This document shows, piece after piece, positions 1 through 64,000 of a stretch of 64,000 bases of DNA (positions are counted from its first letter, which is position 1; the number at the start of each line of letters is the position of its first letter). The notes beneath the pieces were generated by a model, which did no database searches, was not told the origin of the DNA, and saw nothing but the letters and a program-made list of their open reading frames with translations. Position numbers and translations under genes: made by a program. Source of the stretch: a phage. The stretch lies in NCBI GenBank assembly GCA_026209155.1, contig GCA_026209155.1_3056.1; one strand, 5' to 3'.

Positions 1-524
<524 letters not shown>

Positions 525-551
525 AATAAAATGGGCCTTGTGGCCCACTCC

Positions 552-1730
552 TTAAAAATATTTTTTAAAACTCATCATAACTTTATCATCAACATCATTA
601 TCAATCTGTGCTACAAGGTAAGATGACAGTTCTACTTCTTGTGGCGCGGATTGAACATTATCAGAATTAAGATATTCACGAATCCAAGGATACGGATGTT
701 TAACCGGAGCATCAGTAATTGGGCATGGAAGACCGCACTGTTTCATACGAGATACAGTTAAGTAATCAATAAAGCTCCACATGCTATTTGTATTTAATCC
801 AGGAACATCGCCATCTTTAAATAAATGAACTGCCCAGTCTTTTTCTTGACGGTTAACTTCCATGAAAATATCAACTGCTTCTTGTTCACACTCTTGAGCA
901 ATTTTAACCCATTCATCGCCATCAGTACCAGATTGAAGTTGACGAATAATATATTGGGTGCCTTTAAGGTGAAGCTGTTCATCGCGTGCAATGAACTTCA
1001 TAATCTTGGCATTACCTTCCATGATTTCCATGTTTTTATGGAAGTTAAAGGTACATGCGAAAGATACATAAAAACGAATAGCTTCCAATGCGTTGATTAC
1101 ATGCAAACAGAGGTAAAGAGATTTCATTAGCTCATGCTTCCAATATGTCTCATGCTCAATAGCATCTTCAATAACGTCTTCGTCTGCATTAATTTCTTTT
1201 TGGTATTCGATATCAGCTTTAGCGTTTTCCCAATAACGAGTTTTAATCAGAACATCATCATAATAACGTCCAATGGATTCAGCACGTTTCATAATAGCTT
1301 CATCTAATACAATCTCATCAAATACCTTTGACGGATCAGTATAAAGATTTCGCATGATATGTGTATATGAACGGCTGTGAATAGTTTCACTAAAAGTCCA
1401 TGTAGCAACCCATGTATCAAGACTCGGGTCTGAAATTAATGACATAAGTACAGCAGATGGCGCACGACCCTGAATGCTATCCAAAAGTGATTGATACTTC
1501 AGGTTATTAGTAAAAATATTTTGCTGATACTGAGGAAGCTTATTAAACTGTGCAGCATCCATCATTAAGTTTACTTCTTCAGGACGCCAGAAAAATGACA
1601 ATTGCTTTTCGGTTAAATCTTCAAAAACTTTATGACGTTGAATATCATAACGCGCAATACCAAGACCTGAACCAAAAAACATAGGTTCTTTTAAAACATC
1701 AACTGGATTTGTATTAAAAACTGTGCTCAT
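552..1730 (-). CDS. nrdB: Ribonucleotide reductase small subunit, uninterrupted
   Basis: 392-aa ORF with di-iron RNR beta character, immediately downstream of nrdA; no intron. Confidence 0.93.
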   Translation of the reverse strand: MSTVFNTNPVDVLKEPMFFGSGLGIARYDIQRHKVFEDLTEKQLSFFWRPEEVNLMMDAAQFNKLPQYQQNIFTNNLKYQSLLDSIQGRAPSAVLMSLISDPSLDTWVATWTFSETIHSRSYTHIMRNLYTDPSKVFDEIVLDEAIMKRAESIGRYYDDVLIKTRYWENAKADIEYQKEINADEDVIEDAIEHETYWKHELMKSLYLCLHVINALEAIRFYVSFACTFNFHKNMEIMEGNAKIMKFIARDEQLHLKGTQYIIRQLQSGTDGDEWVKIAQECEQEAVDIFMEVNRQEKDWAVHLFKDGDVPGLNTNSMWSFIDYLTVSRMKQCGLPCPITDAPVKHPYPWIREYLNSDNVQSAPQEVELSSYLVAQIDNDVDDKVMMSFKKYF

Positions 1731-1781
1731 AAATTTTCCGCTTAGTTAATAGATAGTGACTCGTCCATGAGTCAAATTATA

Positions 1782-4046
1782 TCATAATTTACAGGATGAA
1801 CAATCTTCAGCTTTTGGAGTTTCTATTTCATAATCATCAGTACCAGAACCATCACGGGTATTATGATAATAGAAATTTTTAATGCCATAATACCATCCGT
1901 ATAGCATGTCATCAATCATTATTGACATTGGAACCTTTCCTTTTGGAAAAATCTGCGGGTCATAGTATGTATTTGCTGAAGCTGATTGACATACCCATTT
2001 CAGCATAATAGCTACCTGTGTAAGATAAGGTTTATTACCTTTCTTAGCTAATTTCCACGTATAATCATATAGGTCTATGTTATGCTCAATATTGGGCACG
2101 ACTTGATTAAAGGAACCCTCTTTTGATTCTTTAACAGAGACTGGTCCACGTGGAGGCTCGATACCGTTTGTACTGTTAGAAACTTGGGAAGATGACTCAC
2201 ATGGCATAAGTGCTGATAATGTGCTATTACGGATGCCAAAGAGCTTAAGGTCTTCCCGCAGCGACGACCAGTCACAAACGTATTTTGGAGCTGCGATTTG
2301 GTCAATCTTTTTATTGTACCAGTCGATAGGTAATTCACCTCGAGACCAACGAGTGTCTGAATAATATTCGCAAGGTCCTTTTTCTTTGGCGAGCTTAATG
2401 GATGCTTTAATGAGTCCATACTGTAATCTCTCAAATAGTTCATGTGTTAAATCGTTGGCATCTTCATAAGAAGCAAAGTTACTTGCCAGCCAAGCTGCAT
2501 AGTTTGTAACACCTACACCGAGGTTACGACGCTTTTTAGCTTTTTCTGCTTCAGGAACTGGATATCCTTGGTAATCCAAAAGATTATCAAGAGCACGAAC
2601 TTGAACTTCTGCCAATTCATTAATTTTATCTTGGTCTTGCCAGTCAAAATTATCTAGTACGAATGCAGAGAGAGTGCACAATCCAATTTCAGCATCAGGA
2701 CTATTCACATCATTTGTTGGAATAGCAATTTCACAACACAAGTTACTCTGGCGAATAGGTGCCTTTTCACGAATAAACGGAGTATAGTTATTCGTATTAT
2801 CAATGAACTGTACATAAATCCTTGCTGTTCCTGAACGTTCAGTCATGAGCAATTCAAATAGTTCACGGGCTTTAATACGCTTTTTACGAATATTAGGGTC
2901 TTTTTCTGCCGCTTCGTATAATTCACGGAAACGGTCTTGGTCTTTAAAATAAGAATAATAAAGCTCTCCACCCATTTCATGTGGACTGAACAAAGTAATG
3001 TAGTCGTTCTTTCCAAAACGTTCCATCATTAGGTCATTCAGTTGAACGCCATAATCCATATGACGAATGCGGTTTTCTTCTACGCCTTTGTTATTTTTCA
3101 AAACGAGAAGATTTTCAACTTCCAAATGCCAAATAGGATAATAAGCAGTAGCAGCGCCGCCACGAATTCCACCCTGTGAACATGATTTAACTGCAGTCTG
3201 AAAATGTTTCCAAAAAGGAATAACACCGGTATGGCGTACTTCACCCATGCCAATCTTAGAACCTTCGGCACGAATCATACCAACGTTAATACCAATTCCA
3301 GCACGTTTGGAGATATATTCAACAATTGAAGCGGAAGCCTTATTGATAGACTTCAATGAATCTCCTGCCTCAATAACAACACATGAACTAAACTGTCGAG
3401 TCGGAGTACGGCAACCAGCCATAATAGGAGTTGGCAATGAAATCTGTCGAGTAGATACTGCTTCATAAAAACGGATAACATGTTTTAATCTATCAACAGG
3501 TTCGTCTTGATGCAATGCCATTCCAATAGCCATAAATGCAAACTGTGGAGTTTCATAAATTTGACCAGTGGTTTTATCTTTAACGAGATATTTTTCTTTT
3601 AATTGCATCGCCCCGGAATAAGTAAATTCCATATCCCGCTCGTGCTTAATTTTTGATTCTAAAAATGTAATTTCTTCTGCAGAATATTTTGACAACAATT
3701 CAGGGTCATATTTACCTTCATTTACACAGTAAGAAATATGGTCAATAAATGAACGTGGTTCATATTGTCCGTAAACATGCTTACGAAGAGCAAACATTAA
3801 ACAGCGTGCAGCTACATATTGATAATCAGGCTCTTCAACTGAAATAGAATTCGCAGCAGCCTTAATTACAATGGTTTGAATGTCATCAGTGGTCATTCCA
3901 TCACGGAGATATGATTTAATATTTTCATATAATTCATAAGGATCTACAGATGTTCCTTCGGCTGCCCAAGATAAAACTTTAATAATTTTTTGCGGGTCAA
4001 AGCTCTGAGAAACACCACTACTTTTGATAACATTAATTAATTGCAT
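1782..4046 (-). CDS. nrdA: Ribonucleotide reductase large subunit
   Basis: 754 aa, same length as T4 NrdA; class I RNR alpha motifs; end signature CSSCKL-like. Confidence 0.95.
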   Translation of the reverse strand: MQLINVIKSSGVSQSFDPQKIIKVLSWAAEGTSVDPYELYENIKSYLRDGMTTDDIQTIVIKAAANSISVEEPDYQYVAARCLMFALRKHVYGQYEPRSFIDHISYCVNEGKYDPELLSKYSAEEITFLESKIKHERDMEFTYSGAMQLKEKYLVKDKTTGQIYETPQFAFMAIGMALHQDEPVDRLKHVIRFYEAVSTRQISLPTPIMAGCRTPTRQFSSCVVIEAGDSLKSINKASASIVEYISKRAGIGINVGMIRAEGSKIGMGEVRHTGVIPFWKHFQTAVKSCSQGGIRGGAATAYYPIWHLEVENLLVLKNNKGVEENRIRHMDYGVQLNDLMMERFGKNDYITLFSPHEMGGELYYSYFKDQDRFRELYEAAEKDPNIRKKRIKARELFELLMTERSGTARIYVQFIDNTNNYTPFIREKAPIRQSNLCCEIAIPTNDVNSPDAEIGLCTLSAFVLDNFDWQDQDKINELAEVQVRALDNLLDYQGYPVPEAEKAKKRRNLGVGVTNYAAWLASNFASYEDANDLTHELFERLQYGLIKASIKLAKEKGPCEYYSDTRWSRGELPIDWYNKKIDQIAAPKYVCDWSSLREDLKLFGIRNSTLSALMPCESSSQVSNSTNGIEPPRGPVSVKESKEGSFNQVVPNIEHNIDLYDYTWKLAKKGNKPYLTQVAIMLKWVCQSASANTYYDPQIFPKGKVPMSIMIDDMLYGWYYGIKNFYYHNTRDGSGTDDYEIETPKAEDCSSCKL

Positions 4047-4363
4047 AAGTCCTCAACTTGAAAATCGTCTTTAAACAATCGGTTAACTATATGAGCTATT
4101 ATATCACCATGACACGGCTTTGGTTTACATGTGCATCCTAGCCTCATTCCACGTAAAGGCTCTAAATGTGCTTTAGTTATTTCTCCGGATTTAATTCGAC
4201 GTATAAAATCTTTTTTGAATAATTCAATGGCAGCCTCCCGGCTGCCAGCATCTTTACCGACGTAATTTCCCCAAAATGTACCACGGTGAATATTAACATC
4301 AAAGTCGGATTTATATTTATTCACTACCCGACATAGACGGCCCGCGTGGTAATAATTCGTCAT
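4037..4363 (-). CDS. Hypothetical small protein upstream of nrdA (nrdA.1-like), Cys/His cluster [11 protein letters not shown]
   Basis: 108-aa ORF, same strand, start overlaps next ORF, stop overlaps nrdA start. Confidence 0.55.
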
Positions 4364-4592
4364 ATTGTTTTTCCGTTAAAACAGTAATATCATAATAACA
4401 ATCAGAAGAAGTTTTAACTGTAGAAATTTTATTATCAAAATACTCACGAGTCATTTTATGAGTATAATATTTTTTGCCATAAATGATAATAGGCTGATTT
4501 GGTCCTGGAACTTCTAACTCACTTGGGTTAGGAAGTGTAAAAAGAACTACACCAGAAGTATCTTTAAATCGTAAAATCATATATCCTCGCAA
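4317..4592 (-). CDS. Hypothetical small protein (nrdA.2-like)
   Basis: 91-aa ORF in operon context between td exon 2 and nrdA. Confidence 0.5.
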
Positions 4593-4603
4593 TTAATAAT
4601 TAA

Positions 4604-4915
4604 TTACACCGCCATTTTTCCTTTAATAGGAGGGTGTGATTCGTAACCTTTAAGAACGAAATCTTTAGGCCTGAGTTTAAGAACATATTTTAATTGTTCT
4701 TTAGTAGAAAGATAACGGAATTTATAAGGCAATCCGCTTATTACCAGTTCACAAAGCTCTTTAGGTTCACGACGTAAAATTTCTTTACATTGTTCTACGT
4801 GATTCATATAGATATGAGTATTACCGCCAGAAAATATCAAATCTCCAGGAATAAGATTACACATCTTAGCTACAATATGAACTAACGCAGCATATGATGC
4901 AATATTAAATGGAAG
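4604..4915 (-). CDS. td: Thymidylate synthase exon 2 (C-terminal 103 aa, begins LPFNIASY)
   Basis: TS motif LPFNIASYAALVHIVA; the track ATG at 4916-4918 is the last three intron nucleotides, not a real start. Confidence 0.9.
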   Translation of the reverse strand, partial: LPFNIASYAALVHIVAKMCNLIPGDLIFSGGNTHIYMNHVEQCKEILRREPKELCELVISGLPYKFRYLSTKEQLKYVLKLRPKDFVLKGYESHPPIKGKMAV

Positions 4916-5931
4916 CATTATGTTCAGATAAGGTCGTTAATCTTACCCCGGAATTATATCCAGCTGCATGTCACCATGCAGATCAGACTATATCTCCAAC
5001 TTGTTAAAGCAAGTTGTCTATCGTTTCGAGTCACTTGACCCTACTCCCCAAAGGGATAGTCGTTAGGCATTTATGTAGAACCAATTCCATTTATCAGATT
5101 TTACACGATAAGTAACTAATCCAGACGAAATTTTAAAATGTCTAGCTGCATCTGCTGCACAATCAAAAATAACCCCATCACATGAAATCTTTTTAATATT
5201 ACTAGGCTTTTTACCTTTCATCTTTTCTGATATTTTAGATTTAGTTATGTCTGAATGCTTATGATTAAAGAATGAATTATTTTCACCTGAACGATTTCTG
5301 CATTTACTACAAGTATAAGCAGAAGTTTGTATGCGAACACCGCACTTACAAAACTTATGGGTTTCTGGATTCCAACGCCCGTTTTTACTTCCGGGTTTAC
5401 TGTAAAGAGCTTTCCGACCATCAGGTCCAAGTTTAAGCATCTTAGCTTTAACAGTTTCAGAACGTTTCTTAATAATTTCTTCTTTTAATGGATGCGTAGA
5501 ACATGTATCACCAAACGTTGCATCAGCAATATTGTATCCATTAATTTTAGAATTAAGCTCTTTAATCCAAAAATTTTCTCGTTCAATAATCAAATCTTTC
5601 TCATATGGAATTTCTTCCAAAATAGAACATTCAAACACATTACCATGTTTGTTAAAAGACCTCTGAAGCTTTATAGAAGAATGGCATCCTTTTTCTAAAT
5701 CTTTAAAATGCCTCTTCCATCTCTTTTCAAAATCTTTAGCACTTCCTACATATACTTTATTGTTTAAAGTATTTTTAATCTGATAAATTCCGCTTTTCAT
5801 AAATACCTCTTTAAATATAGAAGTATTTATTAAAGGGCAGTCCTACAATTTAGCACGGGATTGTCTACTAGAGAGGTTCCCCGTTTAGATAGATTACAAG
5901 TATAAGTCACCTTATACTCAGGCCTCAATTA
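4916..5931 (-). mobile_element. Group I self-splicing intron in td (1016 nt) carrying the I-TevI gene
   Basis: Exon 1 ends ...CTTGGGT; intron begins TAATTGAGGCCTGAGTATAAGG (minus strand), ends ...AATG before exon 2 CTTCCATTTAAT; matches remembered T4 td intron ends and length. Confidence 0.9.
5063..5800 (-). CDS. Intron-encoded GIY-YIG homing endonuclease I-TevI (245 aa)
   Basis: N-terminal GIYQIKNTLNNKVYVGSAKDFEKRWKRH GIY-YIG motif; NUMOD3-like and Zn-finger region (CKCGVRIQTSAYTCSKC); lies inside the td intron. Confidence 0.92.
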   Translation of the reverse strand: MKSGIYQIKNTLNNKVYVGSAKDFEKRWKRHFKDLEKGCHSSIKLQRSFNKHGNVFECSILEEIPYEKDLIIERENFWIKELNSKINGYNIADATFGDTCSTHPLKEEIIKKRSETVKAKMLKLGPDGRKALYSKPGSKNGRWNPETHKFCKCGVRIQTSAYTCSKCRNRSGENNSFFNHKHSDITKSKISEKMKGKKPSNIKKISCDGVIFDCAADAARHFKISSGLVTYRVKSDKWNWFYINA

Positions 5932-6480
5932 ACCCAAGAAAACATCTACTGATCGTTGATACCACTGCAAATCCAAATAGCCATTACGCACATTAAACTG
6001 ATAGAACATATGACAAGGCGGTAATGCCATTTGCTTGAGTTCAGCTGGATTCCATGCTGAAACAACTTGACGTCTATCATTTGGCAGTTTTTTAATACGA
6101 TCAATAACTTCTACAATTTGGTCTACACCGCCAAAATCACGCCATTGTTTTCCATAAATTGGACCAAGTTCACCGCTATGGTATCCTAAATCTTTTGCTT
6201 GATTTTCGTAATTTTCATCCCAGACTGTTTTGCCTTGAATTAATGAATCATGCTGAATTAATCGTAAATCATTTACGTTAGTACTTCCTGACAAAAACCA
6301 TATTAGCTCAGCAATACAAGCTTTCCAGGCGAGCTTCTTAGTCGTTACTGCAGGAAAACCTTTAGTTAAATCCCAGCGTAATTTAGTACCGAACAAAGCA
6401 ATTGTTCCTGTGCCTGTTCGGTCATCGGTTTCATAGCCATTTTCAAAAATGTCTTTAATTAAATCTTGGTATTGTTTCAT
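5932..6480 (-). CDS. td: Thymidylate synthase exon 1 (N-terminal 183 aa, ends DVFLG)
   Basis: TS motifs (RTGTGT, active-site region PPCH); in-frame TAA is the first intron codon. Confidence 0.9.
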
Positions 6481-6525
6481 TTAGTACCTTATATAAATTA
6501 TAATACATTTTATGAAGCTAAATAA

Positions 6526-6885
6526 TCAATACGGTTTAGCATCAAATTTTCTTTCAATTTCAGGCGTGAAATACAATTCTTTACCGCGTTTGGAAAAGCG
6601 ACCAATAATATGATAATTATTCTCATCAAACGTAATATTGCCAATATCCATAGCTTTCAACCAAATATCGATATTTCTATCCAGTTTTATATCAAAATTC
6701 CAATACGGAGAACTATTACCGAAAATACTGCAAGCGGATTCAGTGAAACAACTACTATAAATCTTGTCTTTAGGAACTACTAATTGATAGACGCCTTTAA
6801 TAAACTGAGGACCCTGCCATTTTGGTTGTTTCGCGTCTTTTTCTAATAGAATAGGGTAATAATTAAAATTCATATTTTCCGCCAC
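6526..6885 (-). CDS. Hypothetical protein, 119 aa, between frd and td
   Basis: ORF in the frd-td interval; I remember frd and td as directly overlapping in T4, so likely an insertion. Confidence 0.5.
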   Translation of the reverse strand: MAENMNFNYYPILLEKDAKQPKWQGPQFIKGVYQLVVPKDKIYSSCFTESACSIFGNSSPYWNFDIKLDRNIDIWLKAMDIGNITFDENNYHIIGRFSKRGKELYFTPEIERKFDAKPY

Positions 6886-6893
6886 GTGTTATT

Positions 6894-7720
<827 letters not shown>

Positions 7721-7731
7721 ATCATCTCCAA

Positions 7732-8064
7732 TTAAAAAGGATCAGGAACGTATCCGCTAGCTTTAATCATTTTAATTAACGTTAACATTCCTTTGTTAAC
7801 TGCTCGTGAGATTTCATCAAAAGCTTCAGGATTAAAAAGTTCTAACACGCCCTTCTGAACTTTTAATTTACAGCCAACAATTTCTTCATCGCCTATAGTA
7901 AATTCATTACCACCAATTCCTCCGAAAAACTTAATTACACCAGTTAACTGTCTTCCACGAGAATATGGGTCGTGTGATAAATTAATATGAGTCACCCCGG
8001 GTACAGTTTTAAATTGGCAGCGAATGTTTACTTGGGAAATTCCAGTTACATGAATATCAGACAT
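7732..8064 (-). CDS. Hypothetical protein (frd.x-like)
   Basis: 110-aa ORF in same-strand array. Confidence 0.5.
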   Translation of the reverse strand: MSDIHVTGISQVNIRCQFKTVPGVTHINLSHDPYSRGRQLTGVIKFFGGIGGNEFTIGDEEIVGCKLKVQKGVLELFNPEAFDEISRAVNKGMLTLIKMIKASGYVPDPF

Positions 8065-8074
8065 AATATTTTCC

Positions 8075-8374
8075 TCAAACAGACTTTTTCACAATTTTCC
8101 AATCAGCTTTAAACTGTTCAACGTCAGAATGGTAAATCCAGAATCCTGCGCTTTCTCCATCCTCATAAAGAGGGCATCCATCACATTCATCTTCCCATCC
8201 CATATCACGCAAAAGACGTTCAGCTTTTTCAACAAGTTCAGAATCTTTACCAATAATATTAAAATACCATTTACCTCTAACTTCTGAATCTTTGATACTC
8301 TGACGTTGTAATCTCATTTTATTCTCCTTAGTTGATAAGGCTATAGTATCACTACCATAGCCTGTTGTAAACAA
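8075..8374 (-). CDS. Hypothetical protein (frd.x-like)
   Basis: 99-aa ORF. Confidence 0.5.
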   Translation of the reverse strand: MFTTGYGSDTIALSTKENKMRLQRQSIKDSEVRGKWYFNIIGKDSELVEKAERLLRDMGWEDECDGCPLYEDGESAGFWIYHSDVEQFKADWKIVKKSV

Positions 8375-8668
8375 TTATTTTTGAATTTTATCGAGCCACT
8401 TACCAAGCTTAATCATTTCTTTAGTAGCCTTTTCCATACTTCTGAACTTAACCAATAGAGGATAGGTATCGACACCCATAACTAAACTGGTTACAAGACT
8501 GTGTTCACCCACAAGCCATAACGAATACGTTTGAATATCGAGCCCGTAATTTCTGTCTTTGTGGACCCGTACACCCATCACTTCAAATTTCTCACTAGCT
8601 TTTTCTACCGCATCCAGGAAATCATCTTTAGTCATATTAGGCCTTAAAAGTTTTTCGCAAAAGTTCAA
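8375..8668 (-). CDS. Hypothetical protein (frd.x-like)
   Basis: 97-aa ORF abutting previous ORF. Confidence 0.5.
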   Translation of the reverse strand: MNFCEKLLRPNMTKDDFLDAVEKASEKFEVMGVRVHKDRNYGLDIQTYSLWLVGEHSLVTSLVMGVDTYPLLVKFRSMEKATKEMIKLGKWLDKIQK

Positions 8669-9017
8669 TGATTTCGTCTACATTGTTTTCATCTACAATG
8701 CAGTGAATTTTTGTTACGCCAGAAACCTTGTCTTTGACTTCATCTTTTTCAGAAGTCGGTTCTTTATACTCACGAAAACAATGAAATTCGTCTTCGCAAA
8801 TTTCTAAAAGTCTATCTTTGAGGTAAAAATGCTTTCCATTTGCGCATTCAATGTGTTTTACTGCTTTATATCCGTTAGCGACGGAAACTTCTTTAACTTC
8901 AAACCATCCGCCATTATCTCGAATGGCTTTAACTATTGATGAATTAGAACGTGGGCTATAATTAATAAATGTATCAATAAGTCTTGGAACAAGTTCATAC
9001 TTTTTACCAGTATACAT
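8637..9017 (-). CDS. Hypothetical protein (frd.x-like)
   Basis: 126-aa ORF. Confidence 0.5.
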   Translation of the reverse strand: MYTGKKYELVPRLIDTFINYSPRSNSSIVKAIRDNGGWFEVKEVSVANGYKAVKHIECANGKHFYLKDRLLEICEDEFHCFREYKEPTSEKDEVKDKVSGVTKIHCIVDENNVDEIIELLRKTFKA

Positions 9018-9061
9018 TACGGTTTCCTCATTTTGATAGGGGCTTGATAGCCCCTTGATAA

Positions 9062-9292
9062 TTATTGTTCAATCAGTCCCATGTAAAATTCTGCGTCTTC
9101 AGAATCCATGCCATCACAATATTCATTAGCCATAAAGCGGGTGAGGTCTTCAAGAGGACCTTCAATGACAATAGAAAAATTGCAATAATTGGGATCATCG
9201 TGAATACTTGTGATGCTAAGTTCAGGATAACGATTACGAATAATTTCTTCGATATATTTAAAATCAACGATGTCAATATCAACTTTAGCCAT
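9062..9292 (-). CDS. Hypothetical small acidic protein, first gene after an early promoter
   Basis: 76-aa ORF directly downstream of promoter element at about 9325-9370. Confidence 0.5.
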
Positions 9293-9324
9293 ATTATTTT
9301 CCTCTTTAATTATCAGCAGTATTG

Positions 9325-9370
9325 CCGATAGTTGTATAGTACCATAGAATGCTTTGGTTGTAAACAGTTT
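9325..9370 (-). promoter_or_regulatory. T4-type early promoter (-35 GTTTAC, 17-nt spacer, -10 TATAGT-like) with conserved leader
   Basis: Minus-strand GTTTACAACCAAAGCATTCTATGGTACTATACAACTATCGG...; same block recurs at 26560, 30420, 56510. Confidence 0.5.
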
Positions 9371-9383
9371 TGTGAAAAATTTT

Positions 9384-9415
9384 TAAAATAAAAAAAGGGG
9401 ACCCTAGAGGTCCCC
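9384..9415 (-). terminator. Rho-independent terminator downstream of gene 32
   Basis: Minus-strand hairpin GGGGACC-ucuag-GGUCCCC followed by UUUUUUUAUUUU. Confidence 0.7.
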
Positions 9416-9437
9416 AATTAATTAGTAATATAATCTA

Positions 9438-10343
9438 TTAAAGGTCATTCAAAAGGTCATCCAGGTCCGTGTCATCAGCACTAGATGAACTGCCAGAGCT
9501 TGAGCTCATAAAATCATCTTCAGTTTTTGTATTGAAGTCATCAACATTGAATGCATCCAAATCATCAGCAACTTTATCGGCTTTCTTAGCAGCCGTTGCC
9601 GCAGCACCACCCATAATAGCAGTTCCCATAACTTGACTGAACTTAGTGCTCAGTTCTTCAAACGATTTGAACTTATCTTTAGAAGTCATTTCAGAAAGGT
9701 CAACCATTTGTTCGAACAGTTCTTTCTGGAAAGATTTATCGTCAATGTTTGGAATCGCAGATTGATTCAGGAATTTAGATTCATCGTAGTTACTAAATCC
9801 AGAAACCTGTTTAACTTTCAGTACAAAGTTAGCACCTTCCCACGGACAAGTTACATCAACCGGAGTTTCACCCATTTCAACATCAACTGCAATCATCGCG
9901 TTGATTTTATCCCAGATTTTCTTACCGAAACGGTATTTAAATACTTTACCTTCGTTTTCTGGAGCAGCTGGGTCTTTTACTACAAGAATGTTAGCCCAGT
10001 AAGAAGTTTTACGTTTAACAAGACTGTACTCTTTATTGTCAGTGTTGTACAGATCATTTTTACTGATGTATTGACATACTGGGCAAGAATCATAATCACC
10101 ATGGGTAGATGAACATGTTTCAATATACCATTTACCATTTTTCTTGAAACCGTGATTTACAAGAATTGCGAATGGTGCTTGTTCATCATTTTTAGACGGA
10201 AGAAAACGAATTACTGCTTGACCGTTACCCGCATTATCGAGTTTCAGTTTCCACTCGCCTTTATCTTCAGAAGAAAAACCTTTATTGCCATTCAGTTTAG
10301 CCATTTGTGCAGCAAGTTCAGCAGTAGATTTACGTTTAAACAT
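9438..10343 (-). CDS. 32: Single-stranded DNA-binding protein gp32
   Basis: 301 aa, same length as T4 gp32; Zn-binding region [12 protein letters not shown]; acidic C-terminal tail. Confidence 0.95.
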
Positions 10344-10415
10344 TTTATTTCCTTTTTAATTTAATTTAATTTAATTAACAGTTGGTGCTATGACACTTTA
10401 CCTCATAGCTGGCAT
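10344..10415 (-). promoter_or_regulatory. Gene 32 translational operator: UUAAA-repeat leader plus upstream pseudoknot-like element
   Basis: Minus-strand ...GCCAGCUAUGAGGUAAAGUGUCAUAGCACCAACUGUUAAUUAAAUUAAAUUAAAUUAAAAAGGAAAUAAAAUG; matches remembered gp32 autoregulatory site. Confidence 0.65.
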
Positions 10416-11035
10416 AATTCGCAATACTCTGGGTCTTCGAGAGGTATCCAACCTGAGTTGAAATACTTTACCATCGATTTAGCAGTTGTATCAGTTATAT
10501 TTATATTACCTTTAACTCTTCGCCATCCAGGAGTTTTACCGTACAGATTAGAGGATAATAATAACACATAATTCTCGTAAGCAATATGAGATAATTTCCA
10601 AGACTCTATATTAGCTCGTGATGTTTTCCAAGGTCTAAAATCGTCACGGTTCATATAATTAGCCAATCTCATATGCTCTCTAACTTCCGGGTCTTTGGCT
10701 GGATGAGTTTCACCACTCACACCAAATCCACCACCAGCATATACCAGATTAAAATAGTCTGGATTATCTCTGGCATTTACTTCAAGTTGGTATTTTCGTT
10801 CTGCTTCAATAACATCCAAGTCATCATCAATTTGAATTATTTTAACGCTCGGTTTTTGAAGCATTAGCGCATTCAAAAATCTTTTTTGTTTACATGAGCT
10901 CCAGTATTCCTTTCCGGAAGAGTCATATATTATTCCGTTCTCAAATGAGCAATTTAATTTACTACCGATATAGTAGTATGGCGGAGTCTTATTTTTGACA
11001 CGGTCTTCAAATGTAAACCAATATACTATATTCAT
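10403..11035 (-). CDS. Free-standing GIY-YIG homing endonuclease, segG-like (between genes 32 and 59)
   Basis: N-terminal VYWFTFEDRVKNKTPPYYYIGSK (GIY..YIG spacing); locus equals T4 segG position; paralog of ORF 62077..62964. Confidence 0.65.
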   Translation of the reverse strand: MNIVYWFTFEDRVKNKTPPYYYIGSKLNCSFENGIIYDSSGKEYWSSCKQKRFLNALMLQKPSVKIIQIDDDLDVIEAERKYQLEVNARDNPDYFNLVYAGGGFGVSGETHPAKDPEVREHMRLANYMNRDDFRPWKTSRANIESWKLSHIAYENYVLLLSSNLYGKTPGWRRVKGNINITDTTAKSMVKYFNSGWIPLEDPEYCELCQL

Positions 11036-11036
11036 A

Positions 11037-11690
11037 TCAATACTTACAAGATTTCACAGTTTCAATGAAAACACTTTTAGCTTTCTGTGAATCAATATTT
11101 AAAATTTTTCTATAAGCCTTTAACTTTATAGAATAATTATTCCAGACTAAATTATCAGTCTGTTCATCATGTTTATCAATTATATTTAAAAACGAATCAA
11201 GCAAGATAAACGTCTCAAACGAAATTATGTTCGATTGCAGAAGTTTAAAAATATAACTTGATTGAACTTTTGGATTATACTCAAAGATTTCTTTAAAAGC
11301 AGAAACTTCAACTTTTTTACTAAAATAATAAATGTTGCGAATATCTTCTTCAAACTTAAACTTAATTTGCTTTAAGCGTCCGATATATTCACGATAAAAC
11401 ACAAGTGCATCAGCGTCAGAGATGTCACCAATCCAAGCATCTTGGTTAGCAACCAAATTACTTATAAAGATTAAAGCAAGTTCCTTTAATTTATATTTTT
11501 CTGATAACTTCTGGAAAAAATACTTATCCCTTCGCTTTTGATAAGCGGCATCAGACACCCGCATGCACCAATTATACTTAATTACATCATACTTTCCATT
11601 CATATGCTGTTTTATCATTAAGTATAATTTATAAACTGATTTACCATCAATGTATCTTTCACCACCAGCAGGCATGCGGAGTTTAATCAT
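11037..11690 (-). CDS. 59: Helicase loader gp59
   Basis: 217 aa, same length as T4 gp59; N-terminus MIKLRMPAGGERYIDGKSVYKLYLMIKQHMNGKYD. Confidence 0.88.
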   Translation of the reverse strand: MIKLRMPAGGERYIDGKSVYKLYLMIKQHMNGKYDVIKYNWCMRVSDAAYQKRRDKYFFQKLSEKYKLKELALIFISNLVANQDAWIGDISDADALVFYREYIGRLKQIKFKFEEDIRNIYYFSKKVEVSAFKEIFEYNPKVQSSYIFKLLQSNIISFETFILLDSFLNIIDKHDEQTDNLVWNNYSIKLKAYRKILNIDSQKAKSVFIETVKSCKY

Positions 11691-12025
11691 AGCAGAAAAT
11701 CTAATGTATTAGTTTTTTCACAACGAACAACAGAAGGACGTAAAAGATTTTCGTCAATAGCTTCTGACTGAATTTTTTCAATTATACCCGAAGGAATAAA
11801 TTTAGCAAATTGAGTTTCAGGAATAGAATTTTCTTCCAAGAATGCTGTTGTAGCTTCAAGATAACTCATTCCAAACTCTTCTACCATTTTTTCAATAATA
11901 AATCCGTTTTCTTGACGATCAAGAAGCTTTGCTATTTCATCCTTTTCTTTCTTGATTGAAAGTTCTTTTTCTGAAAGACCGGTCTCATCGACCGGACGAA
12001 TATCATTTAGAGAAAACTGTGTCAT
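11687..12025 (-). CDS. 33: Late transcription co-activator gp33 (112 aa from internal Met MTQFSLND; track ORF to 12034)
   Basis: Length and position match T4 gp33; overlaps dsbA 3' end. Confidence 0.75.
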   Translation of the reverse strand: MTQFSLNDIRPVDETGLSEKELSIKKEKDEIAKLLDRQENGFIIEKMVEEFGMSYLEATTAFLEENSIPETQFAKFIPSGIIEKIQSEAIDENLLRPSVVRCEKTNTLDFLL

Positions 12026-12272
12026 AAAGTTCAACTACCTCTTCAGTTTCAGCTTCAAACACATCACGGTTATCTTTATGATACAAAGCTAATAGACGAT
12101 TAAACATCTTACCATCAACGCCAAGTTCATCTTTAGCACGAATTCGAATATCTTTAATTAGTTCATTATAACCGGAAATTTTCAGTTTATGATCAGATGC
12201 TTCTTTAATAAATTTAGCCAAGTCTTCGCCATGGATAGCTTCATCAAATTCAACCATTTCTTTTTTAGCCAT
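12003..12272 (-). CDS. dsbA: Double-stranded DNA-binding protein DsbA (late transcription)
   Basis: 89 aa, same as T4 DsbA; between rnh and 33. Confidence 0.8.
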   Translation of the reverse strand: MAKKEMVEFDEAIHGEDLAKFIKEASDHKLKISGYNELIKDIRIRAKDELGVDGKMFNRLLALYHKDNRDVFEAETEEVVELYDTVFSK

Positions 12273-12280
12273 TATTCACC

Positions 12281-13198
12281 TCAAAATTCATTAATGCTAT
12301 TAGTTAATTTAGAAAGACCCGCTTTTACAAAATATGAATAAATTTTGCCACGCGGTGGTAATTTATATGAATTATAGTAATTCACAATGTTTGAAGCAAT
12401 ATTATCAGGAATATAATCAAAATCAATTAGAACTAAATTTTCTTTATATCGATTATATTCAGATTCAGTGAGAAGCACTTTAGCTTGCTCACGGTCATTA
12501 GCGATAGCTTCAACAATAGAGGTTTTCATTGAAGGAGTTCGTTCACCTTCAACTCTGGTAAACCAAAAGTCAGATCGTACTTTAACTGAAGCAACGTTAT
12601 CCTTTTTATCACCCTTAAGAATTTTAGTCATACAGTCAATTTCAGCAGAACCGCTTTTAATTTTAACCCATTTCTTATGCATCGGTGACCATTGCTTAAC
12701 ATTTGGATACTTGTGAAGTTGAGTAAAGTCACCATCCGATGAAATGATTAAAATCTTGTGTCCTTCTAAAGAGAACTTTTTAACAAGAACAGCGATATGG
12801 TCATCTGCTTCATACTTATCAATATCCATAACAGTGTATGGCATATAAGCTTTCAATTCATCTATAACTTTATGACTGGATTCAAAATAACCTTCCCAGT
12901 CCCAAGTAGATTCTTCTCGTGCTTTTCCGCGGTTTTTCTTGTAATAGTAAGCAAAATCACGACGCCAATATCCAGATTTCGCATTATCAATACACAGTAC
13001 AATTTTAGTGTATCCAAGAGTTTTTGCTTTTTTGACATTAAACTTAATTGAGTTCAATATCAAATGACGAACCATTGATAAATTAATTTTTTCTTTATCT
13101 GGGAAGTTTACTAGAGCAGTCGAAAGCGCAATTTGACTAAAGTCAATTAAGCAAATTCCTTCTTTATAATCTTCATCCAGCATCATTTCTAAATCCAT
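12281..13198 (-). CDS. rnh: RNase H / 5'-3' exonuclease, FEN-1 family (305 aa from Met MDLEMML with GAGG Shine-Dalgarno)
   Basis: FEN-like acidic motifs (CIDNAKSGYWRRD, ISSDGDFTQL); length equals T4 RNase H. Confidence 0.9.
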   Translation of the reverse strand: MDLEMMLDEDYKEGICLIDFSQIALSTALVNFPDKEKINLSMVRHLILNSIKFNVKKAKTLGYTKIVLCIDNAKSGYWRRDFAYYYKKNRGKAREESTWDWEGYFESSHKVIDELKAYMPYTVMDIDKYEADDHIAVLVKKFSLEGHKILIISSDGDFTQLHKYPNVKQWSPMHKKWVKIKSGSAEIDCMTKILKGDKKDNVASVKVRSDFWFTRVEGERTPSMKTSIVEAIANDREQAKVLLTESEYNRYKENLVLIDFDYIPDNIASNIVNYYNSYKLPPRGKIYSYFVKAGLSKLTNSINEF

Positions 13199-13260
13199 AT
13201 GAACCTCGTTCAATTAGTGAGATTTCTATTATATACCATCCAAATCTTAAAGTAAACAAG

Positions 13261-13268
13261 TATAAATA
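13261..13268 (+). promoter_or_regulatory. Late promoter TATAAATA upstream of gene 34
   Basis: Exact TATAAATA about 35 nt upstream of gene 34 ATG with AGGAG Shine-Dalgarno. Confidence 0.7.
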
Positions 13269-13302
13269 CTTATTATTGAAAACACAATAGGAGCCCGGGA
13301 GA

Positions 13303-16300
13303 ATGGCCGAGATTAAAAGAAAGTTCAGAGCAGAAGATGGTCTGGACGCAGGTGGTGATAAAATAATCAACGTAGCTTTAGCTGATCGTGCCGTAGGAAC
13401 TGACGGCGTTAACGTTGATTACTTAATTCAAGAAAACACAGTTCAACAATATGATCCAACTCGTGGATATTTAAAAGATTTTGTAATCATTTATGATAAC
13501 CGCTTTTGGGCTGCTATAAATGATATTCCAAAACCAGCAGGAGCTTTTAATAGTGTACGCTGGAGAGCATTACGTACTGATGCTAATTGGACAACTGTTT
13601 CATCAGGACCTTATCAATTAAAGTCAGGCGAATCAATTTCAGTTGATACTGCAGCTGGTAATGACATTACATTTACTTTACCATCTTCCCCAATTGATGG
13701 AGATACTATCGTTCTCCAAGACATTGGAGGAAAACCTGGAGTTAACCAAGTTTTAATTACCGCTCCGGTGCAAAGCATTGTAAATTTTAGAGGTCAGCAA
13801 GTACGATCAGTACTAATGACTCATCCAAAATCGCAGATAGTTTTAATTTTTAGTAATCGTCTGTGGCAAATGTATGTTGCTGATTATAGCAGAGAAGCTG
13901 TAGTCGTAACACCGGCAAGTCTTTATCAGGCGCAATCTAACGATTTTATCGTGCGCAGATTTACTTCAGCCGCGGCGATTAATATTAAACTTCCGAGATT
14001 TGCTAATCATGGCGATATTATTAATTTCGTCGATTTAGATAAACTAAATCCACTTTATCATACAATTGTTACTACATACGATGAAACTACTTCAATACAA
14101 GAAGATGGAACTCATTCCATTGAAGGCCGTACATCGATTGACGGTTTCTTGATGTTTGATGATAGTGAAAAATTATGGAGATTGTTTGACGGGGATAGTA
14201 AAGCACGTTTACGCATTATAACGACTAATTCAAACATTCGTCCAAATGAAGAAGTTATGGTATTTGGTGCGAATAATGGAACAACTCAAACGATTGAACT
14301 TCAGCTTCCAACTAATATTTCTGTTGGTGATACTGTTAAAATTTCCATGAATTACATGAGAAAAGGACAAACAGTTAAAATCAAAGCTGCCGGTGAAGAT
14401 AAAATTGCTTCTTCAGTTCAATTGCTGCAATTCCCAAAACGCTCAGAATATCCACCTGAAGCTGAATGGGTGACTGTTCAAGAATTAGTTTTTAACGGTG
14501 AAACTAATTATGTTCCAGTTTTACAGCTTGCTTATATTGAAGATTCTGACGGAAAATACTGGGTTGTACAGCAAAACGTTCCAACTGTTGAAAGAGTCGA
14601 TTCTTTAAATAATTCTACTAGAGCAAGATTAGGCGTAATTGCTTTAGCTACACAAGCCCAAGCTAACGTCGATTTAGAAAATTCTCCACAAAAAGAATTA
14701 GCAATTACTCCAGAAACATTAGCTAACCGTACTGCTACAGAAACTCGTAGAGGTATCGCAAGAATAGCAACTACTGCTCAAGTAAATCAGAACACTACAT
14801 TCTCTTTTGCTGATGACCTTATCATCACTCCTAAAAAGCTGAATGAAAGAACTGCTACAGAAACTCGTAGAGGTGTCGCAGAAATTGCTACGCAGCAAGA
14901 AACTAATGCAGGTACTGATGATACTACAATCATTACTCCTAAAAAGCTTCAAGCTCGTCAAGGTTCTGAGTCATTATCTGGTATTGTAACTTTTGTATCT
15001 ACTGCAGGTGCTACTCCAGCTTCTAGCCGTGAATTAAATGGTACGAATGTTTATAATAAAAACACTAATAATTTAGTTGTTTCGCCTAAAGCTTTGGATC
15101 AGTATAAAGCTACTCCAACGCAGCAAGGTGCAGTAATTTTAGCAGTTGAAAGTGAAGTAATTGCTGGACAAAGTCAGCAAGGATGGGCAAATGCTGTTGT
15201 AACGCCAGAAACGTTACATAAAAAGACATCAACTGATGGAAGAATTGGTTTAATTGAAATTGCTACGCAAAGTGAAGTTAATACAGGAACTGATTATACT
15301 CGTGCAGTCACTCCTAAAACTTTAAATGACCGTAAAGCAACTGAAAGTTTAAGTGGTATAGCTGAAATTGCTACACAAGTTGAATTCGACGCAGGCGTCG
15401 ACGATACTCGTATCTCTACACCATTAAAAATTAAAACCAGATTTAATAGTACTGATCGTACTTCTGTTGTTGCTCTATCTGGATTAGTTGAATCAGGAAC
15501 TCTCTGGGACCATTATACCCTTAATATTCTTGAAGCAAATGAGACACAACGTGGTACACTTCGTGTAGCTACACAGGTCGAAGCTGCTGCAGGAACATTA
15601 GATAATGTTTTAATAACTCCTAAAAAGCTTTTAGGTACTAAATCTACTGAAGCGCAAGAAGGTGTTATTAAAGTTGCAACTCAGTCTGAAACTGTAGCTG
15701 GAACGTCAGCAAATACTGCTGTATCTCCAAAAAATTTAAAATGGATTGTGCAGAGTGAACCTACTTGGGCAGCTACTACTCTGGTAAGAGGTTTTGTTAA
15801 AACTTCATCTGGTTCAATTACATTCGTTGGTAATGATACAGTTGGTTCAACACAGTCATTAGAATTGTACGAGAAAAATAGTTATGCAGTATCGCCATAC
15901 GAATTAAACCGTGTATTAGCAAATTATTTGCCGTTAAAAGCAAAAGCTGTAGATAGTAATTTACTGGATGGTCTAGATTCATCTCAGTTCATTCGTAGGG
16001 ATATTGCACAAACGGTTAATGGTTCACTAACCTTAACCCAACAAACGAATCTGAGTGCCCCTCTTGTATCATCTAGTACTGCTACGTTCGGTGGATCAGT
16101 TTCAGCAAATAGTACACTAACCATTTCTAATACTGGAACAGCAACTCGTCTGATTTTTGAGAAAGGACCTCAAACTGGAACGAACCCGGCTCAAACGATG
16201 ACAGTCAAAGTGTGGGGAAATCAATTTAGTGGTGAATCAGACACAACGCGTTCTACTGTATTTGAAGTTAGTGATGAAACGTCTAGTCACTTTTATTCTC

Positions 16301-17172
16301 AGCGCAATAAAGCTGGTAATATAACATTTAATATCAATGGTACAGTAACACCGATAAATGTGAATGCTTCAGGAACATTGAATGCGAATGGCGTTGCAAC
16401 ATTCGGTAGTTCAGTTACTGCTAATGGCGAATTTATCAGTAAATCGTCGAATGCTTTTAGAGCAATAAATGGTGATTACGGATTCTTTATTCGTAATGAT
16501 GGTGCTAACACCTATTTTATGCTTACTGCATCTGGTGATCAGACTGGTGGGTTTAATGGATTACGTCCATTATCAATTAATAATCAATCTGGTCAGGTTA
16601 CAATTGGTGAAAGCTTAATCATTGCCAAAGGTGCTACTATAATTTCAGGTGGTTTAACTGTTAACTCGAGAATTCGTTCTCAGGGTACTAAAACCTCTGA
16701 TTTATATACCCGTGCGCCAACATCTGATACTGTAGGATTCTGGTCAATCGATATTAATGATTCAGCCACTTATAACCAGTTCCCGGGTTATTTTAAAATG
16801 GTTGAAAAAACTAATGAAGTGACTGGGCTTCCATACTTAGAACGCGGTGAAGAGGTTAAATCTCCTGGTACGCTGACTCAATTTGGTAACACACTCGATT
16901 CGCTTTACCAAGATTGGATTACTTATCCAACGACCCCAGAAGCGCGCACCACTCGCTGGACGCGTACATGGCAGAAAACCAAAAATTCTTGGTCAAGCTT
17001 TGTTCAGGTATTTGATGGAGGTAACCCTCCTCAGCCATCTGATATCGGTGCTTTACCATCTGATAATGCTATAATGGGGAATCTTACTATTCGTGATTTC
17101 TTACGAATTGGTAATGTTCGCATTATTCCTGACCCAGTGAATAAAACGGTTAAATTTGAATGGGTTGAATAA
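13303..17172 (+). CDS. 34: Long tail fibre proximal subunit gp34
   Basis: 1289 aa, identical length to T4 gp34; repetitive fibre sequence. Confidence 0.95.
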   Translation: MAEIKRKFRAEDGLDAGGDKIINVALADRAVGTDGVNVDYLIQENTVQQYDPTRGYLKDFVIIYDNRFWAAINDIPKPAGAFNSVRWRALRTDANWTTVSSGPYQLKSGESISVDTAAGNDITFTLPSSPIDGDTIVLQDIGGKPGVNQVLITAPVQSIVNFRGQQVRSVLMTHPKSQIVLIFSNRLWQMYVADYSREAVVVTPASLYQAQSNDFIVRRFTSAAAINIKLPRFANHGDIINFVDLDKLNPLYHTIVTTYDETTSIQEDGTHSIEGRTSIDGFLMFDDSEKLWRLFDGDSKARLRIITTNSNIRPNEEVMVFGANNGTTQTIELQLPTNISVGDTVKISMNYMRKGQTVKIKAAGEDKIASSVQLLQFPKRSEYPPEAEWVTVQELVFNGETNYVPVLQLAYIEDSDGKYWVVQQNVPTVERVDSLNNSTRARLGVIALATQAQANVDLENSPQKELAITPETLANRTATETRRGIARIATTAQVNQNTTFSFADDLIITPKKLNERTATETRRGVAEIATQQETNAGTDDTTIITPKKLQARQGSESLSGIVTFVSTAGATPASSRELNGTNVYNKNTNNLVVSPKALDQYKATPTQQGAVILAVESEVIAGQSQQGWANAVVTPETLHKKTSTDGRIGLIEIATQSEVNTGTDYTRAVTPKTLNDRKATESLSGIAEIATQVEFDAGVDDTRISTPLKIKTRFNSTDRTSVVALSGLVESGTLWDHYTLNILEANETQRGTLRVATQVEAAAGTLDNVLITPKKLLGTKSTEAQEGVIKVATQSETVAGTSANTAVSPKNLKWIVQSEPTWAATTLVRGFVKTSSGSITFVGNDTVGSTQSLELYEKNSYAVSPYELNRVLANYLPLKAKAVDSNLLDGLDSSQFIRRDIAQTVNGSLTLTQQTNLSAPLVSSSTATFGGSVSANSTLTISNTGTATRLIFEKGPQTGTNPAQTMTVKVWGNQFSGESDTTRSTVFEVSDETSSHFYSQRNKAGNITFNINGTVTPINVNASGTLNANGVATFGSSVTANGEFISKSSNAFRAINGDYGFFIRNDGANTYFMLTASGDQTGGFNGLRPLSINNQSGQVTIGESLIIAKGATIISGGLTVNSRIRSQGTKTSDLYTRAPTSDTVGFWSIDINDSATYNQFPGYFKMVEKTNEVTGLPYLERGEEVKSPGTLTQFGNTLDSLYQDWITYPTTPEARTTRWTRTWQKTKNSWSSFVQVFDGGNPPQPSDIGALPSDNAIMGNLTIRDFLRIGNVRIIPDPVNKTVKFEWVE

Positions 17173-17180
17173 GAGGTATT

Positions 17181-18299
17181 ATGGAAAAATTTATGGCAGA
17201 GTTTGGACAAGGATATGTCCAAACGCCATTTTTATCGGAAAGCAATTCAGTAAGATATAAAATAAGTATAGCGGGTTCTTGCCCGCTTTCTACTGCAGAA
17301 GGACCATACGTTAAATTTCAGGATAATCCTGTTGGAAGTCAAACATTTAGCGCAGGACTTCATTTAAGAGTTTTTGACCCTTCTACAGGAGCATTAGTTG
17401 ATAGTAAGTCATATGCTTTTTCGACTTCAAATGATACTACATCAGCTGCTTTTGTTAGTTTCATGAACTCTTTGACGAATAATAGACTTGTTGCTATATT
17501 AACTAACGGAAAAGTTAATTTTCCTCCTGAGGTAGTATCTTGGATAAGAACCGCAGGAACGTCTGCTTTTCCATCTGATTCTGTATTGTCAAGATTTGAC
17601 GTATCATATGCTGCCTTTTATACTTCTTCTAAAAGAGCTATTGCATTGGAACATGTTAAACTAAGTAATAGAAAAAGCACAGATGACTATCAAACTATTT
17701 TAGATGTTGTATTTGATAGTTTAGAAGACGTTGGAGCTACAGGATTTCCTAAAAGAACATACGAAAGCGTTGAGCAATTTATGTCAGCGGTTGGTGGAAC
17801 TAATAACGAAATTGCACGTTTACCAACTTCATCCGCGATAAGTAAACTCTCTGATTATAATTTAATTCCTGGCGATGTTCTTTATCTTAAAGCACAGCTA
17901 TATGCTGATGTCGATTTACTTGCGCTTGGAACTACAAATATATCTATCCGTTTTTATGATGAATCGAATGGATATATTTCTTCAACACATGCTGAGTTTA
18001 CTGGACAAGCTGGGTCATGGGAATTAAAGGAAGATTATGTAGTTATTCCAGAAAATGCAGTAGGATTTACGATATATGCACAAAGAACTGCTCAAGCTGG
18101 TCAAGGTGGCATGAGGAATTTAAGCTTTTCGGAAGTGTCAAGAAATGGAAGTATTTCGAAACCTGCTGAATTTGGTATCAACGGCATTCGTGTTAATTAT
18201 ATCTGTGAATCTGCTTCACCTCCAGATATAATGGTACTTCCTACGCAAGCATCGTCTAAAGCTGGTAAAGTATTTGGGCAAGAATTTAGAGAAGTATAA
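17181..18299 (+). CDS. 35: Long tail fibre hinge protein gp35
   Basis: 372 aa as in T4; position after gene 34. Confidence 0.9.
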   Translation: MEKFMAEFGQGYVQTPFLSESNSVRYKISIAGSCPLSTAEGPYVKFQDNPVGSQTFSAGLHLRVFDPSTGALVDSKSYAFSTSNDTTSAAFVSFMNSLTNNRLVAILTNGKVNFPPEVVSWIRTAGTSAFPSDSVLSRFDVSYAAFYTSSKRAIALEHVKLSNRKSTDDYQTILDVVFDSLEDVGATGFPKRTYESVEQFMSAVGGTNNEIARLPTSSAISKLSDYNLIPGDVLYLKAQLYADVDLLALGTTNISIRFYDESNGYISSTHAEFTGQAGSWELKEDYVVIPENAVGFTIYAQRTAQAGQGGMRNLSFSEVSRNGSISKPAEFGINGIRVNYICESASPPDIMVLPTQASSKAGKVFGQEFREV

Positions 18300-18304
18300 A
18301 TTGA

Positions 18305-18330
18305 GGGAGCCTTCGGGTTCCCTTTTTCTT
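18305..18330 (+). terminator. Hairpin with UUCG loop plus U-tract after gene 35
   Basis: GGGAGCC-UUCG-GGUUCCC followed by TTTTTCTT. Confidence 0.6.
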
Positions 18331-18338
18331 TATAAATA
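18331..18338 (+). promoter_or_regulatory. Late promoter TATAAATA upstream of gene 36
   Basis: Exact TATAAATA 24 nt upstream of gene 36 ATG. Confidence 0.65.
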
Positions 18339-18361
18339 CTATTAAAATAAAGGGGCATACA

Positions 18362-19039
18362 ATGGCTGATTTAAAAGTAGGTTCAACAACAGGAGGCTCT
18401 GTCATTTGGCATCAAGGAAATTTTCCATTGAATCCAGCCGGTGACGATGTACTCTATAAATCATTTAAAATATATTCAGAATACAATAAACCACAAGCTG
18501 CTGATAACGATTTCGTTTCTAAAGCATCAGGTGGCACATATTTAAACAAAGTATCATTTAATGCAGGTGTACAAATCCCGTTTTCTAAAGACGGCGTAAT
18601 TCAAACAGGGAACATTAATGGTATTTTTCCTGGAGTTGATGATGGGGCCGATTTTACAGCAAACAACCTAGATATCGTTTCTTGGTATGGTGTTGGATTT
18701 AAATCTTCATCAGGTAATTCAGGATATACGATATCCATTAATACTCGTACAGGCACAATTAATACTAAAGGCGGTGTTTACGCCTCTGGACAAGTTCGTT
18801 CAGACATGGCTGCACCTGTTGCGGTTAACGATCTTACTCGTAAAGATTATGTTGATGGAGCAATAAATATTGTTACAGCAAACGCAAACTCTAGGGTATT
18901 ACGCTCTGGAGACACTATGACAGGAAATTTAACTGCGCCAAACCTTTTTTCACAGAATCCTGCGTCTCAACCTTCACATGTTCCACGATTTGATCAAATT
19001 GTTATTAAGGATTCTGTTCAAGATTTCGGCTATTATTAA
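18362..19039 (+). CDS. 36: Long tail fibre distal connector gp36
   Basis: 225 aa; position between 35 and 37. Confidence 0.9.
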   Translation: MADLKVGSTTGGSVIWHQGNFPLNPAGDDVLYKSFKIYSEYNKPQAADNDFVSKASGGTYLNKVSFNAGVQIPFSKDGVIQTGNINGIFPGVDDGADFTANNLDIVSWYGVGFKSSSGNSGYTISINTRTGTINTKGGVYASGQVRSDMAAPVAVNDLTRKDYVDGAINIVTANANSRVLRSGDTMTGNLTAPNLFSQNPASQPSHVPRFDQIVIKDSVQDFGYY

Positions 19040-19047
19040 GAGGACTT

Positions 19048-22000
19048 ATGGCTACTTTAAAACAAATACAATTTAAAAGAAGCAAAACTGCAGGAGCACG
19101 TCCTGCCGCTTCAGTATTAGCCGAAGGTGAATTGGCTATAAACTTAAAAGACCGCGTACTTTTTACTAAAGACGACCAAGGAAATATCATTGATCTTGGT
19201 TTTGCTAAGGGCGGTAGTATTGACGGGAATGTTATTCATAAAGGCAATTATAACCAAACTGGCGATTATACTTTAAACGGTACATTCACCCAGACTGGTA
19301 ATTTTAATTTAACCGGTATTGCTCGAGTAACTCGTGATATTATTGCTGCTGGGCAGATTATGACTGAAGGCGGAGAACTTATTACAAAAAGTTCAGGAAC
19401 GGCACACGTTCGTTTTCATGATTCCGCCGACCGTGAACGCGGTATTATTTTTTCTCCTGCTAATGACGGTTTAACTACACAAGTAATTAACATCAGAGTT
19501 CAAGATTACAAAGCCGGTTCAGAAAGCACTTTCGCTTTTAATGGAAATGGTTTGTTTTCTTCACCAGAAGTTTTTGGGTGGAAATCTGTATCAACTCCGG
19601 TAATTTATACCAATAAAGTTATCACCAATAAAAAAGTTAAAGATGATTATGACATCTATTCGATGGCAGACAATGTTCCATTGTCTGAAAGCACTACTGC
19701 TATTAATCATCTTCGTGTTATGCGTAATGCAGTTGGTTCTGGTATTTTCCATGAAGTTAAAGATAATGATGGAATAACATGGTATAGTGGAGATGGATTA
19801 GACGCTTATCTTTGGTCATTTACTTGGAGCGGCGGAATTAAATCAAGTCACTCAATTTCCATCGGTTTAACACCCGGACCTAAGGATTACTCAATATTAG
19901 GACCGTCTAGTATCGCTTTAGGAGATAATGATACTGGATTTAAATGGCATCAAGACGGATATTATTTCAGTGTTAACAATGGCACAAAAACGTTTTTATT
20001 TAGTCCAAGCGAAACAACTAGCCTAAGAAAATTTATAGCTGGATATTCTACTAACGGAACCGATTTAACTACTCCTCCAACTGAAAATTATGCTCTTGCT
20101 ACTGTAGTGACATACCATGATAATAACGCGTTTGGGGATGGTCAGACTCTTTTAGGATATTATCAAGGCGGTAACTATCATCATTATTTCCGCGGCAAGG
20201 GCACTACAAACATTAATACTCATGGCGGTTTGTTAGTTACTCCAGGCAATATTGACGTTATTGGTGGTTCTGTTAATATCGATGGTAGAAATAATAATTC
20301 AACTTTAATGTTTAAAGGCTATACCATGGGTCAAAGCTCCGTTGATAACATGTATATAGCTGTTTGGGGAAATACTTTTACTAATCCAAGTGAAGGCACC
20401 CGTAAAAATGTCATGGAAATTTCTGATGATATTGGATGGATGCATTATATTCAACGTAATAAAGATAATACGGTTGAAGCCGTGTTAAATGGTCAACAAA
20501 CAATTAATGAAAATATTATTGCGAAAAAGGATATTTGGGTTGACCGAGCAGTTCATACCATTGGCGAAATCACTACAAATGCTGTTAATGGTCTTCGTAT
20601 TTGGAATAATGATTATGGAGCCATTTTTAGACGTTCAGAAGGCAGTCTTCATATTATTCCAACTGCTTACGGTGAAGGTAAAAATGGTGATATCGGTCCA
20701 CTTCGCCCGTTTAGTATAGCTTTAGATACTGGTAAAGTTACTATTCCAGATTTACAATCAAGTTACAATACGTTCGCGGCAAACGGCTATATTAAATTTA
20801 CTGGTCATGGCGCTGGCGCTGGTGGTTATGATATTCAATATGTTCAAGCGGCTCCTATTTTCCAGGAAATCGATGATGATGCTGTAAACAAATATTATCC
20901 GATTGTTAAGCAAAAATACCTTCAAGGTAAAGCAGTTTGGTCTTTAGGTACTGAAATTAATTCAGGTACATTCGTGATACACCATATCAAAGAAGATGGA
21001 ACACAGGGCCATACATCAAGATTTAATGCTGATGGTACAGTTAACTTCCCGGATAACGTTCTGGTCGGCGGTGATATTAACATGAAAGGCTTGCTGACTT
21101 TTGATGCCGGACGTTTAGGATCACGAGATTATTTTAAATTTAACCATTGGGGTGATAGTAATAATGCTCGTGATAACATCATCCAGTTAGAAGATAGTCA
21201 AGGCGCCCATTTTTTCACTGAACGTACTTTAGCGACAGGTGCAATTAAAACTCGTTTCTTTGGCGAAACATTTACTGATGGTACATTATACCTAAATCAG
21301 ATGAATAATAGCTCTGAACAATTCCATATCAATAATTGGGGAAATTCAGAAGTTGGTCGCGCGGCAGTGATGGAAGTCGGTGATTCCAAAGGTTATCACT
21401 TCTATACAGAACGCAGGACAGATAACAGTTTGACGTTTGATGTTGCTGGCAATTTTACTGTGCATGGATCTGGCGGGATCACTATCAAAAACTCTGCTGG
21501 TGCACGACATATCTGGTTTAGAGATGATAGTGATGCGGAAAAGGCTGTTATCTGGGCTACAGATGATGGTATTTTACATATACGAAATAATTATGGGGGT
21601 TCATTTAGTCATCACTTCCGGGGTGCAATGATTCTAGCGGGAGAGCGTGTTCCATATAATAGTGAATACGCTCTTATCCGTGGTAATATTTCCGGTGGTG
21701 CATGGGTAGACTGGCGAGATCGTCCGGCTGGATTGTTGGTAGACTGTCAGGACTCACGAAATCAAGCATATAACATTTGGAAAGCTACTCATTGGGGCGA
21801 ACAGCACCTTGCGGCGATGGGTGTTCATGCTGGCGGTGGTAATCCTCATGTTGCATTGCATGTGGGTGGGAGTGATTATGCATTTGCAGTTAACGGTGAT
21901 TTTACTGCTGGTGCTGCTGTATATTGTAACGACGTTTATATTCGTTCTGACCGTCGTCTGAAAATTAATGTTGAAGACTACGAAGAGAATGCGGTGGATA

Positions 22001-22299
22001 AGGTAAATAAACTCAAAGTTAAAACCTATGATAAAGTTAAATCTCTTTCTGACCGCGAAGTTATCGGCCATGAGATTGGTATTATCGCACAGGATTTGCA
22101 AGAAGTATTACCGGAAGCTGTTAGCACCTCTAGTGTCGGATCTCAGGATAACCCAGAAGAAATTTTAACAATTTCAAACTCTGCTGTGAACGCGCTTTTA
22201 ATTAAGGCCATTCAGGAAATGAGCGAAGAAATTAAAGAATTGAAAACGCCTCTCTTTACTAAAATTGCTCGCAAAATTAGTAAATATTTTAAATTCTAA
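19048..22299 (+). CDS. 37: Long tail fibre distal subunit gp37 with C-terminal intramolecular-chaperone-like domain
   Basis: 1083 aa; N-terminus conserved with fibre proteins; C-terminal about 117 aa after the SDRRLK motif. Confidence 0.9.
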   Translation: MATLKQIQFKRSKTAGARPAASVLAEGELAINLKDRVLFTKDDQGNIIDLGFAKGGSIDGNVIHKGNYNQTGDYTLNGTFTQTGNFNLTGIARVTRDIIAAGQIMTEGGELITKSSGTAHVRFHDSADRERGIIFSPANDGLTTQVINIRVQDYKAGSESTFAFNGNGLFSSPEVFGWKSVSTPVIYTNKVITNKKVKDDYDIYSMADNVPLSESTTAINHLRVMRNAVGSGIFHEVKDNDGITWYSGDGLDAYLWSFTWSGGIKSSHSISIGLTPGPKDYSILGPSSIALGDNDTGFKWHQDGYYFSVNNGTKTFLFSPSETTSLRKFIAGYSTNGTDLTTPPTENYALATVVTYHDNNAFGDGQTLLGYYQGGNYHHYFRGKGTTNINTHGGLLVTPGNIDVIGGSVNIDGRNNNSTLMFKGYTMGQSSVDNMYIAVWGNTFTNPSEGTRKNVMEISDDIGWMHYIQRNKDNTVEAVLNGQQTINENIIAKKDIWVDRAVHTIGEITTNAVNGLRIWNNDYGAIFRRSEGSLHIIPTAYGEGKNGDIGPLRPFSIALDTGKVTIPDLQSSYNTFAANGYIKFTGHGAGAGGYDIQYVQAAPIFQEIDDDAVNKYYPIVKQKYLQGKAVWSLGTEINSGTFVIHHIKEDGTQGHTSRFNADGTVNFPDNVLVGGDINMKGLLTFDAGRLGSRDYFKFNHWGDSNNARDNIIQLEDSQGAHFFTERTLATGAIKTRFFGETFTDGTLYLNQMNNSSEQFHINNWGNSEVGRAAVMEVGDSKGYHFYTERRTDNSLTFDVAGNFTVHGSGGITIKNSAGARHIWFRDDSDAEKAVIWATDDGILHIRNNYGGSFSHHFRGAMILAGERVPYNSEYALIRGNISGGAWVDWRDRPAGLLVDCQDSRNQAYNIWKATHWGEQHLAAMGVHAGGGNPHVALHVGGSDYAFAVNGDFTAGAAVYCNDVYIRSDRRLKINVEDYEENAVDKVNKLKVKTYDKVKSLSDREVIGHEIGIIAQDLQEVLPEAVSTSSVGSQDNPEEILTISNSAVNALLIKAIQEMSEEIKELKTPLFTKIARKISKYFKF

Positions 22300-22335
22300 C
22301 AACAAGGGGGAAATGCCCCCTTTGGAGTATAAATT

Positions 22336-23118
22336 ATGGCAGTAGTTGGAGTTCCTGGCTGGATTGGAAGTTCAGCCGTAAATGAAACGGGTCAGCGCTG
22401 GATGAGTCAAGCAGCTGGTCAATTAAGATTGGGTGTTCCTTGCTGGATGAGTCAATTTGCAGGTCGCTCAAGAGAAATAATTCACACGCTTGGAGCAGAC
22501 CATAACTTCAATGGCCAATGGTTCCGAGATAGATGTTTTGAGGCAGGTAGTACACCTATAGTGTTTAATATCACTGGAGATTTAGTATCATATTCTAAAG
22601 ATGTTCCTTTATTCTTCATGTACGGAGATACACCGAATGAATATGTTCAACTGAATATACATGGTGTAACGATTTTTGGCCGTGGCGGGAATGGCGGTAG
22701 CAATAGTCCTGGCTCAGCTGGGGGTCATTGTATTCAAAATGATATTGGTGGGAGACTAAGAATTAATAATGGTGGAGCTATTGCAGGCGGCGGTGGCGGC
22801 GGTGGAGGCGGATATTATTCTCCTTTTTCACAAATGAGATTGACCTTTGGCGGCGGCGGTGGGCGTCCGTTTGGTGCACCTGGCGGATCTATTGATATGC
22901 AATCAGGCGCGACTGGCGGTACTATTTCTGCACCTGGCTCAGGATCCGTGAATGGTATTTATAATGGTGGAAACGGTGGTGAAGTAGGTTCCGCGGGAGG
23001 TAGATGCAATATTCGCGGTCAAGGATCTGAATATAATGGCGGCGATGCTGGTTATGCTGTTATAGGGTCTGCTCCAACGTGGATAAATGTTGGAGCAATA
23101 TATGGTCCAAGAGTATAA
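22336..23118 (+). CDS. 38: Receptor-recognising adhesin gp38, long Gly-rich-motif type
   Basis: 260 aa with several poly-Gly motifs ([29 protein letters not shown]) between variable segments; immediately after gene 37. Confidence 0.85.
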
Positions 23119-23148
23119 TTTGAATAAATATCCTTAAAAGGAGGGTCT

Positions 23149-23805
23149 ATGGCAGCACCTAGAATATCATTTTCGCCCTCTGATATTCTGTTGGGTGTTC
23201 TAGATCGCTTGTTCAAAGATAACGCTACCGGGAAAGTTCTTGCTTCCCGGGTAGCTGTCGTAATTCTTTTATTTATGATGGCGATTGTTTGGTATAGGGG
23301 AGATAGTTTCTTTGAGTACTATAAGCAATCAAAGTATGAAACATACAGTGAAATTATTGAAAAGGAAAGAAATGCACGCTTTGAATCTGTCGCCCTGGAA
23401 CAACTCCAGATAGTTCACATATCATCTGAGGCAGACTTTAGTGCGGTGTATTCTTTCCGCCCTAAAAACTTAAACTATTTTGTCGATATTATAGCATATG
23501 AAGGAAAATTACCTTCAACAATAAGTGAAAAATCACTTGGAGGATATCCTGTTGATAAAACTATGGATGAATATGCAGTTCATTTAAATGGACGTCATTA
23601 TTATTCCAACTCAAAATTTGCTTTTTTACCAACTAAAAAGCCTACTCCCGAAATAAACTACATGTACAGTTGTCCATATTTTAATTTGGATAATATCTAT
23701 GCTGGAACGATAACCATGTACTGGTATAGAAATGATCATATAAGTAATGACCGCCTTGAATCAATATGTTCTCAGGCGGCCAGAATATTAGGAAGGGCTA
23801 AATAA
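23149..23805 (+). CDS. t: Holin T
   Basis: 218 aa as in T4; single N-terminal TM segment and large periplasmic domain. Confidence 0.9.
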   Translation: MAAPRISFSPSDILLGVLDRLFKDNATGKVLASRVAVVILLFMMAIVWYRGDSFFEYYKQSKYETYSEIIEKERNARFESVALEQLQIVHISSEADFSAVYSFRPKNLNYFVDIIAYEGKLPSTISEKSLGGYPVDKTMDEYAVHLNGRHYYSNSKFAFLPTKKPTPEINYMYSCPYFNLDNIYAGTITMYWYRNDHISNDRLESICSQAARILGRAK

Positions 23806-24078
23806 TTATTTGTTCGTATACATCTCTAGATATCGATATACACCCTCAAAACCCTCGTTGAATTCGTCGATGAGGGTTTTCTTATCTTCTTGAGTTAATT
23901 CAGAAACAATTTTACGGAATGAATTCTGATTTAATTTTCTACCTTCATGCGTTACTCCAATCTCATTCAGAAATGCAATAAAATTAGCACGATTTTCAAC
24001 AATATCTTCTCTGGAAAATTTAATTAAAATAGACGCAACAGTAATAATTTCACGAACTGTATCAATATTTTTATTCAT
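23806..24078 (-). CDS. asiA: Anti-sigma-70 factor AsiA
   Basis: 90 aa; sequence MNKNIDTVREIITVASILIKFSREDIVENRANF recognised as AsiA. Confidence 0.9.
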   Translation of the reverse strand: MNKNIDTVREIITVASILIKFSREDIVENRANFIAFLNEIGVTHEGRKLNQNSFRKIVSELTQEDKKTLIDEFNEGFEGVYRYLEMYTNK

Positions 24079-24090
24079 TAACTATACCAC

Positions 24091-24243
24091 TCAATTAGTT
24101 GACTTTGTTATAATATCATCAGACGCTTGATTTGTAAACTGGTCTGTGTTATTTTCTTCAAAAATTTTTTCTACGAATTCCTTGAACGACTCGCGTTCCT
24201 GAGCTACATTATGCTCGATTACCTTTTCAAGATTATGACTCAT
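24091..24243 (-). CDS. Small acidic hypothetical protein (50 aa), not in ORF track
   Basis: ATG overlaps arn stop (ATGA); hand-translated MSHNLEKVIEHNVAQERESF... Confidence 0.35.
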   Translation of the reverse strand: MSHNLEKVIEHNVAQERESFKEFVEKIFEENNTDQFTNQASDDIITKSTN

Positions 24244-24518
24244 TCGAAATAATCTTCAATTTCGTAATCATGGACATAAATCATTATAGTTTCTAATACA
24301 TCATCAATACTTTTTCCTGGAGCTGGAATTACGTAAAAATATCCTGCTTTTGAGAGGTCTTTATAAGTTCCAATCAAGAAATCATTATTCTCAAGATGTA
24401 ACTCTTCAACTAATTCATTGACAATTGAATGGTATAGGTTTGGTAGAAACTTATATAGCTTTTCTAGAATATCAATTTTGATTGTGTATTGAACCACGGA
24501 CTGAGAATCAATAATCAT
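24240..24518 (-). CDS. arn: Anti-restriction nuclease Arn (McrBC inhibitor)
   Basis: 92 aa, acidic; length and position next to asiA as in T4. Confidence 0.8.
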   Translation of the reverse strand: MIIDSQSVVQYTIKIDILEKLYKFLPNLYHSIVNELVEELHLENNDFLIGTYKDLSKAGYFYVIPAPGKSIDDVLETIMIYVHDYEIEDYFE

Positions 24519-24601
24519 AGACCTTCCCCTTATGTTTCTGTTTGCGATTAGATTCTTTAAACGCTTTCTTCTTATCCTTATGGACAGAAGCTTTATTAAA
24601 A

Positions 24602-24820
24602 TTATGTTTTGCGACTAAATTGTTCATAGTGCTGAATTACCTCTCTTAGACATTTGCATGTGAATGAAAACTTTTTAGCTACACCACATTCAAATATATG
24701 TTCTCTTAAATCATGCGTGTCAGTATATCCCATCTCAACAATAAAATGTCTTATTAGATTTTTATCTTTATCATTGAGAGAATTAAAATAATCGGATTTT
24801 GAATTAATTTCCCTGGCCAA
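24602..24820 (-). CDS. Hypothetical protein with Cys cluster (FECGVAKKFSFTCKC)
   Basis: 72-aa ORF (arn.x-like). Confidence 0.5.
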   Translation of the reverse strand: MAREINSKSDYFNSLNDKDKNLIRHFIVEMGYTDTHDLREHIFECGVAKKFSFTCKCLREVIQHYEQFSRKT

Positions 24821-25100
24821 ATTGAATCACCTTCAGTTGACGTTTTAGTTCTTTTATCATTTCTTCGTTCATCGCAATATAAAGATCGCGTAAAGCAGGT
24901 TTTAACATTCCATTTACTGGAGAACTAAATGGACATACATAATCTTTTCCTACGAGCTTTTTGGTGAATTCCATATCACAGAACTGAAATGCCGGTTCAT
25001 TGGAATAAATTCCCCAATTAGTTGACATCATTTTATTGGCATATTCCAATGCTTGGATTTGATTAGTAATTCCATCAATTTGAAACTTTTTAATATTCAT
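24804..25100 (-). CDS. Hypothetical protein
   Basis: 98-aa ORF (arn.x-like). Confidence 0.5.
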   Translation of the reverse strand: MNIKKFQIDGITNQIQALEYANKMMSTNWGIYSNEPAFQFCDMEFTKKLVGKDYVCPFSSPVNGMLKPALRDLYIAMNEEMIKELKRQLKVIQFGQGN

Positions 25101-25561
25101 TAGTAAAGGTCCTCAGAGTAAAGTTCTTTTTCACTACCACCGCGTTCAATACGTACTTGTCCAGCGTAAGTTGCAATAATCATTGCTTCTTCACGTGTCC
25201 AATAATTACTATATTGGTCAATAAACCCTTGGTCATCATCACAAACTTGCTGAGTAACTAATTGGGGTTTAACTACATCTAAAACTTCTGCCATATCTTT
25301 AGAATAATGACGAGCACCCGGAATAATAAGAGTTCGTCCATCTTTTAATTTAAAACGGTTGGCTGCGCAAACAATTCGTCGTTGATACTTTTGGTTTTCA
25401 TCCCAGTATGCAGACTGCCAGCAAATTTCAGGAACTTCTTTCAGAATATCTTCTTCTGTGCATTTATAACCATGTGCTTTAAATTTTTGAACAAGACTTT
25501 CTGGAGTCTCACGAGATAAAGGAACATTCAACATTTTTAAACGATTAATAAATGGGTTCAT
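25100..25561 (-). CDS. Hypothetical protein
   Basis: 153-aa ORF, start/stop overlap with neighbours. Confidence 0.55.
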
Positions 25562-25887
25562 TTAAACCATCCTTTAATACGCTGCCACAAAGTTTTCTGT
25601 TGAGCTTTGTTAACACCAATTGAACGAATAACCGGTTGAGATTCCTGGAATTCTTTATAATCAGCAAGGTAAATTTCGTAAGCTGAATCCGTAAAGGAAC
25701 TTATCGCTGCCATGAAATTATTGCGAATACCTACTGGAGCATCTTTACTTTCACGAATAATCATGTATTTGCCAGTCTTAATCTTTACAATAGTTCCAAG
25801 ATAAGCCCCATGGTACCAAATGTCCCATCCCTCTTGAGTAGGTTCTGCGCAACGACGAAGTTCATTGACAATTTCTAACTTGTTCAT
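25558..25887 (-). CDS. Hypothetical protein (motA.1-like)
   Basis: 109-aa ORF directly downstream of motA. Confidence 0.5.
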
Positions 25888-25897
25888 TATTTATTCC

Positions 25898-26533
25898 TCA
25901 CAGTTCAGATGCTACGGTGATTACAGCTTCAATGTTTTCTGCTGAGCGTTTAATGTCAAGATACACATTACCGTTTTTAGCGATTTTACATGACATTCCG
26001 ATATCAATAAATTTCTGAATATGATGTTCCATCATTTTGTATCCAAAAATTCGCATATTTCCATTATTGTTAATTTCAAAATTGCGAATTCCGTGAGTGC
26101 GTTTTTCTAAAATGGCAAGATAATTACTACGATAAGTTTCAACCTTTTTAAGAACAAATCCATTTTCATCTAAAAGTTTTAGCATGTGGTCTTTATCTTC
26201 TTCCATATCGGAAGTAATCTCACGAGCTTTACGAGTTGCTCGTTTTTTCAGTAGTTCCGGAGCATTTTCTTGCGCGTATAAAGTTGCTGCATTTGAAATA
26301 ATATCCTGAGCTTCACCAGTAATGATTAATCCATCACCAGATTTCTCCACCAGGCCTTTTTTAATCAATACCCCAATATTACTATTAACTACTGCGTTAC
26401 CTAAATCTGGATGCACCTCACGAACTTCTGCAGCTGTAATGAAATCTTTCTTAGCAATAGTAATTAAAATCGCAGCAGTTTTTTCATTCAGAACATCGTT
26501 AGAAGCTTTGATGATGTAAGTTACTTTAGACAT
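25898..26533 (-). CDS. motA: Middle-transcription activator MotA
   Basis: 211 aa as in T4 MotA; N-terminus MSKVTYIIKASNDVLNEKTAAILITIAKKDFITAAEVREVHPDLGN. Confidence 0.9.
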   Translation of the reverse strand: MSKVTYIIKASNDVLNEKTAAILITIAKKDFITAAEVREVHPDLGNAVVNSNIGVLIKKGLVEKSGDGLIITGEAQDIISNAATLYAQENAPELLKKRATRKAREITSDMEEDKDHMLKLLDENGFVLKKVETYRSNYLAILEKRTHGIRNFEINNNGNMRIFGYKMMEHHIQKFIDIGMSCKIAKNGNVYLDIKRSAENIEAVITVASEL

Positions 26534-26559
26534 TTTCTAATCTCCGTAATTCTGTATCA

Positions 26560-26605
26560 GTAGTTGATAGTTGTATAGTACCACAGTATGCTTTGGTTGT
26601 AAACC
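26560..26605 (-). promoter_or_regulatory. T4-type early promoter for motA
   Basis: Minus-strand GGTTTAC-17 nt-TACTATAC, conserved leader, Shine-Dalgarno GGAG then motA ATG. Confidence 0.55.
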
Positions 26606-26623
26606 GTTTTGTGAAAAAATTTT

Positions 26624-26655
26624 TGAAATAAAAAAGGGAGAGCCTCGGCTCTCCC
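26624..26655 (-). terminator. Rho-independent terminator downstream of gene 52 / small ORF
   Basis: Minus-strand GGGAGAGCC-GAG-GCUCUCCC followed by UUUUUUAUUU. Confidence 0.65.
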
Positions 26656-26660
26656 TAAAA

Positions 26661-26810
26661 TTACTGCATGACTGTGATAACTGTCATGATAACACGTTGA
26701 ATTCCGAACGCAAGAAGACCTCCTGCTACGGCTGGAACAACGCCTAAACCCGCTAGTAAAATGCCGCCAGATACTAATGCTGCGCTTGTAATACCTATAA
26801 ATGGACTCAT
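26661..26810 (-). CDS. Small hydrophobic Gly-rich membrane peptide (49 aa), not in ORF track
   Basis: ATG overlaps gene 52 stop (ATGA); hand-translated MSPFIGITSAALVSGGILLAGLGVVPAVAGGLLAFGIQRVIMTVITVMQ. Confidence 0.45.
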   Translation of the reverse strand: MSPFIGITSAALVSGGILLAGLGVVPAVAGGLLAFGIQRVIMTVITVMQ

Positions 26811-28135
26811 TTGATTTCCTCTAAATCTTTGGTGTATTCAGTAACTACATCAGTAGTTTTCCAATATTCGTTTTCTTCTTTTTTAGCTTTAGCTTCTTCA
26901 GCAAGTTTCTTTGCTTCATCGGAAGTCATATGAAAAATATTCATTCCAACTAGTTTATCAACATAAGAAGAATACATCTCAATTTTAGAAAGTTCTTCGG
27001 TCAGTTCTTTGCGAGTTTTACCCTGTACAACGATTTCACCTGAAATTACTTTCTTAATGAAATGTGCCTTGGCAAAGGCTAAACGAAATGCTGATTCAGT
27101 TTCTTTGATTTTGTTATCAATTCGTTTTTGGACATAAGTTTTACGAACTTCAACAAAGTCTTTAATTAAATCAACTACGTTATCGTAAACTTGCAGCTTT
27201 CCTTTCTCATTAATGACTGTAATATTCTGAGAACGACGCTCAATCAACCCGAAGTCTTTCATAATTTTTGCATGGCGTTCTTCTTCGTTATCGCTCAAGG
27301 AATATTCTTTGCGGAATTTAACTTTAAAGCCAAAGCCATGCTCACCGCAAGCATCATCCCATGTAATGAAGCCTTTATCTTCAAGCGGATCTAAGATTTT
27401 ACTCACGTAAGTTTCACGATCATACTTATACGGAATCTCAGTGATATTCATTTGAGTTCGTGAAGTAAACTTGTACGTTCCACGAATTTCATATTGACCG
27501 TCAATTTCAACGACTTCACCACGAAATTCTGGGAATTCTACCTTCGGTTTAGTTACTTTCTTTCCTTGAAGAGCTTGTAGTACAGCTTTCTTGACAGAAG
27601 AAACACTATGAGGAAGAATGTAAGTTGCATAACCAGTTGCAATACCGGAAACACCATTAAGAAGAACAGTAGGAATAATAGGCAAATAGAAAGCAGGAGG
27701 AATGTGTTCTTTATCTTGATGTACCGGAGCATATTCAGTATCTTTATATACGTTATAGAAATTTTTACTTACACGAGCAAAAATATAACGGCTTGCCGCT
27801 GCTTTTTGAACGGTACGAGAACCAAAGTTTCCTTGACCATCTAACAAAGGAAAGTTATTATTCCAAGTATTAGCCATCAAAGCCCCCGCATCTTGTGCAG
27901 AGTTTTCGCCATGATGATATCCAAGGTCAGCTACACCACCTGCAATAGAAGCGAGTTTGTGAAACTTATCTTTATTTCCCCGTGCCAAATCAAGAGCTCG
28001 AGCGATAACAAATCGTTGAACTGGCTTAAATCCATCAATCATATTTGGAATAGCACGGTTTTCAACCGTGTACATAGCATAAGCCAATGCTTCATTATCA
28101 ATGATACTTTTTAAATCGCGATTATTCAGTTGCAT
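26807..28135 (-). CDS. 52: DNA topoisomerase II medium subunit gp52 (GyrA-like)
   Basis: 442 aa as in T4 gp52; GyrA-like N-terminus. Confidence 0.93.
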   Translation of the reverse strand: MQLNNRDLKSIIDNEALAYAMYTVENRAIPNMIDGFKPVQRFVIARALDLARGNKDKFHKLASIAGGVADLGYHHGENSAQDAGALMANTWNNNFPLLDGQGNFGSRTVQKAAASRYIFARVSKNFYNVYKDTEYAPVHQDKEHIPPAFYLPIIPTVLLNGVSGIATGYATYILPHSVSSVKKAVLQALQGKKVTKPKVEFPEFRGEVVEIDGQYEIRGTYKFTSRTQMNITEIPYKYDRETYVSKILDPLEDKGFITWDDACGEHGFGFKVKFRKEYSLSDNEEERHAKIMKDFGLIERRSQNITVINEKGKLQVYDNVVDLIKDFVEVRKTYVQKRIDNKIKETESAFRLAFAKAHFIKKVISGEIVVQGKTRKELTEELSKIEMYSSYVDKLVGMNIFHMTSDEAKKLAEEAKAKKEENEYWKTTDVVTEYTKDLEEIK

Positions 28136-28139
28136 AAAT

Positions 28140-28280
28140 TTACCATACTAGTGAATGTAGTGCCATAATAACATCAGAAATGAAAAGCACGACTTGAATT
28201 AATCCGAACATTACTCCATAATATAGTGCTACCAATAAAGCAGCAAGGGCTAATGAATAGCCCAAGATTTTCTTAATCAT
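28140..28280 (-). CDS. Small hydrophobic membrane peptide (46 aa), not in ORF track
   Basis: Hand-translated MIKKILGYSLALAALLVALYYGVMFGLIQVVLFISDVIMALHSLVW; between ac and 52. Confidence 0.4.
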   Translation of the reverse strand: MIKKILGYSLALAALLVALYYGVMFGLIQVVLFISDVIMALHSLVW

Positions 28281-28428
28281 TAGATAACAACGCAAATGTT
28301 AAATATGCACACATACCCTGAGCTAAAGCTTGCGAAAACACGCTGCTGACATCAATACAGATAGTTAAAACACATGCTACTATCCAACAAATAAATGAAA
28401 TAACTCCTAATAATTTTGCGATATTCAT
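28273..28428 (-). CDS. ac: Small membrane protein, 51 aa, probable Ac (acridine sensitivity)
   Basis: Hand-translated MNIAKLLGVISFICWIVACVLTICIDVSSVFSQALAQGMCAYLTFALLSND; 51 aa equals T4 Ac length; between stp and 52. Confidence 0.5.
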   Translation of the reverse strand: MNIAKLLGVISFICWIVACVLTICIDVSSVFSQALAQGMCAYLTFALLSND

Positions 28429-28435
28429 ATTTTCC

Positions 28436-28516
28436 TCACTGGCGTCCGAAGACGCCTTTAGTTTTAAGATTGTTACGATAGAACTGCATCACATGTTCAT
28501 TATGGAAATTACTCAT
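28436..28516 (-). CDS. stp: Stp peptide (26 aa), not in ORF track
   Basis: Hand-translated [26 protein letters not shown]; ATG overlaps ndd stop (TAATG); 3' end contains a CUUCGG hairpin. Confidence 0.8.
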
Positions 28517-28971
28517 TAATATGCCTGCAAAACAAATTTAAAGTTATCAGCCAACATACGGTTCATTTCTTCAAGTGTTTGATACTCAGAATGATGATTA
28601 CGAGTAAACGCTAAAGCTAACTGACCCTTTCCAAATCCCGTCGTCAGAGGTTTCATCTTAGAAGCAGGCAAATAAAATACCGTGTATGGAACATTGTTAT
28701 TTGCAATAGTACGCGCAAGCTGAGACCGACGCTGGCGAATATGACTTAGAACTGCACTGAATCCTTGTTTAGAACGCTGATTACCTACATAAAATCGTGC
28801 AGATACACACGGACTATCAAATGGACCACCAAATTTACTCACTAAAAAGTAAAATCCAGGGTTAGACAAAATGTCTTTATGCGGAGTTCCAAAAACCCAT
28901 TCACCGCCCTTGATTGTACCAATAACAGTTGCGCCTGCATTATTCAAATCAGTAACAGTCATATATTTCAT
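28516..28971 (-). CDS. ndd: Nucleoid disruption protein Ndd
   Basis: 151 aa as in T4 Ndd; position between denB and stp. Confidence 0.88.
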
Positions 28972-29030
28972 GTTAATTTCCTCTAATTATTTTCTACTCC
29001 AAGGCCGCATGAATACATACGGCCGATAAA

Positions 29031-29246
29031 TTAATCGTCGCAGTCGACGCTCAATTCCCAGAACTCTTCTACAGTATAAGTTTCAGTATCATTTTCAATA
29101 CAGAAACGTTCATTACTGTTATTTGCTAAAGTAGCGTTAACTGTCATTTTCTCGCTAGTGCTTTTAAGAGGTGAAATACGAATTAACTGATCACCATTAT
29201 CTAAACAGAAAATTTCACCAACTTTTACATCTTTAAAAATTTTCAT
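29031..29246 (-). CDS. Hypothetical small acidic protein (ndd.x-like)
   Basis: 71-aa ORF. Confidence 0.5.
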   Translation of the reverse strand: MKIFKDVKVGEIFCLDNGDQLIRISPLKSTSEKMTVNATLANNSNERFCIENDTETYTVEEFWELSVDCDD

Positions 29247-29361
29247 AATTCACCTCAAGGAGTATAAAATCCAAATGCAGTTGTTGACCATCCCATCCAA
29301 TATGGGAAATTTGCGCCAATGTAAAACATGAGAATATAAAACCAACCGCTCAGCAAATTCA

Positions 29362-29580
29362 TCATTTTACACCATTCCAAATTGTTTCAACCACAGATTT
29401 CAAACCATTTTGGTGAATATCCATTCCGACAACTGCCATCAAATAGATTCCAACCACAACTGAACCCAAGGAGAAAATCAGCATGAAAATGAATAAAGCT
29501 GGAAAAATATTATCGAAAAACCATTCAATAAATGTAAAAGCACTGCGTTTACGCTTCATATTTTCCTCACATAAATCCAA
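29362..29580 (-). CDS. Hypothetical small membrane protein
   Basis: 72-aa ORF with hydrophobic core ALFIFMLIFSLGSVVVGIYLMAVVG. Confidence 0.5.
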   Translation of the reverse strand: MDLCEENMKRKRSAFTFIEWFFDNIFPALFIFMLIFSLGSVVVGIYLMAVVGMDIHQNGLKSVVETIWNGVK

Positions 29581-29680
29581 AGTAAGCGTTTAATACATCA
29601 ATCATTAAAACGATTGGGAATATACTCAAAACTACTAGTATTATAACTACATTCCATATAGCTTTAACAATCTTTTTCAT
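29567..29680 (-). CDS. Small membrane peptide (37 aa); track ORF 29567..29815 trimmed to the internal Met after the promoter
   Basis: MKKIVKAIWNVVIILVVLSIFPIVLMIDVLNAYFGFM; upstream part of track ORF is read-through of promoter DNA. Confidence 0.45.
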   Translation of the reverse strand: MKKIVKAIWNVVIILVVLSIFPIVLMIDVLNAYFGFM

Positions 29681-29923
29681 TTTCTGTTCCTCCGTAGTTG
29701 ATAGGGTAATAATACCACAGAGGAACAGTCTTGTAAACAACTTTTTTAAAAATATTCGTAATAAATGTGAATGCCAATCACTACTGCCGAAACTTGCGCA
29801 ACCCACCATGCACAAGCAATAAGTACAGAATTCAAAATTTTCATAATAACCTCATCACAAAAGTAAATGTTAAACAAATTAATGGAATACTAATTAACCA
29901 AATAAAACACCACCATAATGAAC

Positions 29924-30196
29924 TCATAGTTCAATCTCAGCGATTTTCATTTCATTACTATTAATAGCCGCTTTAAGACTATCTGAAAGAATTACATCCC
30001 AGTGGTCATTCATATGACCATTAACTAAACGTGTAATTTCTTCGGGAGTTGAAAAATAAGGCGTATCAGACTCCCAATGCGATAGTCCCAAGCGAGTATA
30101 AATCATACCTTCATCATCGCTAGAATATTCAACTGACACAAACTCATCAGTTATTTTATGTTTAGCGTAATAAAATTTAAATTTCATTTTACTCAA
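29924..30196 (-). CDS. Hypothetical protein
   Basis: 90-aa ORF. Confidence 0.5.
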   Translation of the reverse strand: MSKMKFKFYYAKHKITDEFVSVEYSSDDEGMIYTRLGLSHWESDTPYFSTPEEITRLVNGHMNDHWDVILSDSLKAAINSNEMKIAEIEL

Positions 30197-30399
30197 TAAT
30201 CCGCTAAAAGATCGACGATTGCATCACGAAGACACTTATTCGCAATACGTTTAAGAGCAATTTCAGTTTCTGGAGCATTTTGAATAATCATTGAATTCAA
30301 TTCAGCCTCAGCAAACTGAAGTTCTTTAACTAATTCAGCTTTATATTTTCCTTGCCCTTTCTTAGCTTTTGCTCGTTTTAATTCAGCTGTAGTAAACAT
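30193..30399 (-). CDS. Hypothetical protein (68 aa); track ORF 30193..30498 trimmed to the Met after the promoter
   Basis: MFTTAELKRAKAKKGQGKYKAELVKELQFAEAELNS...; upstream codons lie within the promoter element. Confidence 0.5.
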   Translation of the reverse strand: MFTTAELKRAKAKKGQGKYKAELVKELQFAEAELNSMIIQNAPETEIALKRIANKCLRDAIVDLLADY

Positions 30400-30419
30400 T
30401 TTATTCTCCAAATCCGTAT

Positions 30420-30465
30420 CAGTTGATAGTTGTATAGTACCACAGTCCTTGTGGTATGTAAACCA
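30420..30465 (-). promoter_or_regulatory. T4-type early promoter immediately downstream of denB
   Basis: Minus-strand GTTTAC-17 nt-GTACTATAC with conserved leader CTATCAACTGATAC. Confidence 0.5.
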
Positions 30466-30479
30466 CTTTGTGAAAATTT

Positions 30480-31037
30480 TTAAATGGAAAGATACCATCC
30501 GTTGTAGTTGCTTTTTCTTACAACCTTACGAAGGTCTTCTCTATCACCGATGAACTTCGGAGTGTACTGGATGACACCTGGATGAATTTCTTTAGTGTTG
30601 AATATAATTATACAGTCAGCGACTTGGTGATTCAGAATGGGCCCTAGATTTATTCCAGAACCGTATGGATACTCTCCGCTGCATCCGGTTGTTACCGAAA
30701 TCCAACGTGAGTCAGTTTGATGTGTTTTGACTTCTACACGAAGCCCGCAGTATTTTGGATGCGCCAGTACATCCCATGCATATGTATACGGGTCATTAAC
30801 ATCCTCTTGGCCTTTGTTAACATACCCGCTCAGCCAATCTGCTACAAAAAATTCTGCGTACACAGCGATACGACATCTTTCAATAACTTCTGCTTTATCC
30901 TGATTAGGATTTTGTTTTAAAGAGTATCTTGCTGTATCAGCAATTTTGACCTTCATTTCACTAGTCAAGTCACTGTTCGATAGGGTAAATGTCGGAATCT
31001 GAAATAGTCTCTGTAAACCTGGATTCGTTTTCTGCAT
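30480..31037 (-). CDS. denB: Endonuclease IV (cytosine-DNA-specific)
   Basis: 185 aa as in T4 DenB; between rIIB and ndd. Confidence 0.88.
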   Translation of the reverse strand: MQKTNPGLQRLFQIPTFTLSNSDLTSEMKVKIADTARYSLKQNPNQDKAEVIERCRIAVYAEFFVADWLSGYVNKGQEDVNDPYTYAWDVLAHPKYCGLRVEVKTHQTDSRWISVTTGCSGEYPYGSGINLGPILNHQVADCIIIFNTKEIHPGVIQYTPKFIGDREDLRKVVRKSNYNGWYLSI

Positions 31038-31089
31038 TAAACTTTCCTTTTACGTCGGAATCACTGATGTTAATATAATAAATCATAGT

Positions 31090-31120
31090 TTCCCTTAAAA
31101 CAAAAGGGCCGAAGCCCTTT
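31090..31120 (-). terminator. Hairpin with UUCG loop plus U-rich tract
   Basis: Minus-strand AAAGGGC-UUCG-GCCCUUU followed by UGUUUUAAGGG. Confidence 0.55.
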
Positions 31121-31123
31121 ACT

Positions 31124-31318
31124 TTATTTGAATTGTGCAATTCTTTTCTCTAAACAATCTGCGTAAGATTTCATTGAAATAAACTGCGAAAGCAGTAATT
31201 CTTGCTCAACTTCATTAATCGTTAGAAACTTTGTGCTTTCTAAAAATTTGCTCAGTGCATTAATTTTGAGCATTAATTGATCGTATTCTTCTTTTACTCG
31301 TGCTTGATAACCTAACAT
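31124..31318 (-). CDS. Hypothetical small coiled-coil protein
   Basis: 64-aa ORF flanked by two UUCG hairpins. Confidence 0.5.
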   Translation of the reverse strand: MLGYQARVKEEYDQLMLKINALSKFLESTKFLTINEVEQELLLSQFISMKSYADCLEKRIAQFK

Positions 31319-31346
31319 AATTTTCCTTAGTTAAGGGCCGAAGCCC

Positions 31347-32285
31347 TTATTTAAATTGTTCAGTAACGTCTTCAACTACTTCGTATTGACAGGTACGCAT
31401 TTTAGCATCGTTGTAATCAATCGGAATTGATACTACATCGCGAGGATGTACTTTAACTTTTACAACTCGGCTGGTTGAACTGCCAAAGTGACGAATATAA
31501 GATTTAGAACACACATGCAGACCACGAGAACAAGTTTGTGTATCATCGTCATTCACACGAGTACGTGGCATTTTAACTACTTTACCAGGACTGTTATCAA
31601 AGGTATTTGAGTGACAGTCAAAGTAATTGCTGCGAACTACTTTCCAAGCATAGAAGTAGCCGTCTTCTGTAATTTCAATATCGTTTGCTACCAAGAAATC
31701 AAAGAGTCGAGATACTGCTTTTTGGCTTGGGTTTTCCAGCAGATTTTCCAAGAACGGAAAATAAAATTCAAAGTTTTCACCTTTTTCCATCGAATCAAGA
31801 ATACGATCAACTAAACCAGACCGCAATTCAATATTTTGATAGAACAGGCTTCCACCTTCAATTCGAACATCACCGGAAATATATTTTTCAACAGCGCGAC
31901 GAACATTAATTTTTTGTGCCGCTTCTTCCAATTTATCTGCAACAAGCAGATTAAGAATTTCCTGGAAGTTTGAATGAGTATTAGGAGTTGCGTTATAAGT
32001 TACGCCATCAACAGTAATTGAAATGAATTTTTTAGATGCATTCCAAATAATGTCAGATTTAGCAACTGGAGCAATAGCTACATCACTCTTAACTTCAACT
32101 GTAATGTCACCGCTAATGGTAACTTTGGAGCGCTCAACTTCTTCAGCATTTTTCAAAACACGACGGATTGTGTCAACCGATACACCTTGCCAATCAGCCA
32201 ATTCCTGCTGGGTATAATTACCACTTGAATACAGTTTGACAATTTCAGCTTGTTCGTTTTTGGTCAGGCATTTAATATTGTACAT
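31347..32285 (-). CDS. rIIB: rIIB protein
   Basis: 312 aa as in T4 rIIB; N-terminus MYNIKCLTKNEQAEIVKLYSSGNYTQQELADWQGVS. Confidence 0.93.
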   Translation of the reverse strand: MYNIKCLTKNEQAEIVKLYSSGNYTQQELADWQGVSVDTIRRVLKNAEEVERSKVTISGDITVEVKSDVAIAPVAKSDIIWNASKKFISITVDGVTYNATPNTHSNFQEILNLLVADKLEEAAQKINVRRAVEKYISGDVRIEGGSLFYQNIELRSGLVDRILDSMEKGENFEFYFPFLENLLENPSQKAVSRLFDFLVANDIEITEDGYFYAWKVVRSNYFDCHSNTFDNSPGKVVKMPRTRVNDDDTQTCSRGLHVCSKSYIRHFGSSTSRVVKVKVHPRDVVSIPIDYNDAKMRTCQYEVVEDVTEQFK

Positions 32286-32296
32286 AATTTTCCTTA

Positions 32297-34474
32297 TTAG
32301 GCCGCAAGGGCCTTCATAGTTTTAGCGATTTGGGAAACTTCATCATCACTTAAAGAGTTGCGATAACCGATGAAGTCGGAAACAATACGGAATTTCTTGG
32401 TAAACTCAGCAACCATTTTATCACTGTTTTTTGAAGCATTATTTGATAATACATCAAAAAGATTAGTTACTGTCCAGATGTCATGACCGATGGTATCTTT
32501 TCCACCGTTGAAATATACACCCTGTAATGAACTAACCATATTAGCGAGTCGTGTATATTCTTCAGAAACTTCATCTACACTGAAGTACTTCATCATAAAA
32601 TCTAGTTCAGGATACTTAATAATTTTATCAATATATCGTTTAGCTGAACTTGAATAACCTACATACTTATCATAATCTACATCATCAAAAGCATCTACAT
32701 ATAAATCACGCAAAGTTTCAAAAATACATTGGCACTGACCAAGTTCTTTTACCTTTTTCTGCAAAAGCGGACGAATAACATAAAATTCATTAATGCCAAT
32801 AAGATTAGCCATACGAATCAAAATATTCGTAGATGGATGACAAAGCGATGTAGTACCATCCATAGAGAAAATATCAGAATGATGCATGTATGCTACATAA
32901 CCAGTAATTTCATCTGCTTCTGACGTAAGTGTAAACAATTCCTCTTTTTCCCAGCGCCCGTCTTTAATTTCAAACTTAAATGCGGTGGCAGCTTTAGGAC
33001 GAGGAGCTGTACTTTTTACTGCCTTTGGAATATAACTTTTAACTAAAGCTTCAATTTCTGACAAATAATGAATGTTAACTTCATCACTTTCAAACATTGC
33101 CATAATATCAGGAAGCAAATCAATCTGCGATTCTACTTCCGGATTAATAAACAGAAGACGCTCATTGTGATGAATATTCAAAGTGTTATTAAATTCACTA
33201 TCATCTAATGCACGTGCTAATCCACGGACAATATTAACACGATTTTTAATATTATCAATAACGATATTAATTTTTGTTGTGTTAATACCAAACAGACGAT
33301 AACTTGATGCAACGGCTGAAGTTTCATGACTTTGCTTAATGCGTTTTAGTCGAGGGTCAAGATTTACTTCATACACAACCCCTGCATTGCATAACTTACT
33401 GTCAGGTTCAAACATGCTTTGCATCTTCTTATATGACAGATTTTTAGTCGTGAATTTGACCGAATTACTAATCATATAATCTCGAGCAGAATATCCCATC
33501 TTCATCAATTCACGGTATGTATGACGAGGAGATGTAGATTCTTTAAATCGTTTTACATCTTCATTAAATGCCTTCTCACTGAGCTCTTTAACACGCTCAA
33601 TAATATTTTTACGAGTACGATCATCTAGTGAAAGAGCCTCACGCGATGGAGCAATATCAAGTGAACCCATTGGAAACTTAATGTAATTCACTTCATTACG
33701 AATGCTTAACCAGTTACGGTCTCTAATAACACCGTCGATAGGATAAACAATACCACCATAGATAGCATATAATCCACCACGATCTGGCCAGTATCTTTCT
33801 GGATTTACGCCGTAATAATCATCAAAATCAGGAAAATAATCAATTTCGCGGTCAAGACCATTAATGATAGCCAAATCTTTGAATGGTCGCATGATATAAG
33901 AAACTTCATAAGCAAAGTTTCTAAAGTCTTTTTCTTCAACTGGAACTACGATTTCAATACCAGTTTTATCGTCTGGACCCATTTCTTTTACGAATGTAGG
34001 TTTAATCTGCGGACCGTCACCATCCATGTAAGCTACATAACCACGAATTTCGCCTTTATGATATGAAGTGATACTAAACGTATCAGTATAACTAAACGGA
34101 GATTTAGAACCTAAACCAAATCCACCAATGAAATCATTAGATTCAGCCTTAGATGAACTGAAGTATGAATTATACAACCCAGGAGAATTATCATCACCCT
34201 GAATATCAAAATCGCTCATACCCGGACCAAAATCTCGACAAACAAATCGCGGATCTAATCGTCCTGGAACTTGAATGATAAATTTTTCAGGATTTCCATT
34301 AAGAGCATGGGCATCAATCATGTTGGTAATCAATTCACGGACTACTGCGCGAATCTTGTTTGTATACAAATCAGATGATAGAATTTTAAATACTTTAGGA
34401 GATGCTGTGATGCTAAATGCTTTTGATTTAGAACCATTACCAAGAATTGTTTCTTTTTCAGTGGTGATAATCAT
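32297..34474 (-). CDS. rIIA: rIIA protein
   Basis: 725 aa as in T4 rIIA; directly upstream of rIIB. Confidence 0.93.
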
Positions 34475-34484
34475 AATTTCCTCA

Positions 34485-34688
34485 TTAATTCATATTGCGT
34501 TTAATAACTTCAACAACTTCTAGTAGTTCATCTTTAGTTGCGGTGTCGGATTGAATTTTATCTCTAATATCCTTAAAGCGGTTTTTAAACTCTTCAGCTT
34601 CTCCCATATCGAAAAAGCGTTGAATGATTCTATATTCTCGATGAACTGCTTTATCAAAAAGTTCTAAATTTACTTTATATGATTTCAT
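34485..34688 (-). CDS. Hypothetical small protein (rIIA.1-like)
   Basis: 67-aa ORF downstream of a canonical early promoter. Confidence 0.5.
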
Positions 34689-34711
34689 TTCAATATCCTC
34701 ATTTGCCCAAT

Positions 34712-34745
34712 TAATTATACCACATCCTTGTGGTAAAGTAAACTA
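34712..34745 (-). promoter_or_regulatory. T4-type early promoter (-35 GTTTAC, 17 nt, -10 GTATAAT) overlapping the gene 39 stop
   Basis: Minus-strand GTTTACTTTACCACAAGGATGTGGTATAAT. Confidence 0.55.
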
Positions 34746-36563
34746 TTGGCTCATCCATTCTTTACGAAGGTCAGCATTATCTCCCATGAGCATTTCAAAA
34801 AGCTCTTTCCAGTTCTCAGGAAGTTTAACAACATCATATACTGGGTTTTGAATCATCTCACGATATTCAGATTTTTCCAAAGAGCCAAGTCCTTTAATAT
34901 AACGGATGCTATGTTTAGGTAGAGCATCTTTGGCACTCTCATATTCAGCGACTGTATAAAACCATTCTTGTTTTTTACCGACCTGAGCGATGATTACAGG
35001 AGTTTTGACAAAGCGAATTCTTCCTTGTTCAAACAATTCTGGCCAATTACTAAAAAATCCGAGCAGAGAAGGATAAATGCTTCCTAGACCATCATGGTCA
35101 GCATCAGTCATAATAGCAATATTATGATAATTCAAGTTTTCAGCCTTTTCACCAAGAACTAATCCAGTGATTGCACAAATATCGAACAGTTCTTTGTTTT
35201 TAAGCATATCAGCATATGACATGCCCCAACTGTTAAGAACTTTACCACGCAATGGATAACCACCATGAAGTTCTTTATCACGAACATCAATAAGATATCC
35301 GATAGCAGAATCACCCTCAGTCAAGAAAAGAGTAGTATCAGCATCTTTACCGCAAAGATTCGCTTTGATATGTTTATGAACCTTAGCTTTAGAAGCCTTT
35401 TTAGCTGCTTTAGTTTCTGCTGCTTTTTCTGCCGCCAATTTACGAGCCAAAGCAGCTTCAATAATCGGCATTAGAATTGCTTCATTATTTAGAATAGCGC
35501 GTGAAATCTTTTTAGCATCAAGCTGAATATGACTACGAATTTCGCCAAATGGAGAAGTCAAACGCTCTTTAGTTTGAGAATCAAATCGCATGTTTTTCAT
35601 ATCACGAACAAACATAACGATAGTCAAACATTCTTTAACACGTGCTTTAGTTACATCAATTTTGAACTTACGTTTGATTTGTGGAATAAGGTCTTCACAA
35701 ATATCATCCATAACGCAGTCAATGTGATGGCCACCATTCTTAGTATGAATGTTATTGACGTATGTTAATTGACGAAAACCATCCGGTGAACGACCAACCG
35801 CAATAGAACAATTTTCTTGTTCTTGAACAATAGCATGTTCATCATATTGGCGTGCATATTTCTTAAAATTACCCTGAACCTTTTTACCATTAAAGGTAAA
35901 TTGAATATCAGGATAAACTACTGCAAGTGTCTGGAGACGATCTAGCGTAATGTCAAGATAAACTTGAGATAGTTCATTAGTTTCAAATGACATAAAATCA
36001 GGAATGAAAGTAACACGAGTTCCTTTCCATTTTCCAGGAATAGTTTCCCATGATTTATTTTCCATGCCATTTGAACAACGAACTACAATATTATTTTGAC
36101 CATCGCCAGTTTCACCGACAAACATCACAGAAAAAATGTTAGTTAAACTAGAGCCAACACCGTTCATACCGCCAGTGACGCGTTCTTTATCATCACCAAA
36201 GTTACCACCTGCTTTTGGAATAGTCCAGGCAGCAACAGGACCAGGAATTTCTTCACCAGTAGGTGTTTTAACCATCGCTTGTGGAATACCACGACCGTTA
36301 TCTTCAACTGTTACTTGATTGTTTTTGATAGTAACATTAATTTTATTTGCGAATTTAAACTTAGTACGAATACCTTCATCTACTGAGTTATCGATAATTT
36401 CATCAATAAGCTTAACAAGACCAGGTACATACTGAACACTTTCCCATTTACCAAACAGAAAGCGCTCATGCATTTCATTAGCGGAAGAGCCAATGTACAT
36501 GCCGCTACGCTTTTTGATATGTTCAATATCGCTCAGAATTTTAATTTCATTCTTAATCATCAC
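34743..36563 (-). CDS. 39: DNA topoisomerase II large subunit gp39, uninterrupted (GyrB-like ATPase plus Toprim region that is gene 60 in T4)
   Basis: 606-aa continuous ORF; C-terminal IAIMTDADHDGLGSIYPSLLGFFSNWPELFEQGRIRF segment is contiguous. Confidence 0.9.
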   Translation of the reverse strand: MMIKNEIKILSDIEHIKKRSGMYIGSSANEMHERFLFGKWESVQYVPGLVKLIDEIIDNSVDEGIRTKFKFANKINVTIKNNQVTVEDNGRGIPQAMVKTPTGEEIPGPVAAWTIPKAGGNFGDDKERVTGGMNGVGSSLTNIFSVMFVGETGDGQNNIVVRCSNGMENKSWETIPGKWKGTRVTFIPDFMSFETNELSQVYLDITLDRLQTLAVVYPDIQFTFNGKKVQGNFKKYARQYDEHAIVQEQENCSIAVGRSPDGFRQLTYVNNIHTKNGGHHIDCVMDDICEDLIPQIKRKFKIDVTKARVKECLTIVMFVRDMKNMRFDSQTKERLTSPFGEIRSHIQLDAKKISRAILNNEAILMPIIEAALARKLAAEKAAETKAAKKASKAKVHKHIKANLCGKDADTTLFLTEGDSAIGYLIDVRDKELHGGYPLRGKVLNSWGMSYADMLKNKELFDICAITGLVLGEKAENLNYHNIAIMTDADHDGLGSIYPSLLGFFSNWPELFEQGRIRFVKTPVIIAQVGKKQEWFYTVAEYESAKDALPKHSIRYIKGLGSLEKSEYREMIQNPVYDVVKLPENWKELFEMLMGDNADLRKEWMSQ

Positions 36564-36629
36564 TTATCCTCGTTTGGTTTCGGGAATATTATACTCCGGT
36601 AATCATAAAGCTAAAGGCCCGAAGGCCTT

Positions 36630-36902
36630 TTATTTAAAACGGATAGTCGAATCCTTGAAGAATAGACCAGAACACACGGTTCCTTCTACTTTCTGCCCAG
36701 TAGGTCCAATAGCACGAAATCCAGTATGCTGGAAATCATTTTCAGAGCAACCGAACCAATTATATCCAGTGATTTCAATATTAGTAAAACCACTTGAAGA
36801 CAAAACTTTGGTTGCATTATCGGCATCAGTACATCCTACTAAAGATACTGCTAATACTAATGCCGCGATAGAACGATTAACATATTTCATAATTTCACTC
36901 AA
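36630..36902 (-). CDS. Putative lipoprotein (signal peptide plus lipobox LVGC)
   Basis: 90-aa ORF, N-terminus MSEIMKYVNRSIAALVLAVSLVGCTDADN; followed by UUCG hairpin. Confidence 0.55.
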   Translation of the reverse strand: MSEIMKYVNRSIAALVLAVSLVGCTDADNATKVLSSSGFTNIEITGYNWFGCSENDFQHTGFRAIGPTGQKVEGTVCSGLFFKDSTIRFK

Positions 36903-37272
36903 ATTTAATGGCTTGAAGAAGACTAATAATTCTCAAGCGACTTCTTTCATCTTTAACTGTAAAAGAAAGAGGGTCACCAGATTTCATAGTGATGGTGCAT
37001 CCAAAATCAAAATCTTCTGTAACTTCTTCGAATAGGTCAAATTCTTCATCATAAATTAGAACATTACTCTGAAAACTGTGAAGAATTTTTCCATCATTTC
37101 CAGATGCTGTACTAATCACTGTAACATTATTACCTTTCATATCTTCAACGATAAATTCGCTTGTAGATATTACATTACTAATAGAACCATTCCTATAAAT
37201 AGCAGAAAATAGATATTTCTTTTCTTCACCTTCGCGAATGCGATATTTCTTACCGATTTTAAACATAATCAC
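36895..37272 (-). CDS. Hypothetical protein (39.x-like); start may be GTG or the third-codon ATG
   Basis: 125-aa ORF. Confidence 0.5.
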   Translation of the reverse strand: MIMFKIGKKYRIREGEEKKYLFSAIYRNGSISNVISTSEFIVEDMKGNNVTVISTASGNDGKILHSFQSNVLIYDEEFDLFEEVTEDFDFGCTITMKSGDPLSFTVKDERSRLRIISLLQAIKFE

Positions 37273-37445
37273 CCTTTAAGTAAGTCGTAAAAACCGCCAT
37301 TTACATGCTTAGGAGCAGAAGGCCGACGAGTAGACAAACGATGACATTTAGGGCAAACATCATTTTCTCGTTCAGAAATCTTTTTAATTTTTTCATATTC
37401 ATGCCCACAATCTTCGGATTGGCATTTATAATCATACATTGGCAT
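37269..37445 (-). CDS. Small zinc-ribbon protein, FmdB-like (58 aa), not in ORF track
   Basis: Hand-translated MPMYDYKCQSEDCGHEYEKIKKISERENDVCPKCHRLSTRRPSAPKHVNGGFYDLLKG; two CxxC pairs. Confidence 0.5.
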   Translation of the reverse strand: MPMYDYKCQSEDCGHEYEKIKKISERENDVCPKCHRLSTRRPSAPKHVNGGFYDLLKG

Positions 37446-37447
37446 AA

Positions 37448-37867
37448 TTATTCCTTAAAATGTGCTTTCAACATCTGATACAAAGACCATGCATGTTCAT
37501 TATTTTCAATAGTAACTTTCATTACCGGGAATTCTGTGAAATCTTCTATTTGTTCTTGCTCTTCCTGCTCTTGTTCTTCAGCAGCCTGATATGGATTTTC
37601 AACTTCATCAAAGAACCCAGCTTCACTTTTTGAAAGCCAAATAAAGTCTTCATCCAAAACATCTTTATCAGGAGATAGTACTAAATTTCCAGTAGATGAC
37701 AAAATTTTAATAGGACGCCCAAGAGCGTCCACATCTAAAATTTTAAAAGGATACATACCTAAACGGCGCGCATAAATTCCGTTATTAATATGGTCTTTAA
37801 TAAAATTTTCTTGAGCTTGTTTATTTTTAAATTGATACCATTTATTAACTTCAAATCTAATAGCCAT
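37448..37867 (-). CDS. Hypothetical protein with acidic [10 protein letters not shown] segment (possibly goF-like)
   Basis: 139-aa ORF. Confidence 0.5.
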
Positions 37868-38082
37868 TAATAAATTTCCTTCCAGTAAGTTGTACCGTCT
37901 TCAGTGATTTCACGGAATACACCGTAAATTGGCTGTTTATCACCAACCTTTTCATACACATAAACCGAAGTCAAGTGAGTAAACTTAATGGTGTGTTCCT
38001 TTTGAACCACTACCAAATCTGGATCGAATAATACATCTTCAAATTCGTCATTAGTGCATTTCTGAACAGTTTTACGTTTCAT
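37867..38082 (-). CDS. Hypothetical small protein (possibly cef-like)
   Basis: 71-aa ORF downstream of inverted-repeat/promoter region. Confidence 0.45.
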
Positions 38083-38175
38083 TACAATTTCCTCATTAAT
38101 TGAACAGTGGAGCGATGCGTTTCAGAAGAGTAGCAGCACCTTTGGCAAATTTTCCATTTTATTCTCCAAGTTGTT

Positions 38176-38222
38176 TTCTGTATCAGTAGTTGATATTGAT
38201 ATAATACCATAATCAACTACTG
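38176..38222. repeat. Perfect 13-bp inverted repeat (ATCAGTAGTTGAT / ATCAACTACTGAT) around a 17-nt AT-rich spacer, inside an early-promoter-like region
   Basis: Read directly; the left arm is the conserved early leader block, the right arm is its exact reverse complement. Confidence 0.6.
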
Positions 38223-38253
38223 ATGTATATAGTTTTATGAAAAAATTTAAACT

Positions 38254-38751
38254 TTATGCACAGCGGGCTTTGCTATAGTGTTTAATCCAACTTTCGGGAA
38301 TGACTTTGTATGTTCCTAAAAATACCGCGTTGTACAACTTAACGCCATCTTCTACCCATTGATCGGTAATGTATGCACACATAGCACGAGTACGGTGTTT
38401 TTGAACAACCCCTTCCTCATCTTCAGTAAATTCGAATTCATAAGGAGCAATGAACTTAATAGCCTGACCGAGTTTCCACTTAAAGTCTACACCTACATGC
38501 GAAGTATCAATCGTTTCAATTCCTTTAGCAGGAACAGCTTTCAAAAACGCAGATTCAAGAAATTTCGCACGAACATAGCCAAACTGAGGTTTAGACTTTC
38601 CATCTTTAGGAATGATACGCACTTTTACTTCAGAATCTTCATCTTTAACGCCATGTTTAAGCTGAATGCTTACAATTTCGACCAATTTTCCTGCTGCTTT
38701 AGAACGGGATTTATCAGATACACGAGCAATTTCACCAATATTAATAATCAT
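38254..38751 (-). CDS. Hypothetical protein, paralog A of tandem pair (possibly MotB-like)
   Basis: 165 aa; C-terminal motif AYITDQWVEDGVKLYNAVFLGTYKVIPESW shared with next ORF. Confidence 0.55.
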   Translation of the reverse strand: MIINIGEIARVSDKSRSKAAGKLVEIVSIQLKHGVKDEDSEVKVRIIPKDGKSKPQFGYVRAKFLESAFLKAVPAKGIETIDTSHVGVDFKWKLGQAIKFIAPYEFEFTEDEEGVVQKHRTRAMCAYITDQWVEDGVKLYNAVFLGTYKVIPESWIKHYSKARCA

Positions 38752-38827
38752 AGTTATCTCTCACTTGTTAAAAAGATTTTATACTCCACAGGACCATTAT
38801 ACTCTGGTCCCAAGAGTTTGTAAACTA

Positions 38828-39370
38828 TTAATTCAAAATAGCTACCACCGCACTACGAGGTACTACACTAAAATCACCTGCATGAACAACGTTCAGAAGT
38901 TCAACACCATCTTCAATCCACTGGTCTGTTACCCAACCGCAGACTGAAATAAATGGAGTCTTGATAGCTACCGCACGAGTTAGAAGGTCTGTAGGGTCTT
39001 GTTCTTCAACTTCTTGGAACAGGATGAACTCTGCTTCATAAACCAGGATTTTCTCTATTTTGTTATTGTCTAAACGACGACCGTGTACAATATAAGATTT
39101 AGTAAACCATTTACTTTTTTCAAAGTCTTCAACAGTAAATTCGCCTTCGCCAAAAACATCAGTCAGAGTTTTATGGCCGGAAATCAAGGCATTAGTTTTA
39201 ATTTCAGGTTCAACCAGTTTGTAGGTTTTGCCGATTTCAATAGCGGTAGTCATAGTAGGTTCCTTAATTTCCAGTGGTTTAACAGGGCATACATAAGTGC
39301 TTACAACATCAAAATCAATCAGTTTAGCTACCGGATTTGGTATGTATTCAGGATTATAATTAAATTTCAT
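38828..39370 (-). CDS. Hypothetical protein, paralog B of tandem pair
   Basis: 180 aa; C-terminal motif GWVTDQWIEDGVELLNVVHAGDFSVVPRS. Confidence 0.55.
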   Translation of the reverse strand: MKFNYNPEYIPNPVAKLIDFDVVSTYVCPVKPLEIKEPTMTTAIEIGKTYKLVEPEIKTNALISGHKTLTDVFGEGEFTVEDFEKSKWFTKSYIVHGRRLDNNKIEKILVYEAEFILFQEVEEQDPTDLLTRAVAIKTPFISVCGWVTDQWIEDGVELLNVVHAGDFSVVPRSAVVAILN

Positions 39371-39372
39371 AA

Positions 39373-39912
39373 TTATCTCATTTCAATAAAATCTATGAGT
39401 TCAGCATGCGATTTGCGGAACATTACTTGGTGCCCGCCAATGATAACTTCATCTTCAGGAACTTCGTATACAGCGAGATAAAATCCTTTAGAAGATAATT
39501 CTTCCCGCTCTTCTCGTGTGAACCATCTCATCATATCATATTCACTAGCGAAAGCAAAATGATAAAGAGCTATAAACCATCCTGGAATATGATATTCTAC
39601 TCCAACATAATCTTTCTTGAACTTAGTATTAATTACTATATTAGCGTTTTTAACTAATAGTTTATCTTCGTGTGGTAAAGGAATTCTTTTATTATTATCG
39701 CTATGATGCATAAAATTAGGTCTGTCATAACCTACGTGTAATAGCCACTCTTCGCTCCATGAATCTATTATACTCCTGTACGGCGTTATTTGAACACAAA
39801 GATTTCGACGTATTGTTATAGCATCTTCATAATCAAGAATACTAAACGATGATTCAACACGATAAATTTTCATTTTATTATCCTCAGTAGCTATGGTGTT
39901 ATAATACCACAA
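39373..39912 (-). CDS. Hypothetical protein
   Basis: 179-aa ORF immediately downstream of early promoter after dexA. Confidence 0.5.
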   Translation of the reverse strand: MWYYNTIATEDNKMKIYRVESSFSILDYEDAITIRRNLCVQITPYRSIIDSWSEEWLLHVGYDRPNFMHHSDNNKRIPLPHEDKLLVKNANIVINTKFKKDYVGVEYHIPGWFIALYHFAFASEYDMMRWFTREEREELSSKGFYLAVYEVPEDEVIIGGHQVMFRKSHAELIDFIEMR

Positions 39913-39932
39913 CTAACCGAGGAAGTAAACAA
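39895..39932 (-). promoter_or_regulatory. T4-type early promoter (-35 GTTTAC, 17 nt, -10 GTATTATAA)
   Basis: Minus-strand GTTTACTTCCTCGGTTAGTTGTGGTATTATAA. Confidence 0.55.
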
Positions 39933-39936
39933 CTTT

Positions 39937-40620
39937 TTATCGTTTTGTTGGAAGAGAAAGAGGATCGCACTCTTCTTCTGACGGAGCATCTTCAAGACCC
40001 ATAGCATATCGCAAAGCATACTTCATCATCAGGATGTCTTTCGCACAGTCATGAATAGAATCATGTGCAACGAATCCATCTAAAGTTCCCTTTGGAAGAG
40101 GACACGTGGTCATATCACGAACAAGGAGAAGTGCTTCAATTCTGGTACGAATATCACGCTGATTCCAGAATTTACACGGTTCTAACTTAAATGTGTCAAG
40201 TTCATTCTCAGAAACGCCATTAAGACGTTGAATATCGCGAATGAGATCGACTAAAATTGGAAAATCAAACGACATTCCACGGCACCAGCCTTGAGATTTC
40301 CAAGGATCGATGTTATGTGCATTGATGTAATCATTAAATTTTGCAATACCATCGATAGTGCTTACATCTTCATCTGATGGTGCAATATTTTTTCGAGCTT
40401 CGGGAGACTGATTTTTCCACCATTCGATAGTGCTTTTAGTAAAAAGACGATGTCCTTTTTGGCTTTTTAAATCAAATTTGATTTTAATGCCGCGCGAAAC
40501 TAATTCATCAAATGATTCAACTACTTCTGGATTAGGGTCAAAGGCAATAACAGCCAAATCAATAACAGCTGCCTTTTCACCGCTTCCCATTGTTTCAAAA
40601 TCTATAATAAAATCAAACAT
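39937..40620 (-). CDS. dexA: Exonuclease A (DEDDh 3'-5' exonuclease)
   Basis: 227 aa as in T4 DexA; N-terminal FIIDFETMG exo motif. Confidence 0.88.
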   Translation of the reverse strand: MFDFIIDFETMGSGEKAAVIDLAVIAFDPNPEVVESFDELVSRGIKIKFDLKSQKGHRLFTKSTIEWWKNQSPEARKNIAPSDEDVSTIDGIAKFNDYINAHNIDPWKSQGWCRGMSFDFPILVDLIRDIQRLNGVSENELDTFKLEPCKFWNQRDIRTRIEALLLVRDMTTCPLPKGTLDGFVAHDSIHDCAKDILMMKYALRYAMGLEDAPSEEECDPLSLPTKR

Positions 40621-40895
40621 TAAATTTTCCTCGCTAAATCGCGAATTTGACCTACAGTATAATCTTGGATATAAACTTTATTAATGGGCTCATCAATAAA
40701 TTTTGCCATAGATTCAATATCTTTTTGTATCTCTTCAAGACTGTATACTATCTTTAAAGCTTTTTCGCGAATAGTAACATTATCAGGTCCTAGATTTTCC
40801 TCAATGACAGCTTTAACATTTGTCATAAGAGATTTAAATTGATGCAAACTTAATTCAATCATTAATAACCGCCTTATAAAGATGGCTAATTTCAC
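40620..40895 (-). CDS. Hypothetical protein (dexA.1-like)
   Basis: 91-aa ORF. Confidence 0.5.
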   Translation of the reverse strand: MKLAIFIRRLLMIELSLHQFKSLMTNVKAVIEENLGPDNVTIREKALKIVYSLEEIQKDIESMAKFIDEPINKVYIQDYTVGQIRDLARKI

Positions 40896-41115
40896 CTAAA
40901 ATGTAATCACTGATTGTGACAGTTTTCACTTCACCACAAAAGAATTCTAACGCAATCAAATCTCGTTCAATTTCTTCCAATTGAAGCATTAACTTGCCTG
41001 ATTCAATTTTCACGTTTTTGCGATTTTTACTATAAGCTATTTCATAAATTTCGTTCACTTTATCTTGAAGTAGATAAAACTGGTCTTTAGTTATTTCCAC
41101 GAATAGCTTCCTCAA
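40855..41115 (-). CDS. Hypothetical protein (dexA.2-like)
   Basis: 86-aa ORF. Confidence 0.5.
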   Translation of the reverse strand: MRKLFVEITKDQFYLLQDKVNEIYEIAYSKNRKNVKIESGKLMLQLEEIERDLIALEFFCGEVKTVTISDYILGEISHLYKAVIND

Positions 41116-41121
41116 ATTTAA

Positions 41122-42441
41122 TCATACATAAAACACATCATAACGACCACGTGTTACACCAACATAAAGAAGCTGCTGAGCTAGTTCAGCATCTGCATAA
41201 TGAATACAAGGCGTATAGATAAAAGCACGGTCTACAGACATGCCCTGAGCTTTATGGAATGTTGATGCGGGAAGTGCTTTCACTTTACTAAACTGTGATT
41301 TAGCATCCCAAAAATCACTCCACGGAGCTTTTCCACCTTTATTCCAATTTTTATAAGTTTCTGCCGTTTTACCTAAAAATAAGTTAAACTTATACAGCTC
41401 TTCATCAGATGAAATTATTTTAATCTTTTCACGATAATATTCATCATCGCCGTAAGTTTCTACTGTTAAATCCCAATGACGAATTAGATATTCTCCAGAA
41501 ACACCACGAGCTTTAACAAATGTTGATGTATACTCTGCTTCTATAATACGAACTAATTGTCCGTTATTAAAAATAATTTCTGACACAGGCTTTCCATCAA
41601 TTTTATATGTTTTAATTAATGGTTCCTGCATTACAATAATTTCACCAACGATAAAATCTTTATCAGTTTCAAAAATCTTTTTGCGAATAATGCTATTCAA
41701 CTTATCAACAGATTTATTCGTAAATGCCATTACGCGATTTTCAAACAAATCATCTAGTGATTTAACGATTGAAAAATAATTTACCATAAAATCGCGTAAA
41801 GCGGTATCACCAGTAAATCCACGTACTCCGTGTCCGTCAACAATTTTATCATAAATCCACTTACCGTTACGAACATCAGTAGCTACATCAATAATAGGAG
41901 CATTACTGCGTTTAACTTCAGTGAGTTCACACTGATAAAAGTCTTTGTGTGTAAAGAATGGACTGATATAAGCAGTGTTTTCTCCTGGGTCAACAGGTCT
42001 AATTTGCTTATTATCGCCTATTCCAATTATAGTACACCACGGCGGAATAGTTGAAAGCAGAATTTTAAATAGCTTTCTATCATACATTGACACTTCGTCG
42101 CAGATTAATACTCTGCATTTAGCCAAATCCGGTACTTCTTTTTGCTCAAAAAGAACGTTTTCTTCGTATGTTACTGGGTTAATTTTAAGAATACTGTGAA
42201 TAGTACTCGCTTCTTTCCCTGATAGTTTTGAAAGAATCTTTTTAGCTGCGTGTGTAGGAGCTGCTAAAATAATTCCAGTTTCGCCTGTAGATATTAAGGC
42301 TTCAATGATGAACTTAGTAAGAGTAGTCTTACCGGTACCAGCAGGTCCATTAATAGTTACATGATGTTTCTTTTCTTTAATAGCCCTCATAACAATGTTA
42401 AAGGCATTTTTCTGGCCTTCGGTCAAATCATCAAATGTCAT
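41122..42441 (-). CDS. dda: Dda DNA helicase (SF1)
   Basis: 439 aa as in T4 Dda; Walker A GPAGTGKTT. Confidence 0.92.
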   Translation of the reverse strand: MTFDDLTEGQKNAFNIVMRAIKEKKHHVTINGPAGTGKTTLTKFIIEALISTGETGIILAAPTHAAKKILSKLSGKEASTIHSILKINPVTYEENVLFEQKEVPDLAKCRVLICDEVSMYDRKLFKILLSTIPPWCTIIGIGDNKQIRPVDPGENTAYISPFFTHKDFYQCELTEVKRSNAPIIDVATDVRNGKWIYDKIVDGHGVRGFTGDTALRDFMVNYFSIVKSLDDLFENRVMAFTNKSVDKLNSIIRKKIFETDKDFIVGEIIVMQEPLIKTYKIDGKPVSEIIFNNGQLVRIIEAEYTSTFVKARGVSGEYLIRHWDLTVETYGDDEYYREKIKIISSDEELYKFNLFLGKTAETYKNWNKGGKAPWSDFWDAKSQFSKVKALPASTFHKAQGMSVDRAFIYTPCIHYADAELAQQLLYVGVTRGRYDVFYV

Positions 42442-42749
42442 CGTAAATTCCCTGCAATTGGTATACTAACAATACGCCCAGTATCTAAAATTCGCCGATA
42501 TAATCTTTGTGTGTCTACATCAGGCTTAACGTGTTTAACTTCTATTTTATTAAACCAAAACTTGCGTGGAGTCTCAACTAATCTCGGAATTCCCATACCT
42601 AAAGCTAGTTGATACTGCTCTTTAAGAGTTGTAAATACTTTATCAGCAATCTCCCTTTCAAAAAATACAGCAGGGCGATGTTCATCAAGAGGAACAGGCA
42701 CCGCAAATCCATCTTTATCTCTATACACTATCGCATATACATAAAACAT
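42438..42749 (-). CDS. Hypothetical protein (dda.1-like)
   Basis: 103-aa ORF. Confidence 0.5.
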   Translation of the reverse strand: MFYVYAIVYRDKDGFAVPVPLDEHRPAVFFEREIADKVFTTLKEQYQLALGMGIPRLVETPRKFWFNKIEVKHVKPDVDTQRLYRRILDTGRIVSIPIAGNLR

Positions 42750-42750
42750 A

Positions 42751-43497
42751 TTATCCTCGGATAAGTTTAAAAATTGAACAATTTAGCGGGTATCCTCTTT
42801 TCAGTTTAAGTTTATCAATAAAAGACAAGTTTTGATACCGCTCTACACCTTGAATAATTTTATCACACATATCATATTGCATTTCTGCTTCTGACAACTT
42901 TTTCACAGTTTTCCAATCCGAGCCTTTAAGAAGAACGTTCAATTTAACAACTTCAGCGCCTTCTGCTATACGAGAACCATCAATACGAGCTTTAAGTGCT
43001 ATAATCGTTAGCTTAACGTCAGAGGTTTGTTTTGATTTAGAAAGCTGAGAAATGTGCTCAATTCGGTTTTCGCGTTTTTTCTGTATAGCTTTAATTTGAT
43101 TATAAGTCTTTTTGATTTTAGCCCATTTCTTTTCATCTAAATTTAGTTTATGAACTTTTTTCGCAGATGAACGACCAATTCGCAAAGCAAATAAATCACG
43201 CTTTTCAATCAACTCTTCTAAAGTATAATCAGAACGAAATGTATTATACTTTTTCTTTACTGCAATAACATTCCCTTTAATGTATCCAACGTTATTATCA
43301 AAACGTTCTAATGATAATTTCTCTCCTTCAATACGATTATCAAAAGGTTCTCCCGAGTAAGCGCAAACTTTCTGATCTAAAATGTTCTTAATGTAATTGA
43401 AGTCTAAGTTAAAATCTTTAGAACGTCTTTTAGCTGATGCCTGAGTATGCTCTAGACGACGTGTAATTTTACGAATTTGATTTTTAGACAGTTTCAT
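42751..43497 (-). CDS. srd: Srd-like protein (putative sigma-factor-related early protein)
   Basis: 248-aa basic ORF at the srd position between modA and dda; assignment by position and length only. Confidence 0.55.
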   Translation of the reverse strand: MKLSKNQIRKITRRLEHTQASAKRRSKDFNLDFNYIKNILDQKVCAYSGEPFDNRIEGEKLSLERFDNNVGYIKGNVIAVKKKYNTFRSDYTLEELIEKRDLFALRIGRSSAKKVHKLNLDEKKWAKIKKTYNQIKAIQKKRENRIEHISQLSKSKQTSDVKLTIIALKARIDGSRIAEGAEVVKLNVLLKGSDWKTVKKLSEAEMQYDMCDKIIQGVERYQNLSFIDKLKLKRGYPLNCSIFKLIRG

Positions 43498-43612
43498 ATT
43501 TTTCTCACGGACGATTAACTACTTATACTATATCATTTTTACTTCAGCTTGTAAACAACTTTATGAAAAATGCTTTAAAACTTTCATGGTATAATGAATC
43601 TAAGTCCTTCCA

Positions 43613-44215
43613 TTATAGATTAAATCCTTCAAAGTCAAGAGTATAGATAGTGTATGTTGAATACTTTTTATACTCATATCTATCCGCAATTCTAAATACA
43701 CTTCCAGCTGGTATCATTACTTCTTGTTCATCTGAAACTAATTCCATATTACGATAGCGATGACTATCCGGAAACTTAAAACTTGGACTGTATTCTTTAC
43801 AGCGTAGAGCTTTTATAGCATACTCCTGGAAATTAAATACCATAGGAGCTTTGAATTCAAAAATAACTTGTGTGTTATACTCTAAACCGGAAGCAAAATG
43901 TAGAGCTATATTTTTATCATATGAAGCTGATACTACTTTATCAAATGTAATAATATCAATTCCTTGATTTAATGCTTGTTTAGTCTCAGCTGGAACACCT
44001 CTCCAAAGAGGTTTATCGTTTGGAACCAAACGAGATTTGATTATTTCATTTAACCAAGTATGGTCATCTGGTTTATTAGTAATACAATGAATTAAAAGTT
44101 CAATTTCAGATAAATTAAACCCTTCAGAAAGTAATTCTTCACGAATAGAAGCACGCACCGATGCATCCATTGATTTTATTTTAAAATCTTTTAGTTGCAT
44201 TACTGAGTATTTCAT
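43613..44215 (-). CDS. modA: ADP-ribosyltransferase ModA
   Basis: 200 aa as in T4 ModA; R-S-E ART motifs (LWRGV, SAS, EQEVMIPAGS). Confidence 0.85.
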   Translation of the reverse strand: MKYSVMQLKDFKIKSMDASVRASIREELLSEGFNLSEIELLIHCITNKPDDHTWLNEIIKSRLVPNDKPLWRGVPAETKQALNQGIDIITFDKVVSASYDKNIALHFASGLEYNTQVIFEFKAPMVFNFQEYAIKALRCKEYSPSFKFPDSHRYRNMELVSDEQEVMIPAGSVFRIADRYEYKKYSTYTIYTLDFEGFNL

Positions 44216-44847
44216 TCAACTACCTCAATATCATAAACTTTAAATGTTCCAAATGAATTGTGTAATTTTTCTTTTGAAATAGAAGTTATTTTATACTTTC
44301 CAATTGGAATCATCCATTCTTGTTCACGCACAATCATCATTAAGTTATCAGTACGCTCTGAATCTAGCCCATCAGTATCTTCATATGTGTACTTAAACTC
44401 AGTATTAGGAGAAGAAAGTATAATATCGCTGATATGGTCAGAATAATTAAAAGCTTTATCAGTTTTTAAGCGAAATATTATTTCAGTGAAATACTCAAAA
44501 TAAGAAAAACCACATGCTGTGTGCAAACTAGTAGTAAATGAATCTACTCTGTTCGTTGAAAACACTTCTCCAACTTGTAAATCTTTAATGAGTTCTTTTG
44601 TCGATTTTGATATACCACGATATAGCTGATAAGGCGATTTAGTTAAATGTTTTTTAACGATTTTATTCAACTGCTGATGAAGAGCTTCATTCTTTTTGGC
44701 TTCCATACATTGCCAAAGAACTGACTGTTCAAAGTCAGTAAATTTTTCACAGACCTTTTTATACATATCATATTGAAAATCAACGCTTTCAGCTTTTATA
44801 GATAACTGTTCAACATCTACAAGATTAATAATCATGATAGCCTCCAT
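44212..44847 (-). CDS. modB: ADP-ribosyltransferase ModB
   Basis: 211 aa; tandem paralog of ModA with LYRGIS ... EQEWMIPIG. Confidence 0.8.
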   Translation of the reverse strand: MEAIMIINLVDVEQLSIKAESVDFQYDMYKKVCEKFTDFEQSVLWQCMEAKKNEALHQQLNKIVKKHLTKSPYQLYRGISKSTKELIKDLQVGEVFSTNRVDSFTTSLHTACGFSYFEYFTEIIFRLKTDKAFNYSDHISDIILSSPNTEFKYTYEDTDGLDSERTDNLMMIVREQEWMIPIGKYKITSISKEKLHNSFGTFKVYDIEVVE

Positions 44848-44902
44848 ATACTTCAGAAGCTATCATATCATTGTTAGGAAGGAAAGTAAACAACTTTTTG
44901 AA

Positions 44903-45085
44903 TTATTTTGCCCAGGGAGCCCAGGGCGGAGGGTCAAGATGGTATGAAGCTAGTTCTTCTAAAAGAGCATCTGGGGCTTCAATTCCATAATTCTGTAATA
45001 CTATACGGTACTCTTTCTTATAATCACTAGAATCATTCTGGATATTCGTAGAATGATTATCTTCTAACATCTCAAATAAATCCAT
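44903..45085 (-). CDS. Hypothetical small acidic protein
   Basis: 60-aa ORF. Confidence 0.45.
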   Translation of the reverse strand: MDLFEMLEDNHSTNIQNDSSDYKKEYRIVLQNYGIEAPDALLEELASYHLDPPPWAPWAK

Positions 45086-45093
45086 ATTAATTC

Positions 45094-45564
45094 CTAGCGA
45101 TAAAAACCAAAATAACGATTAGCTTCAATAATTTTTCTTTCTTCTTCGGACATTCTCCAGCGTAGTCCAACATCAAAATGAGCCCAGACCATCTTAACAA
45201 ATGCATTTATATCTTTAATATCTTCAATAATGAATGTTTTACTTTTAAAAGGTTGACTCGCTAATTTAACTTTATCATCTTCAAACAGGTCAAAAAGACC
45301 ATATTCATGAGCTCTTTTATATCCTTTAATAGTTAAAGCTTCAGAAGAAGAAAATGGTGAATCAGTATTCTGCAAAATATCTTCAGTATGCTTTATAATT
45401 AGAATAACATTTTCTGGATATTTTCTTTCTTTTATATCTTTAATTAAAAGATCCGGATTTTCTGCTAAAGGAATAATTAATGAGCACTTTTTGTCAAGCG
45501 TATTTACTGATTTACCGTCTTTAGACATAAATTCTATTGAATATAGTTTTGCTACTTCAATCAT
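45094..45564 (-). CDS. Hypothetical protein (possibly mrh-like)
   Basis: 156-aa ORF. Confidence 0.5.
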
Positions 45565-45717
45565 GCGATTTCCTCTTGCCTACTAATGGGCCGTCAGGAA
45601 TTTTGTTTTCCTGGATATATTTCTCATTTTCTTCCATCATTTTACTGCCAATTTTAAGAAGCAAATCCAGTGCTTCATTTGCTTTAGCCTTGGCCTCTTC
45701 TAGCGTCATATCTTTGT

Positions 45718-45921
45718 TCATGATTTATCCCCATAGATGTCTCTCATCAATTTAAGCGCTGAGCGTTCTAATTTCTTTTCTTTCTCAGCGCTAATCATTG
45801 ATTTCATCCATTCTTCTGATTCGTTCTGCATTTCTTTATTTGCCTGTTCAACCCAACCATCGTCAATATACATTGAGTTTGGTCTACTGAACCATTCAAG
45901 CATTTTCTTCAGAACTTTCAT
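45718..45921 (-). CDS. Hypothetical small protein
   Basis: 67-aa ORF. Confidence 0.45.
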
Positions 45922-46414
45922 TTACTTTACCCAAAACAACAGTAGGAGCATCATCAAATTCATGAATTTTTAGCAAATTTGGATGTAAACTATTCCATAC
46001 AGAAGAAATAAAGTATGATAAAGCATCTTCACTCGCAATTATAAATTTGTTTCCTTTATCTATTTTCCAGTTATATACTGAATCGTACGAATAAAAAGAT
46101 AAGGGTTTATCATTATATTGTTCTGCGCTAACATTAATGTATTCGGATTTAGTAAATGCTTCAATTGCTCTAAACGGAATATTTGGTACAGTTTCAATAA
46201 TACCAATCTTTTTAAGTTTTATTTCAGCATCTTCTGGAACTGGCATTGAAACGAAATTTTCTACGAGATACATTGGGTCACAATAACCCTTATCAATCAT
46301 TACTGCTACTGTAATTGGAACATCTTTAGCAAACGACATACTATTACTGCTAATATACATTTCAAACAAAATCGCTTCCATAATTTTCCTCAATCGCAAG
46401 ATGTAGATGAACAA
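45896..46414 (-). CDS. Hypothetical protein
   Basis: 172-aa ORF. Confidence 0.5.
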
Positions 46415-46731
46415 CTAGAATCACAAGAACTTCCACACGAATCGCCCGTCCATACATGAACAGGAACATTAGTGTCATATGAATCAGAACTAGACTGTGT
46501 ATTCTGCGTATTAGATGATGTAGTAGGTGTTGACCAGCGCCAAGGATTTTTATAATATTCTTGGGCTTCTTCATAAGTCATAGTAACTGCTTCTACTGTT
46601 CCATCTCCCATATAAACATATTCAATTACGGTTAAAGGAAGGTAGTCATTTGAAATAGGAACTACACCTTCTCCAGGAGCTGTAGAGAAAAAATCCGTAA
46701 AGAAACTTTTAAACCAATTAAAGATAAACAT
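46390..46731 (-). CDS. Hypothetical protein with Ser/Thr-rich linker and Cys/Ser-rich C-terminal tail ([15 protein letters not shown])
   Basis: 113-aa ORF. Confidence 0.5.
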
Positions 46732-46937
46732 TACAAAAAGCCTCTCTTGAATTCAACTTGCTTCTCACCATAATCATATCGAATCTCTGCGTTAAATTCG
46801 ACAGAACCATCTGCGTACATCATAAATGAATGCACAACAACTTCTGTAGACCATGGCTGTAGTTCATATTTCTTCATTACATGCCGTGAAATGATAATAT
46901 CTAAATCTTCATTTGGTTTAATCCAACGATTTAACAT
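46731..46937 (-). CDS. Hypothetical small protein
   Basis: 68-aa ORF. Confidence 0.45.
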   Translation of the reverse strand: MLNRWIKPNEDLDIIISRHVMKKYELQPWSTEVVVHSFMMYADGSVEFNAEIRYDYGEKQVEFKRGFL

Positions 46938-46994
46938 AGTGCTCTCCTCTATAAGATAATTTTATTATACCATACTCATTTTGGAAAGTAAACC

Positions 46995-47028
46995 AGTAAA
47001 ATAAAAAAGGACTCCCGAAGGAGTCCTT
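46995..47028 (-). terminator. Rho-independent terminator downstream of soc
   Basis: Minus-strand AAGGACUCC-UUCG-GGAGUCCUU followed by UUUUUUAUUUU. Confidence 0.7.
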
Positions 47029-47034
47029 GAATTA

Positions 47035-47280
47035 TTAACCGCCAGTTACTTTCCACAAATCTTCGTTTGCAGCAATCCACGCAGCACGTTGATTTTCTTC
47101 ATATACAGTAGTATATGCTGCTTTTTCTGAAGGGAATGTCTGGTAATGAGCACCAGAAATTTTGTGAACGTCAGAATAAAGAGGGAAAGCTACAGAAATT
47201 TCCTTTCCTTCAATTTTCTTATTTCCATCTAATTTCTGCTCAAATGTTTTGATATTAACATAACCGCGAGTACTAGCCAT
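47035..47280 (-). CDS. soc: Small outer capsid protein Soc
   Basis: 81-aa ORF; N-terminus MASTRGYVNIKTFEQKLDGNKKIEGKEISVAFPLY. Confidence 0.88.
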   Translation of the reverse strand: MASTRGYVNIKTFEQKLDGNKKIEGKEISVAFPLYSDVHKISGAHYQTFPSEKAAYTTVYEENQRAAWIAANEDLWKVTGG

Positions 47281-47310
47281 GTAATTCTCCTTTTATTTAA
47301 ATTACATGAT

Positions 47311-47318
47311 TATTTATA
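47311..47318 (-). promoter_or_regulatory. Late promoter TATAAATA upstream of soc
   Basis: Plus-strand TATTTATA is TATAAATA on the minus strand, about 30 nt upstream of soc ATG. Confidence 0.6.
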
Positions 47319-47364
47319 ATAATAATTCTCGCGGCTTTTAAGTCGTCGTTAAAAAAACGAGCTA

Positions 47365-47883
47365 TTAATAACCTCGGTCTTGACGAGCGAAGTTTTCAGC
47401 ATTTTTCAGATAATAAAGTTTAAAGATTTCTTCAGCCGTAAGACCGAGACCTTGGAACATGTTCAGAACGAAATGAAGAATATCAATCATTTCGAATTTA
47501 ATTTCCAACTGGTCTTGCGGAGACAAATCAGTAATTAGAGTTTCACGACGTTCACCATGTTGAGCTTTCCAAGGCTTCCATACAGCAGATGCATCTTTTT
47601 CGCCATTGCTCATACCGCCAAGAGAAGTTAGAAGTTCACGGAATTCATCGTCAATATAATCTTTCTGATTACGCAGCCAATCAACAACTTCACCTGCAGT
47701 AGCCAAATCATCAGGATGACGGTTATATTCAGGTTTATCTTTAGCTAAACGAACTTGCAGAGATTTCTGCATATCAAGCATAACCTGCAGTGGGTCTTTT
47801 TCATCACCGAGAATATCCCAGTATTCATTTTGAGCTTTATCAGCGCCTTCGATCAGTTGTGAACATTCATTAAAGTATGCCAT
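47365..47883 (-). CDS. 56: dCTPase/dUTPase gp56 (MazG-like), from internal Met MAYFNE; track ORF 47365..47976
   Basis: 172 aa from internal Met; MotA-type promoter lies inside the track N-terminal extension. Confidence 0.85.
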   Translation of the reverse strand: MAYFNECSQLIEGADKAQNEYWDILGDEKDPLQVMLDMQKSLQVRLAKDKPEYNRHPDDLATAGEVVDWLRNQKDYIDDEFRELLTSLGGMSNGEKDASAVWKPWKAQHGERRETLITDLSPQDQLEIKFEMIDILHFVLNMFQGLGLTAEEIFKLYYLKNAENFARQDRGY

Positions 47884-47917
47884 TATTTTTCCTTTCAATT
47901 CATGGGTTAGTAGATTA

Positions 47918-47942
47918 ATTATACAATAAATATATAAAGCAA
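47918..47942 (-). promoter_or_regulatory. MotA-dependent middle promoter for gene 56
   Basis: Minus-strand TTGCTTTA, 11-nt spacer, TATAAT, about 30 nt upstream of gp56 ATG. Confidence 0.6.
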
Positions 47943-47954
47943 TAAGGAGGACAT

Positions 47955-48155
47955 ATGGTGCAAAAATTAATGGCACTTGTTGATGCCATCAAAGGTAATA
48001 AAAAACGTATAGCTTTTACTATTTCTGCTATGATAGGAATTTTACTTTGGAATTTTGTTTTATCGCCAGTTGCTATTGCTCATGGCGTTAGTATTCCAGT
48101 AATTACTCTTGATACATTCGTAGATTTAGCATTTGCTTTAGTTGGGTTAATTTAA
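47955..48155 (+). CDS. Small hydrophobic membrane protein (66 aa) on the opposite strand between genes 56 and 61
   Basis: AGGAGG Shine-Dalgarno 5 nt upstream of ATG; two predicted TM segments; stop overlaps gene 61 stop. Confidence 0.55.
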   Translation: MVQKLMALVDAIKGNKKRIAFTISAMIGILLWNFVLSPVAIAHGVSIPVITLDTFVDLAFALVGLI

Positions 48156-49180
48156 ATCTTAGCATATTTAGATAGCCGCATTTTAGCCATCAACCCCTGC
48201 GCAATATTATTTTTCATATATTCCATAATTTGTTCAGGGGTTGCACCTTCCTTTCTAATCATATCATTGACATCTTTTGATTTCCAGGGAGATTTATCCC
48301 AAAACATAACCCTTTCTCCTGCATCAACTAATTTAGTCATTCGTTTAATAGTGTCAGGGTGACGAGGTTCATTATCTAAAACCCATACACGTCTATCTTT
48401 AAATGGAACAATTTCTAGGTCTAATTGACCACCCGTAATAGCTATACCATTTTCAATAAAAAGTGAATCTATAGGTCCTTCTAGAACATATACATCACCA
48501 TCTTTAACCCGTTCGACTCCATAAATTTTTGTTGCCTCAGGATAAGCTTTGATGGTGATATATTTTTGGGGAGCGTCTTTCTTTAATGCACGTCCTTGAA
48601 AAGACTCAGCTTTTCCATTAGCATTATAAATTGGAATAACAAGACGAGGCTCAGGTATTTCCTTTTTATATGTTCCTGGCGCTATGCTATTAACTAATTT
48701 AGGCCATTCGGTTGTAAACCAAAGATATTTCCATTTATCCTTTGGAATACAGCGAGCTTTTACGTATTTTATAATTGGATGGTCTTCCGTCAGTTTATCT
48801 AATCTAATGCATGACGGAAGAGATTTAATTATTTTCTTCTCGGGTTGTTTAGGAAGTTCTTTAGGTTTTTCTACTGGACGACTTTTACCTTTTTCTTTTC
48901 TTATTTCAAAGATATACTCACGATATAAATCAGGTTCAAACTCCTTTAAATATATTCCGATTGGTGCATGATAGTTACAGTTATAGCAATGAATATTTCC
49001 TTCATTATTATCACCATAATACCATCCACGGGCTTTATTTTGGTCGGTTTTTGAATCTCCACAAACAGGGCATCTAAACCGTAATTTAAAAGTTGAACTA
49101 TTATTTACTTGTGTAAATTTAGGTAAATGAGCTAGCGCACGATATGCAAACTCATTATCAATCCAAGGTATTGATGACAT
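48152..49180 (-). CDS. 61: DNA primase gp61
   Basis: 342 aa as in T4 gp61; zinc ribbon CPVCGDSK...CYNC and Toprim region. Confidence 0.93.
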   Translation of the reverse strand: MSSIPWIDNEFAYRALAHLPKFTQVNNSSTFKLRFRCPVCGDSKTDQNKARGWYYGDNNEGNIHCYNCNYHAPIGIYLKEFEPDLYREYIFEIRKEKGKSRPVEKPKELPKQPEKKIIKSLPSCIRLDKLTEDHPIIKYVKARCIPKDKWKYLWFTTEWPKLVNSIAPGTYKKEIPEPRLVIPIYNANGKAESFQGRALKKDAPQKYITIKAYPEATKIYGVERVKDGDVYVLEGPIDSLFIENGIAITGGQLDLEIVPFKDRRVWVLDNEPRHPDTIKRMTKLVDAGERVMFWDKSPWKSKDVNDMIRKEGATPEQIMEYMKNNIAQGLMAKMRLSKYAKI

Positions 49181-49182
49181 TT

Positions 49183-49347
49183 TTACTCTTCTTTTTCTTT
49201 AGATTCCTCTTTTTTCTTTTTAGGAATCTGTTCAGGGCCTTTATTTACTACAGCACCTGATGTTGTTCCAGTGGAGATATTTTCAGGATTACCACCTGAA
49301 TCTCCAGCGACCATATCTTCTTTGATAAATTCTTTAAACGTTTTCAT
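49183..49347 (-). CDS. Hypothetical small Lys/Glu-rich protein (54 aa, 61.1-like), not in ORF track; coordinates +/-1
   Basis: Hand-translated MKTFKEFIKEDMVAGDSGGNPENISTGTTSGAVVNKGPEQIPKKKKEESKEKEE. Confidence 0.4.
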   Translation of the reverse strand: MKTFKEFIKEDMVAGDSGGNPENISTGTTSGAVVNKGPEQIPKKKKEESKEKEE

Positions 49348-49348
49348 A

Positions 49349-49975
49349 TTAACCTCTATTCATAAAAGCGTTAAAAATTTGGTCATCAATAGAAACATTT
49401 ACTTTAGACTGTTTTTCAGATGGCAATTCATATCCACATATTACAATTTTATGATCAATATCAAAATACACAGAAGCAATATGATTAATGATATTTTCAG
49501 TGAAGTCTAAATCGACATCAATATCTTTTTGACCAAAGCCAAAAGGATAAATAATGCGAGTAATTCGATTATCTTTAACAAAGATTCCACCGACATACTC
49601 TGTACTGCGTTTAAAGTCTACACGCCGACGAAATGAAAAATATTCAGGCTCTTTATGAGCTCGGCTCATAGGACACAACGAATAACTAGAATAAGAGATG
49701 TCAAATCCTACGCCTTCGATATGAGCCAAAGTGTCATGATTAAACCAATTATAATCGTACGCCAAATCCATTAGATTATAATATGTAAAAGGCACCGGAT
49801 TAACATCATTAGTCACAAGCATATAATTAGCAACTGCTATAATTTCATTGTTTTTAACGAATACAAACCGTGATTGATGCGAATGGCCTGAACCCGCGTT
49901 TTCACGATTAATGATATAACACTGGGCACCTTTATATTTGTATGTATCTTTGCACTTGTGCATTTGATAGAGCAT
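49349..49975 (-). CDS. Hypothetical protein (61.2-like)
   Basis: 208-aa ORF between 61.1 and sp. Confidence 0.55.
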   Translation of the reverse strand: MLYQMHKCKDTYKYKGAQCYIINRENAGSGHSHQSRFVFVKNNEIIAVANYMLVTNDVNPVPFTYYNLMDLAYDYNWFNHDTLAHIEGVGFDISYSSYSLCPMSRAHKEPEYFSFRRRVDFKRSTEYVGGIFVKDNRITRIIYPFGFGQKDIDVDLDFTENIINHIASVYFDIDHKIVICGYELPSEKQSKVNVSIDDQIFNAFMNRG

Positions 49976-50268
49976 TATTCACCTACCACTTCAGCGATGA
50001 TATTTTTGTTATTAAAGTTTTTATCGCAATACAGAACATAATTATACTGCATTACACCACCAGACTTAAGTTGTTTTTGCACTTCAGCTTTCATTTCAGG
50101 ACGATCGCGCTCAACGATATTCATAATATCCGCTTCAATTTGAGTTTCAACTTCAGTCTGATCCGCAGTCATAGACCATTCGCACAAATCTTTATCATAA
50201 CCTGCCATAGCAGGCTGAGCAGCACAAGAAGCTAAAGCAAAAATTGCGGCAAAGATAAATTTTTTCAT
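49975..50268 (-). CDS. sp: Spackle periplasmic protein (superinfection exclusion)
   Basis: 97 aa with N-terminal signal peptide MKKFIFAAIFALASCAAQPAMA; position matches T4 sp (61.3). Confidence 0.8.
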   Translation of the reverse strand: MKKFIFAAIFALASCAAQPAMAGYDKDLCEWSMTADQTEVETQIEADIMNIVERDRPEMKAEVQKQLKSGGVMQYNYVLYCDKNFNNKNIIAEVVGE

Positions 50269-50295
50269 GATAATCTCCTCAGTAGTTTATGTTTA

Positions 50296-50328
50296 TATAG
50301 TATCTCAATTTCCAACAAAAGTAAACAG
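50296..50328 (-). promoter_or_regulatory. T4-type early promoter upstream of sp
   Basis: Minus-strand GTTTAC-17 nt-TACTATATAA. Confidence 0.5.
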
Positions 50329-50628
50329 TTATTTTAAAACTTCTGCGTAATCACATGTTACAAACTGTTTCTCTAGCTTGACGATTTTACGAAAGTATCT
50401 TTTACATTGACGAATCTGTCGCTTAGTAGGGCGCACAGCAAACTTAATAAATTCCACTCGACCAAATGGAGGGCTTTCTTCTGATGGAATATCTAACACC
50501 AATTCCCACGTATCTGCAATAAGTGCTTTGAATTGAGTATTTTTCCTAACGTTATACGGAGTAGGTTTAAATAAAACAATATGCATATTATCCTCGGCAA
50601 TCCACTTCACATACTTTCTTGTCATCAA
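50329..50628 (-). CDS. Hypothetical protein (61.4-like)
   Basis: 99-aa basic ORF directly downstream of dmd. Confidence 0.5.
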   Translation of the reverse strand: MMTRKYVKWIAEDNMHIVLFKPTPYNVRKNTQFKALIADTWELVLDIPSEESPPFGRVEFIKFAVRPTKRQIRQCKRYFRKIVKLEKQFVTCDYAEVLK

Positions 50629-50770
50629 TGAAAGCTTTAACTAATGCTTTATTAACTTCAGCATACTGAGTAGTAGCCCATTGAACGTCATCTTTCATCA
50701 TTGTGGTTTCTTTAGTAAACATGCTTTCATTCTTAAACCACCCCATAAAAACTACCTTTACCAATTCCAT
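50588..50770 (-). CDS. dmd: Dmd antitoxin (blocks host RnlA/LsoA RNase toxins)
   Basis: 60 aa, same length as T4 Dmd; first gene after gene 41. Confidence 0.75.
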   Translation of the reverse strand: MELVKVVFMGWFKNESMFTKETTMMKDDVQWATTQYAEVNKALVKAFIDDKKVCEVDCRG

Positions 50771-50797
50771 AACAATCTCCTCATTTAACCAACAAGA

Positions 50798-50830
50798 CTA
50801 CTATACCATAGTCTCGTCAGCTTGTAAACT
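50798..50830 (-). promoter_or_regulatory. T4-type early promoter for dmd, abutting the gene 41 stop
   Basis: Minus-strand GTTTAC-18 nt-GTATAGTAG. Confidence 0.5.
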
Positions 50831-52256
50831 AAAATTTTAATTCATTCGCCAAAGCATCTAACTGAGCTCGAGTGGATTCATTTCTTTGATAGCGATTCTG
50901 CTCAGCCTGAATCTGTTGTGAACCTGCTACTTCGTTCACTTCAGTTGGAGTAGAATCTTGTTCAATTTCTACCCATTTCTGATTTCCCTTTTGAACACCC
51001 ATCAAAAACTTATTCCACTTATTCTTATCGCCATATCGTGATTTGATTTGCTTAATGAGTTGTTGTTCAGCAGCTGCTAGCTCCTCGGTTTCAATGACCG
51101 CAAGCATAAAATCAGCTGTTGCTGGAAGACCGGCAGATTCTGCGATATCACTCATGTTAACATCAGAAGAATCCCAAGCTTGTTTACCAACCTGTGCTGC
51201 AGTCCAAAGAACAGTTTCGGTTTCAACAGCCAGAGCACGCAATTCCTCTGCAATAGCTTTAACAGTTGTGTAACTATTTTCTGAATAAACTCTAATGCGG
51301 CAAGATTTACAAATACCTAGATAGTCGACAATAATGATTGTTGGAACAAAATTCTTCTTGAGCTTCAATTCGTTTAAAAGTGATCGAAATGTATTAGCAT
51401 CTGCTCCACCGGTAGGATACTGTTTAACGATTAAACGACCGAGAGTAGATTTCTCACGCCATTTTTCCATTTTTCCTTTATACTCAGCGTAAGAAATATG
51501 CCCATCATCAATGTCATCAAGAGAAACATCAAGCATATTAGCATCAATACGCTTAGCACAGACTTCTTCTGCCATTTCCATGGAAATGTAAAGAACGTTA
51601 TGACCAAGCTGCAAATAATCTGCTGCCAATGAACACAATCCTAATGACTTACCAACGTTAACGCCAGCCATTAAAACGTTCAGTGTTCCAGTCTCAGCTC
51701 CGCCTTTAGTAATTTTGTTTAGAATTCTGAGTTTAAATGGAACCTTACGAGCTTTATTCATATAAGATAGCCAACGTGCTTCGTAGTCATCCATCCAGTC
51801 ATGACCAACGTAGCTATCAAATGAAATTGATAATGCTTGCCGCATGATGTCAGGAATAGCACCAACATCCGGCATTTTCTTATTTCGTTTTTCCGGAGGA
51901 AGCTCAGCATTAGTTTGAATTTCGATTATTTTAGACGTAGCATTAAACATCGCCCTTTGCTGAACATATTTTTCTGTTTCTTTTACTAACCAGCTGTGGT
52001 CTTCCGGAGAATCAGCCAGTTTTGAAATAAGTGTTTTTACACCAGAATATTCTGTTTCAGTAAATGAACTATTTTCTAATGCAACATTTAACGCATTAAT
52101 AGATGGAACGCTATGATACTCATTAACATGAGATTTAATTAATTTGAATGTATTTTTAGCTGGACCACTTTCAAAATATTCTGAATCCATATATGGCCAA
52201 ACTTTTGAAAAATAAGCTTGATCAAATATGAGATGAGAAAGAATAATTTCTACCAC
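50829..52256 (-). CDS. 41: Replicative DNA helicase gp41 (DnaB-like)
   Basis: 475 aa as in T4 gp41; Walker A GVNVGKS. Confidence 0.93.
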   Translation of the reverse strand: MVEIILSHLIFDQAYFSKVWPYMDSEYFESGPAKNTFKLIKSHVNEYHSVPSINALNVALENSSFTETEYSGVKTLISKLADSPEDHSWLVKETEKYVQQRAMFNATSKIIEIQTNAELPPEKRNKKMPDVGAIPDIMRQALSISFDSYVGHDWMDDYEARWLSYMNKARKVPFKLRILNKITKGGAETGTLNVLMAGVNVGKSLGLCSLAADYLQLGHNVLYISMEMAEEVCAKRIDANMLDVSLDDIDDGHISYAEYKGKMEKWREKSTLGRLIVKQYPTGGADANTFRSLLNELKLKKNFVPTIIIVDYLGICKSCRIRVYSENSYTTVKAIAEELRALAVETETVLWTAAQVGKQAWDSSDVNMSDIAESAGLPATADFMLAVIETEELAAAEQQLIKQIKSRYGDKNKWNKFLMGVQKGNQKWVEIEQDSTPTEVNEVAGSQQIQAEQNRYQRNESTRAQLDALANELKF

Positions 52257-52265
52257 ACTTACTCC

Positions 52266-52634
52266 TTAAAAGAATTTAAATTTTTTCTTTGACCTTTTAT
52301 TAAATGCATCTTGTAGTTGCATTGTAATACATTTTTCTACATGAGGAGCTAACTCAGCTTTTCTTTCTTGGTCAAGAACAGCAAAGTCCATTACAACCTT
52401 TCCATCAACCCAATCCAGTTTAGTTACATACACTATATGTGTAGAACCATCTTCTAGTTTAATGACAATCTCCTGGATAACATTTTCCATAGCGGATTTA
52501 ATTATCTTAAGAGACTCATTAAAAAGACGTTCTTTTCTTTCTTCTTCCCCCTCCGAAGAGGGGGATTCATCGATAATTTCTAGATCTAAATCTAAATCTA
52601 AATCATCTTTATTCATTAAATTCTTCCATATCAC
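52266..52634 (-). CDS. 40: gp40-like protein (head assembly) with DLDLDLDLE acidic repeat
   Basis: 122-aa ORF between uvsX and 41. Confidence 0.6.
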   Translation of the reverse strand: MIWKNLMNKDDLDLDLDLEIIDESPSSEGEEERKERLFNESLKIIKSAMENVIQEIVIKLEDGSTHIVYVTKLDWVDGKVVMDFAVLDQERKAELAPHVEKCITMQLQDAFNKRSKKKFKFF

Positions 52635-53790
52635 TTAACTGTTCGAGGTCAGTTTCTAAATCAGCAGCTGATTTACTTTTACTTTCTGGAGATTTAAATT
52701 TTTCAACCTTTGAGTTAATCAATTCATCAACTTCAGCTTCAACAATTTCATTGCTATCAATAGCACCTAACTGATAAGCACGTTTAATAGCATCTCGGAA
52801 TGGTTGATGCTTAAATAAAGGACCCCAGAATGTAGTGCAGTTGGTATCTTTTGCACGCCAAGATTTTTCTTCGCGAATCATCTCACCGGTTTCTTCATCA
52901 AGAAATTCACGAGCATACCAACCGTTCTTAGGTTTTACCACGAATCCTAATTCTAGAGCCATATCTAACAATCCAGAATAAGGATCGATACCACCATCAA
53001 ATTTAACATCAATAAAGAATTTACTTTTTTCTTTAACGGTACGAGATTTTTCTACATTTAGAACAAATTGATACCCCTGAAGATCAGAACCATCTTTAAT
53101 CTGGCGTTTACCGATAATGAATACGGTATCAGCCGAATACATTACGCCTGTACCACCTGTCATCACGGTTTTACTAAACATTTCAATTGTTTCAATTGTA
53201 TGGTTAACCGCAACACATGGAATATTTTTAATGCTAAAATAAGGAGTAACAATACGGAATAATGACTTCAGTGATTTAGCACGAGTCATATCTGCCACAG
53301 ATTTTTCATTCAAGGCATCTTCCGTTTCTTTCTTAGAAGCCATATTACCAATTGAGTCGATGAATACAATAACTTTTTCACCACGCTCAATAGCTTCAAG
53401 CTGATTCACCATATCAATTTTCAGCTGTTCAACTGACTGGATTGGTGTATGAATTACACGTTCCGGATCAACTCCCATGGATCGCAAATAAGCTGGAGTA
53501 ATACCAAATTCGCTATCATAGAATAGACAAACCGCGTCAGGATATTTGTTCAAATACGCCGCAACCATAGTCAAAGACATATTTGATTTAAAGTGTTTAG
53601 AAGGCCCTGCGAAAATAGTTAAACCAGACTGCATTCCACCATCAATCGCACCAGAAATAGCGATATTGAGCATTGGGATTTTTGTACGGATTACATCCTT
53701 TTCATTAAAGAATTTAGATGTAGTCAGCTCAGCAGTCATTTTAGAAGTGGAAGCTTTAATCAAACGGGATTTTAAATCTGCAATAGACAT
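52609..53790 (-). CDS. uvsX: Recombinase UvsX (RecA-like)
   Basis: 393 aa; Walker A GPSKHFKS; RecA-fold. Confidence 0.92.
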   Translation of the reverse strand: MSIADLKSRLIKASTSKMTAELTTSKFFNEKDVIRTKIPMLNIAISGAIDGGMQSGLTIFAGPSKHFKSNMSLTMVAAYLNKYPDAVCLFYDSEFGITPAYLRSMGVDPERVIHTPIQSVEQLKIDMVNQLEAIERGEKVIVFIDSIGNMASKKETEDALNEKSVADMTRAKSLKSLFRIVTPYFSIKNIPCVAVNHTIETIEMFSKTVMTGGTGVMYSADTVFIIGKRQIKDGSDLQGYQFVLNVEKSRTVKEKSKFFIDVKFDGGIDPYSGLLDMALELGFVVKPKNGWYAREFLDEETGEMIREEKSWRAKDTNCTTFWGPLFKHQPFRDAIKRAYQLGAIDSNEIVEAEVDELINSKVEKFKSPESKSKSAADLETDLEQLSDMEEFNE

Positions 53791-53867
53791 TCATTTTTTC
53801 CATAGGCATCATTATATTTTCCTCACTGGTTAAAGATAGAGTAATTATAACACAATAAATTTAGGCA

Positions 53868-54716
53868 TTAATCAACTGCTATTGGATGAATAGCATTAAA
53901 CTTATGAAATGCTTCTGATTTTTCTTTACGAGAAATACACATGCGAAGAACCTTTAATGGCTCGTCTTCTTCACCCAACGATTTTCGTTTTTCAATATTA
54001 GAAGTTTTCCAACGAGCTTGCTCTGGAAACTCTCTATTGATTTGTTCAAGCGCTCTATTATGTTTAGAATTACTACGAATTGAACTGCACCCGCCGGGAG
54101 CGTGTGATTTTCCAGATACAACTAGATATTTGAACAAGGCCAAATGCGGATAACCTTGATTAATTAAATTGAGAAATGCGTACATATCTTCACATAAATC
54201 AATTTTTCCATACCCAATTTGTTCTGTCGTAAGTTTTCCGAGGTCATACCATGTATTCGTGAATCCATATGAGTTTTCACGATAATTACCCCAAGATGAA
54301 GTAATTTTAAAAATAGGTAGACGAGCATGGCCATGATAATACCCACAATCCATGGCATCCTCAACGTATTGAATTAATTCATAGAACTGTTCACGAGTTA
54401 ATTGATTAATTTTATCTACGCGCCGTTTATCGTCTCTCTTTCGTATTGAACTCATACGAATAGTAGTATCATCATCAATCATCCAGATTCGTTGACCTGC
54501 ATACATGTCAGTAATTGCTTTACGAGTACCGGCAATTCCGTTTACATCATCAGGAATAGTTATAATTTTAGCTCTAGACCCATAGGCATCATAATAAGCT
54601 TTTTCTTCGTGTTCACGCACTACAATATGTGGTTCATAATCAGTCGGAAACATATCAAGGGCAGAAACTGCCCCTACACGTTGATAGCTTGGAATTACGA
54701 ATTGAATCATTTCCAC
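53868..54716 (-). CDS. Putative DNA glycosyltransferase (DxD-type) at the beta-gt locus; likely beta-glucosyl-HMC alpha-glucosyltransferase
   Basis: 282 aa with IWMIDDDTTI DxD motif; does not resemble remembered T4 beta-glucosyltransferase; sits between uvsX and 42. Confidence 0.55.
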   Translation of the reverse strand: MEMIQFVIPSYQRVGAVSALDMFPTDYEPHIVVREHEEKAYYDAYGSRAKIITIPDDVNGIAGTRKAITDMYAGQRIWMIDDDTTIRMSSIRKRDDKRRVDKINQLTREQFYELIQYVEDAMDCGYYHGHARLPIFKITSSWGNYRENSYGFTNTWYDLGKLTTEQIGYGKIDLCEDMYAFLNLINQGYPHLALFKYLVVSGKSHAPGGCSSIRSNSKHNRALEQINREFPEQARWKTSNIEKRKSLGEEDEPLKVLRMCISRKEKSEAFHKFNAIHPIAVD

Positions 54717-55447
54717 TCACCGTTATAATCTTTTTTCACAATATGAGTTTCGCCAGTATTCCACCAATGATCAACCAAGTAAAAATGACGAGAATATACA
54801 TGAAGACTTCCAACATTCCATATAATAGAACCTGCTTTATACTGACGAGTTGAATCGCCTGCATTCAAATCAGATACTAATTTATCTAATACGTATTTTT
54901 GCCATGCATAATCATTACGGAATCCGAAGACCACGTCATTTGAGCGCATGCTTACTACTGCATTGACTTTCTTATCACGAATCAGGTACTGTACTGTATT
55001 AGTACACATGAAATCTGACATACCATCTTTATTGTAGTCAAATTGCATGGATGGACGAGTATAAATCATGATACCACGTCGAGAATCAGGATTTTGACCA
55101 AGTTCAGCTAAACACATATCATACTGAGCATAGTTATCTTCTGACCAGATAGCCCAACCGTAATTCGAGTTAATTTCACCTTTAGAAGATGCTACTTGTT
55201 GCCAAATCTTCGGTGTTTCACCCGGAATATCTTTAACGAACAAGCTCTTAGATTTATACCATTCAAGTTCACGCTGAATGTATTCATCATTAAGAGCGCC
55301 AAAAATAAACGGTTCATCTGCTACAAATGATGCGCCAATAATTTCAATAGTTTTAACACCAGTTTTATCAACTACGAAATCTTTTTCTTTTAATGCAAGC
55401 CCCAAATGAAGACGGATTTCTTCAACTGTCATAGAGTCACTAATCAT
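54707..55447 (-). CDS. 42: dCMP hydroxymethylase gp42
   Basis: 246 aa as in T4 gp42; TS-family fold. Confidence 0.92.
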   Translation of the reverse strand: MISDSMTVEEIRLHLGLALKEKDFVVDKTGVKTIEIIGASFVADEPFIFGALNDEYIQRELEWYKSKSLFVKDIPGETPKIWQQVASSKGEINSNYGWAIWSEDNYAQYDMCLAELGQNPDSRRGIMIYTRPSMQFDYNKDGMSDFMCTNTVQYLIRDKKVNAVVSMRSNDVVFGFRNDYAWQKYVLDKLVSDLNAGDSTRQYKAGSIIWNVGSLHVYSRHFYLVDHWWNTGETHIVKKDYNGEWK

Positions 55448-55454
55448 TTAAACC

Positions 55455-55604
55455 TCAATTGATACATTCATATTTAACTTGTAACAGTAATAAACTCCAA
55501 CCTAAAATAATAGTTGGAATCATAAGAGGAACCGTTACACTATAGTATATACTTATTATAACCATCAAGATTAAAAGCAACACTGCTATAATTTTGCTTT
55601 TCAT
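55455..55604 (-). CDS. Small hydrophobic membrane peptide (49 aa), not in ORF track
   Basis: ATG overlaps imm stop (ATGA); hand-translated MKSKIIAVLLLILMVIISIYYSVTVPLMIPTIILGWSLLLLQVKYECIN. Confidence 0.4.
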   Translation of the reverse strand: MKSKIIAVLLLILMVIISIYYSVTVPLMIPTIILGWSLLLLQVKYECIN

Positions 55605-55852
55605 TCTTTCTCTCTGATGATAATTACTTGATTTGGCTGTGCAGACTTTTTGGTTTCACCCGCAATTGACCAAATAAATGTAATAAACCAACCAATAATT
55701 GACCAGTTAAACAGTAAAGATGTGAAAAAGATTCCTACTGTCGATTTTGACCCACGCATCAAAGCAATAAACCATGGAAGCATGTATATAATAATAGCCA
55801 ACACGCCTGAAACTAAAACCATAAAAATTGAACCTGCTACTAAAGTTTCCAT
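55601..55852 (-). CDS. imm: Immunity protein Imm (superinfection exclusion, membrane)
   Basis: 83 aa as in T4 Imm; two TM segments. Confidence 0.88.
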   Translation of the reverse strand: METLVAGSIFMVLVSGVLAIIIYMLPWFIALMRGSKSTVGIFFTSLLFNWSIIGWFITFIWSIAGETKKSAQPNQVIIIREKE

Positions 55853-55859
55853 GTTTTCC

Positions 55860-56240
55860 TCACTTAGTCAAATTTTTTACGCATGAATTATAAGAATTCA
55901 CTACATACTCCATCGGAGCATTTTTACCGGTACGCCATTGGTAATTATTAGCCCAATTAGCCCAAATTTCGGCGCAGTAGTTTTCAATTTTTTCTTCGCG
56001 TGTAATTACATCAGAATTACGATATGCTTGAGCAGATTCATCTGGACGAATAGCTTCGTCAAAATTCGCCTGCATTTGTTCGACTGTTTGCTTTGGAGCT
56101 TCTTTATAACACTTGACATTAGGATTATAAAATTTGCTTGAACAGTTTACAATTTTTCCTACATCAGACTGATTTACTACCGGTCCTTGAGCTACACAAC
56201 CAGTAAGACCTAATGCAATAACCAAAATAGCGATTTTCAT
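55860..56240 (-). CDS. Putative lipoprotein (imm.1-like)
   Basis: 126 aa; signal peptide plus lipobox LTGC. Confidence 0.55.
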   Translation of the reverse strand: MKIAILVIALGLTGCVAQGPVVNQSDVGKIVNCSSKFYNPNVKCYKEAPKQTVEQMQANFDEAIRPDESAQAYRNSDVITREEKIENYCAEIWANWANNYQWRTGKNAPMEYVVNSYNSCVKNLTK

Positions 56241-56250
56241 AATAATTTCC

Positions 56251-56487
56251 TCAAATGCAAGTAGTAATTACTCCAGTAGTGCTTATGCAGGTATTACCCA
56301 TTTGCACACCTAAAGATCCATTTGTATTCACATGAAGATTATCATCAATTTTAACTGATATTTTACCATTAGTGTGAATAACAGTGCTAGATTCAATCAC
56401 AGGTTGAGTATCATTTTCAACACTAACAAATGGAACTGCTGTTAATGCAACTAAACAAACTGCTAAGCATCCCATAACAATTTTCAT
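56251..56487 (-). CDS. Small secreted protein (78 aa); track ORF 56251..56601 trimmed to the Met after the promoter
   Basis: MKIVMGCLAVCLVALTAVPFVSVEND signal-peptide-like N-terminus; upstream codons are promoter read-through. Confidence 0.5.
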   Translation of the reverse strand: MKIVMGCLAVCLVALTAVPFVSVENDTQPVIESSTVIHTNGKISVKIDDNLHVNTNGSLGVQMGNTCISTTGVITTCI

Positions 56488-56509
56488 TTTATTCTCCAAA
56501 TCTGTATCA

Positions 56510-56556
56510 GTAGTTGATAGTTGTATAGTACCATGGAAGAACAGTCTTGTAAACAG
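56510..56556 (-). promoter_or_regulatory. T4-type early promoter downstream of gene 43
   Basis: Minus-strand GTTTAC-17 nt-GTACTATAC with conserved leader. Confidence 0.5.
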
Positions 56557-56631
56557 TTTTGTGAAAAAATTTTTTAATGAATCCAAAAGGTCCAGAATCA
56601 TCTGTTTTTCACAAGTATAGATTTATATTAC

Positions 56632-56660
56632 TTGTATGAAAAAGGGACCCGGAGGTCCCT
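56632..56660 (-). terminator. Rho-independent terminator downstream of gene 43
   Basis: Minus-strand AGGGACC-UCCG-GGUCCCU followed by UUUUUC. Confidence 0.65.
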
Positions 56661-56672
56661 AGATTTATTCTA

Positions 56673-59369
56673 TCAGCCAAACAGGAAGTCTAACGAAGCT
56701 TTTTCTTCATAGTCCATACCAGCCGATTCACACATACCCGCAAGCGGTTTAACAAACGATTTTTGGAACAAAGTTGAGTAGTCAATCCAAGACAGTACAT
56801 CAGAACGAATTTCTTTTGGAAGTTCTGTGCCCGACGGCCAAGCAATGCACTTGTCACCAAATGGATTTCCTTCACGCAATGGAAGAACCATTACCTTATT
56901 TCCATCCAAAATTGGAGCTACACCTAAACCGCTAACAGCTCGACGATAAGTTAGCACACCACGAATATGGAACGGGCATTTAAATCCTGGCCAACCTTTA
57001 TCATCATATTTCGCTATATCGTTCGCAGTTTTTACTTCAGCAATAACTTTATAGTCAAGTTGACGATATTCTTTCTCGAAGTTCTTGTAATATTCTTGGA
57101 CAGACTCTTCACCTTCCTGAAGAATACGACGAATACTTTCTTCGAGAGCTTCTTGCACTGCCTTTGGTGTTGAACTCTGCTGAGTTTCCATACCCATGAT
57201 TTTTAGATGCGGTTCAGCAAATCGCTTATCTTCCATATCATAAACGTTCAGAGCATAACGCTTTTTCGCTTTCCAAAATCCACCAACGCCCTTTGAACCA
57301 AGCGGAGGGCAAGAAATAGCTTCACGGTCCATATGCATCAGATGCTCGCGGTTATTCATATAATCACATAACTCACGATATGCAACATCAATCATAGGTT
57401 CCATCTTTTTCTTACCGAACTGATTCATGAATTCAACTAAATCGTTCTGCTCTTTGAATCGGTCAAGACCAACTTTTTCAATAACTTTATCTACACAAAC
57501 ATATACCGAATCAGTATCACCTGCTGCAATGAAATCTTCACCATTAGTTCCGCATACTTTATTCAGATATTCATTAATTTTACGAGCAATCCACTGAATA
57601 CCAACTTGGCCGAAAATTGTGATAGCAGTAGCATTTCGCAAATCATAGTAACGGAAATGAATATTACCAAGAGCACCATAAAGACTGTTAATAAGAATTT
57701 TACGGTTCAGCTGATTTGTGTTAGCAAGTGTAGCCGCTTTTTCGCATTCCTCAATCAGACTATTGAGAACAGATTCAGTATAATTCGATAGTTCATTTAA
57801 GAAATCATCACTGAACTTAACATATCGTTCAACTTCTGGTTTAGTTGAACAGGACCCTGCGCCTTTCATAATAATCTTTTTAATAGCTTCGGCATTCATT
57901 TCTTCAGCGAACATTTTCTTTTTCCAATCTTTACGCTGGAAAAATACTTTAGCGATTTCCTTTGGAATGATACCTTCTTGATGCTTATCATACATCCATC
58001 CATTCGGAGAACAAGAATATTCATCACTCGGTTTAGGAGCTGTTCCTGCGATATATTCATGAATTGGATGAACTTTAAACTGCCCACGAATAGTCTCAGG
58101 ACTAATGTTAACCTGACGAATAATGCTCGGATACAGAGACGTCAAGTCAAAACTCATAATATATCGACGAGCAATTGGTTTAGGTTCAAATACAAATGCA
58201 CCCGGAAAACTTTGTTTAACGTGCGAACCTTGTTGAGGAATAACCTTGTGTTCACCTTTCAATGAGTTAAAAATAATAGCATCCCAAGTTTTAATAGGAC
58301 TCATTACACCAGAAAAAGGCATTTTAGCGTAATAAGACATACTTAAAACTAGATCGATAAACCCGCGAATTTTATCAATTGCTTGAACTGATTCTACGTC
58401 AATGATGTTATAACTAATGTATCGTTGATGATTAGTCTCACGAAGTTTATTAATAGGACCGTCGTATGGTAATTTACCTTTTTTGGTTTCATGTTGAGCA
58501 ACTGATTCCAAAGAGAATGACGGCAAATTAGTAAAAGCGAATTTCTTGTACAAATCTAAATAATCAAGAATAGATACGCCATCAATAGAATAAATTTCTT
58601 TGCTACCGTACATATTTTGAATTAGTTTAGATTTTACTCGACCGATTGGAGAGAAGCGTTTCATACTGCGTTCGCCCAGAACCATTTTAACACGATTCAT
58701 GATATACGGAACGTCAAATCCCTCAATATTCCAGCCGGTAAAAATAGCAGGTCTTTTCTGTTCCCAGAGATTAATATATTCCATGAGCATATCACGCTCA
58801 TTATCAAATGGCATATAAATTACTCGGTCAAGAATTTCTTGAGGAACTTCATCACCACCTTCACAGTCAAGCTTAGCAGCTAACTTTGCATCCCATTTTG
58901 ATACTGAACCATACATTGAATTCAAAAGGTCGAAAACATAAAAACGATCGTCAATTGAATCATAATGAGTGATAGCATCAATTTCATATTCTGCTTTCAT
59001 TGGGTCAGGAAATTTATCACCAGTAACCTCAATGTCACAGTTAGCTACACGAACAAATTTTCGGTCATAAACAATTTCTGAACCATACGTATCACTGATA
59101 TAAGCGAGTTTAAAATCGTTCATACCGAGAGCTTCGAGACCGATGTCTTCCATTCGCTTCATCCAATCTCGAGCATCTTTCATTGATGGAAATTTTTGAG
59201 GAGCGCAGTTTTTACCATAAATGTCTTTGTATTTTGACTCTTCCTTACAATGCCTAAACATAGTTGGAAGATATTCTACTTCACGAGTACGTTCCTTTCC
59301 GTTTTCATCAATATAACGTTCAACAATGTTATTTCCGACTGTTTCAATAGAGATATAAAATTCTTTCAT
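56673..59369 (-). CDS. 43: DNA polymerase gp43 (family B)
   Basis: 898 aa, identical length to T4 gp43; exo and pol motifs (FDIE, YGDTDS). Confidence 0.95.
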   Translation of the reverse strand: MKEFYISIETVGNNIVERYIDENGKERTREVEYLPTMFRHCKEESKYKDIYGKNCAPQKFPSMKDARDWMKRMEDIGLEALGMNDFKLAYISDTYGSEIVYDRKFVRVANCDIEVTGDKFPDPMKAEYEIDAITHYDSIDDRFYVFDLLNSMYGSVSKWDAKLAAKLDCEGGDEVPQEILDRVIYMPFDNERDMLMEYINLWEQKRPAIFTGWNIEGFDVPYIMNRVKMVLGERSMKRFSPIGRVKSKLIQNMYGSKEIYSIDGVSILDYLDLYKKFAFTNLPSFSLESVAQHETKKGKLPYDGPINKLRETNHQRYISYNIIDVESVQAIDKIRGFIDLVLSMSYYAKMPFSGVMSPIKTWDAIIFNSLKGEHKVIPQQGSHVKQSFPGAFVFEPKPIARRYIMSFDLTSLYPSIIRQVNISPETIRGQFKVHPIHEYIAGTAPKPSDEYSCSPNGWMYDKHQEGIIPKEIAKVFFQRKDWKKKMFAEEMNAEAIKKIIMKGAGSCSTKPEVERYVKFSDDFLNELSNYTESVLNSLIEECEKAATLANTNQLNRKILINSLYGALGNIHFRYYDLRNATAITIFGQVGIQWIARKINEYLNKVCGTNGEDFIAAGDTDSVYVCVDKVIEKVGLDRFKEQNDLVEFMNQFGKKKMEPMIDVAYRELCDYMNNREHLMHMDREAISCPPLGSKGVGGFWKAKKRYALNVYDMEDKRFAEPHLKIMGMETQQSSTPKAVQEALEESIRRILQEGEESVQEYYKNFEKEYRQLDYKVIAEVKTANDIAKYDDKGWPGFKCPFHIRGVLTYRRAVSGLGVAPILDGNKVMVLPLREGNPFGDKCIAWPSGTELPKEIRSDVLSWIDYSTLFQKSFVKPLAGMCESAGMDYEEKASLDFLFG

Positions 59370-59386
59370 AGATATTCCTTAGTTTA

Positions 59387-59406
59387 TAGCCCGAGTTATT
59401 AGGCTC
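59387..59406 (-). promoter_or_regulatory. gp43 translational operator hairpin (5-bp stem, loop AAUAACUC) next to the Shine-Dalgarno
   Basis: Minus-strand GAGCC-UAAUAACUC-GGGCU then AUAAACUAAGGAAUAUCUAUG. Confidence 0.65.
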
Positions 59407-59420
59407 TTGATATATTATAC

Positions 59421-59446
59421 TCCAAATAAGGGGCCGAAGCCCCTTG
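59421..59446 (-). terminator. CUUCGG hairpin terminator/stabiliser downstream of regA
   Basis: Minus-strand AAGGGGC-UUCG-GCCCCUU followed by AUUUGG; -10-like TATAAT follows. Confidence 0.55.
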
Positions 59447-59447
59447 C

Positions 59448-59816
59448 TTAATTACCAATCGTATATTTAGGAACGAGTTTCCATTCATGTTTTTGCTTAA
59501 AAGAAATAACTCGGAAGTTATTAGTTAAATCTTTCATAAAAGTTCTTTGACCGGGAGCGATTTCAATCAGTCCCCAATCTTCTAACAGCCATGCAATCGA
59601 ATCACGACGAACTTCATCTTCTTCTGTCATTTCAACCTGGCGACCATCCATACGAAGCATTTCTTTAAAATGAACGATATAGTATAGTCCTTTTTTCTGG
59701 AGAATATGGCAGGATTGATACAGAACTTTATCTTTATTATTAGCAATTCCCATACGAGTCAGAGTTTCTTTAACTTTCAGAAAATCTTCAGGTTTTTTAA
59801 GAGTAATTTCAATCAT
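59448..59816 (-). CDS. regA: Translational repressor RegA
   Basis: 122 aa as in T4 RegA; N-terminus MIEITLKKPEDFLKVKETLTRMGIANNKDKVLYQSCHILQKKGLYYIVHFKEM. Confidence 0.9.
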   Translation of the reverse strand: MIEITLKKPEDFLKVKETLTRMGIANNKDKVLYQSCHILQKKGLYYIVHFKEMLRMDGRQVEMTEEDEVRRDSIAWLLEDWGLIEIAPGQRTFMKDLTNNFRVISFKQKHEWKLVPKYTIGN

Positions 59817-59817
59817 T

Positions 59818-60381
59818 TTACCATTCCAATGCTAGTTTTTTGAGTTGTTTCTGTTCTTTTACATTCTTAGTCACTTCTTTCAAAAAATCATCCGTGACTA
59901 AACCTTTTAGTTCTTTTAATACTAAAGGAAGTTTTCCATTTTTAGTAAGAATTGATTTATAGTTAATTGCATCGTTTGTATTAACTTGATACCGCTTAGC
60001 AAGTAACTTAATAATCAATACTTCAGTAGAATCTTCGACCAGTTTTGCCCATTTACCATATCTTTTACCCCGAGGAACAGCAGCCATCAGATAATTAAAA
60101 TGGGCTTCATCGCTTAAACCTGATCCAATTAAATTCATAGCATATACAGCTGGCATGCACTCAGGAAATTGTGATAATGCATTCTCAACCATGTATTTTG
60201 AATAATCTTTTTGAGCAATAGAGCATTTAGTTTTATTATTGATAGCCCCAATTATTTCAAAAAATTCATTTTCAGCTTTTTCCTTAAAAGAATCAGCAGC
60301 AGATTGGACAGCTGTCCAATCTTTTGAATACCAAGCAACTTGATGCTCGTTTAATTGAATATCATCTTCAAATAAGCTCAT
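59818..60381 (-). CDS. 62: Clamp loader small subunit gp62 (187 aa from internal Met MSLFEDD; track ORF to 60402)
   Basis: Position between regA and 44; length matches T4 gp62. Confidence 0.8.
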
Positions 60382-60382
60382 A

Positions 60383-61342
60383 TCACTTCCACTGCATTTC
60401 ACATGCTAATTGAATGAAAAGATAAGCTAGATGCAATTCAGTATTAGCTGCAATACCATGATACTGATTATTTTCGCCGACAATTTCGTACATACGAATA
60501 ATACTCTGCGGAGTTACACGTGAATAGATTTCTTCGGCAAGTTTACCCACGAACCACGAATAATCAGCTGCATATTTTGGTGCTAAAGCTCTGAGTTGTT
60601 TAACATCTTTATTTTTGAGAGACTCAAGAACATCATCAATAGCACCACGATCGTTAGTAACCAGTGATAAAATACCAGCATCCAAAACACCTTTAGATGA
60701 ATAACTATCGAGCTCGCCAATAGTTTTACGAAAATCAGGAAAATTCTTTTTAACCAAAGCTGCTACAACTTTCATATCAGCTATAGCAATTCCTTCGCGC
60801 TTACAGATTTCAGTCAATCGCCGAATCATCTGCTTCATCATTTCAATTTTATCTTCATCGGTCGGTTGACCGAATGTAATAACTCGACAGCGTGACTGAA
60901 GTGGTTTAATAATACCATCAATATTGTTAGCAGTAATAATAATACTACAGTTTGAACTATAAGCTTCCATAAAGGAACGAAGATGTCGCTGAGACTCTGC
61001 TAACCCTGAGCGGTCAAATTCATCAATAACGATTACTTTTTGACGACCATCAAATGAAGCGGCGCTGGCAAAATTAGTCAAAGGACCACGAACGAAATCA
61101 ATTTTACAATCTGATCCATTCACAAACATCATATCAGCATTTACATCATGACACAATGCTTTTGCCACAGTTGTTTTACCTGTTCCTGGAGAAGGAGAAT
61201 GAAGAATAATATGTGGAATCTTACCTTTACTTGTAATAGATTTAAAGGTTTCTTTATCAAAGGCGGGAAGAATACATTCATCGATAGTAGATGGACGATA
61301 TTTCTGTTCAAGAATGTGTTCTTTTTCATTTACGGTAATCAT
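60383..61342 (-). CDS. 44: Clamp loader large subunit gp44 (AAA+), 319 aa from internal Met MITVNEKE
   Basis: Walker [11 protein letters not shown]; DEFD Walker B; length equals T4 gp44. Confidence 0.9.
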
Positions 61343-61365
61343 AATTTCCTCATTCAAGTTTTAGT

Positions 61366-61390
61366 GTAAATTATAAAGGGCCGAAGCCCT
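61366..61390 (-). terminator. CUUCGG hairpin between genes 45 and 44 (partial terminator / RNA stabiliser)
   Basis: Minus-strand AGGGC-UUCG-GCCCU followed by UUAUAAUUU. Confidence 0.5.
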
Positions 61391-61393
61391 CTA

Positions 61394-62080
61394 TTAAAAA
61401 TCGTGGGTAGAATCAGCTTCAAGAGCTACTACATAATTCGCATGTTCACCTTCAAATTTAGCAGCACCTTGTTTACCTTTTGCCCAGAGCAGAAGTTTAT
61501 AATTTCCTGGTTGCATTTTCATATTTGCCATATTGATAATGAAATTAAATGTATTTTCACCATCATAATCACCAAGAGTCAAAGAATATTTAACACGGGT
61601 TAAAGCAGAATCTTCTACTTTATTAAAACCGTTAATTACGATTTTACCTTCTTTTACCGTGATAGCAATTGTATCAATTTGCAGACCACGGGATACACGC
61701 AACAGTTGTTGAAGGTCTTCAGCTTTAATTTCAGTAACAACAGATGCTACCGGGAATGGAATTGGTTTATTAGGAGCAACTACTGTACTCGGATCGGCTG
61801 CTGGCCAAAAAATTGTTGAACGAGCATCAGCAATTTTAATATTTCCATCTTCTGACTGGGAAATTTCTGCATCATCATTAACTAGAGACAGAATACCGAG
61901 AAAACCGTTCAAATCGTAAATTGCTACATCAAAATCAATAACGTCAGAAATATTTGCTTCCGCATAAGTTGTACCATTAACTGCACGAGTCATAATAAAT
62001 TGACCAGATTTAAGCATAATACCGGAGTTAATAGTAGCGAAATTTTTCAAAATATTCAGTGTGTCTTTAGATAATTTCAT
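61394..62080 (-). CDS. 45: Sliding clamp gp45
   Basis: 228 aa as in T4 gp45; N-terminus [46 protein letters not shown]. Confidence 0.93.
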   Translation of the reverse strand: MKLSKDTLNILKNFATINSGIMLKSGQFIMTRAVNGTTYAEANISDVIDFDVAIYDLNGFLGILSLVNDDAEISQSEDGNIKIADARSTIFWPAADPSTVVAPNKPIPFPVASVVTEIKAEDLQQLLRVSRGLQIDTIAITVKEGKIVINGFNKVEDSALTRVKYSLTLGDYDGENTFNFIINMANMKMQPGNYKLLLWAKGKQGAAKFEGEHANYVVALEADSTHDF

Positions 62081-62964
62081 TTCAATTTCCTATTTACATA
62101 ATAGTTAGACCAGGACCGTACAGCACCCTGATAAGATTCGTCGTTAAACCCATTAGCTACTGCAATTTTACGAAATTTATTATAACTCGGTTTTCCGTAA
62201 GCATGCCATAAAGTTTTTAATTCATCTTCATGTTCAATCCAAGTTCCTCTAGCTTTAGATTTTCTAAATTTTGATTTGAATTCCGGTAAATTATTTCTAA
62301 CAGTTGCTTGAATTGAAGCTCTCTGTCTTCTTTCAGCATTATTCCATAACTCTTTTTGAGATTTAGAAATTTTTGATCTTACACTTTCTGAATTCATTAT
62401 ATCACTAAACTTTTTAGCATAACTACAATCAAGATATTTCAATTTCATCTTATTTGAAAGTTTAAGCTTTTTCTCATCGGTCCAGTGATTCTTCATTGAA
62501 TTAGATATTTTATATTTTACGCCAGAACTATGTTTGTAACCTTTACGAATACCAACATAATCGGGCGTAATTTCAGATTGCGAAAGCTTTACAATTTTTC
62601 CAGTTAAAACATTTTTATATGTTCCATATCCTTTAGCGCCAATTAAAGTATTTTCATCTGCGTATGCTTTATTAAAATATTTTATATTGCTTTTTGCTTT
62701 AACTTTTAATTGAAAAAATCTTTCCAATTTTCTTGGATCTAATATAGTTTCAGCTAAAATTTTGACGGTATATTTAGTGGTTTTAATAAGCTCAAAATAT
62801 TCATCACTATAACTCGATGACACGCTTCCAGTATAAATCTTTCCAGCTGAATCAATTATATTTGTTCCATCGAAAATTGCGTTAATTTTTGAACCTATAT
62901 AATAACACGGAAAAATATTTTTAGCTTCCCGCTCTGGAAAGCTAATAAGATATACTAAATTCAT
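62077..62964 (-). CDS. Free-standing GIY-YIG-like homing endonuclease candidate with NUMOD3-like repeats, inserted between rpbA and gene 45
   Basis: N-terminal [26 protein letters not shown], paralogous to the segG-like ORF; basic C-terminal half with SxxxKxKIS-like repeats. Confidence 0.6.
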
Positions 62965-63350
62965 TTATTAAACTCGGCCACAATTGTTTCCGCAACAATT
63001 TGAGCAGCAACAATCAGACGTTCATCTGCATTACCGCAATATTCATCTTCAAGGCGTTCACCACATGAAGTCATAATAAATTTAGCACCAGCGTTTAGGG
63101 ATTCTGTAGTATGTTTGCGCATTAGTTCAATCCATTTATTACTTACTTCACGATCGATAGCTTCATAATACGCATGACGAGCAGGTGCAGATTTAATTTT
63201 GTTCTGAATAACTTCCATTGCGTTATCAGAAAGAGACAAAACCCATGCTCGACGAATTTTATTTTGGTTTTGTGGATTTGATTCAGAACGCACGTGTTTT
63301 GGCTGAATATCTTTTACGTCAACAGTATAATTCACAGTAATTTTAGTCAT
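62961..63350 (-). CDS. rpbA: RNA polymerase-binding protein RpbA
   Basis: 129 aa as in T4 RpbA; position between 46 and 45. Confidence 0.75.
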
Positions 63351-63359
63351 AATACACCT

Positions 63360-63548
63360 TTAGTCATAATAATCAGTAACAGTCCAAGCTTCATTTCTAT
63401 TGGACATTATTTTTGTATATTCTGATTTAAATGCATTCCTAAGCATAGATTCAGTAACTATATGCTCTTCATTAGAAAAATTATTTCTCAGAATATATCG
63501 TTTTATTTCAGGAATAGTTAATAGATGCTGTCCAGTTGAATATTCCAT
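63360..63548 (-). CDS. Hypothetical small protein (45.2-like)
   Basis: 62-aa ORF. Confidence 0.5.
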   Translation of the reverse strand: MEYSTGQHLLTIPEIKRYILRNNFSNEEHIVTESMLRNAFKSEYTKIMSNRNEAWTVTDYYD

Positions 63549-63603
63549 GTTTTTCCTCCATAGAGATTATACTCTAATAAATTAAAGCATAATCTCTTAT
63601 AAA

Positions 63604-64000
63604 TTAAACCATTACAGTAAATCGACCAACTTTCTTCATTTGAAGATGCTGACCATATTCTTGCGGGTCATGGTCTTTATGCGAAATTATAAAAACATTA
63701 GTATTTTTCATTGAATTTATAATATTAGCTACACCTTTAATACCTTCGGCATCAAATGACCCATCAAACACTTCATCAAGAATTAATGTACTAATACTAA
63801 CACCAGATACGATAGAAGCAATATCACGCCAAGTAAATAAAAGAGCAATATCGATTCGTGCCTTTTCACCTTCACTAAATGAAGCATAACTAAAATCTTC
63901 ACGACCACGGGATTTAATTGTCTCATTAAATTCTTCATCTAATGTAAACACATAATCCGCTTCCATTATTTTAAGATAATGGTTAATCTGCTTATTAAAT
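63604..64000 (-). CDS. 46: Recombination endonuclease subunit gp46 (SbcC/Rad50-like), C-terminal part; gene continues past the window end
   Basis: ABC ATPase signature and D-loop (LILDEVFDGSFD) and H-loop (FIISHKDH) at C-terminus; open to window edge. Confidence 0.85.
   Translation of the reverse strand, partial: FNKQINHYLKIMEADYVFTLDEEFNETIKSRGREDFSYASFSEGEKARIDIALLFTWRDIASIVSGVSISTLILDEVFDGSFDAEGIKGVANIINSMKNTNVFIISHKDHDPQEYGQHLQMKKVGRFTVMV

Follow-up and report, generated by a model that had tools for sequence, protein, structure and literature searches.

The 64,000-nt stretch of phage DNA analysed here (the window) carries at 37269..37445, on the minus strand, a gene for a 58-residue protein which is the syntenic orthologue of gene 39.2 (NwgI) of phage T4. 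It is a genuine protein-coding gene under purifying selection, and its product is a member of the FmdB-type zinc-ribbon family (PF09723/TIGR02605). By analogy with T4, we regard it as probable that the role of T4 39.2 is shared by the window gene, the zinc ribbon presenting a short conserved tail that acts on the chaperonin GroEL. Gene, family and function are already on record and the finding is in this respect ordinary; the juxtaposition of NwgI, of the mycobacterial protein Ruc and of a zinc ribbon-Cpn10 gene pair in jumbo phages is the only mildly new element.

Gene locus and neighbourhood

According to the ORF list and the sequence itself, the coding sequence comprises an ATG start, 58 codons and a TGA stop, and its translation is MPMYDYKCQSEDCGHEYEKIKKISERENDVCPKCHRLSTRRPSAPKHVNGGFYDLLKG. 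The initial annotation had proposed a 58-residue ORF at exactly this position and quoted the same peptide, and both are reproduced here on the minus strand. Its placement upstream of gene 39 is true in the direction of transcription: gene 39, encoding the T4-type topoisomerase II large subunit of 606 aa, lies at 34743..36563 on the minus strand. This gene 39 is unsplit, the 606 aa being read from a single ORF, whereas T4 divides the protein between gp39 and gp60, which are separated by mobA and a 50-nt translational bypass.

The upstream neighbour of 39.2 is the orthologue of goF (comC-alpha; 37448..37867, minus, 139 aa; phrog_622, 3.3e-36), a gene that also adjoins 39.2 in the T4 annotation. 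Downstream follows a goF-family paralogue of 123 aa (36895..37266, minus; phrog_622, 1.2e-27), so that 39.2 is flanked by two goF-family genes in this phage. Next to the paralogue lies the 39.1 orthologue (36630..36890, minus), whose product begins with the lipoprotein-like signal MKYVNRSIAALVLAVSLVGC… (…AVSLVGC). In the T4 reference, 39.1 is listed with 65 aa and without this N-terminus (L002 3399..3596); the re-sequenced T4 genome T4T has the full 86 aa with the sequence LIGC (L144 900..1160).

The three genes are tightly packed. The stop codon TAA of goF (37450-37448) is followed by two nucleotides (TT) and the ATG of 39.2 at 37445; likewise, the stop codon TGA of 39.2 (37271-37269) is separated by two nucleotides (TT) from the ATG of the goF paralogue at 37266. 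The gene had been described as wedged between two ORFs with its start and stop overlapping them. The neighbours do abut, but the overlaps are absent at the annotated ATG starts, which are those of the near-identical phage IME340. A 4-nt GTGA overlap with the downstream ORF arises only with a mechanical GTG start at 37272, which IME340 does not use.

Six nucleotides 5′ of the 39.2 ATG, within the 3′ end of goF, we found the Shine-Dalgarno-like element AAGGA (37452..37456, minus). The minus-strand sequence that carries it, TTTAAGGAATAATTATGCC, is invariant in four aligned phages, and the element is predicted to function as the Shine-Dalgarno sequence of 39.2. Because of the 2-nt gaps and of a Shine-Dalgarno element inside the upstream gene, 39.2 is probably co-translated with its neighbouring genes. 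Two further ORFs overlap 39.2, one in another frame (37301..37435, minus) and one in antisense (37305..37478, plus); they were taken as shadows of the conserved frame.

The scan for promoters and terminators returned 23 promoter-like sites compared with a shuffled expectation of 21.8, which is not above chance, and only the site upstream of motB looks meaningful. This is the best sigma-70-like site of the region (38796..38824, minus; TTTACA-17-TATAAT, 11/12), located just upstream of motB. Judged by its sequence, it could be the start of an early transcript that covers cef, goF and 39.2. Rfam and tRNA scans of the whole 64,000-nt window gave no matches.

Coding evidence and family membership

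The length of the ORF is uninformative, since the same AT-rich 4 kb contain dozens of ORFs of 30-60 aa, and a chance ORF with a cysteine pattern that encodes no protein would look similar in this respect. The profile searches argue against such a chance occurrence. The translated ORF matches PF09723 (Zn_ribbon_8) over residues 1-41 with 45.7 bits at a cut-off of 34.4 (E = 6.7e-12), and the NCBIfam entry TIGR02605 (FmdB family zinc ribbon protein; CxxC_CxxC_SSSS) with 44.9 bits at a cut-off of 31.3 (E = 8.7e-12), both thresholds being the curated cut-offs of the families (in Pfam the gathering score). A further match was obtained to phrog_1076 (7e-12). The FmdB zinc-ribbon assignment, for which the initial annotation had suggested an HMM search, is therefore right.

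The conservation of the frame points in the same direction. Among eleven distinct orthologous DNA sequences, pairwise dN/dS is 0.02-0.13 (pN 0.01-0.13), with synonymous sites near saturation (pS 0.4-0.75). In all of some 30 distinct protein variants the frame is unbroken and starts with MPxYxYxC; these come from Straboviridae genera including Tequatrovirus, Tegunavirus and Krischvirus, from Certrevirus and from jumbo phages. Conservation in T4-like genomes, the other check that had been proposed, was found by tblastn, where the 39.2 ORF matches 886 phage records, 216 of them at 99% identity or more and with a tail down to about 37%, the T4 orthologue being 39.2. When 1.84 billion representatives were searched exhaustively with phmmer, 155 proteins reached E <= 1e-3, which are short, FmdB-like, almost all 50-130 aa long and unnamed; a word-indexed protein search returned 7 near-identical proteins only. 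With HMM E-values of about 1e-11, dN/dS of at most 0.13 at near-saturated synonymous change, a frame kept from T4-like phages to jumbo phages, a Shine-Dalgarno element at the right distance and a phenotype of the T4 39.2 deletion that is published, as far as the summarising source goes (PMC5153855), the interpretation as a chance ORF is excluded for all practical purposes.

Orthology to T4 gene 39.2

Over the 1.8 kb around 39.2, the identity is 98% to phage vB_EcoM_IME340 and 90-98% to hundreds of Tequatrovirus genomes. In IME340 the identical 58-aa protein is YP_010066641, annotated as 'FmdB-like transcriptional regulator', and other public records label the gene '39.2'. The gene had been presented as unlisted, which implied that it was overlooked; in fact it is T4 gene 39.2 and annotated in many public records of relatives.

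T4 gp39.2, as encoded in the re-sequenced T4T, has the same length of 58 aa, and 47 of the 58 residues are identical to the window protein (81%; 108 bits, no gaps). All four zinc ligands and the last 16 residues are the same, whereas the 11 substitutions are found in the loop of the first knuckle and in the linker residues 38-42. The gene order in T4 is motB, cef, goF, 39.2, 39.1 and 39. This order is kept in the window on the same strand, with one extra gene, the goF paralogue, between 39.2 and 39.1. The paralogue is annotated in IME340 and UTI-E2 and absent between 39.2 and 39.1 in T4 and T4T. In Yersinia phage TG1, the 39.2 homologue is separated from the topoisomerase gene by a gene for a GIY-YIG homing endonuclease (L004 2377..3060). 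The intergenic spot between 39.2 and the topoisomerase gene appears to be an insertion hot spot, occupied by the goF paralogue here, by 39.1 in T4 and by the endonuclease in TG1.

The T4 reference NC_000866.4 lists 39.2 as only 45 aa. There, a one-base insertion (GCTTCC compared with GC-TCC in three aligned relatives) leads to a premature stop in 39.2. At least ten other T4 records contain a version of this 221-nt stretch (record 5639..5859; L002 3640..3860) which is 96.4% identical to that of NC_000866.4 and 2 nt shorter. Translated in T4T, the shorter version gives the 58-aa gp39.2, and the product has 57-58 aa in T4T and in the relatives examined. Georgopoulos is likewise cited as describing the T4 39.2 product as a 58-residue peptide, in the part of the source available (PMC5153855). 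Because of the insertion in NC_000866.4 and the 58-aa product in T4T, we ascribe the 45-aa annotation to errors of the old sequence.

Anatomy of the protein

The structure was modelled by AlphaFold2 from a 23-sequence alignment of diverse homologues. Residues 1-40 (37326..37445, minus), which correspond to the PF09723 and TIGR02605 matches (residues 1-41), form four short strands at a pLDDT of 87-90, consistent with a zinc ribbon. Residues 41-58 (37272..37325, minus) have a pLDDT of 51-59 and are predicted to be flexible. All of the 23 aligned homologues have M1 and C34, and each of P2, Y4, Y6, C8, C31 and G51 is conserved in at least 90% of them.

The protein starts with MPMYDYKC, the spacer between C13 and C31 is 17 residues long, and the second knuckle reads CPKC. 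The initial annotation had recognised the pattern MPxYxYxCxxCG...CPxC. Of this, the second knuckle (C31-PK-C34) stands, but the first knuckle is C8-QSED-C13, a C-x4-C followed by G. In the first knuckle, identity and spacing of the second ligand vary by lineage: C-x4-C is found in T4-type phages, in TG1 and in most jumbo-phage proteins, whereas Certrevirus and XaC1 have CxxC and Krischvirus has C-x2-H. Judging from the conservation of the ligands and from the modelled ribbon, one zinc ion would be bound by C8, C13, C31 and C34, with the predicted ligand codons, read from the sequence, at 37422-37424, 37407-37409, 37353-37355 and 37344-37346 (minus).

The tail, predicted to be disordered, contains a conserved motif. 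T4T and UTI-E2 share SAPKHVNGGFYDLLKG with the window protein, from which neither of them differs over the last 16 residues. A Mosigvirus-type locus (L012) keeps SAPKHVNGGFYDLLK, with only synonymous changes in those tail codons. Bacterial members of the family have a related G-(S/G)-G-(F/W)-Y element behind the ribbon. The conserved sequence of a tail predicted to be disordered suggests a docking motif.

The comparison with known structures gave no specific relative. A profile search of PDB sequences returned only spurious matches to C2H2 fingers and ribosomal zinc ribbons, and Foldseek against the PDB reached E = 0.28 at best, all matches being generic zinc ribbons (for example MCM, aRF1 and Rpb12).

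A zinc ribbon-Cpn10 gene pair in jumbo phages

In jumbo phages of the RaK2/121Q/GAP32/Eneladusvirus/XaC1 type (345-383 kb), a 39.2-like PF09723 protein of 66-69 aa is encoded 0-30 nt upstream of a gene for Cpn10/GroES. The pairing was seen in 17/17 loci inspected (L007 2001..2494, L008 2001..2517, L145 696..1182, L146 687..1194 and L051-L063), counted as distinct after some had been retrieved twice under different ids, and it is kept even where the identity of Cpn10 is 56-63%. A reverse search starting from Cpn10 led essentially to one jumbo-phage clade; it matched 83 phage records, a few of them weakly and outside this clade. Because the loci form one related clade, the pairing amounts to about one evolutionary association, maintained over a long time.

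As a side observation, the zinc-ribbon gene of Klebsiella phage fENko-Kae01 is preceded by a gene for a phosphoesterase of 525 aa, with LAGLIDADG_3 inside the Metallophos domain (L007 413..1990). The phosphoesterase of the Yersinia and Xanthomonas relatives has 204 aa. By its domain composition, the fENko-Kae01 gene looks like one with an intein or a homing-endonuclease insertion.

Proposed role at the host chaperonin GroEL

The GroEL mechanism comes to us through secondary summaries of a single study. As summarised there, Ang & Georgopoulos (2012, Genetics 190:989) identified gp39.2/NwgI as a modulator of host GroEL, and a T4 39.2 deletion is reported to be unable to grow at all on particular groEL mutants (PMC5153855, PMC4396842). 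According to these summaries, gp39.2 would act on host GroEL and shift it to an open state able to bind the co-chaperonin, that is host GroES or phage gp31. This shift would help the chaperonin-dependent folding of phage proteins; growth would not depend on 39.2 in wild-type hosts but would require it in certain groEL mutants. In such a mechanism, the conserved tail may be the element in contact with GroEL. Since eleven residues differ from T4 gp39.2, functional equivalence of the window protein is something that we infer. A point against the GroEL role is that no chaperonin gene adjoins 39.2 in the window, the neighbours being goF-family genes. The jumbo-phage pairing and the membership of Ruc in the family would fit a role in protein folding.

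The initial annotation had spoken of a regulatory zinc ribbon. This word reflects the historical FmdB family name only, and the sole functional study of the orthologous group reports, as far as its summaries go, GroEL modulation (PMC5153855, PMC4396842). The more specific idea of a transcriptional regulator that binds DNA or the host RNA polymerase early in infection is carried by the product name in RefSeq phage records and by the PHROG category. T4 early regions encode several small RNA-polymerase-binding proteins, and RbpA, a zinc-ribbon-like protein that binds RNA polymerase, is among the highest-ranking, though non-significant, Foldseek neighbours (E = 0.5-0.7); both points speak for a regulator. 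However, the label descends from the family name, which in turn comes from an uncharacterised 'putative regulatory protein FmdB', and our literature search found no paper showing regulation by any FmdB family member. Pfam detects no DNA-binding domain in the protein, the Foldseek matches, RbpA included, all lie at E >= 0.28 among generic zinc ribbons, and both experimentally studied members, Ruc and, according to its summaries, T4 NwgI, act in protein folding. A role in transcription is very unlikely on this evidence.

In a second alternative, 39.2 would encode a free-standing holdase of the Ruc type. Upon oxidation it would release zinc, take up unfolded clients and pass these on to chaperones of the host, without being specific for GroEL. 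Ruc (Rv0991c) of M. tuberculosis, which is annotated as FmdB family (PMC13407613), combines a zinc ribbon of the form CxxC-N17-CxxC at its N-terminus with a disordered C-terminus; one zinc ion is bound, and oxidation turns the protein into a chaperone (Becker et al. 2020, PMC7448276). Its gene is co-regulated with hsp60 and hsp70, the protein works with the Hsp70 system, and ruc-family genes adjoin chaperone genes including groES/groEL in several phyla (PMC7448276). The Ruc paper does not mention phages (PMC7448276). To compare the families, orthologues were collected with an Rv0991c sequence as query; M. tuberculosis is not among the 80 loci kept, and the Pfam test was carried out on the orthologues of M. 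celatum and Mycobacterium sp. Marseille-P9652. These match PF09723 with 56.5 bits and have the 17-residue spacer in common with the window protein. The shared Pfam domain and knuckle spacing, the same succession of zinc ribbon and disordered tail with a G-(S/G)-G-F-Y element after the ribbon, and the requirement of the disordered tail for Ruc activity (PMC7448276) would all be expected of a phage-encoded holdase. On the other hand, Ruc-family tails are variable, hydrophilic and 7 to 61 residues long (PMC7448276), whereas the tail of the window protein has 18 strictly conserved residues and looks like a docking motif. The identity to Ruc is 35% over 34 residues only, the first knuckle differs (C-x4-C), and the T4 genetics, as far as they are summarised, point specifically to groEL alleles (PMC5153855). 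We consider a free-standing holdase rather unlikely, though the idea is compatible with an action on GroEL, and the two are not mutually exclusive.

Returning to an action on GroEL as the preferred interpretation, a wider picture can be sketched tentatively, and we hold it to be possible at best. The 39.2-type proteins may represent the Ruc/FmdB chaperone family in a minimal, phage-borne form and assist the GroEL/co-chaperonin machine as accessory subunits, with the invariant tail (…NGGFYDLL) docking on GroEL, and the zinc ribbon-Cpn10 pair of jumbo phages may be the same module arranged as an operon. The sequence NGGFYDLL bears a loose likeness to the GG-hydrophobic core in the mobile loop of GroES; both this likeness and the docking of the tail on GroEL are speculation. 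No prior linking of NwgI, Ruc and the jumbo-phage zinc ribbon-GroES pair was found in our literature search.

With respect to annotation, '39.2 / NwgI-like GroEL modulator, FmdB(Ruc)-family zinc ribbon' would be preferable to 'transcriptional regulator' or 'hypothetical'. Since two experimental PF09723 members belong to protein folding and jumbo phages couple such a gene to GroES, we suggest that the label 'FmdB regulatory protein' may be misleading for the whole family. The value of the present analysis is modest, as it puts existing pieces together. The conserved GGFY tail nevertheless offers a testable handle on how a 58-residue protein could influence a chaperonin of about 800 kDa.

Comparison with related zinc-ribbon proteins

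Compared with the FmdB family as defined by PF09723 and TIGR02605, the window protein has in common the MPxYxYxC start, the 17-residue distance between the knuckles and, behind the ribbon, a G-G-aromatic element. It differs in the first knuckle, where the CxxC of the family is replaced by C-x4-C through a 2-residue insertion, and in the tail, which is short and conserved and not serine-rich.

The zinc ribbons of the jumbo phages (PF09723, 39.3 bits) start with MPLYTYxC, have mostly a C-x4-C first knuckle and share with gp39.2 a segment of the type EKIVKIxxR(D/E). Their bit scores are 38-47 with the window protein and 20-32 with Ruc. The resemblance to the window protein is found mainly in residues 1-35; the tail is a different one (F-x-F/Y-K/R-G-N-W-F), and the genes lie directly upstream of a phage GroES gene, unlike the window gene.

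Ruc has the same Pfam domain and, like the window protein, a zinc-binding N-terminal ribbon in front of a disordered C-terminus. The Ruc orthologues are, however, 102-120 aa long and carry long Ser/Ala-rich tails, in contrast to the 18 residues of the window protein. Ruc is an oxidation-activated holdase of the Hsp70 system, whereas gp39.2 is reported, in the summaries at hand, to act on GroEL. Linkage to chaperone genes, finally, is not seen in the window, where the neighbours of 39.2 are goF-family genes, but it is seen for ruc and, in the form of Cpn10, for the jumbo-phage homologues.

Follow-up and report, generated by a model that had tools for sequence, protein, structure and literature searches.

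An early promoter enclosed by a perfect inverted repeat between motB and cef of a T4-like phage, a candidate PeSL-type element

The stretch of phage DNA analysed here (64 kb in length, hereafter the window) belongs to a Tequatrovirus, a T4-like phage, as a 2.5-kb query around the site matched 715 phage records, the best of them with 95-98% identity. According to the list of open reading frames and to the comparison with T4, F25 and IME340, the genes around the site are encoded on the minus strand, and the palindrome studied here is located within the 171-nt intergenic region between a motB homologue and cef. A preliminary description of this DNA, the sequence features of which have stood, had overlooked both the minus-strand genes and the fact that the palindrome straddles the -10 box of a promoter. 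The region is dispensable in T4 (PMC6070864). A replication origin was considered for the site and rejected, as oriA of T4 is found near soc and not at motB-cef (PMC3016281). The genes and elements of the locus are listed below with the evidence used for each.

34743-36563, minus strand: gene 39, unsplit (comparison with T4, F25 and IME340)
37448-37867, minus strand: goF (comparison with T4, F25 and IME340)
37867-38082, minus strand: cef, the first intact gene served by the promoter in the palindrome (list of open reading frames; annotation of T4, F25 and IME340)
38122-38157, minus strand: remnant ORF of 11 codons (MENLPKVLLLF and a stop codon) with its ATG at 38157 (alignment with F25)
38162-38167, minus strand: Shine-Dalgarno (SD) sequence GGAGAA, a RegB-type GGAG followed by an A-rich tract (sequence)
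38182-38194, minus strand: 3' arm, sense ATCAACTACTGAT, the conserved leader block, predicted +1 to +13 (sequence, pattern search)
38195-38211, minus strand: loop, sense UAUGGUAUUAUAUCAAU (sequence, folding, promoter scan)
38212-38224, minus strand: 5' arm, sense ATCAGTAGTTGAT, within the spacer between -35 and -10 (sequence, pattern search)
38224-38229, minus strand: -35-like hexamer TATACA (promoter scan, with which a separate regular-expression scan agrees)
38232-38255, minus strand: UP-element-like A+T-rich tract AAAGTTTAAATTTTTTCATAAAAC (sequence)
38254-38751, minus strand: motB homologue, the upstream gene (list of open reading frames; annotation of T4, F25 and IME340)
38824-38796, minus strand: the own promoter of motB, TTTACA-17-TATAAT (promoter scan)
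neighbourhood of motB, minus strand: two motB-family genes and dexA (comparison with T4, F25 and IME340)

Read on the plus strand, the arm ATCAGTAGTTGAT at 38182-38194 and its exact reverse complement ATCAACTACTGAT at 38212-38224 are separated by a 17-nt A+T-rich spacer, ATTGATATAATACCATA (38195-38211), as established from the sequence and by exact pattern search. The perfect 13-bp inverted repeat with a 17-nt AT-rich spacer that had been described earlier is thus present on exact re-reading; its ends, given as 38176-38222, had to be moved by +6 and +2 nt to 38182-38224, and the rest of that description was accurate. The inverted homology, judged by eye, ends exactly at 13 bp and shows no extension of the kind that a larger inverted cassette would have. 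Two further exact copies of the ATCAGTAGTTGAT block exist in the window (26556 and 56506), each at an early promoter, and a pattern search of the window found the inverted partner at neither of them, in agreement with the earlier statements that one arm is a conserved early-promoter leader and that the other arm is missing at its other copies. A second copy of the full dyad was likewise absent from the window. The palindrome is the longest, and the sole, perfect inverted repeat of at least 11 bp with a loop of at most 30 nt in the 64 kb. Inverted repeats of at least 13 bp averaged 0.05 per window over 60 first-order Markov simulations, so that by chance alone the palindrome is only modestly unlikely, at about p = 0.05 per window.

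The promoter scan predicted a sigma-70 early promoter, TATACA-17-TATTAT with TG, at 38229-38201 on the minus strand (9 of 12 matches). This promoter fits the T4/PST consensus TTTACW-N17-TAYWAT except for one -35 base; the T4 early -35 consensus is GTTTACA, in place of which TATACA is found here. Its elements are tightly packed around the palindrome: the UP-like tract begins inside the stop codon TAA of motB (38256-38254), TATACA and the 5' arm of the hairpin share one base, the last of the hexamer and the first of the arm, and the loop holds the extended -10 TGg together with the -10 box TATTAT (38209-38201) and a 6-nt discriminator (38200-38195). From spacing only, the +1 is predicted to be the A at 38194, the seventh base after the -10 box and the first base of the 3' arm; the leader block is placed at the same distance past the -10 box in the promoters near 26556 and 56506. 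The -10 box thus comes to lie in the loop because the spacer is exactly complementary to the first 13 bases that the promoter itself is predicted to transcribe. The sequence GGAGAA is located 14 nt downstream of the hairpin, outside the stem; the features of RegB targets were taken from PMC1702504.

The element belongs, as a diverged copy, to a repeated family of early-promoter cassettes termed D1 (five copies). Its -10 box, leader and UP tract have homologues in the copies at 9365, 26604, 30463 and 56554, from which it differs only in the spacer and in two -35 bases; the homologue of the UP tract at other D1 early promoters is AAATTTTTTCACAAAAC. The 5' arm is unique to the motB-cef promoter, the spacers of its sister promoters being unrelated. 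The leader block probably represents +1 to +13 of several early transcripts, with a complementary spacer at this promoter only. A literature search found no atlas of transcription start sites or 3' ends for T4, and no end-mapping, termination, stability or reporter measurements for the motB-cef site were found in the searchable literature.

An 89-aa ORF matching phrog_3720 of PHROGs, a family of unknown function, is intact between the promoter and cef in F25, T2, RB51, 121/2022-2B, RB6 and IME339. T4, IME340 and the window carry a frameshifting 208-nt deletion, and alignment with F25 identifies the 11-codon ORF as the leftover of this gene. The deletion has its endpoint at an AAAA microhomology that lies a good way downstream of the palindrome. 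It may be the cassette, and not specifically the palindrome, that serves as a substrate for recombination shuffling the local small ORFs.

In the fold of the sense RNA, the 13-bp stem is followed by a 2x2 internal loop and by an inner helix of 5 bp (UGGUA/UAUCA) capped by a 3-nt loop; the free energy is -20.2 kcal/mol, and the z-score against shuffles is -4.8 in a 121-nt context. Within a read-through RNA of 401 nt that extends from motB into cef, the predicted probabilities of the 13 pairs are 0.87-1.0. The antisense RNA folds at -18.0 kcal/mol. The stem is A+U-rich, with G-C in 5 of its 13 pairs, and no U-tract follows it (tail ACAGAAAACAAC), as had been foreseen in the preliminary description, which expected a 13-bp RNA hairpin without a U-tract. 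A canonical intrinsic terminator was rejected because of the A+U-rich stem and the missing U-tract, the loop being of 17 nt or, with the inner helix, of 3 nt, and the terminator scan found no terminator-like site in 37600-40200. No Rfam family was matched at the gathering threshold, the sole match being a spurious one to mir-549 (23 bits, with a gathering threshold of 93).

Another possibility raised in the preliminary description is an RNase III processing site; cleavage there would part the motB message from that of cef in read-through RNA. RNase III normally needs about two helical turns, and the 13 bp, the 2x2 loop and the 5 bp together make a stack of about 20 bp, similar in size to T7 R1.1-type sites. 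Such processing is nevertheless quite improbable here, since the equivalent hairpins in other genera, described below, are too short for a canonical substrate, no Rfam family was matched and few sites of this enzyme are known in T4 mRNA.

Within Tequatrovirus the element is well conserved. A search for the same palindrome in relatives, suggested in the preliminary description, found it identical in T4 (NC_000866, about 6582-6624), F25 and IME340, and an 81-nt query matched 535 phage records, 494 of them with at least 95% identity. About 11 haplotypes were read base by base (the window, T4, F25, IME340, IME339, RB6, G2540-3, HY01, T2, RB51, 121/2022-2B and ZN18-like metagenomic contigs), and the 26 arm bases are invariant across all of them; the differences are confined to the lengths of A/T runs in the UP tract, to two positions of the loop, one of them A/G just ahead of TGG and the other C/T within the -10 box, and to the downstream ACAGAAAACAAC segment. 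As the arms never vary, there is no covariation for this stem within Tequatrovirus, and a pattern scan of viral contigs for more haplotypes with variable arms gave 5 known contigs only. The invariance may be taken as suggestive only, because the genomes are close and because part of it follows from the 3' arm being a conserved promoter leader anyway.

Such a picture might also result from a neutral by-product: a templated strand switch (quasipalindrome correction) or an inverted recombination of promoter cassettes would have placed a complementary copy of the leader in the spacer, and this copy would have lasted solely because the Tequatrovirus genomes are young and alike. Perfect, unvarying arms are what a recent single event would leave, one of them is constrained as a leader in any case, the compared genomes are 94-98% identical, and the chance expectation given above is not extreme. 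On the other hand, the variable sites of the 81-nt region all spare the 26 arm bases, and the inverted homology, which does not go beyond 13 bp, is unlike that of a larger inverted cassette.

The comparison was extended to loci with Cef homologues (42-68% identical) gathered from viral contigs, metagenomes and GenBank phages, to which the metagenome scan added few new lineages. A hairpin at the -10 box of the promoter directly before cef was found in Mosigvirus, Dhakavirus, Moonvirus, Gelderlandvirus and several other Tevenvirinae lineages. Its arms are unrelated to those of T4 (GGTGTAGGAG/CTCCTACACC, TGGTAGGAGC/GCTCCTACCA and GATAGGGTA/TACCCTATC), one further pair, GGTAGGAGCAT/ATGTTCCTACC, includes a G.U pair, and the hairpins are of 8-13 bp and end 8-12 nt before the SD. 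Paired changes of the arms occur, as in AGGGCTAT/ATAGCCCT versus AGGGTTAT/ATAACCCT and in GGTCTAT/ATAGACC versus TGTCTAT/ATAGACA; the arm variant GGCCTAT breaks one pair.

For a quantitative estimate, 23 distinct cef promoters were aligned on the -10 box with structure ignored, and one helix was imposed on them with its axis between -10 positions 1 and 2. Paired cells amounted to 78.8%, versus 34-45% with the partner slid by 1-3 columns; double-change cells numbered 39, versus 14.2 +/- 3.7 in shuffles, none of the 500 shuffles reaching 39; and the covariation score was 0.342, versus 0.175 shuffled and at most 0.177 slid. Kinship among the 23 promoters inflates these covariation figures, and the slid controls are nonetheless clear. 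The significant covariation suggests that complementarity at the cef promoter of other genera is kept by compensatory change. Once this comparative evidence is joined to that from the window, the palindrome is real and beyond chance. The neutral explanation, which leaves the compensatory changes at the same promoter unaccounted for, is accordingly unlikely, and the recombination footprint proposed in the preliminary description may explain how the repeat arose but not why it has been maintained, given the invariant arms and the compensatory change in other genera.

The symmetry axis is at the centre of the -10 box in Tequatrovirus and between -10 bases 1 and 2 in the other genera; because of this difference, the Tequatrovirus hairpin may be an independent invention and not an orthologue. 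Three exceptions at this locus are informative, though anecdotal. In Roskildevirus IT22 the promoter is preceded by a canonical terminator and its -10 hairpin is only weak; in a distant lineage (L020/L043) it is the -35 box that the stem encloses, with a T-tract behind the stem; and the spacer of Jiaodavirus holds a small CCACA/TGTGG hairpin.

Hairpins of this kind are also found at other early promoters. A scan of 20-kb regions of 11 lineages, RB69 and the window yielded 73 distinct early promoters, 15 of which (20.5%) have a -10-straddling helix with a score of at least 8, compared to 1.9% in a chimera control that joined the left half of one promoter to the right half of another (permutation p < 5e-5). 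This excess of about 11-fold also speaks against a neutral by-product. The motB-cef palindrome has the top score, 13, among the scanned promoters. Separate upstream terminators are not significantly depleted at the hairpin promoters (1/15 versus 8/58). The IT22 and L020/L043 cases fit an idea of terminator replacement.

Three unrelated arm sequences, TGTAAGAGCA, GGTGTAGAAGT and TGGTAGGAGC, are present at like promoters of one genome (L078), and this bears on the possibility that the palindrome serves as the operator of a dimeric protein with sequence-specific DNA binding, such as a factor shutting off the early promoter. A perfect dyad overlapping the -10 box would suit such a role, and how the early promoters of T4 are shut off is not known (PMC2988021). 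However, the dyad is not repeated in the window, and between genera the arms change while their complementarity is kept, which speaks for pairing and against a recognition sequence. Since equivalent promoters, even those of one genome, have arms of unrelated sequence, the sequence-specific protein-binding palindrome put forward earlier is highly improbable and the least likely of the explanations considered. Half-sites of the FNR, CRP, Fur and IHF-like types were looked for by eye only, and an FNR site was rejected, as the spacing misfits TTGAT-N4-ATCAA.

In a second class of promoter hairpins, the promoter spacer pairs with the Shine-Dalgarno region. Two of these are in the window:

39923-39907 with 39896-39881, minus strand: SD-burying hairpin before motB.2 (fold -23.7 kcal/mol)
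29728-29715 with 29697-29684, minus strand: SD-burying hairpin (fold -23.2 kcal/mol)

RB69 has two more SD-pairing promoters, at 7429 and 20523. Between the window and another contig (L063), the 29728-29684 hairpin differs by two C/T changes, both opposite G, so that pairing survives as G.U only, which may hint at selection on the sense-strand RNA. Over all promoter hairpins, G.U pairs and A.C mismatches were counted 15 to 11, which is not significant, and because of this the tally does not settle whether the role is at the RNA or the DNA level; in the good helices only, a filter chosen post hoc, the ratio is about 7 to 2.

A DNA-level element, either a cruciform or hairpin that would modulate the promoter by exposing the -10 box as a single strand or a break and template-switch hotspot for cassette shuffling, was weighed as well. 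Single-stranded DNA of the perfect repeat folds on both strands, at about -11 kcal/mol each (z about -5), and the symmetry axis is fixed relative to the -10 box in many lineages. A 17-nt spacer, however, is very unfavourable for cruciform extrusion. The ORF indel adjoins the palindrome, but the deletion end with its microhomology lies well away from it, as noted above, and in related hairpins the G.U-only pairs speak rather for RNA, though they are not significantly commoner than A.C. Published recombination junctions of PeSLs (promoter-early stem-loops) fall within stem-loops or close to them (PMC2839356). Taken together, these observations leave a DNA-level element improbable.

The most satisfactory explanation, to which we assign a probability of roughly 0.5, is that the palindrome forms the stem of a PeSL-type promoter-in-hairpin at the motB-cef boundary and acts on read-through RNA. 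The transcript begun at the predicted +1 would carry the 3' arm alone and no hairpin, and the hairpin would thus be possible only in RNA from upstream promoters. RNA arriving from the motB promoter and beyond would fold, at about -20 kcal/mol, into 18 bp with one interruption, and this read-through hairpin might mark the boundary between two early transcription units. It may attenuate or pause the incoming polymerase; alternatively, it may be a 3'-end barrier that stabilises the motB message after a downstream cut, for example at the GGAG 14 nt away. The role of an attenuator, insulator or 3'-end stabiliser would be the most likely one; cleavage by RNase III, an operator with sequence specificity and a neutral scar of recombination each have less support.

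The same geometry could instead operate as an origin-dependent switch, in which read-through and promoter-initiated RNA differ in the translation or decay of the next cistron. The hairpins of T4 e, soc, 49 and I-TevI are built in this way, with own transcripts that lack the 5' arm, and the SD is buried at the sister promoters 39923-39881 and 29728-29684 as well as at the two RB69 promoters. Furthermore, the predicted unpaired probability of the cef SD is 0.13-0.20 in read-through RNA versus 0.48-0.82 in the promoter's own RNA, but this difference is a fragile one, caused by long-range pairing in RNAs that had been truncated. The SD of the element itself (38167-38162) lies outside the stem and has low predicted accessibility in both RNAs, and in other genera the hairpins likewise stop 8-12 nt before the SD. 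A switch at motB-cef thus seems possible but rather unlikely.

Beyond this locus, the PeSL-type reading admits a tentative generalisation, which we hold to be doubtful: promoter-nested hairpins might be a general selected design of T4-type early regions, in which promoter spacers encode origin-dependent RNA structure. The spacer would encode the 5' arm, and the 3' arm would be the promoter's own leader or SD. Read-through RNA would be folded, and hence attenuated, 3'-stabilised or translationally masked and protected from RegB, while locally started RNA would be open; the leader-pairing and SD-pairing classes, with the axis fixed at the -10 box, would be two uses of one mechanism. If true, such a design would exceed the published view of PeSLs as a terminator and recombination linker. 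The early regions of T4 have a promoter before nearly every small gene and almost no intergenic space, and both the insulation of units and the immediate-early versus read-through ("delayed-early") expression of one gene are only partly understood. Promoter-dependent RNA structure would be a compact answer to both questions.

Several known systems resemble the element in part. Intrinsic terminators before early promoters (for example at about 26622-26650 in the window) also place a hairpin at a unit boundary; canonical ones combine a G+C-rich stem with a short loop and a U-tract and are located upstream of the UP element, whereas the palindrome has none of these features and overlaps the promoter core. 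With T7 R1.1-type RNase III sites it shares an intercistronic hairpin with about 20 stacked bp, an internal loop and no U-tract, but there is no sequence or Rfam similarity, and the hairpins at the homologous position in relatives are too short. In T4 e, soc, 49 and I-TevI, the promoter is inside the 5' portion of a hairpin, and long transcripts bury the ribosome-binding site, which is open in transcripts from the internal promoter (PMC3014915). The own transcript of the motB-cef promoter, with its +1 predicted from spacing only, would similarly lack the 5' arm. However, those hairpins bury the SD or AUG, whereas the motB-cef SD is 14 nt outside the stem, and the promoters there are late or middle ones, in contrast to the early promoter at motB-cef; SD burial of their kind is seen at the sister promoters 39923-39881 and 29728-29684.

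The closest likeness is to PeSLs, defined in RB49 and phi1 by Arbiol et al. 2010 (PMC2839356) and extended to PST/T4 by Comeau et al. 2014 (PMC4122927). In a PeSL, a strong early promoter with an AT-rich tract upstream of it is combined with a stem-loop and a downstream SD and ATG; the stem-loop occurs in five positions, most commonly between -35 and -10 or overlapping the -10 box, and PeSLs cluster in plastic regions adjoining ORF indels (PMC2839356). Arbiol et al. proposed that the stem-loop terminates or attenuates transcription coming from upstream; one example lowered the expression of downstream lacZ as rrnB T1 does (PMC2839356). At the level of sequence, all of the defining features are present in the motB-cef element: a sigma-70-type early promoter (TATACA-17-TATTAT with TG), the AT-rich upstream tract AAAGTTTAAATTTTTTCATAAAAC (38255-38232), a predicted stable 13+5 bp hairpin that encloses the -10 box and corresponds to the published subclass "overlapping the -10 box", the SD GGAGAA (38167-38162) with the ATG (38157) of a small downstream ORF, and membership in a repeated family (D1, five copies) with an adjoining 208-nt ORF indel in a dispensable region. 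It differs in that the stems of RB49 and phi1 are polyG/polyC, while the motB-cef stem is A+U-rich with 13 perfect bp; in that the stem-loops of PST/T4 were described just upstream of the promoter; and in that the motB-cef stem is built from the initial transcribed sequence of the promoter itself, the predicted +1 starting the 3' arm. The element is thus a well-conserved and very clean example of an already published class, and no new kind of system.

At two early promoters of the window, the promoter hairpin is so placed that it takes in the Shine-Dalgarno (SD) sequence of the gene that follows.

39923-39907 with 39896-39881, minus strand: SD-masking promoter hairpin before the motB.2 homologue; ATG at 39873
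29728-29715 with 29697-29684, minus strand: second SD-masking promoter hairpin; ATG at 29680; counterpart in related contig L063 at about 18129

In the motB.2-homologue promoter, the spacer TCCTCGGTTAGTTGTGG is complementary to the leader of this same promoter, and the SD GAGGA lies within the paired stretch; folding gave -23.7 kcal/mol. The SD would be masked in read-through RNA, which starts at upstream promoters and carries both arms of the hairpin, and open in RNA started at the gene's own promoter (39923-39881). The second hairpin, with the arms CTGTTCCTCTGTGG and CTACGGAGGAACAG, folded with -23.2 kcal/mol. In L063, its 5' arm carries two C/T swaps relative to the window, both of which are opposite G, so that the pairing survives only via G.U.

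Among the hairpins that straddle the -10 hexamer, the position of the symmetry axis differs between lineages. Outside Tequatrovirus, it lies between hexamer bases 1 and 2 in every lineage (cef promoters of related sequences L009-L093, alignment A3), whereas in the Tequatrovirus cef promoter it lies at the hexamer centre, 2.5 nt further downstream. The predicted transcripts of three early promoters, that of cef included, have an identical 5' end, AUCAACUACUGAUACAG, and its truncated forms (CTATCAAC...) come after the -10 in many early promoters of several genera.

26556-26572, 38182-38198 and 56506-56522 (plus-strand coordinates): copies of AUCAACUACUGAUACAG at predicted 5' ends

Between the cef promoter and cef there is a small ORF, which comparison with related phages identified as the leftover of an 89-aa ORF, phrog_3720.

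38122-38157, minus strand: 11-codon ORF, MENLPKVLLLF*; its SD, GGAG, is strong
L001 (related sequence) 1595-1864: its 89-aa counterpart (phrog_3720)

The 89-aa ORF is uninterrupted in F25, T2, RB51, RB6 and IME339; in the window, T4 and IME340, a shared deletion of 208 nt shifts the frame, and its junction shows AAAA microhomology. The sequence UUGGAGAAUAAAAUG (38162-38174, minus strand) fits the target pattern of the RegB endoribonuclease, GGAG followed by an A-rich tract, and the promoters at 56554 and 30463 have the same downstream SD context.

Elsewhere in the window, direct repeats of 29-68 nt, belonging to several families (D3, D5, D7), lie within about 1 kb (14704-15629); this is presumably coding sequence of a repetitive kind. 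One 606-aa ORF (34743-36563, minus strand) encodes the large subunit of topoisomerase II, unsplit as in RB69, whereas in T4 the mobA insertion divides it into genes 39 and 60.

Two further early promoters of the window carry a small hairpin, CCACA-N4-TGTGG, within the -35/-10 spacer, and the motif recurs in a Jiaodavirus (L092), where it belongs to the cef promoter.

About 34715-34743 and 30440-30463, minus strand: CCACA-N4-TGTGG spacer hairpins
26622-26650, minus strand: GGGAGAGCC-GAG-GGCTCTCCC and then a T-run, forming a canonical intrinsic terminator

The spacer hairpin corresponds to the "between -35 and -10" subclass of the published promoter-early stem-loops (PeSL). The terminator immediately precedes the UP tract that belongs to the promoter at 26604 and represents the classical terminator-then-promoter order, from which the cef site differs in that hairpin and promoter overlap.

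What the first reader, a model, noticed from the sequence alone, without database searches (positions are those of the whole stretch)
38254..39370. Tandem paralogous genes sharing a C-terminal TDQW(V/I)EDGV(K/E)L motif
ORFs 38254..38751 (165 aa) and 38828..39370 (180 aa) end with nearly the same 30-aa block (AYITDQWVEDGVKLYNAVFLGTYKVIPESW vs GWVTDQWIEDGVELLNVVHAGDFSVVPRS) but have unrelated N-terminal halves. This suggests a duplicated domain fused to different partners. They occupy roughly the motB position of T4, but I cannot confirm identity.
Basis: seen in the sequence. Interest (0 to 1): 0.5.

Follow-up and report, generated by a model that had tools for sequence, protein, structure and literature searches.

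The report
T4 motB and motB.1 paralogue pair

Summary
The 165-aa ORF (38254-38751, minus strand) and the 180-aa ORF (38828-39370, minus strand) share a significant C-terminal block: BLASTP 16/32 identical, E 4e-11, and 0 of 2000 shuffles reach the real score. Profile comparison extends the homology to about 51 columns (hhalign 98.6%, E 1.3e-15).

The window is a Tequatrovirus. The 165-aa protein is MotB, 89% identical to T4 MotB and a full-length match to Pfam PF17613. The 180-aa protein is a full-length MotB.1-family member (phrog_2333). Gene order is as in T4: dexA, motB.2, motB.1, motB, cef, goF.

It was published by Patterson-West et al. 2021 (PMC7827196). Kim et al. 2025 (PMC12152347) assigned the MotB.1 N-terminal domain to a GoF/Frd.2 LSm-like family.

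Three smaller points may be new:
- The AlphaFold2 models suggest the shared domain is an SH3-like small beta-barrel, not an OB-fold.
- That domain is acidic in MotB.1, so it looks more like a docking module than the DNA-binding surface.
- The 119-aa MotB.1 of the T4 reference genome comes from one extra G. Re-sequenced T4 genomes encode 143 aa with the complete shared domain.

Novelty: already known. Interest: low.

The parts
38254..38751 (-). motB gene (165 aa plus stop), orthologue of T4 MotB
   Evidence: 89% identical to T4 MotB. Pfam PF17613 matches residues 1-163, E 2.8e-99. phrog_1671, E 2.8e-76.
38548..38751 (-). MotB N-terminal domain (aa 1-68): basic small beta-barrel that resembles KOW domains
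38488..38547 (-). MotB inter-domain linker (aa 69-88), predicted disordered and variable in length among homologues
   Evidence: pLDDT below 50 for residues 69-86. Large indels at this position in alignment A2.
38257..38487 (-). MotB C-terminal domain (aa 89-165), the shared domain with a beta-hairpin insertion
   Evidence: AF2 strands at 97-112, 115-134, 137-144, 147-152 and 156-159. hhalign to the 180-aa family. Alignment A4.
38290..38385 (-). Shared core block in MotB (aa 123-154, AMCAYITDQWVEDGVKLYNAVFLGTYKVIPES)
   Evidence: BLASTP E 4e-11. tblastn coordinates.
38796..38824 (-). Strong sigma-70-type promoter-like site (TTTACA, 17 nt, TATAAT; 11 of 12 matches) in the 76-nt gap just upstream of motB, starting 4 nt after the motB.1 stop
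   Evidence: Best-scoring site in the consensus scan. The sequence is almost identical in T4. Function as an early promoter is inferred, not shown.
38828..39370 (-). motB.1-family gene (180 aa plus stop), the full-length form with an intact MotB-type C-terminal domain
   Evidence: phrog_2333 over the full length, E 3.5e-85. Pfam PF17613 on residues 142-175, 34 bits against a cut-off of 25. An identical 180-aa protein is already in public records (P0001).
39254..39370 (-). N-terminal leader (aa 1-39), predicted disordered. It carries the motif LIDFDVVSTYVCPVKPLEIKE, which acts as an inter-module linker in relatives
   Evidence: pLDDT 33-37. The same motif lies between modules, or between the N- and C-terminal domains, in P0083, P0256, P0268 and P0273. 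Some annotators start the protein at M40 (141 aa; PP01 'MotB.1').
38999..39253 (-). N-terminal module (aa 40-124): acidic barrel of the GoF/Frd.2/MotB.1 type, called LSm-like in the literature
   Evidence: AF2 pLDDT 78-90. phrog_622, E 4.5e-6. BLASTP E 4e-6 to the window's 125-aa GoF-family gene. LSm-like assignment in PMC12152347.
38831..38998 (-). C-terminal domain of the 180-aa protein (aa 125-180): the minimal form of the shared domain, acidic (pI 4.3)
   Evidence: AF2 strands at 133-137, 142-153, 156-163, 166-171, a 3-10 turn at 172-174, and a strand at 175-177. It is the most conserved part of the family, 84% mean identity against 60% for the N-terminal module. pI.
38852..38947 (-). Shared core block in the 180-aa protein (aa 142-173, SVCGWVTDQWIEDGVELLNVVHAGDFSVVPRS)
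   Evidence: BLASTP. tblastn.
36895..37272 (-). 125-aa GoF-family gene, paralogous to the N-terminal module of the 180-aa protein (context only, not part of the pair)
   Evidence: phrog_622, E 2.5e-28. BLASTP 25/86 identical, E 4e-6.

Best explanation
The two ORFs are the early, non-essential genes motB and motB.1 of a T4-like phage (Tequatrovirus). They are old paralogues built on one plan: an N-terminal small beta-barrel, a flexible linker, and a conserved C-terminal small beta-barrel of 50-70 residues. Only the C-terminal barrel is homologous between them. MotB carries a basic barrel that resembles KOW domains. The 180-aa MotB.1 form carries an acidic GoF/Frd.2-type barrel, called LSm-like in the literature. 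By orthology (89% identity), the window's MotB should behave like T4 MotB. T4 MotB is an abundant protein that binds DNA tightly without sequence specificity. It remodels H-NS/StpA-DNA complexes, de-represses H-NS-silenced host and prophage genes, and roughly doubles burst size. My inference for the shared domain is that it is not the main DNA-binding surface. I think it is a common docking or assembly module that brings two different nucleic-acid-binding N-terminal barrels to the same target or to each other, while MotB's basic N-terminal barrel makes most of the DNA contact. Shown here: identity, paralogy, domain boundaries, predicted secondary structure and charge. Taken from the literature on T4: DNA binding and the H-NS effects. 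Inferred: the docking role of the shared domain. I put the identity and architecture at about 0.95 and the docking-module mechanism at about 0.4.
For: Identity and synteny. Significance of the paralogy. Age of the duplication: the shared block is only 52% identical at nucleotide level, and 10 of its 16 identical residues use different codons. Both families occur across T4-like phages of Escherichia, Shigella, Yersinia and Klebsiella. Intermediate architectures link the two families over the whole domain: a MotB-type N-terminal barrel, a VDTDVxSMY linker and a MotB.1-type DPTDLL C-terminal domain, some with a MotB-like insertion (P0288-P0298). Two-domain AF2 models with disordered linkers. The C-terminal domain is the best-conserved part of the MotB.1 family (84% against 60%). 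Charge: MotB N-terminal domain pI 9.75, MotB C-terminal domain pI 6.9, MotB.1 C-terminal domain pI 4.3, whole 180-aa protein pI 4.8. MotB biochemistry and the earlier description of the shared domain: PMC7827196. MotB.1 N-terminal domain as LSm-like, and the lack of a phenotype for a motB.1 deletion: PMC12152347.
Confidence: 0.9

Rival explanations
1. The shared C-terminal domain is an OB-fold nucleic-acid-binding domain, as proposed from HHpred in 2021. On this view both proteins are DNA- or RNA-binding through that domain, and it is the functional core of MotB's DNA binding.
Confidence: 0.2
2. The similarity is a recent gene-conversion or recombination patch between neighbouring genes, not an old duplication kept by selection.
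For: This locus clearly recombines. Modules and linkers are shuffled among relatives. A 43-aa chimera exists that joins the MotB.2 N-terminus to the tail of the MotB.1 C-terminal domain (P0293).
Against: Nucleotide identity in the block is only 52%, and 10 of 16 identical residues use different codons. Each family keeps its own diagnostic residues across genera: VKLYN.VF in MotB against VELLNVVH in MotB.1.
Confidence: 0.03
3. The gene model of the 180-aa ORF is too long. The real product would start at Met40 (141 aa), and the first 39 codons would be a remnant of a lost upstream module and its linker.
For: Residues 1-41 are predicted disordered, pLDDT 33-37. The leader contains the linker motif that lies between modules in the 248-251-aa relatives. 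An AAGGA Shine-Dalgarno-like sequence lies 7 nt before the Met40 codon (sequence). Some records annotate the 141-aa form (P0105, P0112 'MotB.1' of PP01). T4 MotB.1 starts at the equivalent position.
Against: The Met1 ATG lies 2 nt after the motB.2 stop codon, a typical coupling arrangement. Most records annotate 180 aa. The leader averages 77% identity to the window protein across the aligned relatives that have it, and phrog_2333 covers the protein from residue 1.
Confidence: 0.3
4. The match is a chance or compositional similarity between two unrelated small proteins.
For: It is short (32 aa) and only 50% identical.
Against: E 4e-11. z = 15, with 0 of 2000 shuffles reaching the score. hhalign probability 98.6%. 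The Pfam motB model hits the 180-aa protein above its curated cut-off.
Confidence: 0.01

Closest known systems
T4 MotB (Pfam PF17613, phrog_1671; Patterson-West et al. 2018 and 2021)
   Same: The 165-aa protein is 89% identical over its full length, sits in the same genomic position and has the same two-domain plan. The strong promoter-like site upstream is almost identical in sequence in T4.
   Different: It is 3 residues longer, through a small indel inside the hairpin insertion of the C-terminal domain (FEFTEDEEGVVQKHRTRA against FNFIKDDGRVVYTRA). Nothing suggests a different function.
T4 MotB.1 and the MotB.1 family (phrog_2333; 'Categories 2 and 4' of Patterson-West 2021; Kim et al. 2025)
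   Same: Same position between motB.2 and motB, the same C-terminal domain, and the same class of N-terminal module.
   Different: The N-terminal module is a different subtype from T4's. BLASTP aligns only residues 103-152 with T4 residues 64-115. It therefore probably belongs to the paper's 'Category 4', but I did not check it against the paper's lists. It also has a 39-aa disordered leader. The T4 reference entry (119 aa) lacks most of the C-terminal domain because of a 1-nt insertion, whereas re-sequenced T4 encodes 143 aa.
GoF / Frd.2 / MotB.1 LSm-like family (phrog_622; PMC12152347)
   Same: The N-terminal module of the 180-aa protein matches phrog_622. It is 29% identical to a GoF-family gene 1.5 kb away in the window.
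   Different: GoF-family proteins have other C-terminal regions and lack the MotB-type domain. No Sm motifs, ring assembly or RNA binding have been shown for MotB.1.
Tandem SH3-like small-barrel readers (53BP1 tandem Tudor, Spt5 KOW repeats, NusG C-terminal domain)
   Different: Sequence identity is only 10-20%. Pfam detects no KOW or Tudor match even at E up to 10. This is a fold-level resemblance only, and the tables do not show which domain was aligned.

Membership tests
MotB (Pfam PF17613 / phrog_1671), for the 165-aa protein | Full-length match to the family model above the curated cut-off | tested here: met
   330 bits against a cut-off of 25, residues 1-163 on profile positions 1-160 of 162. 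phrog_1671, E 2.8e-76. 89% identity to T4 MotB.
MotB (Pfam PF17613 / phrog_1671), for the 165-aa protein | Conserved position: downstream of motB.1 and motB.2, upstream of cef and goF, on the same strand as dexA and dda | tested here: met
   ORF order in the window compared with the T4 annotation and a close relative.
MotB (Pfam PF17613 / phrog_1671), for the 165-aa protein | Tight non-specific DNA binding, co-purification with H-NS/StpA, toxicity when over-expressed | not testable with these tools
   Known for T4 MotB only (PMC7827196). Inferred here from 89% identity.
MotB.1 family (phrog_2333), for the 180-aa protein | Full-length match to the family profile | tested here: met
   E 3.5e-85, residues 1-180 on profile positions 1-210. 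233 homologues, all carrying PF17613.
MotB.1 family (phrog_2333), for the 180-aa protein | MotB-type C-terminal domain (DPTDLL...GWVTDQWIEDGVELLNVVH...VVPRS) | tested here: met
   PF17613 on residues 142-175, 34 bits against 25. hhalign E 1.3e-15. Invariant columns in A3 and A4.
MotB (PF17613) as a whole-protein family, for the 180-aa protein | MotB-type N-terminal domain (VS..SRSKAAGK motif) | tested here: not met
   The Pfam match covers only profile positions 120-153. hhalign finds no N-terminal match. The label 'MotB-like transcriptional regulator' on this gene in some records reflects the C-terminal domain only.
GoF/Frd.2/MotB.1 LSm-like family (phrog_622; PMC12152347) | N-terminal module detectably related to GoF-family proteins | tested here: met
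   phrog_622, E 4.5e-6 on residues 44-125. BLASTP E 4e-6 to the window's 125-aa phrog_622 gene. No direct BLASTP match to the window's goF itself.
LSm/Hfq proper | Sm1/Sm2 motifs, ring oligomer, RNA binding | not tested
KOW domain (NusG/Spt5), for the MotB N-terminal domain | Sequence match to a KOW model | tested here: not met
OB-fold (cold-shock / eIF5A C-terminal type), for the shared C-terminal domain | Order strand 1-2-3, helix or loop, strand 4-5, with OB proteins as the closest folds | tested here: inconclusive

The most novel reading that the evidence does not exclude
MotB and full-length MotB.1 could act as a matched pair. On this reading the shared SH3-like C-terminal barrel is a common docking or hetero-association module, for example onto the H-NS/StpA-DNA filament or another host factor. 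It would bring a DNA-binding KOW-like barrel (MotB) and a possibly RNA-binding LSm-like barrel (MotB.1) to the same place. The published negative results for MotB.1 might then partly reflect use of the 119-aa form from the reference sequence, which lacks this domain.
Probability: 0.15. Interest if true: 0.5.

Novelty: already known. Interest (0 to 1): 0.15.

Why it matters
The flagged observation adds nothing beyond Patterson-West et al. 2021: MotB and MotB.1 share a C-terminal domain, have different N-terminal domains, and probably arose by duplication. The by-products have modest practical value for people working on T4 early genes.

- The T4 reference annotation of motB.1 is truncated by one extra base. 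Experiments built from that sequence probably miss the conserved domain.
- The shared domain looks SH3-like and is acidic in MotB.1. This shifts the expected DNA-binding surface of MotB to its basic N-terminal barrel, which can be tested with two truncated constructs.
- The family is very small: only 19 cluster representatives among 1.84 billion. It is also highly modular, which makes it a clean small example of domain shuffling in a phage accessory region.

Tried and rejected
- **Chance similarity:** rejected by BLASTP, shuffles, hhalign and the Pfam cut-off.
- **Recent gene conversion:** rejected by 52% nucleotide identity and codon usage in the block.
- **Further copies of the shared domain in the window:** none found by six-frame tblastn.
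- **Sequence relatives of the shared domain in the PDB:** none at E up to 10.
- **Pfam matches for the four isolated domains:** nothing other than motB at E up to 10.
- **Homology between the two N-terminal domains:** none found by BLASTP or hhalign.
- **Direct similarity of the 180-aa protein to the window's goF:** none by BLASTP. The link runs through phrog_622 and the 125-aa paralogue.
- **Domain-level fold search:** not possible.
- **motB.2 (39373-39873):** no informative Pfam match, only a weak sub-threshold SRA hit (E 0.09). Not pursued.
- **Intrinsic terminators in 37800-40700:** none found.

Full report
**What is at the coordinates.** The window is AT-rich (about 35% G+C). Its genes between 34.7 and 43.5 kb lie on the minus strand. 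Megablast of 38000-40000 finds 682 phage records, the best at 98% identity, nearly all Tequatrovirus (T4-like phages of Escherichia and Shigella). Compared with the T4 annotation and a close relative, the minus-strand order is:

- dda (41122-42441)
- dexA.2 and dexA.1
- dexA (39937-40620)
- motB.2 (39373-39873)
- the 180-aa ORF (38828-39370)
- the 165-aa ORF (38254-38751)
- cef (37867-38082)
- goF (37448-37867)
- 39.2, a 125-aa gene, a 90-aa gene, and a fused 606-aa gene 39

**Checking the observation.** Both quoted peptides are present. BLASTP gives one ungapped match, MotB residues 123-154 against residues 142-173 of the 180-aa protein, with 16/32 identical and E 4e-11. The Smith-Waterman score of 107 compares with 30.4 +/- 5.0 (maximum 59) in 2000 shuffles. 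A six-frame tblastn of each C-terminal domain against the whole window finds only the other copy.

The Pfam motB model (PF17613) matches the 165-aa protein end to end (330 bits). It also matches residues 142-175 of the 180-aa protein at 34 bits, above its curated cut-off of 25. I aligned family alignments built from database homologues with hhalign. This gave 51 aligned columns, residues 128-177 against 93-159, with probability 98.6% and E 1.3e-15.

So the shared unit is a whole domain, not only the 30-aa block, and MotB carries an insertion of about 16-20 residues in it. Two points of wording need correcting: identity is 50%, and the block is followed by 11 and 7 more residues.

**Identity of the two genes.** The 165-aa protein is 89% identical to T4 MotB. 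The 180-aa protein matches phrog_2333 over its full length (E 3.5e-85). Its residues 103-152 are 48% identical to T4 MotB.1. An identical 180-aa sequence already exists in public records under names such as 'hypothetical protein', 'transcriptional regulator', 'MotB-like transcriptional regulator' and 'MotB.1'.

**Already in the literature.** Patterson-West et al. [quoted passage not shown] They sort 102 homologues into categories by N-terminal domain. Kim et al. 2025 (PMC12152347) place the MotB.1 N-terminal domain with GoF and Frd.2 in an LSm-like beta-barrel family. Only these two papers in the searchable library mention motB.1.

**Architecture of the family.** An exhaustive HMMER search of 1.84 billion cluster representatives finds only 19 at E up to 1e-3, so the family is small. 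A tblastn of one distant member against phage genomes matches 768 records, the listed ones being T4-like phages of Escherichia, Shigella, Klebsiella and Yersinia.

The distant representatives are informative. P0288-P0298 combine three elements:

- a MotB-type N-terminal domain (VYVS..S.SKVAGE)
- a VDTDVxSMY linker
- a MotB.1-type C-terminal domain beginning DPTDLL

Several of them also have a MotB-like insertion in that domain. One such protein is the 'transcription modifier protein' of a Klebsiella phage. Alignment A4 lines up DLLCKAV of MotB.1 with WALCKGV of MotB. This supports homology from the first strand of the domain onwards.

Within the MotB.1 family the N-terminal part is modular. 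It holds one or two GoF-type modules, and the linker motif IDFDVxSxYxxPxKPLxIKE occurs in three positions: before a module, between two modules, or between module and C-terminal domain. In the window's protein this motif lies in the first 39 residues, which AF2 predicts to be disordered. These residues look like a remnant of a lost upstream module.

The N-terminal module itself (aa 40-124) is 29% identical (E 4e-6) to the window's 125-aa gene at 36895-37272. That gene and goF both match phrog_622. The 'different partner' is therefore also a duplicated unit.

**Age of the duplication.** The shared block is only 52% identical at nucleotide level, and 10 of its 16 identical residues use different codons. 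Each family keeps its own diagnostic residues across genera. This indicates an old duplication held by purifying selection, not recent gene conversion.

**Structure.** AF2 with family alignments gave two-domain models.

| Feature | 180-aa protein | MotB |
|---|---|---|
| Mean pLDDT | 72.6 | 79.2 |
| Disordered region | residues 1-41 | linker, residues 69-86 |
| N-terminal domain | 45-120 | 8-67 |
| C-terminal domain | 133-177 | 97-159 |

In both C-terminal domains the element order is a first strand (short in the 180-aa protein), a long second strand, two tight hairpins to strands 3 and 4, a 3-10 turn and a short strand 5. In MotB the first two strands are lengthened into a long hairpin, which is the insertion. 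From established knowledge, this is the order of SH3-like small barrels. OB-folds normally have a helix or long loop between strands 3 and 4.

The tables do not say which domain was aligned, and I could not search the domain alone. I therefore treat 'SH3-like, not OB' as likely but unproven. It differs from the HHpred-based OB assignment of 2021.

**How it most likely works.** For MotB, function can be transferred from T4. T4 MotB binds DNA tightly without sequence specificity, alters H-NS footprints, up-regulates H-NS-repressed host and prophage genes, is toxic when over-expressed and improves phage fitness (the roughly two-fold gain in burst size is from my recollection of the 2018 abstract). 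A near-consensus sigma-70 promoter-like site (TTTACA, 17 nt, TATAAT) lies in the 76-nt gap before motB and is almost identical in T4. This fits early expression.

For the shared domain I rely on charge and conservation:

- MotB's N-terminal barrel is strongly basic (pI 9.75).
- MotB's C-terminal domain is neutral (pI 6.9).
- MotB.1's C-terminal domain is acidic (pI 4.3), as is the whole 180-aa protein (pI 4.8).
- The C-terminal domain is the best-conserved part of the MotB.1 family: 84% identity against 60% for the N-terminal module.

I infer that the shared domain is a docking or assembly module and not the DNA-binding surface, with about 0.4 confidence. No partner is known, and the T4 authors found no DNA-independent contact between MotB and H-NS. 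The function of MotB.1 remains unknown. A T4 motB.1 deletion has normal burst size and latent period.

**A by-product: the T4 reference motB.1.** T4 MotB.1 in NC_000866/AF158101 is 119 aa and ends ...GWVTDQWIGRWR. Aligning it with the window shows one extra G (ATTGGAAGATGG against ATT-GAAGATGG). The next frame still encodes EDGVELLNVVHAGEYSVVPRSAVVAILN.

The evidence that this extra base is peculiar to the reference record:

- The 143-aa 'repaired' protein exists exactly in public data on 256 contigs. The 119-aa form is on 2.
- Eleven other near-identical records span 600 nt where the reference has 601. They are nine records labelled T4 or T4T (KJ477684-6, MT984581, HM137666, OL964735, OZ035787, OZ209023, OZ209057) plus RB55 and RB59. 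Two further T4 records (MZ375356, OL964745) span 597 nt and were not examined.
- MT984581 annotates a 143-aa MotB.1 and differs from the reference only by that G over the 600 nt compared.

The truncation is therefore either a sequencing error in the reference record or a mutation in the stock that was sequenced. Kim et al. describe MotB.1 as 13.8 kDa, and their expression plasmid came from gene synthesis. It probably encoded the truncated form, but this is my inference and not something the paper states.

**Verdict.** Novelty: already known. Interest: low (0.15).

Noticed in passing
L001 (NC_000866) 4292-4651 and the 150-nt gap 4143-4291; corresponds to window 38828-38990: The 119-aa motB.1 of the T4 reference genome results from a single extra G. 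Re-sequenced T4 records lack it and encode a 143-aa protein with the complete MotB-type C-terminal domain. That exact 143-aa protein is on 256 public contigs, against 2 for the 119-aa form. Published MotB.1 work used the 13.8-kDa form.
   Followed up: yes
P0293 (43 aa); corresponds to window 39373-39873 joined to 38831-38920: A public 43-aa protein joins the first 17 residues of MotB.2 (MKIYRVESSFSILDYED) directly to the tail of the MotB.1 C-terminal domain (GVELLNVVHAGDFSVVPRSAVVAILN). This points to a deletion between short YED/IED homologies that removes most of motB.2 and motB.1 in some phages. It may be the same kind of remnant as the 29-aa RB69 peptide in 'Category 3' of PMC7827196.
   Followed up: partly
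NC_004928 (RB69) 8379-8602, hit H94: In RB69 the tblastn match to the MotB.1-type C-terminal domain comes in two pieces spanning 'motB.1' and a separate 'hypothetical protein'. This suggests that the RB69 gene is also split in the deposited sequence.
   Followed up: no
window 39254-39370 (aa 1-39 of the 180-aa ORF): The leader carries the motif LIDFDVVSTYVCPVKPLEIKE, which in relatives links two GoF-type modules or links the module to the C-terminal domain. An AAGGA Shine-Dalgarno-like sequence lies 7 nt before Met40, so a 141-aa product is possible.
   Followed up: partly
window 36895-37272 (minus strand): The gene at the '39.1' position is 125 aa and a clear GoF-family (phrog_622) member. 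T4's 39.1 is only 65 aa. With goF and the motB.1 N-terminal module, this gives three GoF-type modules within 2.5 kb.
   Followed up: partly
window 38083-38253: The cef-motB gap is about 209 nt shorter than in the closest relatives, which carry an extra 270-nt ORF there (SHGT_048 in OR887633). Only a 44-aa TTG-start ORF (38082-38216) and a weak promoter-like site (38229-38201) remain in the window.
   Followed up: no
window 34743-36563 (minus strand): The topoisomerase II large subunit (gene 39) is a single 606-aa ORF here. In T4 it is split into gene 39 (516 aa) and gene 60, so this phage lacks that split at this locus.
   Followed up: no
window 39373-39912 (minus strand): motB.2 (166 aa from the ATG at 39873; the ORF list extends it to a TTG at 39912) is 91% identical to T4 MotB.2. 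It has no informative family match, only a sub-threshold SRA-domain hit at E 0.09.
   Followed up: no

Follow-up and report, generated by a model that had tools for sequence, protein, structure and literature searches.

The DNA analysed here (the window) is a stretch of 64,000 nucleotides from a phage. When the query was compared with phage records by megablast, 571 records were matched, 495 of them with at least 80% query coverage and the best with 97.7% nucleotide identity, and by this comparison the window belongs to a Tequatrovirus, a T4-like coliphage. The segment at 44903–46937 on the minus strand, between modB and soc, evidently consists of seven genes of a non-essential early cluster, in the order modA.2-modA.3-modA.4-srh-mrh-mrh.1-mrh.2. 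From modB to soc, all seven follow the order and strand annotated in T4 and PP01, every product has the length of its T4 counterpart and each of the seven proteins matches a PHROG family. Amino acid identities to T4 are 98.3% for ModA.2, 94.2% for ModA.3, 98.1% for ModA.4, 98.5% for Srh, 77.0% for Mrh, 97.3% for Mrh.1 and 98.5% for Mrh.2. As is apparent from their coordinates, the genes are closely packed or overlapping, all on the minus strand, and with dN/dS values of 0.02–0.29 relative to T4 they are under purifying selection.

The corresponding T4 segment (NC_000866, 13198–15232) has the same seven genes, with equal order, strand, overlaps and lengths, and shares with the window the upstream terminator, the early promoter and the ribosome-binding site (RBS). 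The two phages differ in the mrh allele, which is far more diverged than its neighbours (dS of 0.48 versus ∼0.06–0.14 for the outer genes), and beyond soc, where segF and dam are absent from the window and its allele of gene 56 is only 74% identical to that of T4. The modA.2–mrh.2 region is described as dispensable in the T4 literature, and the block lies within this dispensable early region between modB and soc. These genes are already known: they are a standard part of the T4 genome and recur in hundreds of Tequatroviruses sequenced to date. Many GenBank phage records name these ORFs ‘molybdenum ABC transporter’, an erroneous label that is spreading.

A previous, sequence-only reading had placed six ORFs in this interval and had identified it as the T4 mrh region, a placement that the T4 and PP01 gene orders confirm. 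All six are present as described on the minus strand, but the number of genes is seven, modA.4 (54 residues, 45557–45721) having been overlooked in the gap between the 156-residue and 67-residue ORFs, where the T4 and PP01 annotations also have it. Similarly, the reported 172-residue ORF (45896–46414) exists, but the gene itself, mrh, encodes 161 residues from an ATG at 46381 and the TTG-initiated extension is spurious. The shorter form is assigned because the sequence GAGGAAA lies just upstream of this ATG and because 161 residues is the length of T4 Mrh and of nearly all full-length homologues in the databases. These findings correct the number of genes and the position of one start codon. 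It had also been stated that none of the ORFs could be assigned a function. Most of the products are indeed without a known function, but all have named T4 orthologues (77–98.5% identical). For mrh and srh, the literature reports genetic phenotypes that connect them with sigma-32 and heat shock, and three products fall into Pfam families, Mrh and ModA.3 into PF24070 and Mrh.1 into PF23836 (DUF7206). T4 homologues were found for all six of the ORFs, and a housekeeping function for none of them.

Transcription signals of the block

The upstream boundary of the unit is marked by an intrinsic terminator located after soc by motif scan (47007–47028, minus strand), with the stem-loop AAGGACTCC-TTCG-GGAGTCCTT followed by a run of T. 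The stem is preserved in JS98 and VR5 through compensatory changes. Next to it lies a T4-type early sigma-70 promoter (46964–46992, minus strand), which of all sites in the region scores highest as a promoter (10 of 12 positions, with TG) and in which the −35 element TTTACT is contained within an invariant GTTTACTTT and is separated by a 17-nt spacer from an extended −10 element, TGgTATAAT. The promoter is retained in T4, PP01, JS98 and VR5, and an RBS, AGAGGAGA, is situated between it and mrh.2. A second early-promoter-like site (TTTACT, 17-nt spacer, TG-TATGAT), a consensus match only, is found on the same strand in the gap between modA.2 and modB (44862–44890) and forms the downstream edge of the block. 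Motif scans for the MotA box and for the late promoter motif TATAAATA gave no match inside the block.

These features agree with the T4 literature, in which modA, modB, srh and mrh are described downstream of the early promoters Pe15.0 and Pe12.8, and in which the RNA of all seven genes is classified as early, a class determined for T4 rather than for this phage. We propose that the seven genes are transcribed as one polycistronic early mRNA that would read on into modB and modA. This single transcript is deduced from the promoter and terminator positions and the published early class rather than from a mapped transcript. The cluster would then encode small host-takeover or accessory effectors that are made within the first minutes of infection. 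Taken together, the identity of the genes and their reading as an early operon are, in our judgement, close to certain.

Mrh, ModA.3, Srh and the smallest genes

Mrh (45896–46381, minus strand) and ModA.3 (156 residues, 45094–45564, minus strand) both match the Pfam family T4_MRH (PF24070, gathering threshold 24.4 bits), with scores of 146.5 and 128.9 bits, respectively, over positions 1–143 of the 144-position model. By these profile matches they are paralogues, both aligning to the family model from end to end, yet their mutual identity is only ∼17–18%. Of the two, Mrh alone is covered by genetic data, and ModA.3 is frequently named ‘Mrh’ in RefSeq through family transfer. In a database search, Mrh homologues formed 109 clusters (90% identity). 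In the Dhakavirus and Kanagawavirus loci that were sampled, ModA.3 is the sole T4_MRH gene, and it is, on this comparison, the more widely conserved of the two copies. In T4, mrh modulates the expression of late genes when rpoH (sigma-32) is mutated or the host is heat-shocked, and an mrh mutation restores this expression in rpoH mutants when the temperature is high; these data concern the T4 allele, to which that of the window is 77% identical. One pairwise comparison with T4 gave no sign of positive selection behind the divergence of mrh: the dN/dS (0.28) is like that of modA.3 and it is dS that is high (0.48). The divergence looks like that of an old allele shifted by recombination. An AlphaFold2 model of Mrh, based on a 28-sequence alignment of Mrh and ModA.3, reached a pLDDT of 47 and a pTM of 0.42. 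A Foldseek search of the PDB with this low-confidence model returned nothing at E≤0.001, a result to which, given the poor model, no negative weight is attached. A cryo-EM structure of a megadalton assembly of Mrh, at 3.3 Å, is mentioned in PMC8076793; it would define the PF24070 fold and with it that of ModA.3.

The srh gene (67 residues, 45718–45921, minus strand; phrog_2441) shares 26 nt with the 3′ end of mrh. Srh modulates late transcription in T4 when rpoH is mutated or the host is heat-shocked, and the T4 annotation postulates that it is a sigma-32 decoy. Residues 23–60 of Srh align with residues 244–279 of E. coli RpoH at 32% identity over 38 residues, a short and weak match (pairwise E=7e-4). 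The similarity is to sigma-32 region 4, on which the decoy proposal is based, whereas Srh, with only 67 residues, lacks the other sigma regions, and the Pfam model for sigma-70 region 4 finds no match in Srh.

The shortest ORFs of the block, of 60, 54, 67 and 68 residues, lack functional annotation and come from an ORF list that is purely mechanical, and they might be viewed as chance ORFs of an AT-rich early region rather than as genes. This view is effectively refuted, with next to no probability left to it, by several types of evidence. Orthologues that share conserved motifs are found for each of the four in other genera, each belongs to a PHROG family and their dN/dS values are 0.02–0.12. 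In ModA.2 (acidic, 44903–45085, minus strand; phrog_1647), the C-terminal sequence DPPPWAPW(A/V)K is nearly invariant and recurs, with a single G variant, in JS98, VR5-like phages and CIP9. In ModA.4 (minus strand; phrog_2681), which has a dN/dS of 0.02, a core of 31 residues is nearly invariant across genera. The mrh.2 gene (46731–46937, minus strand; phrog_1873), the stop codon of which overlaps the start of mrh.1 (TAATG), the two being taken as translationally coupled, is conserved in Tequatrovirus and Dhakavirus loci. Furthermore, mass spectrometry has detected six of the seven proteins in T4, including ModA.2, ModA.4, Srh and Mrh.2.

Mrh.1 is unclassified in the T4 proteomic data, which is uninformative since the protein contains only three Lys or Arg residues. 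Searches of the full-text literature for mrh.1, modA.2 and DUF7206 found no paper that discusses them. No significant PDB match was obtained for any of the seven proteins or for the profile of Mrh.1. The NCBIfam models that match proteins of the block are all for families of unknown function, and the PADLOC defence models gave nothing except a chance match, of 12 bits, between Mrh.2 and BrxC.

Architecture and conserved tail of Mrh.1

The mrh.1 gene (46390–46731, minus strand) encodes a protein of 113 amino acids that matches PF23836 (DUF7206) with 101.6 bits (gathering threshold 25.6), residues 3–113 aligning with positions 1–107 of the 107-position model. The protein is therefore a typical member of this family (phrog_2031), with a match that spans its full length, C-terminal tail included. 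An N-terminal amphipathic segment is followed by a small core of a beta-hairpin and a helix, a variable linker rich in Ser and Thr (residues 66–90) and a conserved tail of Cys, Ser and Asp. Both the linker and the Cys/Ser-rich end had been pointed out in the sequence-only reading, and they are as it described them. AlphaFold2 run on the single sequence gave a pLDDT of 46, with ∼65 for the hairpin and helix, the remainder disordered and the tail below 50. The middle region is swapped among homologues and is doubled in the insertion variant P0003, with both ends retained. Frameshifted or truncated alleles (P0006 and L010) also occur and are consistent with dispensability.

The N-terminal aromatic and amphipathic segment (17 residues, 46681–46731, minus strand) has a hydrophobic moment of 0.45–0.81 among family members, and W6 and K8 are invariant. 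The membrane-targeting helices of MreB and FtsA give comparable hydrophobic moments by the same computation. We infer from these properties that the helix may be a peripheral membrane-binding or partner-binding element. A motif (W-L-K..F..P) that might be common to the N termini of Mrh.1, Srh and Mrh.2 was discarded, as an HMM of the Mrh.1 N terminus matches only Mrh.1 in the window. Paralogy between Mrh.1 and Mrh.2 based on their Y-M-x-D-G-x-V-E hairpins was also rejected (hhalign probability of 0.2%).

A word-indexed search recovered relatives of Mrh.1 in seven clusters, and HMMER, run exhaustively over 1.84 billion representatives, produced ten matches, which are from Tevenvirinae or are fragments, with no genuine relative from outside the Tevenvirinae. 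One match (P0012), a repetitive, eukaryote-like protein of 1152 residues, is spurious. Over three genera of Tevenvirinae the C-terminal motif W94–D113 (46393–46452, minus strand) has the consensus W-x-G-D-S…S-C-[D/G]-S…S-C-D-COOH, with 12 invariant positions (W94, G96, D97, S98, D104, S105, C107, S108, S109, S111, C112 and D113, in alignment A1), and the motif recurs in 13 IMG/VR loci, including those of Dhakavirus and Kanagawavirus (CIP9).

Could such a tail be a functionless, low-complexity or disordered spacer, or a product of codon slippage, in which the Cys residues are incidental? The low pLDDT of the tail, its masking by the BLAST low-complexity filter and the lineage-dependent number of its Cys residues (four or two) would fit this explanation. 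Against it, the 12 positions remain invariant over three genera, next to a middle region that cannot be aligned, the tail stays intact in P0003 and the tail codons have undergone synonymous changes (TGT/TGC, TCN/AGY and GGC/GGT) with the residues kept. A slippage-prone DNA tandem repeat was sought and TRF finds none. The Cys frequency is 1.24% in the 93 ORFs of the window with at least 80 residues; only two of these proteins have at least four Cys in a 20-residue window, and only Mrh.1 has at least eight Ser there as well. The clustering of Cys in Mrh.1 is beyond chance. Hence, we consider a functionless tail quite improbable, and the alignments argue that it is a conserved motif in which two Cys residues are invariant and on which purifying selection acts.

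The members of PF23836 differ in that the tail has four Cys in the T4 type and two in Dhakavirus and Kanagawavirus. The four-Cys pattern is thus lineage-specific, only two Cys being invariant. Spacing also varies, with CX3CX3CX4C in the tail of the T4 type, CX6C in Dhakavirus and CX8C in CIP9 and the T4 type. A classical Cys4 zinc ribbon or knuckle, for which two CxxC (or CxxxxC) pairs of fixed spacing should be conserved among the members, was rejected on these grounds: there is no CxxC knuckle, the spacing is variable and just two Cys are invariant, which makes a rigid zinc site unlikely.

Possible roles of the Mrh.1 tail

We tentatively propose that the amphipathic helix and beta-hairpin of Mrh.1 would serve as an anchoring or partner-binding module, that this would be followed by a disordered and replaceable linker, and that the two invariant thiols of the terminal S-C-[D/G]-S..S..S-C-D-COOH, together with the flanking Asp and Ser residues, may coordinate a metal or an Fe–S or thiolate centre. 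Such coordination could be intramolecular in the four-Cys T4 type and could bridge the two halves of a dimer or involve a partner protein in the two-Cys types. Homology does not tie Mrh.1 to a metal, redox chemistry or a partner, and this thiol or metal mechanism is put forward as a possibility that falls well short of being probable.

The same features could be read without any metal, the tail being a short linear motif that docks onto a protein of the host or of the phage, for instance by imitating the C-terminal tail of a host protein, and in which the Cys residues provide contacts or form a reversible dithiol/disulfide. The position of the motif at the extreme C terminus on a disordered, replaceable linker is in keeping with docking, as are the invariance of the terminal Asp and of the W-x-G-D-S element and the variable Cys spacing, which is easier to reconcile with a flexible dithiol or a docking peptide than with a rigid metal site. 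The tail of Mrh.1 may, by analogy, be likened to the flexible pair of Cys residues at the C terminus of class I ribonucleotide reductase R1, which exchanges with thioredoxin or glutaredoxin. Docking has no known partner, however, and no solved chain is similar to Mrh.1 by sequence or profile; overall we regard it as rather unlikely.

The Ser/Cys-rich composition of the C terminus also resembles that of lanthipeptide or thiopeptide cores, and the tail could in principle be a core of the RiPP type (lanthipeptide or azoline), modified post-translationally at Ser and Cys, with the N-terminal 90 residues as the leader. FxLD lanthipeptides (TIGR04363) have, like Mrh.1, a Ser/Cys-rich C-terminal peptide after a longer N-terminal part, and residues 95–109 have a weak NCBIfam match to the TIGR04363 precursor (E=0.013, 15.5 bits). 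This match is well under the curated cutoff of 30 bits, spans 15 residues and is driven by composition, and just two Cys of the tail are conserved. In addition, Mrh.1 is, unlike RiPP precursors, an intracellular early phage product without modification enzymes nearby. The neighbours of mrh.1 are mrh.2, mrh and soc, and no dehydratase, cyclase, YcaO or radical-SAM protein was found among the neighbours, using Pfam, NCBIfam and PHROGs, or in the related loci examined. A RiPP-type core is consequently very hard to credit.

We consider it highly probable that the locus is, overall, best explained as a T4-type modA.2–mrh.2 cluster, the model of the Mrh.1 tail described above being held at the much lower strength given there. 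A more specific and, in our estimate, unlikely extension of the thiol or metal mechanism is that Mrh.1 is a new small early effector, in which the amphipathic anchor would present an S-C-D…S-C-D dithiol on a disposable linker, capturing a metal or an Fe–S centre or engaging a thiol-dependent enzyme of the host, for which a redoxin, a protease and a cysteine desulfurase relay are examples. If true, this would represent a thiol-based mechanism of host takeover or anti-defence that is so far undescribed for T4. The conserved tail with its two Cys residues offers a concrete and cheap experimental handle on a T4 early gene.

Gene content and synteny of the mrh region

The minus-strand interval 44903–46937 is occupied by seven genes: modA.2 (44903–45085), modA.3 (45094–45564), modA.4 (45557–45721), srh (45718–45921), mrh (45896–46381), mrh.1 (46390–46731) and mrh.2 (46731–46937). 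The sequence-only reading had placed six ORFs here, each confirmed on the minus strand at the stated coordinates, but its count was one short, as the ORF list contains a seventh of 54 amino acids (45557–45721) that fills the gap separating the 156- and 67-residue ORFs. Its 172-residue ORF is indeed a gene, that of Mrh, but was extended to an upstream TTG; counted from the ATG at 46381, which follows GAGGAAA, the protein has 161 residues, as do T4 Mrh and almost every full-length homologue in the database. A megablast search of 50,697 phage records with 44800–47300 matched 571, with 495 covering at least 80% of the query. The matches are nearly all T4-like phages of Escherichia, Shigella or Yersinia, the best being Escherichia phage vB_Eco-B1.1 (97.7% identical), and the window is therefore assigned to Tequatrovirus.

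The proposed synteny with the T4 mrh region was confirmed, since the annotation tables of T4 and PP01 give this series, modA.2-modA.3-modA.4-srh-mrh-mrh.1-mrh.2, from modB to soc. All protein lengths are identical to those in T4, and global alignments give amino acid identities of 98.3% (modA.2), 94.2% (modA.3), 98.1% (modA.4), 98.5% (srh), 77.0% (mrh), 97.3% (mrh.1) and 98.5% (mrh.2). Each ORF has the tested features of a T4 gene family that is already described. In many T4-like GenBank genomes (for example ON871820, MF001360 and MH051916) several of these small ORFs are labelled 'molybdenum ABC transporter (periplasmic molybdenum-binding protein)', presumably a propagating annotation error in which T4 modA/modB were confused with modA/modB of bacterial molybdate transport.

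For two genes that T4 has between soc and gene 61 (here 47280–48152), segF (homing endonuclease) and dam (methyltransferase), tblastn gave no match anywhere in the 64-kb window, and in PP01 two small hypothetical ORFs replace segF. Gene 56 (dCTPase, 47368–47883) is only 74% identical to T4 gp56. Between genes 56 and 61, a very hydrophobic 66-residue ORF on the opposite strand (47955–48155, plus strand) exactly fills the gap; it matches phrog_2024 (unknown function, E=5.5e-30) and is unannotated in the PP01 record. In Enterobacter phage CIP9 (Kanagawavirus), a separate soc gene is followed by a 504-residue 'hoc / head decoration' gene (L018 1218–2732 / L020 119–1633), annotated as a GDSL/SGNH lipase in related phages, whose product resembles Soc in its N-terminal segment (phmmer against Soc, E=3.5e-9). 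Judged from these similarities, the capsid of such phages may display a fusion of Soc with an SGNH hydrolase.

Transcription, expression and constraint

A strong intrinsic terminator (47028–47007) lies directly after soc, and the region's best promoter match comes next (46992–46964; TTTACT, a 17-nt spacer and TGgTATAAT), with the ribosome-binding site AGAGGAGA downstream of it, just ahead of mrh.2. Alignment to the T4, PP01, JS98 and VR5 sequences shows an invariant −35 block (GTTTACTTT), an invariant ribosome-binding site and a terminator stem preserved via compensatory changes. Neither a MotA-box middle promoter nor a late TATAAATA promoter was found inside the block; a late promoter is located ahead of soc (47311–47318) and a MotA-type site ahead of gene 56. 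The genes of the block overlap or are separated by gaps of at most 8 nt, with overlaps of TAATG at mrh.2/mrh.1, 26 nt at mrh/srh, 4 nt at srh/modA.4 and 8 nt at modA.4/modA.3, and between modA.2 and modB there is another site that resembles an early promoter (44890–44862). From this arrangement we infer that the block is transcribed early as a single polycistronic unit, with read-through into modB and modA, in agreement with published T4 work in which modA, modB, srh and mrh lie downstream of the early promoters Pe15.0 and Pe12.8. We propose that the block functions as an early operon for host takeover or accessory roles, on evidence shown here or taken from the literature.

All seven ORFs are genes. 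Their dN/dS values relative to T4 are 0.02–0.29, each matches a PHROG family, and Dhakavirus loci contain orthologues with invariant motifs for six of the seven; mrh is confined to Tequatrovirus among the loci compared. CIP9 also carries ModA.2, a ModA.3-like protein and Mrh.1. In a time-resolved omics supplement for T4 (PMC9697503), RNA of all seven genes is of the early class, and the proteins were detected as 'middle' (ModA.3, ModA.4, Srh, Mrh and Mrh.2) or 'late' (ModA.2), leaving only Mrh.1 without a protein class. Mrh.1 contains just three Lys/Arg residues and is therefore expected to escape tryptic proteomics. Pfam, PHROGs, NCBIfam and PADLOC gave no functional annotation for ModA.2, ModA.4, Mrh.1 or Mrh.2, none of the seven proteins has a chain in the PDB copy searched, and searches of open-access full texts turned up no mention of mrh.1, modA.2 or DUF7206. 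The C terminus of ModA.2 carries a near-invariant Pro/Trp motif, DPPPWAPW(A/V)K (phage loci L004 and L011–L018), and a 31-residue core of ModA.4 is almost unchanged across genera whose other proteins are only 40–60% identical. Such strong constraint makes an interaction motif likely in both cases.

Mrh, ModA.3 and Srh

The Pfam model PF24070 (T4_MRH) is matched over its whole length by both Mrh and ModA.3, which are paralogues with about 17–18% identity. Both copies occur in Tequatrovirus loci only; in the loci sampled from Dhakavirus and Kanagawavirus the ModA.3-like copy stands alone. According to the literature, late transcription of T4 is influenced by mrh and srh in rpoH mutants and at 42 °C, the region is dispensable in T4, and recombinant Mrh is soluble and migrates as a megadalton assembly; the same source refers to a 3.3 Å cryo-EM structure of it without presenting it (PMC8076793). 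Even with a 28-sequence alignment, AF2 modelled Mrh poorly (pLDDT 47), and a fold search with that model was uninformative. Srh is 32% identical over 38 residues to residues 244–279 (region 4) of E. coli RpoH (pairwise E=7e-4), a similarity that would explain the origin of the 'sigma-32 decoy' proposal but is insufficient to establish a decoy.

Relative to T4, mrh is a divergence hotspot (77% amino acid and 83% nucleotide identity, dS 0.48) compared with the outer genes of the block (96–98% nucleotide identity), and dS is also raised in its neighbours srh (0.29) and modA.4 (0.40). Protein-database clusters at 90% identity number 109 for Mrh versus 7 for Mrh.1. The divergence has the look of recombination among old alleles rather than of obvious positive selection (dN/dS 0.28).

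Mrh.1 and its C-terminal cysteine motif

The Cys/Ser-rich tail reported for the 113-residue protein was quoted exactly, and the protein is Mrh.1 (Pfam DUF7206). Its composition is exceptional in the window, where Cys makes up 1.24% of long ORFs and four Cys within 20 residues occur in two proteins only. The other is a 245-residue protein (5063–5800, minus strand; …HKFCKCGVRIQTSAYTCSKC…) whose cluster is CxC…CxxC and zinc-finger-like. The family is narrow: a word-indexed search found seven Mrh.1 clusters, exhaustive HMMER against 1.84 billion representatives gave 10 hits, and tblastn located Mrh.1 in 582 phage records, all T4-like.

The window protein was aligned with database relatives (42–60% identity), JS98 and 13 full-length IMG/VR sequences, including VR5 and CIP9. 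The 28 invariant columns are grouped in an N-terminal block (W6, K8, F15, P19, G22, V24, P25, E37-Y-x-Y-M-G-D-G..E.V49) and a C-terminal block (W94, G96, D97, S98, D104, S105, C107, S108, S109, S111, C112, D113), between which the 40–60 residues of the T4-type middle cannot be aligned with the Dhakavirus type. Mrh.1 of Escherichia phage 235Ecol030PP (P0003; 164 residues, 17 member sequences) has both middles in tandem, the T4 type followed in frame by about 50 residues of the Dhakavirus type, with both ends kept; it looks like a natural inter-genus recombinant. Its Cys tail is intact, and the variant shows that the linker tolerates changes in length. Distant members have two cysteines only (...S-C-D-S-S-S-S-S-C-D in Dhakavirus, ...S-C-D-S-G-S-S-G-G-S-C-D in CIP9); the four-Cys pattern is therefore a feature of the T4 type alone, and what all members share is the core S-C-[D/G]-S...S-C-D-COOH.

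Tail codons alternate (TGT/TGC, TCN/AGY, GGC/GGT) while the residues are fixed, and TRF found no repeat in the tail DNA. Hence the tail is under purifying selection at the protein level rather than being a slippage product or neutral spacer. That it is 'meaningless low complexity' is improbable, as the conservation data speak against it. At least one deposited genome (P0006, a 175-kb NCBI contig) and one metagenomic contig (L010 2095–2428) carry frameshifted mrh.1 alleles without the Cys tail, which are either sequencing errors or natural losses of a dispensable gene.

Single-sequence AF2 places a β-hairpin (34–52) and a helix (53–61) in Mrh.1 at pLDDT of about 65, with all else disordered. 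The helical hydrophobic moment of the first 10–17 residues (0.45–0.81) is within the range computed for MreB/FtsA membrane-targeting helices, which suggests a putative amphipathic anchor or docking helix. Neither an N-terminal motif common to Mrh.1, Srh and Mrh.2 nor Mrh.1/Mrh.2 paralogy was supported.

We propose that Mrh.1 is a small effector built of two parts, in which the flexible C-terminal thiol motif would be the functional end. In our favoured but tentative reading, this motif might coordinate a metal or thiolate centre, intramolecular in the four-Cys type and intermolecular in the two-Cys types. The main alternative, slightly less probable, is that the tail would serve as a metal-free docking or dithiol motif, which might in principle resemble the two Cys residues on the flexible C terminus of R1 in class I RNR. 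The tail composition and a match to FxLD lanthipeptide precursors in NCBIfam that falls below threshold (15.5 bits versus a cutoff of 30) would fit a RiPP-like peptide, but we consider this very improbable because no modification enzyme is encoded nearby.

The cluster itself is already known, and the sole addition made here is the conserved two-Cys C-terminal motif and modular build of DUF7206. No long-standing question is otherwise made testable; the motif offers a low-cost target for mutating one orphan early gene.
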